This document shows, piece after piece, positions 1 to 64,000 of a DNA stretch of 64,000 bases. Numbering within the stretch: the first letter of the stretch is position 1; every line of letters starts with the position of its first letter. The DNA comes from the human T2T-CHM13v2.0 reference genome, Homo sapiens: the NCBI RefSeq assembly GCF_009914755.1, contig NC_060927.1; one strand, given 5' to 3'. Made by a program: the position numbers and the translations under genes. The notes beneath the pieces were generated by a model. The model had not been told where the DNA came from, did no database searches, and saw nothing but the letters and a program-made list of their open reading frames with translations.

Positions 1-495
<495 letters not shown>

Positions 496-2139
496 AGTAA
501 CGGGAGCAATTTTATGCCAGGACTGATAACCCCTTATCCAATCACTGACATCTGGCTAGAAGTCCCCAGACACTAAACCCTCACCCCTCAACAGAGGAGG
601 TATCAGTTCCCTCTGGTCATTTGCAGCTGCCTCCAGGCCTTGAGTGAGGCTGCCAGAACTGGGCCCAGTAAAGTGGGGTAGTCCGAGCATGAAACACTTA
701 CTCCAAGACAGGAGGGGCTCGGCCCTGAGGCTGGATCTACCCCTGGGCCAATATTTCTGGTGCCAACTAAGAGTGCCAGGCATTGTACATAGGGATGGAT
801 GATAAGACATGATACAGTCACAGCACCAGGGAAGTAGAAAAGGAAAGAAGGGACGCTTCCTTGGCTCCAAGGAGGGGATGGTATCTGAAGATGGGCAAGA
901 CTTGGAGATGGAGAGAAGGAGCACCCCAACAGTGGGAATGACAAAAGCAAAGGCAAGTAGGCTGGAAAGCACTGGCTGTGCAGCTAGCGCTGCAGCGGGA
1001 GCTGGGGACAAGGGGACAGAGATCCGGCAACGGTGCAGAGTAGGCCCAGAAGAGATGACAATGCTATCTTCAAGGCGGTGTTTGGAGACCTGGTCAAATC
1101 CCAAGATCTGCCCAGACTGACCCTATGGCCAAGGGCCCTCAGTTTTCTACCGTGAACTAGTGCAAAGTTTCTCAAATATTAGGGTCATTAGGATCACCTG
1201 GGACAGGTTGCCAGGCTCCTCCTCCAGCGAGGACCTTCAGAGGTCCCAGGGTCTAGGGACTTTCTCAGGAGAGGTGAAAGCTGAGTAAAGAATGGCCAAG
1301 GGCCCAAGAGGACACTGTGGGCAGACAGTACAGCATGTATAAGGCCCACTCCCTACATAGCTAAGGTATGAGGTGCATGTAGACAAAGGAGGAGAGGTGA
1401 AGCCAGAGAAGTGGACCAGGCTCACAACACAACAGCCCTACCAATAAACTGGGACTTCACCCCGTAGGCAACAAGGAGCTATCAGAGACTCCCGAAGCCT
1501 GTAGGATCCTGGCAACAGCTCCCCTAGTCACTCACATAATACAACTCCTGTCTCAGCATGCTTCCCCAACCAACATCAGTCTCCACCCTTTAATATTACC
1601 TACTACTCCTTAAAATCTGGCCTCGGATCCCCTCTGTACAACTATTAGGTCAAAATCAAATAAGCAATTTGACCTAGGCAATTCACACTATGTCAGAAAC
1701 ACATCTCAGACAAGGAGAGCCAGGCAGTGAAGACAGATGATAAACAGAGATGGAAGCTGTCATGGAGGCAGACTGGTCCAGCCTGGGACAAGGCGGCCAG
1801 CTGTGCTCTCCCCAGATCATATCTGTTCCTCTTGAGCTTTCTCTTCCTCATTCGGAGGAACTCCAGGCTTCTCTAAATGGGTTCATGACCCTTGGAGGAA
1901 GGGGAAAAAGGGACACAGAGAGGAGATAAGATGGTTCACAATGAGTTTGACCAGATCCTACTGAAATACCTTAAGAGCAATGAGAAGTGTCACTGCAACT
2001 TCAACACTTCCAGAGGCCTCACCAAGGCCCTCTCCAGTTGCTCAGGATGACTACTGGTGACCAGTCCCATCCTCAGAAGTCAAAAACTGAGGAACATAAA
2101 CAGAGGTGCAGACTCTGAAGGCAGTGCTGAACCCTGCAA

Positions 2140-3640
2140 CGTTAGCAAAATGGGGGCGCGCGGACTCTCCTGGGGGCTGCGCTTAACTGGGGGAGAGGAA
2201 AACGAGGCGGTCATTAAAAACGCAGCTCCACTCCTCAGCACCAGCTGAGGGCGTCTGGCTCCCGGACACGCCCCCGAACGAGCCCTCCCGCAGGTTGTGA
2301 ACACTACATTGCAAGCGGGCAGCTCAGGGAAGATCCTACCCGCTAGTTCCCCGGATCCCCTCCGGGAGCGCAAACTGACCTCGCCTAGGATGGGGTGGGC
2401 CACCCACCGGGAGCCCCCAGCCGCGGCCCGCTCACCTTGCACTTGAAGCCAGCGGCGGGCGGCAGGAGCTCCCGCAGCAGGCCCTTGGCCACCTCGCGGC
2501 TGGCCTCCTCGCTCACGAAGTGAAGGTTAAGCACCTCGTGCGCCTCGAACTTGGCGAGGCGCAGCAGTGAGCGCAGCGCGACGCGGGCCTTGGCCTGCAG
2601 CGCGGCATTGTGCTCCGCCTTGGTGAACATCATCAGCAGGTGGTAGTCCACCGGCCCGGCACCGCCGCCCTCCAAGCTCTTGGCCTTCGCGCCGGGGGCT
2701 GGCGCCACGGAGCCCCGCGCTAGCTCCAGCGCGGGCGGCGAGGGCGCGGCGGGAGCCCCGGCGCGGGCCTCCTTCAGCCTCTTGGTGGCGCTGGAGAAGG
2801 TCTCCCGGCCTGAGCCGAGGTAGTAGAAGGCGCAGACGGCCAGCGCCGCGGCCAGCAGCAGGGCGCAGTAGTGGGAGCGCACAGCGCCCAGGCGCGCCAT
2901 GGCCCGAGCGCATGGGAGCCCGCCTCGGAGGAGGCCCATGCGCTACGAGACCGCGGCGCCAGCGGTGCCAGCAACGCGGGAGAGCCCTCGGGTACCCGGA
3001 CGCCGGCGGCCACTTAGCCCCGGCGCCAGGCGGCGGCCATGAAAGGGGCGGGGCCGCGCCGCCTGGAGCCAATCGCGGGCGCCGGTGCGCGGAGGGGCGG
3101 GGCCGGGCGTGCCGAAACCGCTGGGTCCTAGGTTCCAAGGGTATTAGAGGAGGGGTTAGGGTGGGATCCGGCGCCCGGCGTTGGGAGGGGGGGATTCCGG
3201 ACTCCAGCGTGCTGAGGGCTGGCCCGCTGTCCCGGCTGAGAAATGGCGCCCTACGCGGCGAGCCCCAGAGGATATCCAAGCTGAGTGTTGAAGGGAATGG
3301 AGGCGCCCGAACAGAGGAACTTAGGTTAGCCAAAAGCGAAGCTGGAGGCACCAAGAGGTAAAACTTTAATCTCTGCACCTTTTTTCCCTCAATTTCTTGG
3401 AGGCTTTAAGCCGTCTCGGCCTCTCCCTGCACACGAGCTGCAGCTAGGCAATTTAAACCGGCAGCTCCTCCCTTTTCCCCCGCCCTGGGAGGAAATGGCC
3501 CGGGCCGCACGTCGCGCCGGAGGCCGAGCGGAGGGAGGCTGGAGGATGTGGCCAGCAGGGGGCCCCCGCCGCCCGCACGAACCTGCGAGGCTGCTCCCCG
3601 AGCCCCAGCACCGCAAAGCCCTGGAGGGCGACATTCATCC
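2140..3640. promoter_or_regulatory. CpG island / TATA-less promoter of XXYLT1
   Basis: Very high GC and CpG density around exon 1; GC boxes GGGGCGGGGC at 3045-3054 and 3094-3103 flank a CCAAT at 3069-3073; YY1-like ATGGC motifs near 3031-3041 and 3241-3250. Confidence 0.88.
2436..2939 (-). CDS. XXYLT1: XXYLT1 coding exon 1 (168 codons: cytoplasmic tail, TM signal-anchor, stem, start of GT8-type catalytic domain)
   Basis: ATG at 2939; MGLLRGGLPCARAMARLGAVRSHYCALLLAAALAVCAFYYLG... type II membrane topology; ends ...AAGFKCK at phase-0 donor AAG|GTGAG (intron starts 2435); recognised as XXYLT1 N-terminus. Confidence 0.95.
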
Positions 3641-3659
3641 ACTTTTGTTTTATAAACAG

Positions 3660-3785
3660 ACTTTTAACACTTTATCAAGAGCCTCCTTGAGGGTACCAGG
3701 GAGTTTTGCACGCCGAGGTCACGTGCCCAAAGTCACACAGCTAGCCAGTAGCAATTTTGACCCTAGGCAGTTGCACACTGCTAAC
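3660..3785 (+). mobile_element. MIR fragment
   Basis: gaggtcacgtgcccaaagtcacacagctag...ttgaccctaggcag resembles the MIR core. Confidence 0.55.
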
Positions 3786-4361
3786 TAGATAAAAACGTAC
3801 TAACTTCAGTCTTCTAAGAATTGAGGCTATACCAGTAGTTTTTAAGTAAACACGTGCAAGTGCTGTGCATGCTGTCTAAATAGACAAAGAACTTGAGTAA
3901 GTACAGTAACCCTTCAGTTCTTTGGCCAAGTTCTCTGATTTCTGACCAGAGATTAGGTAAACGGTTTTTCCTGTTATTTCCACATTGTAAGGTTGCATGG
4001 ATTATCCAACCTCTCTGCTTCAGACCTTGGCTTACATGTCACTACCTACACAAATGATCTCTAAATACCTCCTATCCAGTGTCTGGGCTAAGTGCCATCC
4101 TCAATAATTCTGTGAGGGCCACCTAAATATATGTACTACCCTAGTCTCATCTTTCTTCATTGCAAGAACACGTGACTCCAAGAGAACAGAATATACATTT
4201 GTTTTTTATTAACCACAATATACCCAGTACCTAACACGGTGCCTACCACATTGGATGAGTCTCAAAAATATACTCAACCATTGAAACAGCATTTTTATTT
4301 CTAGAAAATCTTCCTAATAATTTAAGAATGTTCAAAATATTTAACCATAAGAATAAAGCAA

Positions 4362-5010
<649 letters not shown>

Positions 5011-5147
5011 TAAAGCAAAGCTAGGTTCATGATGGCAAAAAATCAGAATCAAATGGTCATCAATAAAGTGGTTAAAGCTAAAATAATGCAGTCATTAAAA
5101 GTGATGTTTTCAACAAACTGCAGGTGGAAATTTAAAAAACTAACAAA

Positions 5148-5300
5148 TGGGTGAGGTGGCTCATACCCGTACTCCAAGCTATGTGGGAGACTGAGGTGGG
5201 AGGATCACTTGAGCTCAGGGGTCCAAGGCTGCAGTGAGCTACGATCGCCACAGGACTCCAGCCTGGATGACAGTGCGAGACCCCAATTCCAAAAAAAAAA
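5148..5300 (+). mobile_element. Old Alu monomer (FRAM/AluJ-like)
   Basis: Diverged Alu right-arm sequence with A tail. Confidence 0.75.
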
Positions 5301-5770
5301 TAGTAATGGTAACAAATGGAAAAAAAAACCTACAGAGACTAAGAAACATATTCACCAACTGCAACGTATGGAACTTATGTGAATTCTGATTTGCACGATC
5401 TATTTTAAAAATCGTATTTGAGAAACCAATTTGAATATTGATTATGTAGTTTTACAGTTTAAGAAGTGTTACGATTTTTTAAAGTCCTCAACTTTTAGAT
5501 GTACATACGGAATGATTTGCTGGTGAAAGGTCTAGGATCTGGTTCCAAAAAGTCCAGGAAAGGGGAAAAATGGGTAGGAGAACAAATATAAGCCATGAGC
5601 TTATAGCTATTGATTTTCTCTACCTGTACATGCTTGAAATTTCCCATAAAGTTCTCCCCATCTATTAAGTGAAAGAAGTGGGTAACTGTATGATCCCATT
5701 ATATAAATGTATGAATACACACACCCAAAGGTCTAGAAGGGTATACACAAAAAAGTAACAGTATCTCCCT

Positions 5771-5962
5771 CAGTGCTATCCAGTAGAACTTCCTGTGACA
5801 ATGTATATATTCTACAATCTCCCCTGTTCAAAACAATAGTCACTAGCCACATGGGGCTATAAAGTTCTTAAAATGTAGCAGTACGACTGAGGAAATGAAC
5901 TCTTTGTCTAATTCCAATTAAGTAGCCACATGTAGCTAGTGAGTTCCATTTTGGACAGCACA
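5771..5962 (+). mobile_element. MER3-like hAT-Charlie MITE
   Basis: cagtgctatccagtagaac...tagccacatgtagctagt...ttggacagcac; terminal inverted repeats and internal palindrome. Confidence 0.75.
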
Positions 5963-6643
5963 AGATAATGGAATTGTGGATGATTCTCTTGCTTCTTCTT
6001 AACATTTCTCCACAAGCAAAAAGCTTTGTGTTTGCAATAATTGAAAAATTAAACTGTTTTCACTTAAAATATTTATAGACTATTGATGTGGGTTCTCCAC
6101 AGAACTATTCTGAAAATGAAATGAAGCTGAATAAAGCAAGTTATATTGAAAAGTTTATGTGTCTGCTTTCAATTAGCTTTTTTTTTTTTAAAGCAAATGC
6201 AGGTGATACACTTCCAGTTTGGTTTTTTCAACCTTCCATTCCTTCAGTCCCAATTCACTGACAAACGTGTGTGTGTCTGTTTACTAAAAGGATAAAATGG
6301 GAATGTGCTGCATAGATTAGGAACATTAATGTCAATCATAATGGAAAAAACTTAGAGCAAGCCCCTCCCCCCACCCCCCAAAAAAAACCTTTTATCTTTT
6401 TGCCAATGAATTAGGGGCTATAACAGCTCTGTGAACAAAGAGAATTATATACTTAAAAGATCCAAATGGATTTCTTGATTGAAGTAATCAGCAAATAGGA
6501 TGAATGTGGATTTGAAAGGGCTGGGAAGAAATACCTTAAAAATAATAGTACCTTAAAAATAACTGCTGTTGACAGATATGTTCACAGTGTATTTCACAAG
6601 AAAATGTAAATCACCATGAAAGAACTAAGCCAGAGGTGAGATC

Positions 6644-6649
6644 TTTATT
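6644..6649 (-). terminator. ACAP2: AATAAA polyadenylation signal of ACAP2 (distal)
   Basis: tttatt on + strand; many upstream UGUA motifs (6670-6800) in mRNA sense; sits at the end of the TE-poor AT-rich UTR. Confidence 0.75.
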
Positions 6650-9607
6650 GACTTATTGTAATTTTTTGGCATACAAATTACTTAAGTATATTTACAATTC
6701 TTACATAATGTACATTTTAGAAGATAATGTACTTTGCTCCATTTACAATGACAAACTACTGTAAAACTACATTCATGAATTAGATACAAATCCTCTACAT
6801 ACTAATAAAAAGTAAATGGACTGTTGGTTATACATTCTTTAAAATATACCTTTTCACAGGTAGCAAGAAATAGTACATGTAATAAGTCTTTATGACTGGA
6901 ATGATCCAGAAATATCACAAAGCATGAGTAAACACATATATAAAAGTAGCTCATCATTTCCAAAAGTTAACCTTTAGCCTTTGTGTAAAATAAATGGTGC
7001 CAACAATCTTTATAATGTAGCAAGCTTTCCCTGTTTAATATCCAAAAAATGGAGGGTGGGGAGGTTGAAGAAAAATAAGAAAAGTTAGCAAATAAGATAG
7101 TGAAAAGACCAATGCAGAGAAAAGTTTATGTAATCAAATCTTGCTTTGTCTCCACATTATCACATTTTAAGTGGATAAATTTATGTAAACAGAAAAAGAT
7201 GTCCACAAAACCATATCTGTAGATGTCATTTGGAAGCATCAAGAAATTGATAAGTATGTGGTGAATTAAAATTACTTTTATAATGTTTTGCTTTCATTAA
7301 TGTTTGTTATTGCAAAAATGTAAGATTTCCTACAATTTTGTCTTCAAATCCCAATCTAGCCCTTCAAACTTTTATCCAGGTTCTCCAGAATATTTGGAGT
7401 CTTTGTTATCAAAGCACAAGGAAAGCTGGCATTCATTATCAGACTTCGCTGCTTTACAATGATTTCAAATCATTTCATGATACAAATAAAGTGCCTCTGA
7501 CTGGTGGTCAGTCAGACCTGGGTAATGGTGCCAATTCTGCCACCAGCTAGCAAATCAAGTGACCCTGCTCTGTAAAACAAAAGGAGCACCCTAGGATCAA
7601 AAAAGTAGACAACTTTGGAGCTTAGATTAAGATCTCAGAAATCCTACCATGAGAATCCAGTGAGATAAAGCAATGCCAAGTACACTGTAAGTAGCAAAAC
7701 AGTATACAAAGGGATGCTTCTATATTTTCACCTTGTTTCATTACACTCATTTTAATTGTGAGGAGCCCTGAATCCAAAAAGGGTAGTGACGACTAGTCCA
7801 GTGCTCCTTCCACCGTATCATGCGGTTCTAAAGTCATTCTGGACATACAATCTACAAAAATACATCATTTTTCCAGCTCATGTCCATGATCCAAAGTGAT
7901 ATTATACACAAGTGTTATCTGACAATATAAGAATGATCTGGGAATGTCTGTTCAAAACGGTAGTAAATTTAGTCTTAAACACAATTTCATTTACTGCGAC
8001 CATACTTAACATGCATAAAATATTTTTAAAATACAAACTTAAATTGGCCAGATTCTGAATGTGTACTTTTTTTCTTTTTCAAAATGCACTCATGAAGAAC
8101 CAAAGTTCATATTCCAAATTAAATCTGTATGTCTGGAAAAGTAACCAATCAAAGTTCATTAAAATATACAGTGAAAACCGGTATAAATTAGGCAAACACC
8201 ATAATCTAATGAATATCAGGAAATTTCTGAGTTTCTAAGGATTGTATTAAAGGTAACTTTTTAAAACCTTAGAAATCTTAAGCACATAAATGTTATAATG
8301 AAGCATTTGCAAATGACTGCTCAATTACTTTTATTCTAGCTCTAACATGAAATTGCATTTTATTAACTCTTCATAGTGCTGCTATTCTTATTTTGATATT
8401 AATCTAACTTTCAAGTTAGTAAGCTAATGATAATGAGCTAACAGATTAATAATAAGGAATAAGAAAATAATAATAGCAGATAAGTTATGGAAAGAAAATA
8501 AAAGGCCAATCACATTGACTAATGAAGCCCAAAAGCATGATTAACTAAGATTTCTTATAATGCACTGAATAATTCACAGCATAACATAATTCAGATTTGT
8601 TACATACCATATAAAAGCTATTAGTTGACATGGCTAAATTCACCTAAGAGCCAACCTACCTTGTAACTATTAATTTAATTTAAAGCCTTGCTGTTTACTC
8701 CATCATTTCTGCCAAATGTAGTCCAAATTGGGTCTCAGCATATTCAAGAAATCAAGCCACAGAAATGTGTACTTGTATTGCTAGGCTCCCTGCAATATTA
8801 AAGATTTTGCTTTCTCTGAAGATATTCTGAACCATGATCATCTTTAAGGCACTTCAAATACATTTCTGACCACTAAATTTAAGTAGATACTAATTAATTA
8901 CTGCCATATTAACAATTCATCACGTAAGCCACAGGAGGCAAGAGTCTCATAAGGAATTGCCTTCACAACCACAGAGATTCCAGAGGTGATCTGAATGAAA
9001 CACGCACCAATGGCCAGATCCAAAAGGAAAACTACCTAGACTTCCTCAGATAAAAGTCAGGATCTTTAGGAATTAAAACAGGAAGGGACACTATAAAGGA
9101 AAAGTGAGGTTTTTTCTTTTTCTTTAACGTACTTCTTTTCTTTGAGCTTCTTGGTCAAATAATTTCAAGGTACATGCTAATAAAAACTACAAATCAGATT
9201 TTTGCCTTTAGTGAAGGTGCCTAAAAAGCCAGATGATCTATGACTTTGAGGTGAAACAGCAAAGATAAAGATTTAATGTTCCTGTTATTGTTATAATTAA
9301 ATACAATGCTGTGGAAGTTAGCATTTCCTCAGAAGTAATTCACAAATATATTTTTATCCTTATCTAACATACAGTGACCATTACTAAATAAGCATTACAT
9401 GCATGCAGTTTGGCCAAATTATGGAACCTTTTCTGTAATGTGAACTTATTTCAATATAATTCCTGCTTGGCTAGATTCTGATTTGATGTTTAATCAACTT
9501 ATAAAACCCTAGTGACTGGGAAATGTTAGAAAATTTATCTATAATTGGATCATAAAGTTTTTATATATTTTAAAACCTCTTATTTAGAAAGAGTATCAAT
9601 AATATCA

Positions 9608-10030
<423 letters not shown>

Positions 10031-11208
10031 CTAATTTGTAGCATATAAATGGTAATGTTTATCCATAATATTTTGGAATTCAGGGGTCTGTGAATCATGT
10101 AACCGAATACTAAAGCTATATACACGATATAATTTAAAAGAATGTACACTGTGTACAAGTACACAAAATAGATGTAGAAAAAATAAACAGCAATTTATTG
10201 CTATATATTTTAGTATTAACTAAGAATAAGTGGGGTTCTTTTTCTCCTTTGTACAGAGATTTTTCTTTCACTAGGAGCAACAGCAAAACTATCTTTAAAA
10301 GGACAAATTTCAAATATAAAAATGGCCTACATGATTTTATAAATTGATTTTTCCTTTAAAGTTTTGATGAAGGCATAATTTTGTGACATTCAAGTAACCT
10401 TTAAAACATACTTTTATTCCATCGATACATCTGTCAAGGTTTTGGGGAATCAACCCAACAATGAAGAACTACACATTTTGAACTGGGGTTTTTTTTTGTG
10501 ATTAAAAAAAAAAAAGAGCTTCTTTTTGCTGCATAAAATAAATCTAAAGGACTGAATTATGGTCTACCTGTACAGCCATTATACATACATACATTAAAGT
10601 ACTGGACAATAACCTGTCACCTAAGAAGTATAACCGACCGCATTTATGAACAAACGGGGAAAACACATTCTCTAGTTCTAATAAATCATATATTATGTGT
10701 ATGAAAGCTAGGTTACCAAAAACACATCAACACACACACCTATTTCTGAACCACCAAAAAGCCTCAGGGAAGCTAAAGAAAACACATATTCTTGAGGCAG
10801 GCAGGACAGTTGGCTTCCACTTGATGAAGACATGCTTGACTGAGTGATCCTGGGCAAGATGCATGGAGGAAAAAAATCAATGCCACCACCCATTGGCAAA
10901 AGAATCACTTTTGTCTAACCTCCTATCATCTTGTAACCTAGAGATGGCCTAAATCTAGACTGAACTTCTGTCTACAGAAATAGCCCTTTAAATAGGCTTT
11001 TTTAATAAAAGAGGTCCTAAACTAGGTTCCTCTCCTACTACTAGATAACTATGTTTTAATTTATAAATATATGAATGGGTACCTCTTTTCCAAGCCATTC
11101 AATATCTACCAAAATTAAGTAGAATTAAAGCAGTAAAAAAATTGTGATTTTTTAGCTGTATACATTAGGGGGTCACCAGATTTCATATTTTCCCATTTTT
11201 AAAAAAAT

Positions 11209-11309
11209 TCAGAATTTCTGTGAATCTTGCTGGAAACGATTTAGTTTCTCTGGATTATTGGATGCCATTTGGGAAAAATCACGAAATATGTCCTGATAAG
11301 TTTCATCAC
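11209..11309 (-). CDS. ACAP2: ACAP2 last coding exon (inferred exon 23): (G)DETYQDIFRDFSQMASNNPEKLNRFQQDSQKF*
   Basis: Acceptor tgcag|GT, phase 1 matches the upstream exon; TGA at 11209-11211. Confidence 0.95.
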
Positions 11310-11740
11310 CTGCATGAAATAAAATAAAGACACTTTAAACATTTACACAAGTATGAATCAAACAACATTCATATTTATTACTAGTACTATTTTATAATTC
11401 ATTACATTAAAATTTTGTTCAGATGAGCATTTTTGGAAGAAAAGGGGCAACTAAAAATAAATGCTGAAAAATTATGCAATGAAAGAAAAAAAAAAACTAT
11501 ACCTGAAAAAAGCACCTCAGATGCAGCCACAGAAGAAAGCTCAGAGTTAGAAAAGAGCAAAGATGCAAGTGTTTTAAAGCAATGTAAAGAAATACGTTTA
11601 TTAACACACGGGGGGGAAAAGTCATTCTAAATGAGGTGGAGTAAATGAGACCTTCTTTAAATAAATATTTCCCTTGATAAAGGCCAAAAGAAATGACTAA
11701 AACCAAATACTAATGTTTTGGATGGATGCAAGTTATTAAC

Positions 11741-11774
11741 AAGACAAACTGATAATCAAGACAAACTGATAATC
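11741..11774. repeat. 17-bp tandem duplication AAGACAAACTGATAATC x2
   Basis: Directly visible. Confidence 0.85.
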
Positions 11775-11905
11775 AGATAGGGAAAAATAATACTATCTTT
11801 TAATTAAAAGCAATTTGAAAAAGTAATTTTTTACTCAAACTTTAATGCGTAATTAAAACTAATGCACCTAATCCACTGCTTCCTAAACTCATAAAATAAA
11901 AATCT

Positions 11906-12050
11906 AGCTGGGTGCAGTGCCTCACGCCTATAACCCCAACACTTTGGGAAGCTGGGTGGGGGGGTTGGGGGGAGAATTGGTTGAGGCCAGGAGTTCAAGA
12001 CCAGTCTGGGCAACATAGCGAGACTACATCTCTACAAAAATTAACAACAA
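11906..12050 (+). mobile_element. FLAM / Alu left monomer
   Basis: Left-arm Alu sequence only. Confidence 0.75.
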
Positions 12051-12070
12051 AATCCTAGAAAATGGCTTTA

Positions 12071-12490
<420 letters not shown>

Positions 12491-13004
12491 TTAGAAAAAT
12501 AAACGTGTATATGTACAAATATGTTTACCGAGAAATAGATTATAGATACTGATATTATAGCTGACTGAATACCATTTTTCTTGTCATGAGAAACTAAATA
12601 TACACACACATACAGATCAATCCCTCAGACGAAGGAATCTTATTTTCAAGATAAATCGTTGATCATGAATGCTTCCTGCTAAACATTAGCCTTATACAAA
12701 TGCTTGGCATAATTCTGTTCTCAAGATTTCAACCATAAAATACTGTTTTTGATTATTATTGTAACATTTTAAAATTATCTCCTATAAGATACCTTGCATC
12801 CACCTTATAACACACTCATTGCTACAGATGTTGTTAATAGTGCAGTAAGTTTTGTCAGTTTTTAAAAAGTGAGATTTTTGAAGCAAGAGATGTCATACCA
12901 AAAGCTAGAGAATTAGAAAAAAGTTGAGGATAGGAGTAAAGATCTAGTAAAAAGGTCTAACAGCATAAGCCAAGATTTTGAATTAAAAAAATGTTAATAC
13001 TTTT

Positions 13005-13326
<322 letters not shown>

Positions 13327-13735
13327 TCACTTTTTGTATTTAGTCTAGGTAAAAAGCAACTATTAACATCTCTATATAGTTTTCATTTAGCCCTGGAAAT
13401 TTATTCCCGACCTGAATCAATCAATTAAACCTCATCAGTCTACTTTAAAAAGAAAAAAACAGTAAGAAGAGATTATTAACAGGTGGCTGAGAGTAACATC
13501 TAACTCATATTGACATGACTAAAATAAAAGGTTGATACGTTGGAACAGCTGGTAAGACAATCCAATTATACCCATGGTTTTGTAAAAGTTCACTTCCACA
13601 TCAAAAGACAAACATTGCTATTCTCATTTTAACCATTCTAAAAGATAGAAAATAAATAGAGCAACATTAAATAGCAACAAACCATATAAAATATTTTTTC
13701 TAATTTGCAGATGTTGAATTAAAATATGTAAAATA

Positions 13736-13741
13736 TTTATT
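13736..13741 (-). terminator. Candidate intronic AATAAA for the alternative (exon 22-extended) 3'UTR
   Basis: tttatt on +, with a GU/U-rich element downstream in mRNA sense (TGGTTTGTTGCT ~13674-13685); lies near the end of an Alu-free AT-rich block; other AATAAA at 14568, 15674, 16154. Confidence 0.45.
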
Positions 13742-16700
13742 GTAAACATTATAAATATTTTTAAAAGACTATTTAAACTGGATAGTCTGGAATTTTCCTT
13801 TCCAAGAAAGTGTAAAGTGCAGAGTATAATACAAAAATACCACAAAGATTTTACCATTCAACACTAGAAGTAACTTAAAAGGCACACATTATACATTCAA
13901 GAAGAAATAGGAAGAAGGGTCTAGCAGACGTTAATACCAAATAGTCTACAGGTAGCACCAGATGAGCACTGTTAAGTATTACAACAGTACAATGGCAATA
14001 TATGGCTTCTACTATTAGCAATGCATATTTTGTATAACAAGCTATGGAACTTTTTAAATGGTTTCTCCGGTTTTGTTTTTAAATCATCTAGTACCTATTA
14101 CACAAGTATATTTTAGTAGAACCATTGTACCATGCAAAACAAATTATAAGACTCAAATGCTTCCTTGAATGAAAGTGTTGGTGCTATAATAATCATTGGT
14201 TTCACTGACTGAATACATTTAAAAAGTGTTAATATAATACAAAAGGAAGTTGCCACCTTCACATACACACAAAACTTTTTGTTAACATTTAGTTTCTAAC
14301 AAAACATTAATTAATGCACTGTTAATGTACTACCTTTCTTAGATCTCAAAATGTGTTGTCAAAAGCAAATGTTACAAGAACAATAGTGACCAAGATATTT
14401 AATACAGCTAACACAAATTGAACTTCAATGTGATTTTTTAATATTTAAATATAATTTTGATTACTTAGAATTTTTCCCAAGGCAAATATAATTTGTCTAC
14501 ATTGGAACACATAAACAACAACCCAGAATATGCTGCCATGGAATGTTCCCAGAAATACATTTAACAGTTTATTATAAATGGTAAACAACTCATCACTCAA
14601 CATTTATAATACTAAGCATATTCTTTAAACTTAACCACATTCTATTTCCCCTCAGACAGTTAACTTTTCTATGTGCCTGGACAGCTCTAAGTTTTTAAAA
14701 TGCAGACTGCTGTGTTTCCACTGACAGTTTAAATTCACTTTTAATTTTTGGTATTCAGAATATCTACCACAACAGCAGTTATGATGATTCAAGAGTTTGC
14801 TAATTTTGCTCTTGAAATGTACTCCCCTCACCTCACAGGGACGGCAGCACATGAGACCCACCCCAGGTCATCCTATGCACGACCTTACCCCTTCTGGGTG
14901 GGTAACAGCTTACTTTCATAATTACTTAGATCAGCGATTCCCAACTTGTGCTTGCTACATACTCACATAACCAGTAGCGGGTCCCTAAAGCAGTGATGAT
15001 TCTCAACTGGCTGAGAGCCTGCCAACGATCAAGAAGAGTCACAGAGCCAGAGACTGTGGGAACCACCAAACCGGTTTCCAACAACTGAGAGAAGAGTGTG
15101 CTGTTTCCCTCACCCACCCATGTCTCCTAAGGGCTACTGGGACTGCCAAAGAGAGACACACCTTCTTTTGAAGAAAACGTGTGCTCTCAATCACCCCACG
15201 CAAGAAACAGGGAGTCCCAGGTCCCTAGGGTTGTACAGATAGAAAGTTCACAAGTGGGGTTTCCTAGAAATAAATCAGTGATTGCCAAAGATTACATCTG
15301 AATCTTTTAAAGGATAAGAGCTCTTCATTATCAAAAGATTAAAAATACCTGCATTTAATTTACCCAGAGTTCTGAGGTTTTCATTCTATTGCTAAGAAAA
15401 CCAAAAAAGGATCTCAATAAAACAAGCAACCAAAGCATTTGATAGAAAAATGTACAGTGATAAGCAGAGGAAAAACAAACAGCCGCTGCCTGAGCCAAAC
15501 ATACCTGTCTCATAAAGAAAAAGAACAGAAACCGAAGAGCAATTGCTATGCCATTTCACCATGTCCCCTGTCTAAGCATAAAATCATCCTGCTTTAAATA
15601 TTAGGCCCTCTGAATGAGTTAAAAATCTAACCCTTCTCAAGATGATCCTCAAATAAATCAGAAATATCTCAATTTTATTCTGATATACTATTTCCAGAAT
15701 TCTGGTCTATTTTTTAACCTCTAAACTAAAATGTGAGAATGGTAAGAGAGCTTGTTTTAAAATGAGGCTTTTTTTTTCAAGTTTTCATTAAATTAAATTG
15801 GTAAAATCTTTTCTATACATTTTAAGTTTATGTATATATAAACTCAAAAATGACAGTGGAAGACATTTGAATGCTCCTAAATGATGGTGGCAGACACCCA
15901 AACAATTTGGGTGGAACTAGAAGTGGCAAGAACTTAGAGGCCCTTTCCTTTCAAGCTTCCCAACTCCAGAGAAGAGTCGACCACTGACCACCTGGCTAAT
16001 CAGCTGGGTGAACTTCATCAGCAGACACCGTAAGGAAAGAGCAGCTAACCAAACACTGAAGTTAAAAATGTCAGGGGGAAAATAATTGTTTAACTTAAAA
16101 TCGTGAGGTTCACTCTTCTCTTACAAATATCAGGTCATATTCTTTAAACAATTTTTATTTTAAAGTGCTTAAACACAAAGGCCTCAAAAACGGCCTAGTA
16201 ATACTATCAGTTAAGAATATCTGTTATAAAATTATAACCTATTTAAAATCTAACATTCAAGTTTGAAACAAATGGGTGAAATCCAGAATGAACGCTAGAG
16301 CTTCACCCTTCATCAGCACTCTTCCATCTCGGAACATCATGAGCCGCCTACTATTGTATGATCCATAGGATTCAAGTGGGACACCCTAGATTAGAAATAT
16401 CTAGCTGAAGTGCCTCTATTCTTAACGTTCTTACTTGTTCCACATTAAATTAGGCCAAAAATAAGCAGTAGTAAATACGGTCCTCTGAGGAAAGAACGGC
16501 CTCACATTAACTATATATTAATCTCGTTAAAATAAATGGCTGAAGTACAGAAATTTCAAAATGTATTTAAACAGGAAGAAGAGATGATATTACCAGGTCA
16601 CTTTAAAAATAATGTATCAATATTCATTTTTAAAAAACCAAACCTACTCATTGCAAACTGAATATTCTCAAGTATTTTAGTCACGAATTCATGAAATTTT

Positions 16701-17590
16701 TTACTAATGTGTATATAAATTTAAAACAGACAGATGAGTAATTCATATACTCAAATTCATGAAACAAGAAAACCAATAATTACTCTCTTCTTTGTGAAGA
16801 ACGTCTAATCAACGTGTTCTTCAAAGAGAAGAATCTGATACTTCTTCCTTGACATCTTGATTCAAAGGTGAAAATTACTCAAAATGAAACTTGAGGTGAT
16901 CATGAATTGAAATTTCTCAAGTAGAATAAATCTACTTTGCCATCAGGTGCAAAAAGTATTGTTCTAAATACTTCCGCTTATCTAAGAGATAATGTACAAC
17001 TGCCTGGAGGCAAAGCTTTAGCTTTAGATAAAATGAGACCTTTGCCCTCAGCCTTTCAAACTAGCTCCACTCACATCATGGACTTCTCCACCTGGTGAAT
17101 TTTCATTTTAAATCTTCAACTCATTTTTAGATTGTAGTACAAAACTCATCAGTAAACTTTTTCTTGGTATTTTCCATACTGGCTTTTTATATGCCAGACA
17201 CATGGTGATTTTTTTTTTCCCTGAACGTAATTTATAGAAATTCCCTGAATAACAAAAAGAAAACAATTTTGTTATATTCACTTGACAGCTAAAAAGAATT
17301 CCAAAAAGAAAACAACTATTTTGCTGCTGTAAGTATATGAAGAATATTTTTACCATTCCATTCATTTCACTGGAATGTATATGGAAGACATCCGTACAGC
17401 AAATAAAGAAGTCAGCAGCCAGAGTGAAATAGAGCAAGTCAATGTGTACTGTCATAGGAAGAGTTACGAATGTTTAAAGGCCCGGGATTAGCCACCCAAG
17501 GATTCAGTTAAGTACAGTACAAAGCTAACAACTCACAATTTACAAGTGGGTTATAAAAACTCTATAGTATCACATTAGTTTGCTAAAGAA

Positions 17591-17676
17591 CTATGAATCT
17601 TCCAGTTGTAAACTGATAAATTCCTGAATGCATTTCTTATACTGCATTTCAGTATGGTTATTAGTAGAATATTGAC
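17591..17676 (-). CDS. ACAP2: Alternative ACAP2 C-terminus by read-through of exon 22 donor: GQYSTNNHTEMQYKKCIQEFISLQLEDS*
   Basis: Open in frame to TAG at 17591-17593; peptide resembles the ACAP3 C-terminus as recalled (TELQFRRCIQEFISLHLEES); weak donor GTCAAT. Confidence 0.75.
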
Positions 17677-17738
17677 CTGGCTGTCCATAAAGTCCTTCTG
17701 ATTCCCGCATCTCTTCATTCATTCTTGCTAAACGTAAC
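17677..17738 (-). CDS. ACAP2: ACAP2 exon 22: LRLARMNEEMRESEGLYGQP
   Basis: ttttag|G ... CCAG|gtcaat, 62 nt, phase 2/1. Confidence 0.95.
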
Positions 17739-19285
17739 CTAAAAATAAATAAAATAGTGTTTTAGATGACATTATATAATATAAATGTCATAAATAAAGT
17801 CTATAAACAGGTAATACATGTACTAATGTAATTGTGTTTTATTTGCCATTAAAATAATCTGGCTTTTAGTTTATCAAACCCAGCAATCTGAGGTACAAAG
17901 ATAAGTATCTCACCTTCATACAATTCTCATAAGAAAGGACAACAAAAATCTTCTGACGACTGCATTTTAGCTGTACTGCAGCAGCATCCCCGCAATACCT
18001 CTAGTGGCTTGCTTCCTCCAGATGCCTGACAATTCCTGGCTCTTACAGCAACCTGTCAAATTTTAACTGCCAACTGTTGAAATTATTGCTTCTATAGTGC
18101 AGAAGTGAGAACCTGTCATAAGTTCACTCTGGCTCACCCTGAAGTGAGGTAGCTGCAGACATATAAACAGCATGTGTGGCCTCTAAACACTGGGAATATA
18201 TTTTGATATACAAACATTATAATAAATGACTATAGGTTACCAAGAATTTCCTAACATTACCATATTGCTTATACATTCTTTTTAGGTTACTCATCTTGGC
18301 AGCAGATGACATGTAGCACTAGATTAAGAAGCTAAGTATTTCCTTTAAGCAACATTTTAAAATAGGCAAATATTGTGTTTGGTACCCCTCTCCTACTCTG
18401 TACCTCTCGTCCGTCCTTCTGGGCCACCAAATTTCCACTGCCTTCTCAGACCTCCATCACCCTCTTCTGAAATGTTCTCTCTGGCAACTGCAGCGTGTGA
18501 CATGAACTTTTCCTATCTTCAAAGTTCCACAATTCCCTTTATCTTCTCTCTCAACCACTGTGTGTATTAACAACAGTTCCACAAATCTTCCTTTGGCATT
18601 TGGGTTTTCACAGAGGATGCTTACAAAAATTCTTAAGTGAAACTGAAGCACTCACACAAAGTAAAACAAGAAAATTTAGACGATTTGAAAACAGATTATT
18701 TTTAAGGGAAGGGTCCACTGCTATATAGGTATTGCCTGGGAAGCTGCCTGCAGAGCTTGTCTCTCTATATCATTCCTATCTTTTCTTTAATAACTTATCT
18801 TTCTTCTACTGTAAATCTGTAATGATTTAAGAGTTCTACATTTTCCTGCAATAGCCTCCATAATAACAGTAACCCCTCCTGTGGGGAAAGGATCTGAGAA
18901 AGTATGTTTTGCTGTTTTGTTATTTTATTTGGCAGAGGGGTGACATATGACAAGTCAAGAATTCTCAGTAGGAGCTCAGGAGTGTGGATGGACCTATTTC
19001 TTCTCCAATGAGGGGGGATAAGCAATTATGGGCTTCATTTAGCCCAGGGTAAGTGAATAAGTGATAAAGAATAAGTGACGATACAAAACATGCTTGAGAT
19101 TTCCTACATAATAAGGTATCGGTGACGATTAATTTTCTGAATTCCATGTGTAATAAACTACTTTGATCTGAGATGTAAATCAAATTAAGACCTCAAAATT
19201 ATTTAAAAGATCACATTACATTTTATTCAAACATTCAGAAGCATGCATTTTAATCTTAAAATTAATCAAGTATTCACGTAAATAA

Positions 19286-19495
19286 TTTTTTTTTTTTTTG
19301 AGACAGGGTCTCATTCATCCTCCCAAGTAGCTACGACTACACGCATGTGCCACCACACCCGGCTAATTTTTAATTTTTTGTAGAGACAGGGCCTCGCTAT
19401 GTTGCCCAGGCTTTTCTCCAGCTTCTGGGCTCAAGCAACGCTCCCACCTCAATCTCCTGAGTAGCTTGGATTATGGGTGGGAGCACCTAGCTTTA
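19286..19495 (-). mobile_element. Internally deleted AluJ-like element
   Basis: Poly-T then reverse Alu sequence. Confidence 0.75.
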
Positions 19496-19677
19496 TGTGA
19501 ATAATTCTTTTTAAAAACAAGCACAAATTCCTACCACTGCCCAAAGGTAATGGAACTTCACAAATTACTAATATCAATGCAACTATCCTGCCTACAGAAT
19601 TAGAGAATCCTCTAATTCTCGAGGTAGTAGAATAATTATCTGTTAGTCTAACAATCCCAGCCTCTGCCCTAGTACTA

Positions 19678-19993
<316 letters not shown>

Positions 19994-20034
19994 AGAAACC
20001 ATTTTGAAGAAGTCACTGGTTTTCTGTTTCTGTA

Positions 20035-20290
20035 TCAGGCAGTATAGCATAAATGGCTAAGAACATGGGGAGCATGGGCTTTAGGGCCACAATTCTTGGT
20101 TTCAAATCCCAACTCCATCACTTACTAAAATCTCAAATTATCTATGGCTTGGCTTCTTTTTCTATAAAATGAAGACAATATTAACAATATCTTCCTCAGA
20201 GTTGTTGTGAGAACCAAATAAGTTCATGCATGTAAAGTGTTTAATACATTTAATGTGCTTAGAGAAGTACATGGCACAAAGTAAATACCA
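20035..20290 (+). mobile_element. MIR fragment
   Basis: aggcagtatagcata...ggtttcaaatcccaactcc...gttgttgtgagaa...tgtaaagtg. Confidence 0.6.
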
Positions 20291-20345
20291 ACCAACTTCG
20301 AAGTTCACACAATGCACAATGCTCTGTTAGCACTGTGTGCAAGTA

Positions 20346-20957
<612 letters not shown>

Positions 20958-21001
20958 TAATTCACTGTATGGAAATAGTCAAGTAAAAAGGAAGTACTTA
21001 C

Positions 21002-21112
21002 AAGGTGACTATATCAGCATTGGCTGCTTCCACAGCTATGCTCAAAGGGTCTTTCCCTTCTTCATCAGTGGCATGTTGATTGGCACCTCGTTTTAGGAAT
21101 AAACATACCTGC
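21002..21112 (-). CDS. ACAP2: ACAP2 exon 21 (ankyrin repeats): QVCLFLKRGANQHATDEEGKDPLSIAVEAANADIVT
   Basis: aacag|G ... TT|gtaagt, 111 nt, phase 2/2. Confidence 0.95.
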
Positions 21113-21399
21113 CTGTTTAAGAACACAGCATTTTTGAGATATTGTCGATAAGAAAAAAAAATTAGTATTCACCTTAAAAAAAAAAAGTACTACTTAAGTA
21201 ACATTTTCATTAGGAAATTCTTGATTCATTCTACAAATATTAACTGAACACTAACTCTACTAACAAAAACTTACCAAGATCAACATTTCACAAGTCTCAA
21301 GGTATTTTTGCATACATTATCTTATTTAATCTGGTGCTATATAGATAGCATGGTGGATATATAAGTTGTGGTCCCTACCCTCAAAGAATATCATAAAAA

Positions 21400-21701
<302 letters not shown>

Positions 21702-21972
21702 GAATATCATAAAAACATGTGCACAGGTATCTATAAACCTAAATGAAAAAAAGATCACTCAAGGTCATTATTTGAAAATGAAGAAAGCCAAGGCAATGTA
21801 AACTTCATAATAATAATACAACAGCAAAGAATGGGAAGTAATCTGCTTGCTGTACTTGCAAATATTCATTACTTGAATAAACTGAAAAAGAAATCTAAAA
21901 TATGAAAGAATAACTAAATGGAGTCTATGAAATAAAATGGAAAGAATTTTGATAGTTTAAGAAGAAAATAAT

Positions 21973-22270
21973 GGCTGGGCAAGGTAAGCACCTGTAATCT
22001 CAGCTACTCAGAAGGCAGAGGTAGGGGGAATCACTTGAGGTCAGAAGTTCAAGACCAGCCTGAGCAACATAGCAAAATGTCTCTAAAAAAAATTTAAAAA
22101 TTAGCCGGGAGTGGCAGGGCATGCCTGTAGTCCCAGCCACTTGGGAAGCTGAGGCATGAAGATCCTGAGCCCCAGAATTCAAGGCTGTAGTGAGCTATGA
22201 ATGTGCCTATGAACAGTCACCACACTCCAACGTGAGCAACATAGTGAGACTCCCATCTCTTAAAAAAAAA
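21973..22270 (+). mobile_element. AluJ
   Basis: Diverged dimer with A tail. Confidence 0.85.
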
Positions 22271-22306
22271 GAAGAAAATACAAAGGATGAGTTAAGTACT
22301 ACCTTA

Positions 22307-22902
<596 letters not shown>

Positions 22903-23586
22903 TGAAGATGCTATTTTAAAAATATTTCAAAATAAGAGCTTCTTGCTTATCCACCACATAATAATCGGATACCCTGAGATATCTTATTAAGAAACAAGCG
23001 TTTAAGACACAAATTTTTCACATAAAGCCAGCATTTTCTTTCATGTATACTTCCTAATAATAGAAAGTCCATTTTCAAGGCTTTATTGTTCTGTGAATCT
23101 TACTATCGCTCCAGAAGACACAATGTCAACAACCCAAAGTAAGAATTTAGTTTAGAATTTGACTTTAGCTACCCTGTGGAAAAAACTAAAAATTACAAAG
23201 TCATCAAATTATCTTTAAATAGGTTATGTGTGTGCATGCTATGGAAATAATGTATATGTACATACATACATAAACACAAACACAGGCTTAAGTTGTCTGA
23301 CAAAATCACAATTTTAATAACAGAGAAAGTTAAGTACTAAAACTGATCTATTTAATGACAAGTTAAGGTCAAAGTAAGCCTTGAAATTTTTGTATCTGAA
23401 AACCAATAGTAGCTTTTTCTGAAAGAGATTTTTTTTAACTTTCAAATTCCATCGTGACAAAATAAGTCATGGAACACATCTCTTTACAAACACTACCTGA
23501 AAACTTTAACCTAAGAAAAACTAAAACATTAATTCAAAATAATTTTTCAAATAAAGTCTCCTTAAATATGAAAGCACTGCAGTTAC

Positions 23587-23696
23587 CCTGTGTGCCCTAA
23601 GACGGTGGCATGGTGCAATGGTCCCCGCCCTTGGACATCTCTTTGGTTGACATTAGCACCATTCTGTAGGAGGAACTCACACGTCACCAAAGAGCC
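23587..23696 (-). CDS. ACAP2: ACAP2 exon 20 (ankyrin): GSLVTCEFLLQNGANVNQRDVQGRGPLHHATVLGHT
   Basis: tttaag|GGC ... GG|gtaact, 110 nt, phase 0/2. Confidence 0.95.
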
Positions 23697-24145
23697 CTTA
23701 AAGGAAAAAAGAGGATAACTATAGACAAAAGCAAATAACAAGAAACAACAATACATTTCTTTTTAAAAACAATTGGTTTTCGTTACTCAAATAGCATTTC
23801 CATTTCCTTCTCTCCAAAACAAAAAATATCCCTCAGCCAAGGCAGAGAAATTATAAATTATATTATTTTCTTCCCAAGAACTAATTCTAATAGAGATTCA
23901 TTTGCAGTTTGTGAACTAGCAAAACACATTATATACTTTCATTATCGGAATTCTCTTCCACTGCAAAAAAACTTGAAACAACCGAAGTGGTGCTCAGAAA
24001 CCACTACTATTAATAGCACAGAGGTTCCTTCTATTTTCTAACCCATCTCTTGAAGCAAAGACAATACTAAAGCCAGTTCAGAACATATTATGATTTTTTT
24101 TAAATATTTGATTGCTACTGAAAATGTCATTGTATAAACGCATAC

Positions 24146-24333
24146 CCCTAATACAGCCTGAATAAGTGGTGTCGCTTTGTTTTCCTCTGAATTGGCCCAG
24201 TTCACGTCTGCACCATGAGCCAAAGCCTCAGCCATTTTAGGAAGGTTTTTTTCATATGACGCCCTATAAAGCTGAAGTCCTGGATTAAGATGTTTCGAGT
24301 CAAGAAACATAGAAGAATCTTGCCTTTCTCCTT
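24146..24333 (-). CDS. ACAP2: ACAP2 exon 19 (first ankyrin repeat): GERQDSSMFLDSKHLNPGLQLYRA...TPLIQAVLG
   Basis: ttttcag|AA ... GGG|gtatgc, 188 nt, phase 1/0; overlaps ORF 24038-24310. Confidence 0.95.
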
Positions 24334-24492
24334 CTGAAAAGCAAACACATACACATCAATAAAAATGAGCTCTTGGCAGAAAAAGAAAAAATTATTTAAT
24401 AGGTAGAGTTTCAGTTTTGCAAGATAAAAAGAGTTCTGTGGATGAATGGCAGTAAAGATAGCACACTAATGGGAATATACTTAATGCCACTA

Positions 24493-24912
<420 letters not shown>

Positions 24913-25443
24913 TTATGGGAGATTTTCACATAGCTATTCCCCAACATTCAACCTTCTTCTTCTATAAAGACAATCACTGATATGCCAGGCCTTTCTGTTC
25001 TTGCCAGTATCCAAGGGATAGGTTAATTACTCTGTACTACATTAAAATTGAGTATATTCCTAAATGTTGGGACTTAAGAAGCAGCAAGAATCCATAAAAA
25101 CTTTTACTACTAGACCAAACCTCACTTCATTCCTAGGATGGTCCAATACCATCCCAATTGGCACTACAAGCACTTCAAATAATTTGAAGAGTGCTGACTC
25201 CCCTGAGTACTCTGCAGGACCAAAATCACTGAAATCATGGAGGAGGGGACAAGGGTTTAAAGCACAAGTCAAAAGAAAAATCTAATGGGGAGGGAGTTGC
25301 TGATCTCTTTCTCCTGATAGGACAGCCACAAGGAAAGATAAACGATAATAAGACAGTTCATGTGGATTAAAAATTATCCTTGGCAATTGGTAAGGCACTT
25401 TTAGCACATACCATTAGGCTTGGAAGAATGTACAACTAAGCAT

Positions 25444-26106
<663 letters not shown>

Positions 26107-26185
26107 TCATTTAAGAGTATTACTCCTCCCCTAGTTACCTTCTAAAAGACTAACCCCTTCCTTTAAAATATTTAATCAAGAGTAG

Positions 26186-26512
<327 letters not shown>

Positions 26513-26599
26513 ATTTTTTTTTTAATCAAAGGTAAACATTTACCACATGCACTTTCCAGCAAACAAAACCAATTAACATTGAGTTTCATCAGAACTCAC

Positions 26600-26692
26600 C
26601 AGGCTCATATAAACTATTGGCTGACACCGTGGAGGGTAAAGATTCTCTTCCATCATCAGAGCTCTGCTGAATTCCACTGTCATTACTTCTGA
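26600..26692 (-). CDS. ACAP2: ACAP2 exon 18 (Ser-rich linker): RSNDSGIQQSSDDGRESLPSTVSANSLYEP
   Basis: aaacag|TC ... G|gtgagt, 93 nt, phase 1/1. Confidence 0.93.
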
Positions 26693-27076
26693 CTGTTTTA
26701 AAGAAAAATTAACTAATGATTAAAGTTCATGCCATTTAGAAAACAATCTCCCACAAACAAGGTTTTAAAATGAGCTCTTACACATCAACATGAACTCAGG
26801 CACCACAAGGAGAATGCATTTAATATAATTTTAAGCCTTTTGAACACTTAGCTTATCGAGATATAAATCAATCATAAAACCTGAAAATAAACTTATTTTC
26901 AGAGTTTAACACATCTCATTACTCCATAATATGTCAGGGGTAGTAAAGAGCTTAATTTATTATATGACTGTAAGTAACGTGTAATTCTGAGACAATGGGT
27001 AACATCTAGAGAAATGGCCACACCGCACAATGACCACTGGCACAGACTTGGAATGCTCCACAAGAGTAGTACTTAC

Positions 27077-27181
27077 TACTACGCAGTTTTGAAGAAGTAT
27101 CAAAGTAGGAGAAGAGTGAATCTAGCTCATCAGGACAAAACAGAGACTCCCGCCTGGCCTCGTCGCTATTTACAGCAATCA
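27077..27181 (-). CDS. ACAP2: ACAP2 alternative cassette exon (105 nt): VIAVNSDEARRESLFCPDELDSLFSYFDTSSKLRS
   Basis: CTAAC branch point (27196-27200), ccccag|TG acceptor, A|gtaagt donor, symmetric phase 1/1, stop-free; motif matches ACAP3 RRDSLFCPDELDSLFSYFD as recalled. Confidence 0.85.
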
Positions 27182-27588
27182 CTGGGGACATGCAAGTTAG
27201 CAAAGCACAAAGCAGGCCATAAGAAGGGAAAAGGGCAGGAAAAAACGTTACTGGGAAAAAATTTAGGAGGAAAAAATAGGAAGGAAATCAGGTAGTTAAT
27301 CAGATACTTAGGGCTTTTGAAATGTCAGGTTTATAATTCCCATCTCCCCTTGCATTTTAAGCAGTTTTATTCCTTAGAATATACACATTACCTAGAAAGG
27401 TGAAATATTATGGCATTGTTTAAAGTTAACTATTTTAAAGACACAGAAATTCAGTTTTTCTTAGAATATGTAGAAGGGAACAGGTTTTTAACATTAAAAA
27501 AAACGACAATGGCTATTAGTTCAGGGATTATAAAAGTGATTTGAGCTTAAGAAAATAGCTATAGACACAGTAAGAAAGTTTGCCATAC

Positions 27589-27773
27589 CTGAACTTTGGG
27601 CAGATGCTCTGACTTGGTCCCCTGGCCCAAATTTAGAAATGCTCAGCCTCTTTTCTTCAGAACTTTTAGAGACAAACTTTTTTTGCTGCTCAGGAGGTGA
27701 TAATGATATAGAATATTTATCCACAAATTTCCTCTCCACATATTTTGCTCTGATATATGCCTCCTTCTCCTGT
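27589..27773 (-). CDS. ACAP2: ACAP2 exon 17 (end of ArfGAP domain): QEKEAYIRAKYVERKFV...ASAQSS
   Basis: gtcag|A ... G|gtatgg, 185 nt, phase 2/1. Confidence 0.95.
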
Positions 27774-29070
27774 CTGACAGACATAAAAATGTCATGATGT
27801 TTTGCTTAATCTCTCAGCATGGCTAATACCACAACAAGCCATTATATACTGAACATATTCAAACAAAGTCACTGAATGTAATACTGGTTAAAACTGAATC
27901 TGTGACATTATACATATATATATTATGTTTCCCTTCCAAATACCTAATGAACTATGATTTCACACTCAAGTGAAATACAAACAGTAACCTAACTGAAAAA
28001 TCACTAGTATTAACATGCTACTCTTCCCTTCTCTTAATTTCTGTGCTATTCATTTCTATACTGCCCTCATGCTTTTTGCAGAGTAGAAAACATCACCAGA
28101 AAAAAAAAAACTTAAAAATTTATAGAAAGTAACTTTATTTTCATGTTTACTCAAATAAATAATTTCACATACTGAACGAGCACTATTGATGGCTATTTTT
28201 CATAAGACTACTTTAAAACAACATATAGCATTATTAATTTAAGAAATAAAATAAACTTGTAACTTATGATACCATTATAAAATGCCATATCTGTTCTATA
28301 CTTTTTACTTATATCCTCTTAAAAAGTTTAGGTCTTTGGTTAAAATAGAAGGCTATTTCAAGGTCTGAAATAACTCAGTCTTGTTTTAGTAAATAATTAA
28401 GATTCTGATTTAAATGGTATTGGTTTAGACAGCAATAACTTTCAAATACAATTGGTCATACATGAAGACTCAGACAGAAATCAGTATCAACAACAAAAAT
28501 CATGTGCTTTGAAGGTACCAACTCTTAGCCACTTCATTCAATGAGCCCTCCTTATACAGAATTGGAAGAATAATTTCAAACACAGCAATCAAGTACTCTC
28601 CCCCTTTCAGAGGCACACTTTGCATCTTTAGTTCTTCAATATTATAATGCCATGCATAAACTATGTGATTAACAAATCTTTGCTAAATTAAGTATGAAAA
28701 ATGTAAAATTATTCACTGTAGGTTAACAGAAACTTGATCCTTAGAGACAGTAATGAATAGATTATCCCTTTTTGAATGCTACCATGGACAGAACTTTGGT
28801 CTACTTTAACTGACTGTTAAGGGTTTCTACATTCCTATGCAGAGCCCTAATTTTTAAGATCTTTCTACTCTAAAGACTATAATTGATTATCTGTTCAATA
28901 CAATATAATTATCTAATTAACATACCGAAGAAAGAGATAGCCAACATTCGAACAGAAGTGGTAATGACTGCTTCTAAACACTTTGTCTCAATGTTATATA
29001 TCAATTACTACAGTGAAATAAAATCATAGCTATATTCCTAATTAGGGGGAAAAAACAACTGAAATAGTAC

Positions 29071-29162
29071 CTTTGTCCTGGTTGGGGTTTCTTTATTCCC
29101 ATTTTTTCCACATTAGCTTCATAAACTCGATTTATAACATCATTCCCCAACTCACACATAAG
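29071..29162 (-). CDS. ACAP2: ACAP2 exon 16 (ArfGAP): LMCELGNDVINRVYEANVEKMGIKKPQPGQ
   Basis: aaacag|CTT ... AG|gtacta, 92 nt, phase 0/2. Confidence 0.95.
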
Positions 29163-30133
29163 CTGTTTGGCAAAAAAAAATAGAAAAATAAGCTATACAT
29201 TAAAGACCTTAAAATAAGCTAAAATTTAAAAATCCTTTAAGCAAGTACAGTTAACTAATCCCCTTACACATTCTGCAGATGCTTATTCTACAAAGAAGTT
29301 TTATGTTAAAACAAAATGAGACAAGAACTGAGAGTAATATTATCACCTTGCTGTTCTTCACCAAATTACCTCTGCTAGAAGATTATCACCCCCACCAGAG
29401 TCATTCTCTCTCTCTACAAGTTTATCTATGTATCTATCTAGCCACATATCACAGCTATTGTATCTATCTCTATGTCCACAGAAAGGCAAGAAGTATGACA
29501 ACAAAGCATTATCTACACAGTAAGGTGCAGTAAGTACTAGCCAGTGTTAGGACAGTAAGTTAAACATTAAGTATCTATTCTTTTCAGTTTTCACATCTAG
29601 TTCCTAGAAATATGCAAATCTATCAAATTTACAACTTTCTGGTAATTATTTTTGAACTTTTACCTCTTTTTGGGTTGGGTTCTGTCTTCAGATAACAAAC
29701 AACACCTAGTTGTATGTTCCAAATTCTTTTAGATTTTCCTTTCCATCTGTTACTCACCTCTTTAATTCTGTTCAAGCTCTCCTTGCCTCACTAATAAATT
29801 ATATCTGTACCTTCTTAGCTAATCTTATTGCTTCTAGTTATGCCCAATTCCAGGCTTGACCACAAAAACAAACAGTTTTCCCAAGAGCAGATCACCCAAA
29901 CCATTTCCCTGAAAAATCATACGTAGGTAAAAGGGACACTAATACACATTAAGATAACATTACCACTATGTAGAGAATAGAGGTTAAAGTGTTGGGACAG
30001 GTGAGATGTGGGAGCAGGCAAGGCCTGGGATGAGATAACAAGAGGATTACAATGCTCTCTGGACCCAACAACAGGAGTGAAGTCTGGGAAGAGCACTCTC
30101 ATAGGCAAGAGAATGGTTTCCCTTTCTCTCCTC

Positions 30134-30881
<748 letters not shown>

Positions 30882-31168
30882 TAAAAATCTTAAATGTGCT
30901 AATTCCTTCTTTGAGCAATTATTACTTCTAGTTTTATACAGCATATTTTTCATTTTTAAAGTAAAGATACTAATTATTATATATAAAGTCTTCTTTAAAA
31001 TCTGCACTGGTACTGTGAGACATCACTGCATCAGACTAGTAGCACAGAAATCAACCTTATTTACAAGAAATTTAATGTAAGGCAAAGGAAAAATAAGAAA
31101 ATGATGGGAAAGGAAAGGATTTTTCAATTACTGATGCTAAGAAAGGTGGTTACGGATTTGGAAAAACT

Positions 31169-31725
<557 letters not shown>

Positions 31726-31873
31726 AGAGAGAATTTGGAAAAAATATCAAGAGTTAGGCACACATTTTCTACTCTACACTAAATAAATTCACAATATACT
31801 ACGATTAAAATTTGAAAAATATTCTTATAAAAATGAGTGAATTTCAAAAAAAATTAAAAACATTCTATTTTAA

Positions 31874-32277
<404 letters not shown>

Positions 32278-32615
32278 CTATTTTCTACAATATGGTAAAC
32301 TAGATGGCAGGAATTAAAAGGATTATACTACTATTTCGAATTTTGTAAATCTTATCAGAAACCGGTAGTGGTCTAAAATTATTTATGACATTTTCATAGA
32401 TATAAATTCTTAGACACAGGGAAAAAAGGAAGACTTGGTATGATGACTCCTAACCTGACAAATATAAATTTGCAAATCATCGTATGCTGAAACAACCCAA
32501 TGGTGTCAAAAGCTTTTCTAATCCATTATGAAGTTTAGTATAGCAATAGACCTCTTATATATTTAAAAAGAATCTAATCAGAAAAGATTAAAATTAAGGC
32601 ATAGAATCTGAACTG

Positions 32616-32905
32616 GGCCAAGGGTAGTGGCTCACACCTGTAGTCCCAGCACTTTGGGAGGCCGAGGTAGATGGACTGCTTGAGCCCAGGAGTACAAGGC
32701 CAGTCTGGGCAACATGGTGAAACCATGTCTCTACGAAAAATACAAAAATTAGCCAGGCATGGTGGCATGCATCTGTGGTGTCAATTGCTTGGGGGGTCTG
32801 CAGCACGAGGATTCTTTGAGCCAAGGAAGTCCCGGCTGCAGTAAGCTGTGATGGTGCCACTACACAGCCTGCACAAGGGAGCGAAGACCTTGTCTCAAGG
32901 AAAAC
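32616..32905 (+). mobile_element. AluJ
   Basis: Diverged dimer. Confidence 0.82.
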
Positions 32906-32953
32906 AAGAACAGTGAACTAACCTGGAGTTAAGAGTGCTATATATAAATATAG

Positions 32954-33266
<313 letters not shown>

Positions 33267-33455
33267 AAATGTAGCCATTTTTAAAACTTACAATGAAAAC
33301 ACCAGATTTGCCAAAATAGCCTCAGATGTGTTTCAATACAATTTAGCTAGCATACATTGGTAGCATGAAGAACTCACACATTTGTAAACCAAGATTCTAA
33401 AATCTTCACTTTCATGTGAAAATATGAAATATTTTAAAGCAAAAATTTTTTTTAC

Positions 33456-33525
33456 CTTTAAAAGTTCTGGCTCCCAGGTGTCTAAAGTTAAAGATCGTAC
33501 TTTTGAAAAATGAACCCCAAGGCTC
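33456..33525 (-). CDS. ACAP2: ACAP2 exon 15 (ArfGAP): SLGVHFSKVRSLTLDTWEPELLK
   Basis: cttag|G ... AAG|gtaaa, 70 nt, phase 2/0. Confidence 0.95.
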
Positions 33526-33846
33526 CTAAGTGGAAAAAAGAAGACTGCATTACTATCAAGTCTCTGTTTGCGTATTTGCGCAAGTTCTGTTTTAACGTGA
33601 CACAGGCTCTAATAAAGCCCTCGGCATACACATATAGGCACAGATCTTCTGTTTAATAATGAATGATGAACCAAAGTCCTCAACAGCTTTTACAAACCAG
33701 GATTTTAACTACTTCTTAAAAGGTACAAAGATACAAACTGGTGATTAAATTAGGGAAGTGGAAAAGGGCAACTAACAAGTGAAACAACCATTTCTATCTG
33801 TGTTTATCCAAAAGAAGAAATTCTCATCCTGGGCAGGCCTACCCAC

Positions 33847-34055
33847 CGGTGAATTCCGGAGCACTCGATACACAAGGTGATGCCCAGGTTGATGCTGGCC
33901 CACCGTGGATCTGCCAGGCCACAGTCACAACAGCTGGCATTGCCAGGGATACACTGGACCCGCTGAAGCGCACTTTCTCCTTTCAATAATTTCTCTTTGG
34001 ACTCATTTCCAGAATCTAGGCTTCCTGTGGATGGAGATGATTTCTTATCCAGCTT
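33847..34055 (-). CDS. ACAP2: ACAP2 exon 14 (ArfGAP zinc finger CxxC-x16-CxxC and catalytic Arg)
   Basis: ttttag|AAG ... CG|gtgggt, 209 nt, phase 0/2; CCDCGLADPRWASINLGITLCIECSGIHR is the canonical ArfGAP motif. Confidence 0.97.
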
Positions 34056-34684
34056 CTAAAAGAATTAAGAATTACTTGTTTTTAAAAAAAAAAAAGATTG
34101 AAATACTTTGTTGCACACTACATGCTCCAAACTAAAGCTTCCAATCAATAAATTAAAGGCCTGTTACAGGCATAAGCAAGGCAATAGTCTAGCTAGAAAT
34201 TCAAGGATAAAAAGATGTAGGTTCTTCCATCAGTGAGCTTTTATTCCAGTGGGGAGAAACGTGTAAACATTTAAAATTATATATAATAAATGACACAATG
34301 AACATATGTACAAAAGATGAAGACAGAAAGGGAACACTAGTCTAACATGCAGGGTGGAGACAGAGGAAATAGGTAAGGGATTATTCAAACTCAAGAATGA
34401 AATAAATATTATTGTTTTATACCACACTTTTCCAAGGCGTTCAATAAACTTTAAGCTAGTCATTGTTTTTTTTTTCAGACCTCTCAGGGATAAGGCAAGT
34501 TAATTACTGCAGTGAGTAACTAGGAAAGGTATGAGCTTATATAAATAGTAAAGAAGAGATCAACTACAAAATTATAACTACAGAGTGAATCAAATATAGA
34601 ACATACAATGTTTAAAACTTCAAGGGATATTAGGTAAAAGAGAAGAAAAGCAAAAGATGGCTGATTAACAAAAAGTTAATTTTT

Positions 34685-35650
34685 TGGCCGAGAGCGGTGT
34701 CACCCCTGTAATCCCAGCACTTTAGGAAGCTGAAGCGGGAGGACCACTTGGGTCCAGGTGTTCAAGATCAGCCTGGGCAACAGAGCAAGAGCCTGTCTCT
34801 AAAAAAGAATATGTCTGGGCACAATGGCTCATGTCTGTAATCCCAACACTTTGGGAGGCTGAGGCGGGTGGATCACTTTAGGCCAGGAGTTCAAGACCAG
34901 CCTGGCCAACACAGTGAAACCCTGTCTCTACTAAAAATACAAAAAAATTAGCTGGGCGTGGTGGCGCACACCTGTGATCCCAGCTACTCAGGAGGCTGAG
35001 ACATGAGAATAGCTTAAACCCAGGAAACGGAGGTTGCAGTGAGCCAAGATCATGTTGACAAGAGTGAGACTCCAACCTGGGTGACAGAGTGAGACTCCGT
35101 CATATGAGCGTAAATACATACATACATACAAACATACAAATTAGCTAGGCATGGTGATGCACACCTGTGGTCCCAGCTACTCAGAAGGCTGAGGCATGAG
35201 AATTGCTTAAACCCGGGAGGGGGCTATTGTAGTAAGCCAAGATCATGCCACCGCACTCCAGCCTGGGTGACAGAGTGAGACTCCATCATATGTACATAAA
35301 TACATACATACATACAAATTAGCTAGGCATGGTGGTGCACACCTGTGGTCCCAGCTACTCAGAAGGCTGAGGCATGAGAATCACTTAAACCCAGGAGGCA
35401 GAGGTTGCAGTGAGCCAAGATCATGACACCGTACTCCAGCCTGGGTGACAGAGTGAGACTCCATCATATGTACATAAATACATACATACATACAAACAAA
35501 TAAGCTAGACATGGTGGTAAGCACCTGTGGTCCCAGCTACTCAGGAGACTGAGGTAGGAGGACTGCTTGAGCCCAGGAGGTCAAGGCTGCAGTGAACTAT
35601 GATCACACCACTGCATTCCAGCCTGGGAAACAGGGCAAGACTCTGTCTCC
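34685..35650 (+). repeat. Alu left monomer plus an Alu with a tandem array of four right arms separated by (TACA)n
   Basis: ~180-bp units at ~34950, 35138, 35316, 35498 sharing ttagctaggcatggtg...cacctgtggtcccagctactcag and catatgtacataaatacatacataca. Confidence 0.88.
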
Positions 35651-35761
35651 CCGCCATCCTGCTACATGGCCATAATGACCGAATACAAAGATGTGGTACT
35701 TAGATCCTAAACAATGACAGATATGGTCTATAAAAAGTCTTCTGGTTTAAAAACATTTCAG

Positions 35762-36109
<348 letters not shown>

Positions 36110-36799
36110 TTAAGAAAGAAATATTTGTTTTACCAGAATATGTTCGATAATGGGAATTAGCAATTATGTAAGGAAAGAATATCAATATTATATTACAGAA
36201 ATCATGTTGGTTCATTCCCAAGTTTTCTCTATATGCTAATGTTTTTGCACCAAATTAGAGAACTAAGTACACAAACACAGCAAAACTTGGGTCAGCCACT
36301 TCAAGGAACACAGCACTGAATATGACACCAATTCACGAAAGTATTAATAGGAGGAATGATTGTTTAAGCAGGACAGTTCAATCCTACTGTCGCTGCCCCC
36401 CATCTCCATGCCACTAGGGGATGACTGCTCTCTACACAAACACAATGACTGGAAGTTATTCTCTGGAGGATTAAAACAGAGTCTCTGAATCGACTTCACC
36501 TGAAAGGTGGAAGCCAGAGGATTAAATGAACATATACATACAATATGCTAAGATACCCAGTGCTTAGCTCCCCACCAATCCCTCATAGCTATGCAGGAGA
36601 TCAATGAGTCTTCTCTGGGAAATCACATCAGCCGAAAAGACTCAAAAAGACCCTGACGATGGTTGTTCCTCAACAAATGGTCCAGACTTAGACAAAGGCC
36701 ACAGTCAACAAAGTCCTAATTTTGTGCTCAGAGTTTCCAAAGAAGTTTTTAGTGCCTAACACTTATGATGAGATAGCCAAAGGAAGCCTCTAACGCAAT

Positions 36800-36965
36800 A
36801 GCTCTCAACATTGGTTGTTTATGGAACTAACCCAGGAAGCTTGTGAAAGTACTGATGCCCAACTCCATTCAAGTGTTCTGGGGTGGTACCTAAGCAATGG
36901 GGGTTTTTCAAGCTCCCTGTGTGGTGACATCATAGTATGCAATGATGGTTAAGATCCACAGCTCT
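36800..36965. mobile_element. MER5-like hAT MITE within degraded L1-like sequence (~36500-37460)
   Basis: ctctcaacattgg...ttttcaagctccc...ggttaagatccac resembles MER5A; diverged. Confidence 0.45.
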
Positions 36966-38392
36966 AACACTGATTCCACGAAAAAAGAACAGGTCTATAT
37001 CTGTAAACATTTAGTGAACAAACACAGCTCTTGGAAATTAAGTATGTGCTAGCAGAACTGAAATATTCAATAGAAGACTTGGAAGATTAACTGAGAAGAT
37101 TTCCCAGAAAGTAGAGCAAAACAACACACACGGACACAAAAATAAGAAAATCATAATACCAATCCAGAAAATACAGAGCAACTGGAGAGGAGAAATACAG
37201 CAGGTCATTAATAAGAAAAGCTTCAACATCAACACTGGAAACTAAAAAACAAACAATGCTGTTAAAATTCTCAAGATTATTTCCAATCTTAAAATATCCA
37301 ACCAAACTACCAATCAAATATGAGGACAGAACCAAGACCTTTTCAGATATGCATGGAATCACAAATGCCTCATTTTCAGGAAGCTACTAGAGAAAGTACT
37401 TAAGTTTTCCTTAAGCCAAGAAGGAGAAAGATATGGGATACAGGAAAGAGAAGAAACTCCAGAAATGATTTTGTAAGGAAATCCCAGACTGACAGCCATG
37501 CTGCAGGCTTAGGGAGCAACTGGTCCAGATTGGAGAAGTGTGATTCTAGAGACAGACGTATTGAGGGCTATCTTTGCTGACATGCCCTTCGTCAATGTTC
37601 CCATCATTTGTACCCAGACAAGTTCACGCAAACGTGGCTACTGATCAAATTCCTACTTTCATCTCTAAGCCTTTCTGCTTGGATCAAGTTAGTCGTCCCC
37701 CCATAATCCCATGCCTGAAAAGGTTCTGCTTTGATCTATGATCTATATTTGGGAGCTGGAAGTTGGCCACGGTAAGTTTTGGAATACAATTTAGAGAGCA
37801 GTCGATCCCCCTAACCATACTCCCAACAATTATCTATCACTAAGCCTATGCCACAGTCTTGCCAGATGACCCAAAAGTGCTGAGTTCCATTTCTCAGGAC
37901 CCATTTACTCACTCACTGCGTTGCCCAAAAGACTTTCTTGGTAAGCTCTTTGAGAAACTGAGGCCAGACTATGACCTAAGTTCCCACATTCACCTTATAT
38001 TTTTAAGGGGCCTTCACCTAAGAGACAATATTATGCTTCCCTTTTTTGCTTTCATTCAGTTTTAAACACCTTTCATGATCATTATTTTATTTTATAATTA
38101 ACTAAAATGGCACAATACTTTTGGGGAAAAACACTAACAGGGAAATACCTTATTCCGATCTGGTTCATATATTCAAATATTAAACATAGATTCACAAATA
38201 CTGAAATAAAATGGTAAGTGAAATAAAGAGAAATAAACAAAAAAGAAATTAAATCCAGATTTTAAAAATAAAACTCAATTACATAAAATCATCTTCCATA
38301 ACAAACGATGCTACATACAGTCATATAACGTTGCAACTAAAATCAAGAATTTTGGCAATATATTATCTGGTATTGCTAATACCTCTACTAAC

Positions 38393-38498
38393 CTCTGATT
38401 CATCACCCTTCTCTCTATAAGCAGTAGCAATACTGGTCTGAACAGCCTTAATCCATGCCTGGCGCAGCTTTTCGGAATCTGCCTGGAGCATGCAACTT
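38393..38498 (-). CDS. ACAP2: ACAP2 exon 13 (PH C-terminal helix): SCMLQADSEKLRQAWIKAVQTSIATAYREKGDESE
   Basis: ttttag|A ... GAG|gttagt, 106 nt, phase 2/0. Confidence 0.95.
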
Positions 38499-39104
38499 CT
38501 AAAAGGAAATAACATATTGTTTTCTCAGACACTAAGTTAATGCCAAAAACACCCTATAAGCTTTATATTTTTTCCACTTTGCTATTTAATAATTTTCTAG
38601 CCAAAAATATATATAATTTGTTGAAAGAAGGTTTTATTTCATGTATCTTTAGGGCAAAGTATGTTAACGAAGAAATTAAGGTGCCAATGAAACAAATTAT
38701 CTCTTAAAAACAAATAACCCATCACTGAATATTTAAAAAAAAAAAAAAACACTTAAATTTACCATATAAATATAGAAACACTCATTTTTTTTTCTACTGG
38801 GTACAAACATAAAATGATAGTTATCAAAGAAACTCATATGATTTCAATTCATCATAATAGCTAAAACTTTCATATGAGCCCATAAATCACCTTTATGGAA
38901 TTTAAAGAATAGGATAAATGGTAGAAGTTACATAAATACCTGACTATAATATCTGTAACCATTAATTATTGAAAATTATTTTTAAAACTTTTTTTTCTCT
39001 TTAGCACAGATACAGACAAATGCAAATTTCTCTACTCTGGAAAGTTATTTAAGACAAACTATAAAAACATAAAAGCAAATCACAGATCCTTTAGAACCAC
39101 TTAC

Positions 39105-39205
39105 TTTGTTGGCGAGACCACCTCAAAGCAGAATCGTCGCTCTATGTCTTCACAATGTTTCACTGTGCAAAGCCTGAGGTCTTCAACTACCACAGTCGGA
39201 TTATC
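39105..39205 (-). CDS. ACAP2: ACAP2 exon 12 (PH): DNPTVVVEDLRLCTVKHCEDIERRFCFEVVSPT
   Basis: tatag|GAT ... AA|gtaagt, 101 nt, phase 0/2. Confidence 0.95.
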
Positions 39206-40189
39206 CTATAGTGAGGAAACCAAATTTCCATATTTTTCCACTTAGGTTTTAATACTACCAATAATGAAATACTTAAAAATATTACTTGGCATAACTGGTC
39301 TAATTTTCAAGATTTATATTTTATTTTAGAAACAGGGGTTATCAATATAGACATAAAAGTAATTTTGTCCTGTTAATAACTGTATCTACCTCATAAATTA
39401 TATAGAGATTAAATGAAATTGTTTACATATAAAGAGACTGGTCCAACACTTGATACTTAGTAGATGCTCAATAAATGTTAATGTTCTGTGGCTTTTCTTC
39501 CATTTTCTTTTATATTCACTCTCCTGGTCCCCACTCACATATAATAAAAGCTACTTTCCTCCAAAAGAGAAGCTTTTATTCAGTCAAGTTTTAAATACCT
39601 CAAAGAAAGCTATAACTTCTTAAAATACCTAGGAGAATCAGAAAGATTTTATCACTTTCTACTGTTTAATAAAAATATAAATTCAAAACCAAGTTTATCA
39701 GAATAGAAGAAACCATGAACTAATAATTAGCTGATTAAAGGGCTTCTGTCATACAAACCTGCTACCATAGAACCAAGCAAGTAAAATTTCATATTGTGTC
39801 ATCTCAAGAGTAGAGATTTGAAATCTGCAGTTTACAGAATATCATTCATAAAAAGTAACTAGGTGAAAAGCAAGTTATCCATTAACTAATGATTCATTCT
39901 TTTGTTTCTAGTTATTTTAATATTCTCAACTCACATGTAATCCCAATATGTCTTTCCCATAAATAAAACTTCCTCATCCTTAAAATAAGGTTCAGGAAAA
40001 CAAACATATAAAACGATATTAACAAATTTAAGGGGTTCTATTTAAATTACTTTCAGCTTACATTTTAATTAATGTAATTTTTAACCATTCTGTCCTATAA
40101 CCTTTGGCCCTATTGTGACATTATTTAAAAGGCACCCTCTCTTTCATCTTCAAAATAGTGCTATGGAATGGCAGTGTTATTTCTGTCAT

Positions 40190-40410
40190 GGACTAGACAA
40201 AGATACATATAAAGAAATAAAAGTATGTTGTATATTTCAAAACAGCTAGGAGAAGAGATTTGTAATGTTCCTAAGACAAAAATGTTTGAGGTGATGGATA
40301 CCCCAGTTACCCTGATTTGATCATCACACGTTGTATACAAGTATCAAAATAGCACATGTACCACAAAAGTATGTACAACTAATATATACCATTTAAAAGC
40401 TATCAAAACA
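40190..40410 (+). mobile_element. L1MA 3'-end fragment
   Basis: gaggtgatggataccccagttaccctgatttgatcatcacacgttgtatac...aaaatagcacatgtacc. Confidence 0.7.
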
Positions 40411-40667
40411 TTTTAAACAATCCTGTGACCCAGAAAAATCCATCTCAAAGCAAGGAATTAAGAACTCAGGATTCAAATCACTTTGCTTTTAAGAATTAAA
40501 TGTTGATATTTTCCACCCTAGAGTCCTCTTATACCTGCTCAAACATAAAACTAATAAATAATTACATTAATTTTACACAAATGAGTATGTATAGACTTCA
40601 ATGTTTACCAAAACAGATAAATAACTGAAACTGGTAACTCACTGGGGTTTCATTTATTAACACCTAC

Positions 40668-40719
40668 CTTAAATTTTTTCTGGTAAACCAACTGATTATT
40701 CTGTATTGAAAACCAGCGC
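40668..40719 (-). CDS. ACAP2: ACAP2 exon 11 (PH): RWFSIQNNQLVYQKKFK
   Basis: ctgtag|G ... AAG|gtaggt, 52 nt, phase 2/0. Confidence 0.95.
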
Positions 40720-41141
40720 CTACAGAAACACAAAATAGATTAAGTTTTCATAAACATAATTTATTTCCATTGTTGTTAGAAATGAAATATTTGAGAAAGC
40801 ACTGGAAATCACATTGTGTTAATTATGTTTTGAGAAGTCCACTGTATTATTTTGCTTTATATAAACTGATTCTAACATGGGAAAACTACTGAAAGAACAA
40901 ACATTTTAAAACCACAGGTTAGGAAAATTAAAGTACTACATTTTGATTAATTTCATGTCATAAATTTACATCCTAACAAAAGCAGTTATCCTGTATGCTA
41001 TCACCAAATAATAACTGTTTTAAAGTACAAATTTACAGCTTTTGAGGTTCCTCAAAAATAACTGAACTCTTTCCCAAGAAATAATTGCTTTTCTCATAAA
41101 GTTGGCATAAATGTATATCGTGAATAAAAGTATCCACTTGT

Positions 41142-41498
<357 letters not shown>

Positions 41499-42960
41499 TC
41501 AGCAGATAATTCAGTAAGAGTTTGATTTGATAAGCAAAACAGAAAACTAATCATGTCAGAACCGACATCTAACAAGAGACAATCACAAATTAGCTTGGCC
41601 TTACTTTCATATAAAATACTCCTAAGTAAAATAATCAAAGTTATTACTACAAATGATTCACTCAACTATTTATATGGTTCTGCTCATTACTGTAAATTAT
41701 TAGACAAACAATTTACTTACGATCTTTTTTAGAAGAAAAATCTATGCTATGTATTACATATTTACTAATTCTAATTTATTAAAACAATAAAAGACCTAAA
41801 GGCATAAAAAAAATTCACAGCCAAAAGCCATTCAGAAAAGAAAGCAAAACTTCTTATCAAGCATGAAAGGTAAAACAGTATTTGAATCATTATTTTAAAA
41901 TTAGTTTCATGTGAGATGATTTCTATTGTAACATTAGTTATTAATCAATTAGCAGATATTCTACCTTTTCATTGATACTAATATGAAGCATTAGAAATTG
42001 TATTTAGAATTTCTATTTTTAAAAATTAAGTTAATTATCCAAAGCTGTTCTCATGTCATGACTAGAAGATGCTTTTCCACTTTTAAGCCATTTACTAGAC
42101 AGACTTAGGTTTTCTTGTCACTTAAAGAGGAATCGCCTTTACCATTAAAAAAGACATTTGTTAAATAAGCATCTAGATAAAATGAGCTGGGTTGCCTCTA
42201 AATGCAAATCATCAAGAGGTAGGCTAGAAAAGGAAGAACTTCTGGGTTTCTTTACTTTGGGACAGATAGTTGGTTAGAAATGTTAAGGAAATACCTACAA
42301 ACAAACAAAATGGTGCAACCCTGCCACATGGGATGACATGCAATGGAAACAATCTCTGATACTGATGAAAGCGTTTGTGTAAAAATCATTTGAAGTAGGG
42401 TGAACTGTAGTCATACAAAATCATTTGTTTTATATCATAGTAAATTCTGTAATTTGATGAAAGCTACGAAGAGTTTTACTGAACAACAAATTATGTAAAC
42501 TTTTCACGCTTCTGAGGTCTTCAAAAAATTAACTTCTCTTGACCAGCTGCATCTTAGGACAATATCTTCTAAAAATAGTATTAAAACTTATGTTGTTGTC
42601 AAAGAGCTAACCCTCTGATTATTAACCTAAGGATCATATGTATTTCTGAAACCCAGTTCCTCTGCCATCGATCTGCTTCTGAATGACGTTTTCATAACAT
42701 CGATTTTTATAAACTGAGGAAAGAAAATATAAACTCTTAATTTTACATCTCTTAAGGAAAAACGTCATATATCCTAGGTAGAAAACATTTTTTCAATTAT
42801 TATACTAAGATTTGTGTGTCTTACAACACTATCACTCCTCCATTGCTATTATAAATTAAAAAAACTAGTAACATTGACCAAAACTTTAATCAGTTAAGTA
42901 AAAGGGAATATAATTTTTAATTATTTCTATAGAATAATCCTAGTTGTTATTAACATTTCA

Positions 42961-43734
<774 letters not shown>

Positions 43735-44357
43735 TAGAAAAATTTCTTGCTTCATTAAGAAAAATAAGGTATCACTTTGTATCTCAAATTGAAATAACTC
43801 AATATAATACACATTTTATTAAATTCTAAATATTATACTTTAAAATATATTTGTTGTAAATATTAAATTTATAAATTATTAAATATTATTAATATTAACA
43901 TACTAATTAGAGCTTCCAAATGACAAAATTTGGGCAGGAAAAGAAAAAATACATAAACAAAAAATTCGAGTTATCTTTTACCATGTTTGATCACTAGTCC
44001 CAGACTGCTCTTGTAATCAAGAACATGAGTAAAAGTCAAACTTCTAAATCTGTAGAAACGTTATCACTAGAACTATACAGATGATGGGTTTATTTACACA
44101 TTCATGTAAGTGCCAAATAGGTAAACAACTGGTAAAAATTAAAAGCCTGAACATGAATGCTCCTTTACTTCAATTTATTTTTATACAGAGAAAATAAATG
44201 GCAAAACAAAAAAAGGTAACGAACTGACAATGTATTCTTTCAACATAATCAATATGGTTTTACCAAAAGGACTAATCCTAGTTACTGCTCAAATTTTTAA
44301 AAAGAGTTTACTAGCTTATTTCCCTCTATATTTTTATTTGTTTAGACATATATGTAA

Positions 44358-44535
<178 letters not shown>

Positions 44536-44828
44536 TAAGATATGTTTAAAAAAAAAAGTAAATTACTCAATCTGTATCTTCTTTGGGTAATTATAAATAA
44601 ATCAAAGATTCCTTTACAGATTAAAACAAATTGAGGAGATGTGCAACTAAAAGGTATAATTCCATTTCTCAAATAAAATAGTTATATTTTCTTCCCAATT
44701 TAAAACATAAAGAGACTTTTCATCCATTGCAAGTAATCCAACTGGAATGCAAGTTAATTATGAGCTTTCTCGTGCCAAAAAGGAAACTGGAGTAAGATGA
44801 GGGTAAAGGGAAGGAAGCCATTTGGTAC

Positions 44829-44849
44829 CTGATGTGATCGGGCTTTTTC
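44829..44849 (-). CDS. ACAP2: ACAP2 21-nt alternative microexon inserting KKPDHIR into the PH domain
   Basis: Long pyrimidine tract with UGC, then cacgacag|G AAA AAG CCC GAT CAC ATC AG|gtacca; symmetric phase 2/2 matching flanking exons 10/11. Confidence 0.75.
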
Positions 44850-46146
44850 CTGTCGTGTGAAAAAACGGGGCAGGATTAAAACATAAGGGAAAGGTGGTAA
44901 AAGAATGAAAACGAAAAATGTGCAAAATAAGCAAAGGACTAGCATGATACGAAAATAAAGCAAGAATTAAGAAACAAGCTTAAGCTCTGAACCTAACAAA
45001 ATAATCAAAAGTATCTGTTGCATTTTATTAACTTTTTATACACATATGCATTTGTACAATTAATTCCAACTCTTAAGACTCTGAAAATTTCAGGAATATT
45101 CAAAAAGTTCTTCAAATACTACATTACAGGAAGTTCTGGTAGGATTTAGCATACTTGGATATACCTCTACTATTATTTTCTGCCTCAATGGTCATGGCTA
45201 TAAAATATAGATAGCACCTCGCGCCTCATCTTAATAAGCTGCTCCTAAAAGTTCAGGAAAACAATCACTGTAGGAATTGCCTGTATAAACCTGAGATAAA
45301 TGAAAAGTCTTCATAAAGAAAGTAGGTTCACTAAATAGAGGATGTCAAAGATTATAAAATATTAGGCAAATAAACATTTCTCCCAATTGCCCATCCCGTT
45401 TTCATGAAATGGTTATCAGTGACTTGAAAGCCACACATACGTAGTATTAATCTTTAATCCATGTATATACTTCTTATAATACAAAAGGCCAATAGAAATA
45501 AAACATTTACATCTATACCAGCAGCATACAGAACATTTTGCTTTAAAATCCTGTGTAGTACCTTCTATGCTCTTAGCTGTATTTTCTATTTCAACAAAGA
45601 CTGAGCATAGCAAGTAATTATTCAGTTTTATTAGTTTTTCCAAGTTATCACTAAATAAATTATGTTAGTATCTATTTATTTTCCTTCATCTTTTCAGAAT
45701 TTAATCATAAAAAGCAAAAGAGAATATAAGTTCTAATAATCCACTAATTTGAGCCTGAAAGGAAGCTGCCACACTGAGAAAATGACCCAACAAAGAAAGA
45801 TTATTGTGGTGACTTCACTTATATCTTCAGAAAAATATATTTTATAGATTTATAAAATTTTTGAGATATTACCAACTACAACAGTTCACATAAGACATAA
45901 AACTTTTCACTTATGCTATTTCAATCGCATCATACAAAATATTATCTATTCACTTAAATTCCAGATTTTGGAATGACCTGAAATACACTTGTAATTTATG
46001 AAGCACAAAGTGAGGTTTTATTAAAACTATCTGGAAATTCCTAGTCACACTCACATTTCCCTGAGGAAGAAAATTTTGTTGTTTTTTTTTTTTTTAATTT
46101 TTGTGGGTACATAGTAAGCGTATCTTATTTATGGGAGAAAGAAGAT

Positions 46147-49097
<2,951 letters not shown>

Positions 49098-49786
49098 TAA
49101 CCTTGACACCAAGACATAAAAATAATTACACTAGAAACCCATTTTAATAAAACATTAAATTTTTCCATTTAACAAAAATGTACACAAAGTTAAACTTACT
49201 AGGAAATTATATTTACTTTACTAATGTCCATTTTTTTAAAATAAAAACAACCTTCATCATTAAATTCATATTCTCTTCAAGTAATAAACACATTATAACC
49301 AATAATATAATAGTAAATCAACCAGAATCCAACTACTACTCATATTACAGAATTTTTTTGACTACTTTTTTATTTTTGGCAAAAATAGAGGCATCCTTGA
49401 ATAAAAGATAATCACTGATACCCAGAAGAATGATCCTGCGACAACCAATCTTTTGGTTGAAGCTTTAATGTCTGAAGTTATTTCATTTTAGTATATTACT
49501 ACATGAGAAAATACAATGAAATATTTTATACATTCTTTTAACAGACATTTAACAGATTTATATTTTATAAAAATTTGTTTAGCAACACCTTCAAAGTTTT
49601 TGGTAGCCATCAAGTTTAGAATAAAGGAGCATCAACTGCCACAGCTTCATATATGAAAAAAATCCTATTTCCTAAAACTCCTGTTTTATTGAAGTTATTG
49701 CAAAGATCAAAAGATCAGGATCACCTAGCTTAAAGATTCATAAGCATTTTGTTCACAAAGGGCAGGAAAAAAAAAAGATTCATAAG

Positions 49787-52130
49787 TGATAAGGACTGGC
49801 TCTGTGTCACTACCCAAATCTCACCTTGAACTGTAATCCCCACATGCCATGGGCGGGATGTGGTGTGAGGTGACTGGGTCATGCAGGCGGTTTTCCCCAT
49901 GCTGTTCTCGTGATGGTGAGGGAGTTCTTAGGAGATCTGATAGTTTAAAAGTGGCAGTTTCCCCTGAGCTCTCTCTCTCCTACCACCTTTGTGAGGAAGA
50001 TGCCTGCTTCCCCTTCTGCCATAATTCTAAGTTTCCTGAGGCTTCCCCAGCCATGTAGAACTGTGAGTCAATTAAAACTCCTTTCTTTATAAATTACCCA
50101 GTCTCAGGTAGTATCTTTATAGCAGTGTGAACATGGACTAATACAGAGAACTGGTACCAGCAGAGTGGGGTACTGCTGCAAAGATAATCTGAAAATGTGG
50201 AAGCCACTTTGGAAATGAGTAACAGGCAGAGGTTGGAACAGTTTGGAGGGCTCAGAAGGCAGGAAGATGAGGAAAAGTTTGGAACTTCCAAGAGACTTGT
50301 TGAATGCTTTTGACCAAAATGCTGATACGGATATGGACAATGTAGTCCAGGCTGAGGTGGTCTCAGATGGAGATGAAGAACTTATTGGGAACTGGAACAA
50401 ATGTCACTCTCGCTATACTTTAGCAAAGAGACTGGCAGCATTTTTGCCCCTGCCCTAGAGATCTGTGGAACCTTAAACTTCAGAGAGAGGATTTAGGATA
50501 TCTGGCAGAAGAAATTTCTAAGCAGGAAAACATTCAAGAGGTGACTTGGATTTCCCGAAAGTGTACCATTATATGCGTTCACAAAGAAAAGATAAGAAAT
50601 TGGAACTTAGTTTAAAAGGGAAGCAGAGCATAACAGTTTGGAAAATTTGCAGCCTGACCATGAGGTATAAAAGAAAAATCCATTTTCTGAGGAGAAATTC
50701 AAGCCAGCTGCAAAAATTTGCAAAAATAATGAGGAGCTGAATGTTTACATCCAAGACAATGGGAAAAATGTCTCCAGGGCATGTAAGAAATCTTTGAGGC
50801 AGCCCCTCCCATGACAGGCCCAGAAACCTAGGAGGGAAAAAATAGTATTGTGGGCCAGGGCCCAGGACCCTGCTGCTCTGTGCAGCCTTGGGACTTGGTG
50901 CCCTGCAACCCAGGCACTCCAATTCCAGCCATGGCTAAAAGAGGCCAAGGTACAGCTCGGGCCACTGCTTCAGAGTGGGCAAGCCCCAAGCATTGGTGGC
51001 TTCCATGTGGTATTAGGCCTATAGATGCATGGAAGACGAGAATTTAGGTTTGGGAAACTCCACCTAGATTCCAGAGGATGTATAGAAATGCTTGAAGGTC
51101 CAGGCAGAAGTCTGCGGCAGGGGAGGAGCCCTCATGGAGAACCTCTCCTAAAGCAGTGCAGAAGGGAATATGGGATTGGATCTCCCACATATAGTCCCCA
51201 CTGTGGCACTGCCTAGTGGAGCTTTGAGAAGAGGGCCACCATCCTCCAGACCCCAGAAGGGTAGATCCACCAACAGCTTGCACCATGCACCTGGAAACAC
51301 CGCAGGCACTCAATGCCAGCCCATAAAAGCAGCGCAGGGGCTACACTCTGCAGAGCCACAGAGGTGGAGTTGCCTAAGGCCATGGGAACCCACCCGCTGC
51401 ATAGCCTGCCCTGGAATGTGAGACATGGAGTCAAAGGAGATTTTAGAGCTTTAAGATTTAATGACTGCCTGGCTGGGTTTCGAACTTGTGTGGGGCCTGT
51501 GACCCCTTTGTTTTGGTCATATTTTCCCATCTGGAATGGGAACATTTACCCAATGCCTGTATTTCCCTTGTATCTTGGAAGTAACTAACTTGTTTTTTAT
51601 TTTTACAGGCTCACAGACAGAAGGGACTTGCCTTGTCTCAGATGAGACTGTGGACTTGGACTTTTGAGTTAATGCTGGAATGAGATAAGACTTTGGGGAA
51701 CTGTTGGGAAGTCCTGATTGATTTTGAAATGTGAAAAGGACATGAGATTTGAGAAAGGCCAGGGATGAAATATGGTTTGGCTCTGTATCCCCACCCAAAT
51801 CTCATCTTAAATTGTAATCCCCACATGTTGAAAAAGGGACCTGGTGGGAGGTGACTGGGTCATGGGAGCGGTTTCCCCCATGCTGTTCTCATGATAGTGA
51901 GGGAGTTCTCACAAGATATAATGGTTTAAAAGCGGCAATTTCCCCTGAGCACTCTCTCTCTGCTGCCTTGCGAAGAAGATGCCTGCTTTCCCTTCACCTT
52001 CTGCCATGACTGTAAGTTTCCTGAGGCCTCCCCAGCCATGGAGAACTGTGAACCAATTAAAACTCCTTTCTTTATAAATTACCCAGTCTCAGGTAGTATC
52101 TTTATAACAGTGAGAAAATGGACTAATACA
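49787..52130 (+). mobile_element. Full-length THE1 (THE1D-like) ERVL-MaLR provirus: 5'LTR 49787-50145, internal ~50146-51765, 3'LTR ~51768-52130
   Basis: Two ~360-bp direct repeats (..cccaaatctca..ttgaa..tgtaatcccc...ggactaataca); MaLR internal sequence; perfect 5-bp TSD ATAAG (49782-49786 / 52131-52135). Confidence 0.92.
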
Positions 52131-52336
52131 ATAAGCAAACACTAAGTAAAAATGTACATAAACATCATATAGAGGAGAAACCAAAAGAAAAAAGAAAGCT
52201 CACTTGTCCTATTCATCTATCATATTCATAATTTGTACTCAAATCTATTTTATAACAAATATAGGAGGTAGACCATATTCAAAATTTATTTACTATAATG
52301 AGCTAGCCACTATAGACCAAGCATTATAAAAATTCT

Positions 52337-52385
52337 CCTTGCTTCCTTATTTAATCCTTGCTTCCTTATTTAATCCTTGCTTATT
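52337..52385. repeat. 19-bp tandem repeat CCTTGCTTCCTTATTTAAT x~2.5
   Basis: Directly visible. Confidence 0.85.
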
Positions 52386-52581
52386 TTTAGAATTTAGAAT
52401 TAACGATTTTATTCTTCACCTGCTTCTAAAGGGCATCTATCTTCAATAGACTGGGTTCAGGAAAGTTTCTATGGAATTTACAGAAGTTAAAGAACTATAA
52501 AGGAGAGAGTTGTCAAATCACAGGGAAAGTCAGAAAATCAAAACTATGTATAGATCAAGACTAGTATTTGAAATATATTAC

Positions 52582-52694
52582 CTGTTCCAAGTTTTGAAGG
52601 CATTGCTGGCTCGTTTGAACAGATATCCTTCCATAACTATGCCATTTGCAGCATCTACGTTATATTCTAACTTAGAATCATCACTGGAGAAATC
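52582..52694 (-). CDS. ACAP2: ACAP2 exon 10 (PH start): DFSSDDSKLEYNVDAANGIVMEGYLFKRASNAFKTWN
   Basis: gtgtag|GAT ... AG|gtaata, 113 nt, phase 0/2; EGYLFKR PH beta1 motif. Confidence 0.95.
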
Positions 52695-53068
52695 CTACAC
52701 AAAATAACACATAAAGAAGTTCATATGACTTGACTAAGTTTCCTAGACAAGAAATGGATCCTAAGAAAAGAGTTCAAAAGGAAGAAAAGGTTTATATTAA
52801 GACAGTTACAACAATATTAATAAGAAAAATGAAGGGGGACTTAAATGATCAATAATAAAGAAATGTTTCAATACATTAAAGTATTTGACTTTAGTGGATT
52901 ATTTTATGCAATACTTATTGTGATGACGTAAGGACATATAATTATATAGAATATAGTGCAAAACAGAAAATAAATCAATATAAACTATATATACATTGTG
53001 ATTAAAAGCACAAAATAATATGTATACAAATAAACAAGGGAAACAACTAAATACTACACAGGGTATGA

Positions 53069-53790
<722 letters not shown>

Positions 53791-54959
53791 GGGGTGGTAG
53801 TCCTTCAATCTGACACTGTCTATGGCATTTTTTCCTAAAATAAAATTTAGTTTTCAAAGGAAACAGATCTTAGTCTACAGTTTGAAGTGGGCAAGTTGAA
53901 CTCACTTTTTTATGAGTACTATGAAATCACTCATAGTCTTCTTCTAGCGTTCTAATTATCTAAATCTTCACCTGAATGCAATTTAAACTTCCAATTTTCT
54001 TCCACACATTCATGAAGTTTGGAAATCAGAAATTCAATATTTAAAATATTGCCTAACAAACTTCAAAGCATTTTGAACACAACTCTAAGACTGCTGTTTT
54101 CAGCAAATTTAAAACTCTAAAGCCAGTCCCATAACTTTTAAAATTCCTCCTGGACCAATAATTAAAATTAGAATTCTACCCTATTAAGGAGCAGTAAACG
54201 TCCTGTCTTGGGAAACATTTTGGCAGTATCTACTGAGATGCTGGGGCCTTGCACCAGAGGGAAGGCAGAGGGACAACCATCTAAGGGCCCTCCAAATTTA
54301 AAAGTGTACTAAGTCAGGAACAGGAAACAGACTAAATTCAGAATTTCAAAAGAGAAAAAAAAATAACCTCTCCTGACACCTTTGAAACTTTAACCACGAA
54401 AAGACCTGATAATCCAAAATAATCAAATGAAGGAGAATCTGTAAACAAATTGCTACATTGCTTCCTACTTTTTCTTTGGGGGAAAAAAAAATCAGGGAAA
54501 CTTTAATGCCCTCATTTAAAATTTATTTGACGCTACAATTTATTTAATTATACAGAGAGAATTAAGGAAGCAGTAAATATAAATATAATTGACTTTGTTA
54601 ACATTCTAAAGGTTTCATTTGTAACATCTGCAGTTTTTCAAAACCTTGGTCAACTTAAAAGACTTCTTTGAAAGTGCAGGGCATTACAAGTGTTTCTCTA
54701 ATTTTCAACTATACTTCTTGAGATAAATTGTCTTCAATTTAATTACTATTAATATCAGCTAATATTTTGTAGTACTTAAAATGTGACAGATTTCATAACT
54801 TTAGCAATGAAATATGTTGGATGAAAGACATAGTGTTAGAATCTCCTTAAATACACTGATGACCTGACAAACTAGGAAGGAATACTCAAAGGCAAGAGAC
54901 TGAGTGAAAACTGGAATTCAAAGAGGTAAGGAGAGCAAGGGCATCTGCCTATCAGGAGA

Positions 54960-57210
<2,251 letters not shown>

Positions 57211-57292
57211 GTTTCTCCAATTGATCAATTTAAATTTTTGAAAAAATCTACATAACTACAGGAGACATACTTTCCCTTAGTTTTTAGTGGAC

Positions 57293-57325
<33 letters not shown>

Positions 57326-57326
<1 letters not shown>

Positions 57327-57337
57327 TGTAACGCAGC
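57326..57337 (-). CDS. ACAP2: ACAP2 12-nt alternative microexon (AALQ) in the BAR-PH linker
   Basis: TACTGAC branch point, CTCTTTTCTGCCCCT tract, TGC motif, acaag|GCT GCG TTA CAG|gtaaaa; phase 0/0 matching exons 9/10. Confidence 0.72.
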
Positions 57338-58766
57338 CTTGTGTCAGCATTTAGGGGCAGAAAAGAGGTCAGTATTCATAATAAGCAAAAAATAGCATCA
57401 TTTTCTTTAAAGGAAAACAGTTGAATATTATTTAAAATCAAATAAATTATTCTTAGAGTTAATAATTTACCATTTTTGAAGCTTCAGTACAACACTGAAC
57501 TGTGTCCACAATAGGAAAAGATATTAAAAGATGCATAATGTTTATTAAGTAATTCAATTTAAGGAAATATTCAGATAGTTCTACAAATACCATGATATCT
57601 CATTTTAATTAAAAACAATTGGTCCCAATTTTTAGCAATCTTTTCATGATCATGTCATTAAAACTCATTACCCATGAACACATCATACTGTACACTCTAA
57701 TTATGTAAAATTTTTATCTGTCAACTTAAAATAAAAAGTTAACCAAACAAAAGTTAATCTAACTGTAAACGAAACAAAATAAAACGTGGAGTTTGTCTCA
57801 CCTGACACTAACTAGAAAGTAACTAACTTAAAGATGGTCTTGTAGAAATCTTTCCTTTAATTATTTTTCTTTGAGCATTAATAATCCATCATCAATTAAA
57901 TTTTTCTTACTTTTATTATGATTTTGTTTTCATTTTTTTCCACTGACATCTTCTATATCAGATCTAGTTTACTGGTATTTTAAATTCTAAATAAACCATA
58001 AAAAAGTTGATTTTACTGCTCAATACCAAGAAAACAGATTTCTTAAAGCAATGCCAGAAGGCATCCTGTGCGTACTTATATTTCTATATTCAACTTCAGC
58101 ACTCTCCTTTTATTTTCAGATAACTACACAAAAAGCACCACTGACTTTATAAGAAAGTTGAGTTGCAGGAATGTCACACTAAACTCTTTTAGCATGAAGA
58201 AATAAAAACTGGTTTAATATTTGAGTTCTCATTTTTAAAAATATTTTCAAAGTAAGTTTAGCTAGGCTTAGACAATTTAACAGGCAATGCAAGTGAAGTT
58301 TTAGCATCTCGTGACAGAGAGGAAAGGCTGCCTTGCAGTGACTGCAGTTGGAAAGTCTGTAAGACCAAACACGCATGTTGACACTAAGGTGCATCCACAC
58401 CCTCTGCCCCACAACACACACACGGACACACACTTTTACAGGGAGTTGGTGGTATCCTAAATGTAATTATGAATAGTGTTTTGAATTCTAACTAAAGGCC
58501 ACTTTTAGCTTAGTTAAGTTCCTAAGAGATTCAAATTTTTATAAACTGGTTCAAGAAGCATAGCTTTCAAAGATCTGAAAAAATAACAAAATACATACCT
58601 TAAAATCTGAAGAACATTTTGCTCTTCAAAAACAAAAGAGGAATTTATCTGCACAATTATTAGAACAACTCAAAAGATTTGTTCCAATACAATGATACCT
58701 TGCATAAACCAACACCCAAGCCATTGTATAAAGTGGAATTAATTTTTAATTTTTCCCCTGAGGTAC

Positions 58767-58841
58767 CTTTTGTTGAATGGTGGAATGTTTTTGCTCCATT
58801 TCTCTTTTCTCCTTTGCTGCATCCACAACCAGTCGATCCAA
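58767..58841 (-). CDS. ACAP2: ACAP2 exon 9 (end of BAR domain): LDRLVVDAAKEKREMEQKHSTIQQK
   Basis: ttttacag|TTG ... AAG|gtacct, 75 nt, phase 0/0; upstream exons lie beyond the window end. Confidence 0.93.
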
Positions 58842-59531
58842 CTGTAAAAAGGGAAAAGAGAAAACTGCAGACTTAAAAAAAGTATGGATTAGTTTTTCAA
58901 ACCATATTCCAAATCATTTCACAGATAAATAAAAAATCACTCAATTTAAGCTGATTTAATAAAGTTTTGGCTAAATTTTGAAGTAGAAGTTCATATTTTT
59001 TTCTGCTATCAAGTTCTCTTTGAGAAGATCCATATCTCCACTAGAAAATAAAAATTTCCAAGAACAGTCATGGTGCCATACATATACGATTGCAGACCGT
59101 GTCACAGGTACCCCAGTGATACACGTTCAATCCCTGAATAACGAAAATGACTCTAGCTTAGGCTCCTGCTGACCCACTAAGCAAATTCTGGTAGTTAAAA
59201 TCAAAGACACGAAGAAGACACTAGTGACTTCTTTCCCAAACAGCAAAAAGCAGTGCAGCTAAACTAGTATTAACCAGCTAACCTAGCTCTCACAAATTCA
59301 CTCTAACAGCTACTTCCAACCATTCAAGATGCTTCTTCATGTTTTCAGGTTGGCTCCCTAATGTCATACTCAAATCTAAAAAGAAGAAAAAATAATTCAT
59401 GAGATAAAAGAGAAAGCTAAAAATAATAATAATAAAAGAATAGTAATCATTCATAAGACCAAGGTAGGAAATCGGCAATTCTTAAGGCTCATTTTTAAAA
59501 GCTCAAAAAACTTAATAAAACCATAAAACCT

Positions 59532-59850
59532 GGCCGGGCGCAGTGGCTCACACCTGTAATCCCAGCACTTTGGGAGGCCAAGGTGGGCGGATCACGAGGT
59601 CAGGACTTCGAGAACAGCCTGGCCAACATAGAGAAACCCCGTCTCTCCTAAAACTACAAAAAATTAGCTGGGCATGGTGGCAGGTGCCTGTAATCCTACC
59701 TACTCGGGAGGCTGAGGCAGCAGAATCACTTGAACCCACGAGGCAGAGGTTGCAGCAGGCCAAGATCGCACCACTGCACATTAGCCAGGGTGACAGTGCA
59801 AGACTCCATCAGCCCTCCACCAAAAAAAAATATATATATATGTATATATA
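59532..59850 (+). mobile_element. AluS with short A/(TA)n tail
   Basis: Full dimer. Confidence 0.88.
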
Positions 59851-60679
59851 TAACCCATTTTTTTCTTGTTCCTTGGCGTTAGAAAGGATATCCATCATGA
59901 GGGAAGTATTTGATTTCCAGTAACATGTCACGAGAAATGCACTGGCTTCTTGAAATCCTATTTGCTAAACTAACAATAATTGGGTTATACATTATTAATT
60001 ATGTGGGTTTCATTGTCTAGACTATGATGATGCCTTTCCAACTCTGAACCTCCATCACCTCTAAATGATTAACACATGTTCGATAAGTGAATAAATTAAA
60101 ACATACATATCAGATCAGCAGGAATATGGAGAAAGATAAGCATTAAATGTCTACACATTTTAAGTTATATTTTTTTAAAACTAAATTTTTAAAAAGTCTT
60201 TTTCAAAAAAACTATTTGATCCCTTATCACAAATGATGTTTTTTCTACAGAAGAATAATTCTAGTCACAGATAATATTACTGAATAGTAATAAAGATTAA
60301 CCAAAAAAAAATCCACAATGAAACAGATCTATCACTATTATAAAGTACGTGATACAGGTGGCAACTATGCTACTCTATGATCTAATACACACATACCTTA
60401 GTGACACGTAGCATTGATTTAGTGGGTAATACCGTACATGGTGCGCTAGAAAAATATACTCTCACAGAAGTTTCTTAAGCGGAATGAGTGGACTAACCAT
60501 CCTAGGGGTTTTATGGCTCTGAGTGGCATATGAATATTACTCATTCATTCAGACTGAAATGCAGTACAAGGTAGCCCTCAAATTCAAAATATTTACAAAT
60601 ATGCACGCATATACTTTACATATGAATTCTGCAATGTAGGTGATGGTCTTCTGCCTAATTGGTAAGAAATGTCTCTTGC

Positions 60680-61009
<330 letters not shown>

Positions 61010-61299
61010 CTAACCAAAAAAGTGGGGACAATTCTCCCTCTCTGATGGGGAAAAAGAATAAAGAAAAAATATCTTTCATGATGGTTGGAGTTTGGGGGAA
61101 GGCATGAGTTGGGGAAATGTGAAGACTGGCAGAGTCTTATCTTCTAGACATGGGGAAATGTATCAGGAAGATAACTTGGAGCAGAGTAAAAAGGGTCCCG
61201 TGTTTGTGTTAGTACTGGACATTATCAATGTTAATAGGTTCCTATAACTAAGCAGGTATCCCTGGTCCTTCTGTGTTTTAAATCCCTTCCACTCCCACA

Positions 61300-62200
61300 A
61301 ACCTCAGATCCCATCACTTCTCTTTCTCCTTTTCAACTTCTCCCTCTTGAACTACCATCTGCTTTTAAGTTGGTGCAAACCATTCTACCTTAATAAAACT
61401 GCTAACCCATACTCTTTTTCCAGCTACCACATTCTTTCCCTCTTTCCTTCATAACACAACTTCTTTAAAATATTACCACCTTCTGTATCTGCCCATTTCA
61501 TATTCATCTACCCACTGTCATTCCGCTTCTACTGCCTGGGTCCCCAGCTCCATGGAAACAGCATCTCTCACAGAGGTAACAACTTTTTGCTGCTAAATCC
61601 AACAGGTATTTCTCAGTCCTAGGTTTACTTAACTTTCTAATAATGGAAGCTGATAACCACTCCTTCCCTTTGAAAGACTTTTCCTGGCCTACAATGCCAG
61701 TCTCCTGTTTTTCCACTTCCTCACTCATCTATGTCCTAACGCAGCTTCTCTTACCTTAGCCATCTCAAAATTTAGTCTTTCTTATGTCCCCGCCCCAAGT
61801 CAGCTTCTCTTTTTACTCAATACCAGTGGACCTCAGCCTTAACTTACAAAATGAAAATCTTCATGTATGGTGTCTAGGCAACTAGATTTTTTTAAATAGC
61901 TCTATGATTCAGAGATATCTAACTCACCCCCCATCAACTCACCCACTCTTGTGGTTGCAATCAGCAAGTATACGCTACTGATTCATTTAGTCTATCTCCC
62001 TCTTGAGCTCCGCATATATCCACTTAGACGTCTTATCCTCACAAATCAATATATTTAAGCATGAATTCGTCACGCCCTTCCACCCTCGAATTGGCTGTAT
62101 ATTAACCCTCAAATCTAACCATTTCTATCTCTACTGCCATGACTTTAGTTTCAGATGCCATTATCTACTAATTATGAAAAGAATATCGTAATTGGCCACC
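61300..62200. mobile_element. Degraded L2-like fragments
   Basis: CT-rich motifs (gctaaatccaacagg...ctcagtcct, gataaccactccttcccttt) typical of L2. Confidence 0.5.
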
Positions 62201-62539
62201 TCCAACCCGGCCATCTTATCCACTAGGCACTATAGGCTCTGGGGCTTAGATGTTTTTCAAGGACCTGCAGACTTATTTGAGATCTAGAGAGGGGGTAAAC
62301 CTATAAAACTAAAATGATTAAATGTTTTAAAAACACATAATTTTTTCAGCTAGTCAACTGCAATTCAACTCATACTGCTTTTATAAATTACACTGAACAT
62401 AAGATGAGAGCGCAATCTAATATTTGATAGTGTGTGAGGAATGTCTAAAACCCAGGAAGGTCTCTCCTTACCCCCAAGTCTGGCTTACATGTCCTGTCTA
62501 TATGTTCCTGCAACACTTTGACCCTTCCCTATATGGTGG

Positions 62540-62980
62540 AAAAGGCCAGCTGTCCCTCAATATCTATTTTCTCCTTCTTCCTTAACAATGGAACCCCTAA
62601 ATTCTAGCAGGTCACGTGGCTACCTGGCATTAACGTTAATTTCCCTTGCAGCTATTGTGACCCTGCGACTAAGGACTTGGCATTGGGATATATGTAGAAG
62701 TGATATGTACAATTTCTAGGAAATGTGCTTAGAGAGAAAACATATCTTTCATTCTCCTTTCCTTCTTCCCATTAGCTGGAATTTGGGTATGACAGCTAAA
62801 GCTTGATTAGCCACTTTGAACCATGAGGTAGAATCAAAAAACATAAGCCTGCACTCCTGCTAACCAAGTGGCCACCATACCATGTCTTTGACTTTACATA
62901 AGAGAAATAAAACTCTTTTTTAAATTACTAGTATTCTTGGTTTTCTATTACTTGCAAACAAACCTCATCCCAACTGTTAC
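62540..62980. mobile_element. Old MLT1-type MaLR solo LTR
   Basis: ttcccttgcagct...tgaccct; agagaaataaaactc...tctattacttgca...ctcatcccaactg. Confidence 0.5.
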
Positions 62981-63211
62981 ACACACACAAGGTATTTAGC
63001 ACAGAGATTAAGAGTGTGGTGACTTGTTGGCTTCTCCCAAGAGACTAAGTTCTGTAGAGGCAGAAAACAGAATACATGTAATCCATGGCATACACCCTAC
63101 ATGTCTTTCCCCCGTCTCAACACACACACACACACAAACCACAACTCACATATACTCTGGTCAGTAAATGCAATTCCCATTCCACTCTTACCTTTTTCCT
63201 TAAACTCAATT

Positions 63212-63493
63212 TTTCTTTTCCTTTTTTTTTTGAGGCAGAGTTTCCCTCTGTCACCCAGGCTGGAGTACAATGGCCCGATCTTGGCTCACTGAGAACTCCA
63301 CCTCATGCCTCAGCCTCCCGAGTAGCTGGGACTACAGGCATATGCCACCACGCCTGGATAATTTTTGTATTTTTAGTAGAGACGGGGTTTCACCATGTTG
63401 CCCAGGCTGGTCTCAAACTCCTGGCCTCATGTAATCTGCATGCCTCAGCCTCCCAAAGTGCTGGGATTACAGGCATGAGCCACCATGCCTGGC
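63212..63493 (-). mobile_element. Alu
   Basis: Reverse dimer. Confidence 0.85.
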
Positions 63494-63736
63494 ATAAACT
63501 CTATTTTTCATCATCAATCCCCTCCTCTTGGAAACTAAACTGAGACACCTTGAGAAAGAAAATCACCTAAAAATCGACAGTGTTAAAATAAAGAATGTTC
63601 GTCAATAAAAAACAATGTCCCCCGAACAGATCTAATATAATGTTATCATCAGATATGAAAAAATAATTTGAATATAATGACATTTTTATACATATAAAAT
63701 TTGTATGTATATGTATAGAACTATTACACGTAGCCA

Positions 63737-64000
<264 letters not shown>

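What the first reader, a model, noticed from the sequence alone, without database searches (positions are those of the whole stretch)
17591..17738. ACAP2 hides two alternative C-termini, one ACAP3-like (exon 22 read-through) and one ACAP1-like (exon 23)
Seen: past the weak donor CAG|GTCAAT the frame stays open for GQYSTNNHTEMQYKKCIQEFISLQLEDS-TAG (stop 17591-17593). Knowledge (recalled): ACAP3 ends TELQFRRCIQEFISLHLEES, while ACAP1 ends with a GDETYLDIFRDFSLMASDDPEKL-type tail like ACAP2 exon 23. Inference: ACAP2 keeps both ancestral alternative termini, and the paralogs each fixed one (subfunctionalisation of splice forms). A splice-versus-polyadenylation switch would swap the helix after the ankyrin repeats. 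The canonical 778-aa protein lacks this tail.
Basis: partly seen in the sequence, partly recalled or inferred. Interest (0 to 1): 0.85.

Follow-up and report, generated by a model that had tools for sequence, protein, structure and literature searches.

The report
ACAP2's conserved alternative ACAP3-like tail
Reading past the second-to-last exon of human ACAP2 gives a different protein tail that is nearly unchanged from sharks to humans and matches the normal tail of the sister gene ACAP3; databases already model it, but it appears unstudied.

Summary
Past the exon-22 donor CAG|GTCAAT the frame stays open for 27 more codons and ends at TAG 17591-17593.

Openness alone is ordinary: 3 of the 14 donors in the window read on for 28 codons or more. 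The sequence is what matters.
- These 27 intron-coded residues match the constitutive end of ACAP3 on chr1. Score 80, reached by 0 of 20000 shuffles. The last 20 codons hold 14 identical residues, 9 of them through synonymous codon differences.
- They are 27/27 identical in a crocodile, 26/27 in a turtle and Polypterus, and 23/27 in a whale shark.
- The exon-23 tail matches ACAP1 (71% over 28 residues), with the same phase-1 Gly junction.

Human ACAP3 has no exon-23-like relic and ACAP1 no read-through relic.

The tail is not hidden. RefSeq lists an alternative exon 14418-17738, with ATTAAA 19-24 nt before its end. Many species have predicted ACAP2 isoforms with this tail, some on cDNA-sized contigs.

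On any paralog tree, at least one paralog lost a terminus from a two-tailed ancestor. Whether both tails predate all duplications was not tested, because no outgroup was obtained. I found no paper on this isoform.

The parts
17677..17738 (-). ACAP2 exon 22, coding (L)LRLARMNEEMRESEGLYGQP plus the first base of a Gly codon. It is shared by both isoforms.
   Evidence: Hub gene table. The AlphaFold2 models put it in a long helix that continues the last ankyrin repeat.
17671..17679 (-). Donor site CAG|GTCAAT. The same bases also encode Gly-Gln-Tyr of the read-through tail.
   Evidence: 7 of 9 consensus matches, with C at +3 and A at +5. ACAP1 has CAG|GTAAAG at the same phase-1 Gly codon. Human ACAP3 has GGC there, so no GT.
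17591..17676 (-). Read-through coding segment (proximal or 'P' tail): (G)QYSTNNHTEMQYKKCIQEFISLQLEDS, with stop TAG at 17591-17593.
   Evidence: Homology to the ACAP3 end. Conservation from whale shark to human. Predicted helix over TEMQYKKCIQEFISLQLE at pLDDT 55-69.
14418..17590 (-). 3' UTR of the composite terminal exon. RefSeq lists an alternative exon 14418-17738.
   Evidence: Hub gene table ('exons of other transcripts 14418-17738'); I did not verify it with reads. Seven AATAAA/ATTAAA hexamers lie between 14398 and 16159.
14437..14442 (-). ATTAAA polyadenylation signal, 19-24 nt upstream of the annotated alternative transcript end at 14418.
11209..11309 (-). Coding part of exon 23 (distal or 'D' tail, canonical): (G)DETYQDIFRDFSQMASNNPEKLNRFQQDSQKF*.
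   Evidence: ACAP1 homologue at 71% over 28 residues. Present in the crystallised ACAP2 chain 6if3_A at chain positions 151-174.
27077..27181 (-). Alternative cassette exon coding IAVNSDEARRESLFCPDELDSLFSYFDTSSKLRS. This is a second optional ACAP2 segment whose only other human copy is in ACAP3.
   Evidence: ACAP3 locus, 78% over 23 residues, E 9.6e-6; no chr17 hit. No match in the ACAP1 crystal constructs at E up to 10. Co-occurrence with the P tail in cDNA-like contigs.

Best explanation
Intron 22 of ACAP2 begins with a real, ancient piece of coding sequence. If the exon-22 donor is not used and the transcript is cleaved inside the intron (RefSeq models an end at 14418, behind an ATTAAA), exon 22 becomes a composite terminal exon. 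The protein then ends ...GQPGQYSTNNHTEMQYKKCIQEFISLQLEDS instead of ...GQPGDETYQDIFRDFSQMASNNPEKLNRFQQDSQKF. The BAR, PH, ArfGAP and ankyrin parts are unchanged. Only the roughly 30-residue segment after the last ankyrin helix is swapped for a different, also helical, tail. The proximal tail is the orthologous counterpart of the constitutive ACAP3 C-terminus, where the same exon simply reads on and no donor exists. The distal tail is the counterpart of the ACAP1 C-terminus, with the same intron position and phase. An ancestor of ACAP2 and at least one of its paralogs therefore carried both termini, and at least one paralog later kept only one. Shown: the sequence, the homology, the constraint, the signals and the absence of relics. 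Taken from annotation: the human transcript. Inferred: the splice-versus-polyadenylation competition and any functional difference between the two tails.
For: Sequence.
ACAP3 homology:
- Genome-wide six-frame hit at G000:C1:725093-725233, E 3.5e-9, 62% over 48 residues, no stops.
- The ACAP3 exon reads ...RLRLARMAEEMREAEAAPGPPGALAGSPTELQFRRCIQEFISLHLEES* in one piece.
- Last 20 codons: 14 identical residues (5 identical codons, 9 synonymous differences) and 6 conservative replacements.
- Tail only (27 residues): score 80, reached by 0 of 20000 shuffles.
ACAP1 homology:
- E 8.8e-5, 71% over 28 residues; reached by 0 of 20000 shuffles.
- Same phase-1 Gly junction.
Constraint:
- 823 database proteins at E<=0.01, of which the best 120 were listed.
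- In 17 fetched proteins, identity to the 27 intron-coded residues was 27/27 in three (two mammals and Crocodylus). It was 26/27 in turtle and Polypterus, 24/27 in a bird, a sturgeon and a gar, and 23/27 in whale shark. It was 19-20/27 in Xenopus and teleosts, and 14-16/27 in four ACAP3-type proteins.
- Nine tail columns are invariant in a 17-sequence ACAP2+ACAP3 alignment.
Transcripts:
- Seven proteins with the P tail lie on contigs of 1.3-7.2 kb. Six of them, of 673-812 residues, sit on contigs of 2.2-7.2 kb, so these can only be spliced cDNA-like sequences.
- The hub table lists a RefSeq exon 14418-17738.
- ATTAAA lies at 14442-14437.
No relics: no D-like sequence at ACAP3, genome-wide or in the 1.5 kb after its stop. 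No P-like sequence in ACAP1 intron 22 or beyond.
Against: I saw no human RNA, 3'-end, ribosome or peptide data. The human transcript rests on the hub's RefSeq row, which warns that models can be wrong.
Many database isoforms are computational predictions that may lean on ACAP3 homology.
Two of the 26 representative hits I fetched show the frame after QPG without a good tail: P0268 has a decayed version and P0269 an unrelated one. The tail is therefore not intact in every source.
The open frame itself is no longer than at 2 of the 13 other donors.
The donor is not clearly weaker than its neighbours by consensus count (7 of 9).
The predicted tail helices have low confidence (pLDDT 55-69). The canonical control model did not reproduce the crystal position of its own tail, so the models say nothing reliable about where the P tail sits.
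Confidence: 0.82

Rival explanations
1. Full subfunctionalisation. The single pre-duplication ACAP gene already had both termini (proximal read-through and distal exon). ACAP3 lost the distal exon and the donor. ACAP1 lost the proximal tail. ACAP2 alone kept the ancestral switch.
For: Each ACAP2 tail has exactly one paralog counterpart, and each paralog lacks the other tail. A second optional ACAP2 segment, the cassette 27077-27181, shows the same split: present at ACAP3, not found at ACAP1. This version is required if the tree is ((ACAP1,ACAP3),ACAP2).
Against: It is not required by the other two topologies. No outgroup (cyclostome or invertebrate ACAP) and no rooted tree was obtained. The 50%-representative search returned 32 hits; all 26 I fetched looked vertebrate-like, and a 48-residue query has low power.
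Confidence: 0.4
2. Stepwise history. The ancestral gene ended in one terminal exon with the proximal tail, as ACAP3 still does. A donor inside the Gly codon and a new distal exon arose later, on the ACAP1/ACAP2 branch, and only ACAP1 then dropped the proximal tail. ACAP3 never had two termini.
For: In ACAP3 and in the ACAP2 read-through, exon 22 and the tail are contiguous, which is the simplest gene structure. The donor overlaps coding sequence (GGT CAA TAT) in ACAP2. ACAP1 and ACAP2 share the junction exactly. No D-like relic lies near ACAP3.
Against: After more than 400 My a lost exon would leave no relic anyway, so its absence is uninformative. The two tails show no detectable similarity to each other (4885 of 20000 shuffles reach the score; cross-pairs z -0.2 and 1.1), so the distal exon is not an obvious duplicate of the proximal tail. 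Topology unknown.
Confidence: 0.35
3. The read-through frame is not translated to any useful extent in human. Its conservation reflects something else, such as a splicing or polyadenylation control element or a 3' UTR, and the database isoforms are prediction artefacts.
For: No human expression or peptide data were seen here. Openness is unremarkable. Two sources have a decayed or unrelated frame.
Against: The pattern is that of a protein. Nine of 14 conserved residues between ACAP2 and ACAP3 use different synonymous codons, and all 6 replacements are conservative. The frame and stop position are kept from shark to human. Full-length proteins with this tail lie on cDNA-sized contigs. In ACAP3 the same sequence is the constitutive C-terminus.
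Confidence: 0.06

Closest known systems
ACAP3 constitutive C-terminus (human chr1 locus, L002; bird and turtle ACAP3 proteins P0065, P0099)
   Same: The same exon start and frame, and the same tail directly continuing the exon-22 homologue. Fourteen of the last 20 residues are identical to the ACAP2 read-through, including CIQEFISL, and the stop is at the same place.
   Different: In human ACAP3 the Gly codon is GGC, so there is no donor. No distal exon was detected. The tail is the only ending there, not an alternative.
ACAP1 and canonical ACAP2 C-terminus (PDB 3jue, 4f1p, 3t9k for ACAP1; 6if3 for ACAP2 with Rab35)
   Same: Intron at the same phase-1 Gly codon, and a distal exon starting DETY.DIFRDFS.MAS..PEKL. 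The ankyrin domain of the P-tail model superposes on these structures: Z 25.4, rmsd 0.7 over 132 residues on 3jue_B; Z 24.5, rmsd 2.2 over 142 residues on 6if3_A.
   Different: ACAP1 intron 22 is about 290 bp and reads GKEYTHPTPQAQH..., with no P-type tail. The P isoform of ACAP2 lacks the whole distal segment, which is part of the crystallised Rab35-binding construct.
Composite terminal exons made by intronic polyadenylation (textbook cases recalled: immunoglobulin mu secreted/membrane switch, calcitonin/CGRP)
   Same: A 5' splice site competes with a downstream intronic poly(A) site. Skipping the splice turns an internal exon into a terminal one with a new C-terminus and 3' UTR.
   Different: Here the alternative tail is as old as jawed vertebrates and is the sole ending of a paralog. 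Regulation and tissue pattern are unknown.
Subfunctionalisation of splice forms among vertebrate paralogs (Lambert et al. 2015, PMC4417111; Abascal et al. 2015, PMC4494069)
   Same: One multi-isoform gene whose alternative forms each correspond to the single form of a duplicate gene.
   Different: The ACAP genes are not mentioned in the main text of either paper, nor in the 6 supplementary files of PMC4417111 that could be searched (file 1 was not searched). Here the partition concerns alternative last exons, and it is proven for one paralog only.

Membership tests
ACAP family (BAR-PH-ArfGAP-ankyrin Arf GAPs) | The domain set BAR_3, PH, ArfGap and ankyrin repeats occurs in proteins that carry the read-through tail. 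| tested here: met
   The precomputed Pfam columns give PF16746, PF00169, PF01412 and PF12796/PF00023 for full-length hits ending in the tail.
Composite terminal exon / intronic polyadenylation isoform | The frame continues past a used 5' splice site to an in-frame stop inside the intron. | tested here: met
   27 codons, then TAG at 17591-17593.
Composite terminal exon / intronic polyadenylation isoform | A poly(A) signal and cleavage site lie in the intron downstream of the stop. | tested here: met
   ATTAAA at 14442-14437, 19-24 nt before the annotated end at 14418. Six further hexamers follow.
Composite terminal exon / intronic polyadenylation isoform | Transcripts that really end in the intron in human tissue. 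| not testable with these tools
   Only the hub's RefSeq row (exon 14418-17738) and cDNA-sized contigs from unnamed sources that encode the tail. No 3'-end or RNA-seq data are available here.
Subfunctionalised splice forms among paralogs | Each alternative form of the multi-isoform gene is homologous to the single form of a different paralog. | tested here: met
   P tail versus ACAP3 and D tail versus ACAP1 are each reached by 0 of 20000 shuffles. The cross-pairs are not significant.
Subfunctionalised splice forms among paralogs | Each paralog lacks the other form. | tested here: met
   Human genome only. There is no D-like hit at ACAP3 and no P-like sequence at ACAP1.
Subfunctionalised splice forms among paralogs | The unduplicated ancestor or outgroup had both forms. 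| not tested
   No cyclostome or invertebrate ACAP sequence was obtained. The listings were filled by vertebrates, and of the 32 hits of the representative search the 26 I fetched looked vertebrate-like.
Rab35-binding ankyrin module of ACAP2 (PDB 6if3) | Ankyrin repeats identical to the crystallised construct. | tested here: met
   query residues 143-288 align to chain 5-150 with two substitutions, from a non-human source. Z 24.5.
Rab35-binding ankyrin module of ACAP2 (PDB 6if3) | Presence of the C-terminal segment DETYQDIFRDFSQMASNNPEKLNR that is part of the crystallised chain. | tested here: not met
   One search places this segment at chain 151-174. The P isoform replaces it from the residue after Gly. 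Whether the segment contacts Rab35 could not be read: the paper is not held.

The most novel reading that the evidence does not exclude
ACAP2 is a two-state gene. The long ACAP3-like form (cassette 27077-27181 included, proximal tail) and the short ACAP1-like form (cassette skipped, distal tail) are produced in a coordinated way. Because the distal tail belongs to the crystallised Rab35-binding ankyrin module, the switch would turn Rab35-effector behaviour of this Arf6 GAP on or off. On this reading a two-tailed ancestor already carried this switch, and two rounds of genome duplication hard-wired its two states into ACAP3 and ACAP1.
Probability: 0.2. Interest if true: 0.65.

Novelty: new member of a known kind. 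Interest (0 to 1): 0.4.

Why it matters
The functional work on ACAP2 that I could see rests on the form with the distal tail: the Rab35 complex structure 6if3 and the neurite-outgrowth studies summarised in PMC6358971.

A second ending that has stayed 27/27 identical between human and crocodile must do something. It sits exactly where the crystallised Rab35-binding construct continues. If the two tails differ in partner binding, localisation or stability, then knock-down and rescue experiments and variant interpretation for ACAP2 have ignored half of the gene's output.

For evolution, this is a clean and easily tested example of alternative last exons being partitioned among ohnologs. A second optional exon shows the same ACAP3-versus-ACAP1 split.

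Tried and rejected
1. Idea that the two tails are tandem duplicates of each other. The local alignment score of 20 is reached by 4885 of 20000 shuffles, and the cross-pairs with the paralog tails give z -0.2 and 1.1. Not supported.

2. Structure. AlphaFold2 models of ANK plus P tail (P0003, 17-row alignment, mean pLDDT 66.1) and ANK plus D tail (P0129, 16 rows, mean pLDDT 79.5) both give a confident ankyrin domain, a loop with pLDDT below 50, and a helical tail at pLDDT 55-69.
   - The P model aligns to 6if3_A up to model residue 304 and chain residue 755.
   - The canonical control aligns only up to model 164 and chain 749.
   - Tail placement in these models is therefore not trustworthy, and I draw nothing from it beyond 'helical'.

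3. Outgroup. The P-tail and D-tail searches listed only the best 120 of 823 and 1223 hits, and all rows that bore a name were vertebrate. The exhaustive 50%-representative search gave 32 hits; the 26 I fetched all looked vertebrate-like. I left the third word-index search unused because it would again list the nearest vertebrates.

4. Literature.
   - No paper holds 'ACAP2' with 'intronic polyadenylation'.
   - The six papers with 'alternative polyadenylation' are unrelated.
   - The motif CIQEFISL occurs in no paper.
   - Searches on ACAP paralogs and isoforms and on Rab35/ACAP2 structure gave nothing on an alternative C-terminus.
   - Lin et al. 2019 (Structure) and Etoh & Fukuda 2015 (JBC) are not held.

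5. Earlier findings of this scan were not open to the session.

Full report
**What is in the sequence**

On the minus strand, ACAP2 exon 22 (17738-17677) ends ...CAG CCA G and is followed by GTCAAT. Read in the exon's frame, the sequence stays open for 27 further codons. It gives LRLARMNEEMRESEGLYGQPGQYSTNNHTEMQYKKCIQEFISLQLEDS and then TAG at 17593-17591.

The canonical continuation in exon 23 (11309-11209) gives (G)DETYQDIFRDFSQMASNNPEKLNRFQQDSQKF*. In both readings the split codon is Gly (G|GT).

**Is it more than chance?**

The open frame alone is not. I read every one of the 14 annotated donors of the window through in its own phase. The runs before the first stop were 28, 1, 1, 35, 3, 22, 23, 40, 14, 9, 1, 5, 1 and 6 codons, so two other introns read further than this one.

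The donor matches the recalled consensus MAG|GTRAGT at 7 of 9 positions, like 8 of the other 13 donors. Its mismatches are C at +3 and A at +5. These same bases encode Gly-Gln-Tyr of the tail, so the site is under double duty.

**Homology to ACAP3**

- A six-frame search of the window's own genome with the 48 residues found, besides itself, one strong match: G000:C1:725093-725233, E 3.5e-9, 62% identity, no stops.
- There the open frame ends ...RLRLARMAEEMREAEAAPGPPGALAGSPTELQFRRCIQEFISLHLEES*. The homologue of exon 22 and the tail form one uninterrupted terminal exon.
- It starts at the same acceptor phase and has GGC, not GGT, at the Gly codon, so there is no donor.
- Codon by codon over the last 20 residues, 14 are identical. 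Five use the same codon and 9 use different synonymous codons. The 6 replacements are M/L, Y/F, K/R, K/R, Q/H and D/E.
- For the 27 residues coded strictly by 'intron', the alignment score of 80 was reached by 0 of 20000 shuffles.

This is the signature of a protein sequence kept by selection in both genes.

**Homology to ACAP1**

- The exon-23 peptide hit only itself and G000:C17:7255282-7255365 (E 8.8e-5, 71% over 28 residues).
- That locus reads ...RLRLAKMREAEAAQGQAG, a donor CAG|GTAAAG in the same phase-1 Gly codon, an intron of about 290 bp, and then cag|GA GAT GAG... = (G)DETYLDIFRDFSLMASDDPEKLSRRSHDLHTL*.
- The score of 101 was reached by 0 of 20000 shuffles.
- The ACAP1 read-through gives GKEYTHPTPQAQHLNSGLLVHGDLSP*, with no trace of the proximal tail.
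- Conversely, no exon-23-like sequence was found at ACAP3, either genome-wide at E up to 10 or by a permissive local tblastn of the locus and the 1.5 kb after its stop (best E 0.39-19, short and misplaced).

**Conservation**

A word-index search with the 48 residues against longer proteins gave 823 proteins at E<=0.01, of which the best 120 were listed. The named rows were ACAP2 (many 'isoform X..' predictions by NCBI, UniProt entries) or ACAP3.

I fetched 13 proteins and compared 17. Identity to the 27 intron-coded residues was:

| Identity | Proteins |
|---|---|
| 27/27 | three proteins: two mammals and Crocodylus porosus |
| 26/27 | a turtle and Polypterus |
| 24/27 | a bird, a sturgeon and a gar |
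| 23/27 | whale shark |
| 19-20/27 | Xenopus tropicalis and teleosts |
| 14-16/27 | four ACAP3-type proteins |

In a 17-sequence ACAP2+ACAP3 alignment, nine tail columns are invariant: T, E, Q, Y, C, E, F, I, S.

Against universal conservation: among the 26 hits I fetched from the 32 found by the exhaustive 50%-representative search, 23 carry a recognisable P-type tail and one is a D-tail protein matched only through exon 22. One (P0268) has a decayed tail and one (P0269) an unrelated read-through.

**Is it expressed?**

I could see no human RNA or peptide data. The hub's table lists a RefSeq exon 14418-17738 among 'other transcripts'. The sequence has ATTAAA at 14442-14437, 19-24 nt before that end, and six more AATAAA/ATTAAA hexamers between 14398 and 16159.

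Independently, seven proteins with the tail come from contigs of only 1.3-7.2 kb. Six of them, of 673-812 residues, lie on contigs of 2.2-7.2 kb; for a gene of more than 20 exons these can only be spliced, cDNA-like sequences. So mRNAs of this form exist in some vertebrates.

Intron 22 is the last intron. The stop therefore lies in a terminal exon whether the transcript ends at an intronic poly(A) site or retains the intron, and no nonsense-mediated decay is expected (inference).

**What it does to the protein**

Only the segment after the last ankyrin helix changes. AlphaFold2 models of the two forms give the same picture:
- a confident ankyrin domain (pLDDT above 90);
- a long helix through exon 22;
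- a loop with pLDDT below 50;
- a helical tail: P tail residues TEMQYKKCIQEFISLQLE at pLDDT 55-69, D tail as two helices at pLDDT 55-60.

The ankyrin part superposes on ACAP1 (3jue_B: Z 25.4, rmsd 0.7, 132 aligned) and on 6if3_A, 'Complex structure of Rab35 and its effector ACAP2' (Z 24.5, rmsd 2.2, 142 of 159 aligned). The control model of the canonical form did not reproduce the crystal position of its own tail (the alignment stops at chain 749). I therefore take only 'helical' from the models.

The crystallised ACAP2 chain contains the distal tail (DETYQDIFRDFSQMASNNPEKLNR at chain 151-174). A passage in PMC9308819 says ACAP2 meets Rab35 through three parallel helices. A passage in PMC6358971 reports that ACAP2 N610A/N691A does not bind Rab35. 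I recall, but could not check because the paper is not held, that the C-terminal helix is part of the Rab35-binding module. If so, the P isoform would differ in Rab35 binding. This is a hypothesis, not a result.

**History**

The P tail is shared by ACAP2 and ACAP3, and the D tail with its intron position by ACAP2 and ACAP1. On every rooted tree of the three genes, the node joining ACAP2 to its nearest paralog must therefore have had both tails. At least one paralog lost one of them.
- ((ACAP1,ACAP2),ACAP3): ACAP1 lost the P tail.
- ((ACAP2,ACAP3),ACAP1): ACAP3 lost the D exon.
- ((ACAP1,ACAP3),ACAP2): both lost one.

Whether the unduplicated ancestor already had both needs an outgroup, which I could not get. 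That the three genes are whole-genome-duplication paralogs is recalled, not tested.

The two tails are not detectably related to each other (4885 of 20000 shuffles reach the score).

**A second, parallel case seen in passing**

The alternative cassette exon 27077-27181 codes IAVNSDEARRESLFCPDELDSLFSYFDTSSKLRS. Its only other human copy lies in the ACAP3 locus (78% over 23 residues, E 9.6e-6). There is none on chr17 and none in the ACAP1 crystal constructs.

Among cDNA-like contigs, 4 of 7 P-tail proteins carry it, against 0 of 16 D-tail proteins that cover the site; 3 more D-tail contigs do not cover the site. The hypergeometric chance is 35/8855, but the contigs come from unnamed, possibly related species and are not independent. 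This hints that ACAP2 makes a coordinated 'ACAP3-like' long form and an 'ACAP1-like' short form.

**Known or new?**

The isoform is in the annotation (hub table), so it is not hidden. I found no paper that describes it:
- searches;
- ACAP is absent from the main text of Lambert et al. 2015 and Abascal et al. 2015;
- it is absent from the 6 searchable supplementary files of the former (file 1 was not searched).

Partition of splice forms among vertebrate paralogs is an established kind (PMC4417111: title, start of the abstract and term look-ups only). Composite terminal exons are textbook. I rate this a new member of a known kind.

**Verdict**

It is overstated on 'hidden', and 'each paralog fixed one' is unproven. 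Interest is moderate (0.4): an ultra-conserved, unstudied alternative ending at a functionally relevant spot of a studied protein.

Noticed in passing
window 27077-27181 (-): An alternative cassette exon codes IAVNSDEARRESLFCPDELDSLFSYFDTSSKLRS. Its only other human match is in the ACAP3 locus (G000:C1:727015-727083, 78% over 23 residues). There is none at ACAP1. It shows the same ACAP3-versus-ACAP1 split as the two tails.
   Followed up: partly
proteins P0017, P0019, P0031, P0032 versus P0137-P0158: On cDNA-sized contigs the cassette occurs in 4 of 7 proteins with the proximal tail and in 0 of 16 with the distal tail that cover the site. Cassette inclusion and tail choice may be coupled. The contigs are from unnamed, possibly related sources, so the count is only a lead.
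   Followed up: partly
window 44829-44849 (-): A 21-nt alternative micro-exon, flanked by ag and gt, reads KKPDHI in frame 2. It is present in 24 of the 270 proteins held; the 12 printed include both P-tail and D-tail search hits.
   Followed up: partly
proteins P0268 and P0269: In two unnamed database proteins the frame after ...GLYGQPG continues with a decayed version of the tail (remnants SPTE.QY.K..QEF) or with an unrelated peptide. These may be lineages that lost the proximal tail, or poor sequence.
   Followed up: no
protein P0052, Xenopus tropicalis: The proximal tail diverges at its end and runs 11 residues longer (...EEFISIQLGDTMSLGSKTSK). The stop position is therefore not fixed in all tetrapods.
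   Followed up: no
window 24146 and 33456 donors: Read-through frames of 35 and 40 codons follow two other ACAP2 donors. They look like hydrophobic, low-complexity intron translations. I used them only as a chance control and did not search them for homologues.
   Followed up: no

What the first reader, a model, noticed from the sequence alone, without database searches (positions are those of the whole stretch)
27077..27290. 105-nt cassette exon carrying the ACAP3-type SLFCPDELDSLFSYFD motif, with an RBFOX site inside its 3' splice region
Seen: symmetric 35-codon exon with a consensus GTAAGT donor and CTAAC branch point. A TGCATG (27189-27194) sits between branch point and AG, a repressive position for RBFOX, and several TGCT (MBNL-type) motifs lie in the upstream pyrimidine tract. 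A second TGCATG lies ~50 nt downstream of exon 18 (26546-26551). The peptide has an RRES basophilic phospho-motif and an acidic-hydrophobic helix (ELDSLFSYF), a probable short linear docking motif in the ArfGAP-ANK linker. It is absent from the canonical protein as recalled.
Basis: partly seen in the sequence, partly recalled or inferred. Interest (0 to 1): 0.7.

Follow-up and report, generated by a model that had tools for sequence, protein, structure and literature searches.

The report
ACAP2 cassette exon adding a docking motif
This is a real, already annotated optional exon of the human ACAP2 gene; it inserts a short, very strongly conserved peptide, shared with the sister gene ACAP3, that probably serves as a switchable docking site whose partner is still unknown.

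Summary
Window 27077-27181 (minus strand) is a 105-nt, phase 1-1, in-frame cassette exon of ACAP2. It has an AG acceptor, a GTAAGT donor, CTAAC 15 nt upstream of the AG, and TGCATG between them. RefSeq already lists it as an exon of non-selected transcripts. It inserts 35 residues into the ArfGAP-ANK linker.

The only other copy in the human genome is an ACAP3 exon of the same phase. The two share a 16-residue identical block in which all 10 nucleotide differences are synonymous. The block, plus an upstream RRxS site, is nearly invariant in mammalian ACAP2 isoforms and in ACAP3 of teleosts, gar, bowfin and Xenopus.

My reading is a splice-toggled, probably phospho-tunable docking module. The leading candidate partner, at about 30%, is the ER protein VAP:
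- The segment scores 1.5 on an adapted FFAT matrix.
- The complex prediction gave only weak support: 0.38 against 0.10 for the best control.

An LD-like helix is a serious rival. RBFOX/MBNL repression is plausible from motif position and conservation of the flank in mammals, but it is untested, and TGCATG is not enriched in the window. No paper that I could search prints the motif. Interest is moderate.

The parts
27077..27181 (-). 105-nt cassette exon of ACAP2 (phase 1-1). It inserts 35 residues into the ArfGAP-ANK linker.
   Evidence: for sequence and frame. The hub gene table lists it as an exon of other transcripts. One search gives the domain map of an isoform that carries it.
27144..27155 (-). 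Codons of the RRxS-type basophilic site (exon-peptide residues 9-12).
   Evidence: In 75 distinct windows the two arginines appear in 65 and 68 windows and the serine in 73.
27099..27146 (-). Codons of the 16-residue block that is identical in ACAP2 and ACAP3 (exon-peptide residues 12-27).
   Evidence: 10 of 48 nt differ, all at third positions, all synonymous. for conservation.
27090..27128 (-). Candidate FFAT-like motif: six-residue acidic flank (27111-27128) plus seven-residue core (27090-27110).
   Evidence: adapted score 1.5, with the next best site in the protein part encoded in the window scoring 5.0.
27182..27183 (-). AG of the 3' splice site.
27189..27194 (-). TGCATG (RBFOX-type hexamer) between the candidate branch point and the AG.
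   Evidence: Its two codons in the exon's frame are kept in 10 of 10 read-through frames of other species.
27196..27200 (-). CTAAC, the candidate branch point. Its A at 27197 is 15 nt from the AG.
   Evidence: It is the only CTAAC in the 407-nt upstream intron.
27199..27214 (-). Three TGCT (YGCY, MBNL-type) motifs.
   Evidence: One search counts 5 YGCY in the upstream 200 nt, tied highest among the 16 exons.
27182..27281 (-). Upstream 100 nt, 76% pyrimidine, the richest among the 16 exons of the window.
27071..27076 (-). GTAAGT donor. Exon positions -3 to -1 are GTA, which is off consensus.
26546..26551 (-). Second TGCATG, 48 nt downstream of the constitutive exon 26600-26692.

Best explanation
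Shown:
- The feature is an annotated, evolutionarily old, in-frame cassette exon of ACAP2.
- When included, it places a roughly 19-residue module into the linker between the ArfGAP domain and the ankyrin repeats. The module is nearly invariant and is the same one that ACAP3 gene models carry at the homologous position.
- The module is an RRxS-type kinase site followed by an acidic-hydrophobic segment.

Inferred:
- The module is a short linear docking motif, so splicing decides whether ACAP2 has that docking site (about 80%).
[quoted passage not shown] The last 13 residues fit an FFAT-like motif: an acidic flank, aromatic residues at core positions 2 and 3, an acidic residue at 4, and a small residue at 5. 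This would bring the Arf6 GAP to ER contact sites. Phosphorylation of the nearby serines would tune the binding.
- The exon is skipped by default. Its acceptor is weak: the branch point is 15 nt from the AG, the stretch between them is short and poor in pyrimidines, and the exon's first base is off consensus. The branch-point region also carries TGCATG and three TGCT, where RBFOX or MBNL binding would be expected to repress it. I put direct RBFOX repression at about 30%.
For: Exon, frame and position: plus the hub gene table.

Homology with ACAP3:
- A search of the whole genome finds exactly one other copy, on contig C1.
- That copy is a 108-nt exon with the same phase, an AG acceptor and a GTAAGT donor.
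- In gene models it is followed by the homologous serine-rich exon.

Selection:
- In the shared 16-residue block, 10 of 48 nt differ, all at third positions and all synonymous.
- The cassette peptide is invariant except at its second residue in 111 of the 121 windows extracted from the stored ACAP2 proteins, the window's own frame among them. The other 10 read on into the intron, and 3 of them also differ inside the peptide.
- 67 of the 70 profile hits in 1.84 billion representatives are this exon type.
- 117 of 118 named ACAP3-type proteins of teleosts, gar, bowfin and Xenopus carry the motif.
- Across 75 distinct windows, the block from the arginines to the aspartate is nearly invariant.

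FFAT reading:
- The adapted score is 1.5 for both ACAP2 and ACAP3, against 5.0 for the next best site.
- Random expectation for a score of 1.5 or lower is 8e-6 per residue, or 0.0003 per 35 residues (matrix from Table EV4 of PMC7705450; that review's passages give 3 as the cut-off for strong motifs).
- Complex prediction of a rodent VAP-A MSP domain (residues 1-135) with the 34-residue exon peptide gave the verdict 'weak support'.
  - ipSAE was 0.38 in the median run (runs 0.38, 0.38, 0.37), against 0.10 for the best of 3 controls.
  - That mark was reached by 51 of 78 solved complexes and 2 of 108 mismatched pairs.
  - At 0.60 or under it was reached by only 5 of those 78 solved complexes and by all 4 mismatches that passed (of 180).
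  - The runs agree in at least 88% of contacts and the partner's pLDDT is at least 49.

Regulation:
- 10 of 10 other read-through frames keep the codons that cover CTAAC, TGCATG and the AG.
- The ACAP3 exon has no GCATG in its upstream 200 nt.
Against: Against the FFAT reading:
- The strongest conservation falls on hydrophobic residues and a Cys-Pro pair upstream of the core. An FFAT acidic tract does not require these.
- 5 of 75 distinct windows lack an acidic residue at core position 4.
- Core position 5 is a threonine in ACAP2, which costs a point in the matrix.
- The score uses my own adaptation of a matrix published for phospho-FFAT motifs.
- I tried several motif classes by eye before settling on this one.
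- The complex score is weak. The tool was not calibrated on peptides and did not use my alignments. VAP-FFAT complexes are solved, so a pass may only reflect likeness.
- No ACAP1, ACAP2 or ACAP3 appears in the supplements of three VAP/MOSPD2 proteomics papers. One search was searched only in part, with 11 of 17 files unread.
- None appears in the phospho-FFAT lists of PMC7705450 either (2 of 14 files unread).

Against the regulation reading:
- TGCATG is not enriched in the window.
- Conservation just upstream of an acceptor is expected for any branch point and pyrimidine tract.
- Five more divergent ACAP2-type open frames do not show these codons in this frame.
- No expression, CLIP or knock-down data were reachable.
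Confidence: 0.45

Rival explanations
1. The conserved segment binds as an amphipathic helix of the LD-motif kind (recalled consensus LDxLLxxL). It would dock onto a helical-bundle domain such as the FAT domain of FAK or the related domain of GIT proteins, and so target the long ACAP2 isoform and ACAP3 to adhesion or recycling sites.
For: - The invariant residues include hydrophobic positions spaced i, i+3, i+4, i+7, preceded by Pro and an acidic pair.
- The segment fits L-D-x-L-hydrophobic-x-x-hydrophobic.
- Both AlphaFold runs drew the only helix of the roughly 130-residue linker here: 574-576 and 580-585, and 574-583.
- A discussion passage of PMC7159923 lists ACAP2 among ArfGAPs localised to focal adhesions.
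- By my own arithmetic, with the residue frequencies used, the pattern is expected about 3e-5 per residue. That is as rare as the FFAT match.
Against: - Two consensus leucines are phenylalanines here.
- The LD consensus is recalled, not taken from a call.
- Both structure models are poor (mean pLDDT 44.9 and 48.1, and under 30 in the linker), so the helix is not evidence.
- No partner was tested.
- The helical-moment calculation was not run.
Confidence: 0.18
2. The module acts within the protein. It would be a phosphorylation-controlled linker element that changes cargo binding by the ankyrin repeats or GAP activity. This would resemble the Akt site in the ACAP1 linker, which is reported to control integrin beta-1 binding (recalled, not checked here). 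Alternatively, the phosphorylated RRxS site recruits 14-3-3.
For: - The RRxS site is conserved together with the rest of the block.
- The module sits in the linker between the GAP and ankyrin domains.
Against: - No ACAP1 counterpart of the block exists in the genome at E up to 10.
- The structure models give no confident contact.
- Sixteen invariant residues are more than a kinase or 14-3-3 site needs.
Confidence: 0.15
3. Regulation is not by RBFOX or MBNL. The exon is skipped simply because its splice sites are weak, or because of PTB-type binding to the long pyrimidine tract, or because a hairpin holds the donor. On this view TGCATG is kept only because it lies in the branch point-to-AG interval.
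For: - The upstream 100 nt are 76% pyrimidine, the highest of the 16 exons.
- The donor GU is paired in a hairpin of -7.8 kcal/mol, z -1.97, with 9 of 200 shuffles folding as well.
- TGCATG is not enriched in the window.
- In the held main texts, 12 papers name ACAP2 with an RBFOX term, and none of their listed titles and abstract openings concerns splicing of this exon. None of the 26 papers found with 'exon' and 'inclusion' does either.
Against: - The hexamer is exact and sits where binding would compete with branch-point recognition.
- Its codons are kept in 10 of 10 read-through frames.
- Only 1 TCTT/CTCT lies in the upstream 200 nt.
Confidence: 0.4
4. In ACAP2 the exon is a relic that is rarely or never included and has no function of its own. 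Only the ACAP3 copy matters.
For: - It is absent from the selected transcript.
- No paper on it was found.
Against: - The peptide is invariant across named primates, rodents, bats, cetaceans, carnivores and ungulates, while the neighbouring constitutive linker residues vary.
- All differences from ACAP3 in the block are synonymous.
- Splice sites and flank are kept.
Confidence: 0.04

Closest known systems
The homologous linker exon of ACAP3 (contig C1 of the same genome, locus L002)
   Same: - Same phase, AG acceptor, GTAAGT donor with an A before it, and position just before the serine-rich exon.
- The 16-residue block is identical and the RRxS site is shared.
   Different: - It is 108 nt rather than 105 nt.
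- Core position 5 is alanine rather than threonine, and the tail is Gly/Ala-rich rather than basic.
- It has no GCATG in the upstream 200 nt and a less pyrimidine-rich flank, 0.60 against 0.76.
- It is present in the ACAP3 gene models seen, whereas the ACAP2 copy is optional.
FFAT and FFAT-like motifs of VAP partners (OSBP/ORP, CERT, STARD3 and others; passages of PMC7705450 and PMC8306308)
   Same: - Seven-residue core with aromatic residues at positions 2 and 3, an acidic residue at 4 and a small residue at 5, with an acidic flank.
- It lies in a linker between domains and is conserved.
- The adapted score of 1.5 is below the cut-off of 3.
   Different: - The flank is hydrophobic as well as acidic, and it is invariant.
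- The tail of ACAP2 is basic.
- No binding has been shown. The complex prediction gave only weak support, and no ACAP appears in the VAP proteomics files read.
Paxillin-type LD motifs (recalled)
   Same: Acidic residue, Leu-Asp, then hydrophobic residues on one helical face.
   Different: Phenylalanines replace two leucines, the segment has an extra aromatic pair and acidic end, and no binding was tested.
RBFOX-repressed cassette exons with UGCAUG upstream, next to the branch point (position-dependent splicing map; recalled)
   Same: An exact UGCAUG lies 6 nt before the AG and 1 nt after CTAAC, and the flank is conserved in mammal-type sequences.
   Different: There is a single site, no enrichment, and no binding or knock-down evidence.

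Membership tests
ACAP2/ACAP3 shared linker exon (paralogous exon) | Significant sequence match confined to the paralogue. | tested here: met
   the whole genome holds 2 matches at E up to 10, the exon itself and contig C1 (E 9.6e-6, 78% identity over 23 residues).
ACAP2/ACAP3 shared linker exon (paralogous exon) | Same intron phase, splice signals and neighbouring exon. | tested here: met
   both exons are phase 1-1, with AG and GTAAGT, at 105 and 108 nt; in gene models both are followed by the homologous serine-rich exon.
FFAT-like motif (VAP MSP ligand) | Core and acidic flank scoring below 3 on the position matrix. | tested here: met
   score 1.5. This uses the matrix of Table EV4 of PMC7705450, changed by me so that position 4 accepts D/E. 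The original conventional matrix (Murphy and Levine; Slee and Levine) could not be read.
FFAT-like motif (VAP MSP ligand) | Lies in a cytosolic, unstructured part of the protein. | tested here: inconclusive
   It lies between the Pfam domains and has low pLDDT. However, both models are poor overall, so disorder is not established.
FFAT-like motif (VAP MSP ligand) | Conserved across species. | tested here: met
   Five of 75 distinct windows lack the acidic residue at position 4.
FFAT-like motif (VAP MSP ligand) | Physical binding to the MSP domain that depends on the core residues. | not testable with these tools
   Only a prediction exists, with the verdict 'weak support': score 0.38 against 0.10 for the best control. 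The mark was reached by 51 of 78 solved complexes and 2 of 108 mismatched pairs. At 0.60 or under it was reached by only 5 of those 78 and by all 4 mismatches that passed (of 180).
RBFOX-regulated cassette exon | (U)GCAUG within the exon-proximal intron. | tested here: met
   27194-27189; it is the only GCATG in the 407-nt upstream intron, and one more GCATG lies at 26732-26728.
RBFOX-regulated cassette exon | Motif conserved in other species. | tested here: inconclusive
   This could be judged only through translated read-through frames. They are kept in 10 of 10 mammal-type frames and not seen in 5 more divergent frames. No nucleotide alignments were available.
RBFOX-regulated cassette exon | RBFOX binding (CLIP) and a change of inclusion on RBFOX loss. 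| not testable with these tools
   No such data were reachable. None of the 12 papers that hold ACAP2 and an RBFOX term has a listed title or abstract opening about splicing of this exon.
LD motif | Match to LDxLLxxL on an amphipathic helix. | tested here: inconclusive
   The pattern fits if phenylalanine is allowed at two leucine positions. The helix is drawn only in low-confidence models. The consensus is recalled.

The most novel reading that the evidence does not exclude
ACAP3 always, and ACAP2 only when this exon is spliced in, are VAP-tethered Arf6 GAPs that work at ER-endosome or ER-plasma membrane contact sites. The tether would have two switches, alternative splicing and phosphorylation of the adjacent RRxS site. 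This would link Arf6/Rab35 recycling to ER contact sites through a previously undescribed FFAT-like motif.
Probability: 0.27. Interest if true: 0.6.

Novelty: new member of a known kind. Interest (0 to 1): 0.38.

Why it matters
ACAP2 is the Rab35-recruited GAP that switches off Arf6 during endocytic recycling and neurite outgrowth (recalled). What distinguishes its isoforms, and what distinguishes ACAP3 from ACAP2, is not described in any paper I could search.

The module is kept letter for letter from fish ACAP3 to human ACAP2, yet it is optional in ACAP2. That is a strong hint of a regulated protein-protein contact. If the partner is VAP, an Arf6 GAP would be placed at ER contact sites in an isoform-specific way. 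If the partner is a FAT-type domain, the GAP would be placed at adhesions instead. Either outcome can be tested with a peptide pull-down.

The exon itself is annotated, so the advance is functional, not structural.

Tried and rejected
Searches of the literature and supplements that found nothing relevant:
- ACAP2 + 'alternative splicing' + exon gave 45 papers, of which 20 were listed, mostly about circRNA.
- ACAP3 + FFAT gave 0 papers.
- ACAP2 + FFAT gave 3 papers, of which 2 were listed. I opened one, and its only ACAP2 passage does not concern FFAT.
- A six-letter piece of the motif, matched anywhere in the text, gave 0 papers.
- ACAP3 + VAPB gave 3 unrelated papers.
- ACAP2 + RBFOX gave 12 unrelated papers.
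- ACAP2 + exon + inclusion gave 26 papers, none on this exon.
- A six-term search was badly designed and useless.
- The FFAT prediction papers of Murphy and Levine and of Slee and Levine, and the VAPome paper of Cabukusta, are not held. Their lists may already name ACAP3.
- The supplement of PMC8306308 is not readable.

Structure and sequence libraries that gave nothing usable:
- The Protein Data Bank holds no chain with the motif. The one hit has E 1.5.
- The protein atlas gave no usable hit.
- Two AlphaFold runs of the 813-residue isoform, with 25 and 124 aligned sequences, were poor. Mean pLDDT was 44.9 and 48.1, pTM was 0.28 in both, and only the ankyrin repeats were confident. They say nothing about docking in cis.

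Other steps:
- Folding 221 nt of RNA around the exon showed nothing unusual, with z 0.33.
- The upstream constitutive exon finds only itself in the genome, so ACAP1 was not examined further.
- By eye I considered and dropped clathrin-box, AP-2 appendage, GGA/gamma-ear, LIR and nuclear-export patterns, because key positions do not fit. These consensus patterns are recalled.
- A helical-moment calculation was not carried out.

Full report
What is there

Read on the minus strand, the stretch shows these features:
- a long pyrimidine-rich tract;
- three TGCT motifs at 27214-27199;
- CTAAC at 27200-27196 and TGCATG at 27194-27189;
- a short C-rich run and the AG at 27183-27182;
- the exon 27181..27077 (105 nt), followed by GTAAGT at 27076-27071.

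In a script I joined the annotated coding exons of ACAP2 that lie in the window, once without and once with this exon. Both versions give one open frame with a single terminal stop, of 556 and 591 codons. The cassette is phase 1-1 and adds 35 residues.

The hub's gene table lists 27077-27181 as an exon of non-selected ACAP2 transcripts. The exon is therefore annotated and absent from NM_012287.6.

In an 813-residue gibbon isoform that carries the cassette, Pfam places these domains: BAR at 5-238, PH at 268-360, ArfGap at 401-515 and ankyrin repeats at 645-739.

Homology

A six-frame search of the window's own genome with the 34-residue exon peptide found two places at E up to 10. One is the exon itself. 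The other is on contig C1, with E 9.6e-6 and 78% identity over 23 residues.

That second place is an exon of 108 nt with the same phase, an AG acceptor and a GTAAGT donor. The two peptides share an uninterrupted block of 16 identical residues, the block quoted in the finding's title, plus two arginines upstream. Within the block, 10 of 48 nucleotides differ. All 10 are at third codon positions and all are synonymous. This is the signature of selection on the protein in both genes.

Gene models among the search hits show that both exons are followed by the homologous serine-rich exon. No third copy was found, so ACAP1 has no recognisable counterpart.

Conservation

The exon with in-frame intron flanks (53 residues; the tool needs at least 40) found 701 proteins. 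The best 120 are all mammalian ACAP2 isoforms or raw open frames.
- In 111 of the 121 windows extracted from the stored proteins, the window's own frame among them, the cassette peptide differs only at its second residue.
- The other 10 read on into the intron, and 3 of them also differ inside the peptide.
- The neighbouring constitutive linker residues do vary among the same species.

A profile of the two human exons was run against 1.84 billion representatives and gave 70 hits at E up to 0.001.
- 67 hits are ACAP2-type or ACAP3-type copies of this exon.
- The last three are marginal and unrelated.
- That library holds no names, so I cannot say from it which animals these are.

The most divergent full-length hit proved to be a whitefish ACAP3-like protein. 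Of the 118 proteins newly listed around it, 117 carry the motif. Most of them are named; they come from teleost ACAP3/3b, gar, bowfin and Xenopus tropicalis.

Over 75 distinct 32-residue windows from 304 proteins, the stretch from the two arginines to the aspartate after the aromatic pair is nearly invariant. Conservation drops right after it. My extraction pattern fixed a few of the hydrophobic positions, so their invariance is partly built in. The Cys, Pro, Glu and Asp positions were not fixed.

What the peptide may do

The module has two parts: an RRxS-type basophilic site, then an acidic-hydrophobic segment. No solved structure contains it, and no paper in the searchable library prints it.

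Its last 13 residues fit the definition of an FFAT-like motif, the ligand of the MSP domain of the ER proteins VAP-A/B. They comprise a flank with three acidic or hydroxyl residues and a seven-residue core. The core has aromatic residues at positions 2 and 3, aspartate at 4, and threonine at 5 (alanine in human ACAP3).

I scored this with the position matrix of Table EV4 of PMC7705450, changed by me so that position 4 accepts an acidic residue.
- Both paralogues score 1.5.
- The next best site in the part of ACAP2 encoded in the window scores 5.0.
- In 3 million random residues, a score of 1.5 or lower occurred 8e-6 per residue.
- Passages of PMC8306308 give 3 as the cut-off for strong motifs.

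I then fetched VAP-A through its exon in the own genome. I asked for a complex of a rodent VAP-A MSP domain (residues 1-135) with the exon peptide. The verdict was 'weak support'.
- ipSAE was 0.38, 0.38 and 0.37, against 0.10 for the best of three controls.
- That mark was reached by 51 of 78 solved complexes and 2 of 108 mismatched pairs.
- At 0.60 or under it was reached by only 5 of those 78 and by all 4 mismatches that passed (of 180).
- The runs agree in at least 88% of contacts, and the partner's pLDDT is at least 49.
- The tool did not use my alignments and is uncalibrated for peptides.
- It warns that likeness to solved VAP-FFAT complexes can produce a pass.

Several points count against the FFAT reading:
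- The most invariant residues are hydrophobic ones and a Cys-Pro pair in what should be a merely acidic flank.
- 5 of 75 windows lack the acidic residue at position 4.
- No ACAP1, ACAP2 or ACAP3 occurs in the supplements that I could read of three VAP/MOSPD2 proteomics papers (the last only in part).
- None occurs in the phospho-FFAT tables of PMC7705450 either. Those tables would not list a conventional motif in any case.

The spacing of the invariant hydrophobic residues (i, i+3, i+4, i+7, after a proline) suggests a helix. It also fits the recalled LD-motif pattern if phenylalanine stands in for two leucines. That makes an LD-like helix docking onto a FAT-type bundle the main rival.

Two AlphaFold runs of the whole isoform were too poor to help. 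Mean pLDDT was 44.9 and 48.1, and it was under 30 in the linker. They drew the only linker helix on this segment.

I put a docking motif of some kind at about 80%, VAP at about 30% and an LD-like helix at about 18%.

Splicing control

The acceptor looks weak.
- The only CTAAC of the 407-nt intron is 15 nt from the AG.
- The interval between them holds TGCATG rather than a pyrimidine run.
- The exon starts with T.

The donor has a perfect GTAAGT, but the exon positions before it are off consensus. The upstream 100 nt are 76% pyrimidine, the richest of the 16 exons in the window. The upstream 200 nt hold 5 YGCY, tied for the most.

A TGCATG in that position is where RBFOX binding would be expected to hinder branch-point recognition, according to the established position-dependent map (recalled). 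Ten of the 10 other open frames or gene models that read through this part of the intron keep the in-frame codons covering CTAAC, TGCATG and the AG. These include marmot, vole, a whale-like record and one clearly more divergent unnamed record. An eleventh frame starts at the ATG. The ACAP3 exon has no GCATG in its upstream 200 nt.

Against this:
- TGCATG is, if anything, under-represented in the window: 29 copies against 37 +/- 6 expected.
- Any branch point-to-AG interval is conserved.
- Five more divergent ACAP2-type frames do not show these codons.
- I could reach no junction, CLIP or knock-down data.
- The listed titles and abstract openings of the papers found with ACAP2 and RBFOX, or with ACAP2, exon and inclusion, show none on this exon.

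RBFOX/MBNL repression stays a reasonable, untested hypothesis. I put direct RBFOX repression at about 30%.

Verdict

It is also already annotated. What is not in print, as far as my searches reach, is the function of the module. My best guess is a splice-toggled, phospho-tunable docking site, with VAP as the leading candidate partner and an LD-like helix as the main rival.

The unread FFAT prediction tables of Murphy and Levine and of Slee and Levine may already list ACAP3.

Noticed in passing
window 27058-27086 (minus strand): The donor of the cassette sits in a small hairpin. The last exon bases and the GU pair with intron bases +6 to +11, and AAGU forms the loop. The hairpin has -7.8 kcal/mol, z -1.97, and 9 of 200 shuffles fold as well. 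It could add to skipping. Read-through translations suggest that only the first part of the intron arm is widely kept.
   Followed up: partly
window 44829-44849 (minus strand): This is a 21-nt annotated microexon of ACAP2 with an AG acceptor and a GTACCA donor. A preprint names ACAP2 among genes hosting pancreatic-islet microexons (passage of 10.1101/2022.04.02.486809). I did not check whether it is this exon.
   Followed up: partly
window 26728-26732 (minus strand): A further GCATG lies about 36 nt upstream of the acceptor of the constitutive exon 26600-26692, which is 345 nt downstream of the cassette.
   Followed up: no
L003 (own genome, contig C15:86956320-86956583, minus strand): One uninterrupted open frame of 135 residues matches 88 of 109 positions of the MSP domain family (E 1.2e-27). 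The VAP-A and VAP-B loci match only exon by exon. This looks like an intronless VAP-like copy.
   Followed up: no
proteins P0177, P0179, P0181 and P0178, P0180, P0182 (unnamed representatives): These are two small groups of open frames with variant copies of the module. One has Val for Pro and Asn for the core Asp. The other has Ala for the first Asp and lacks the arginines. They may be further paralogues or decaying copies in unnamed species.
   Followed up: no
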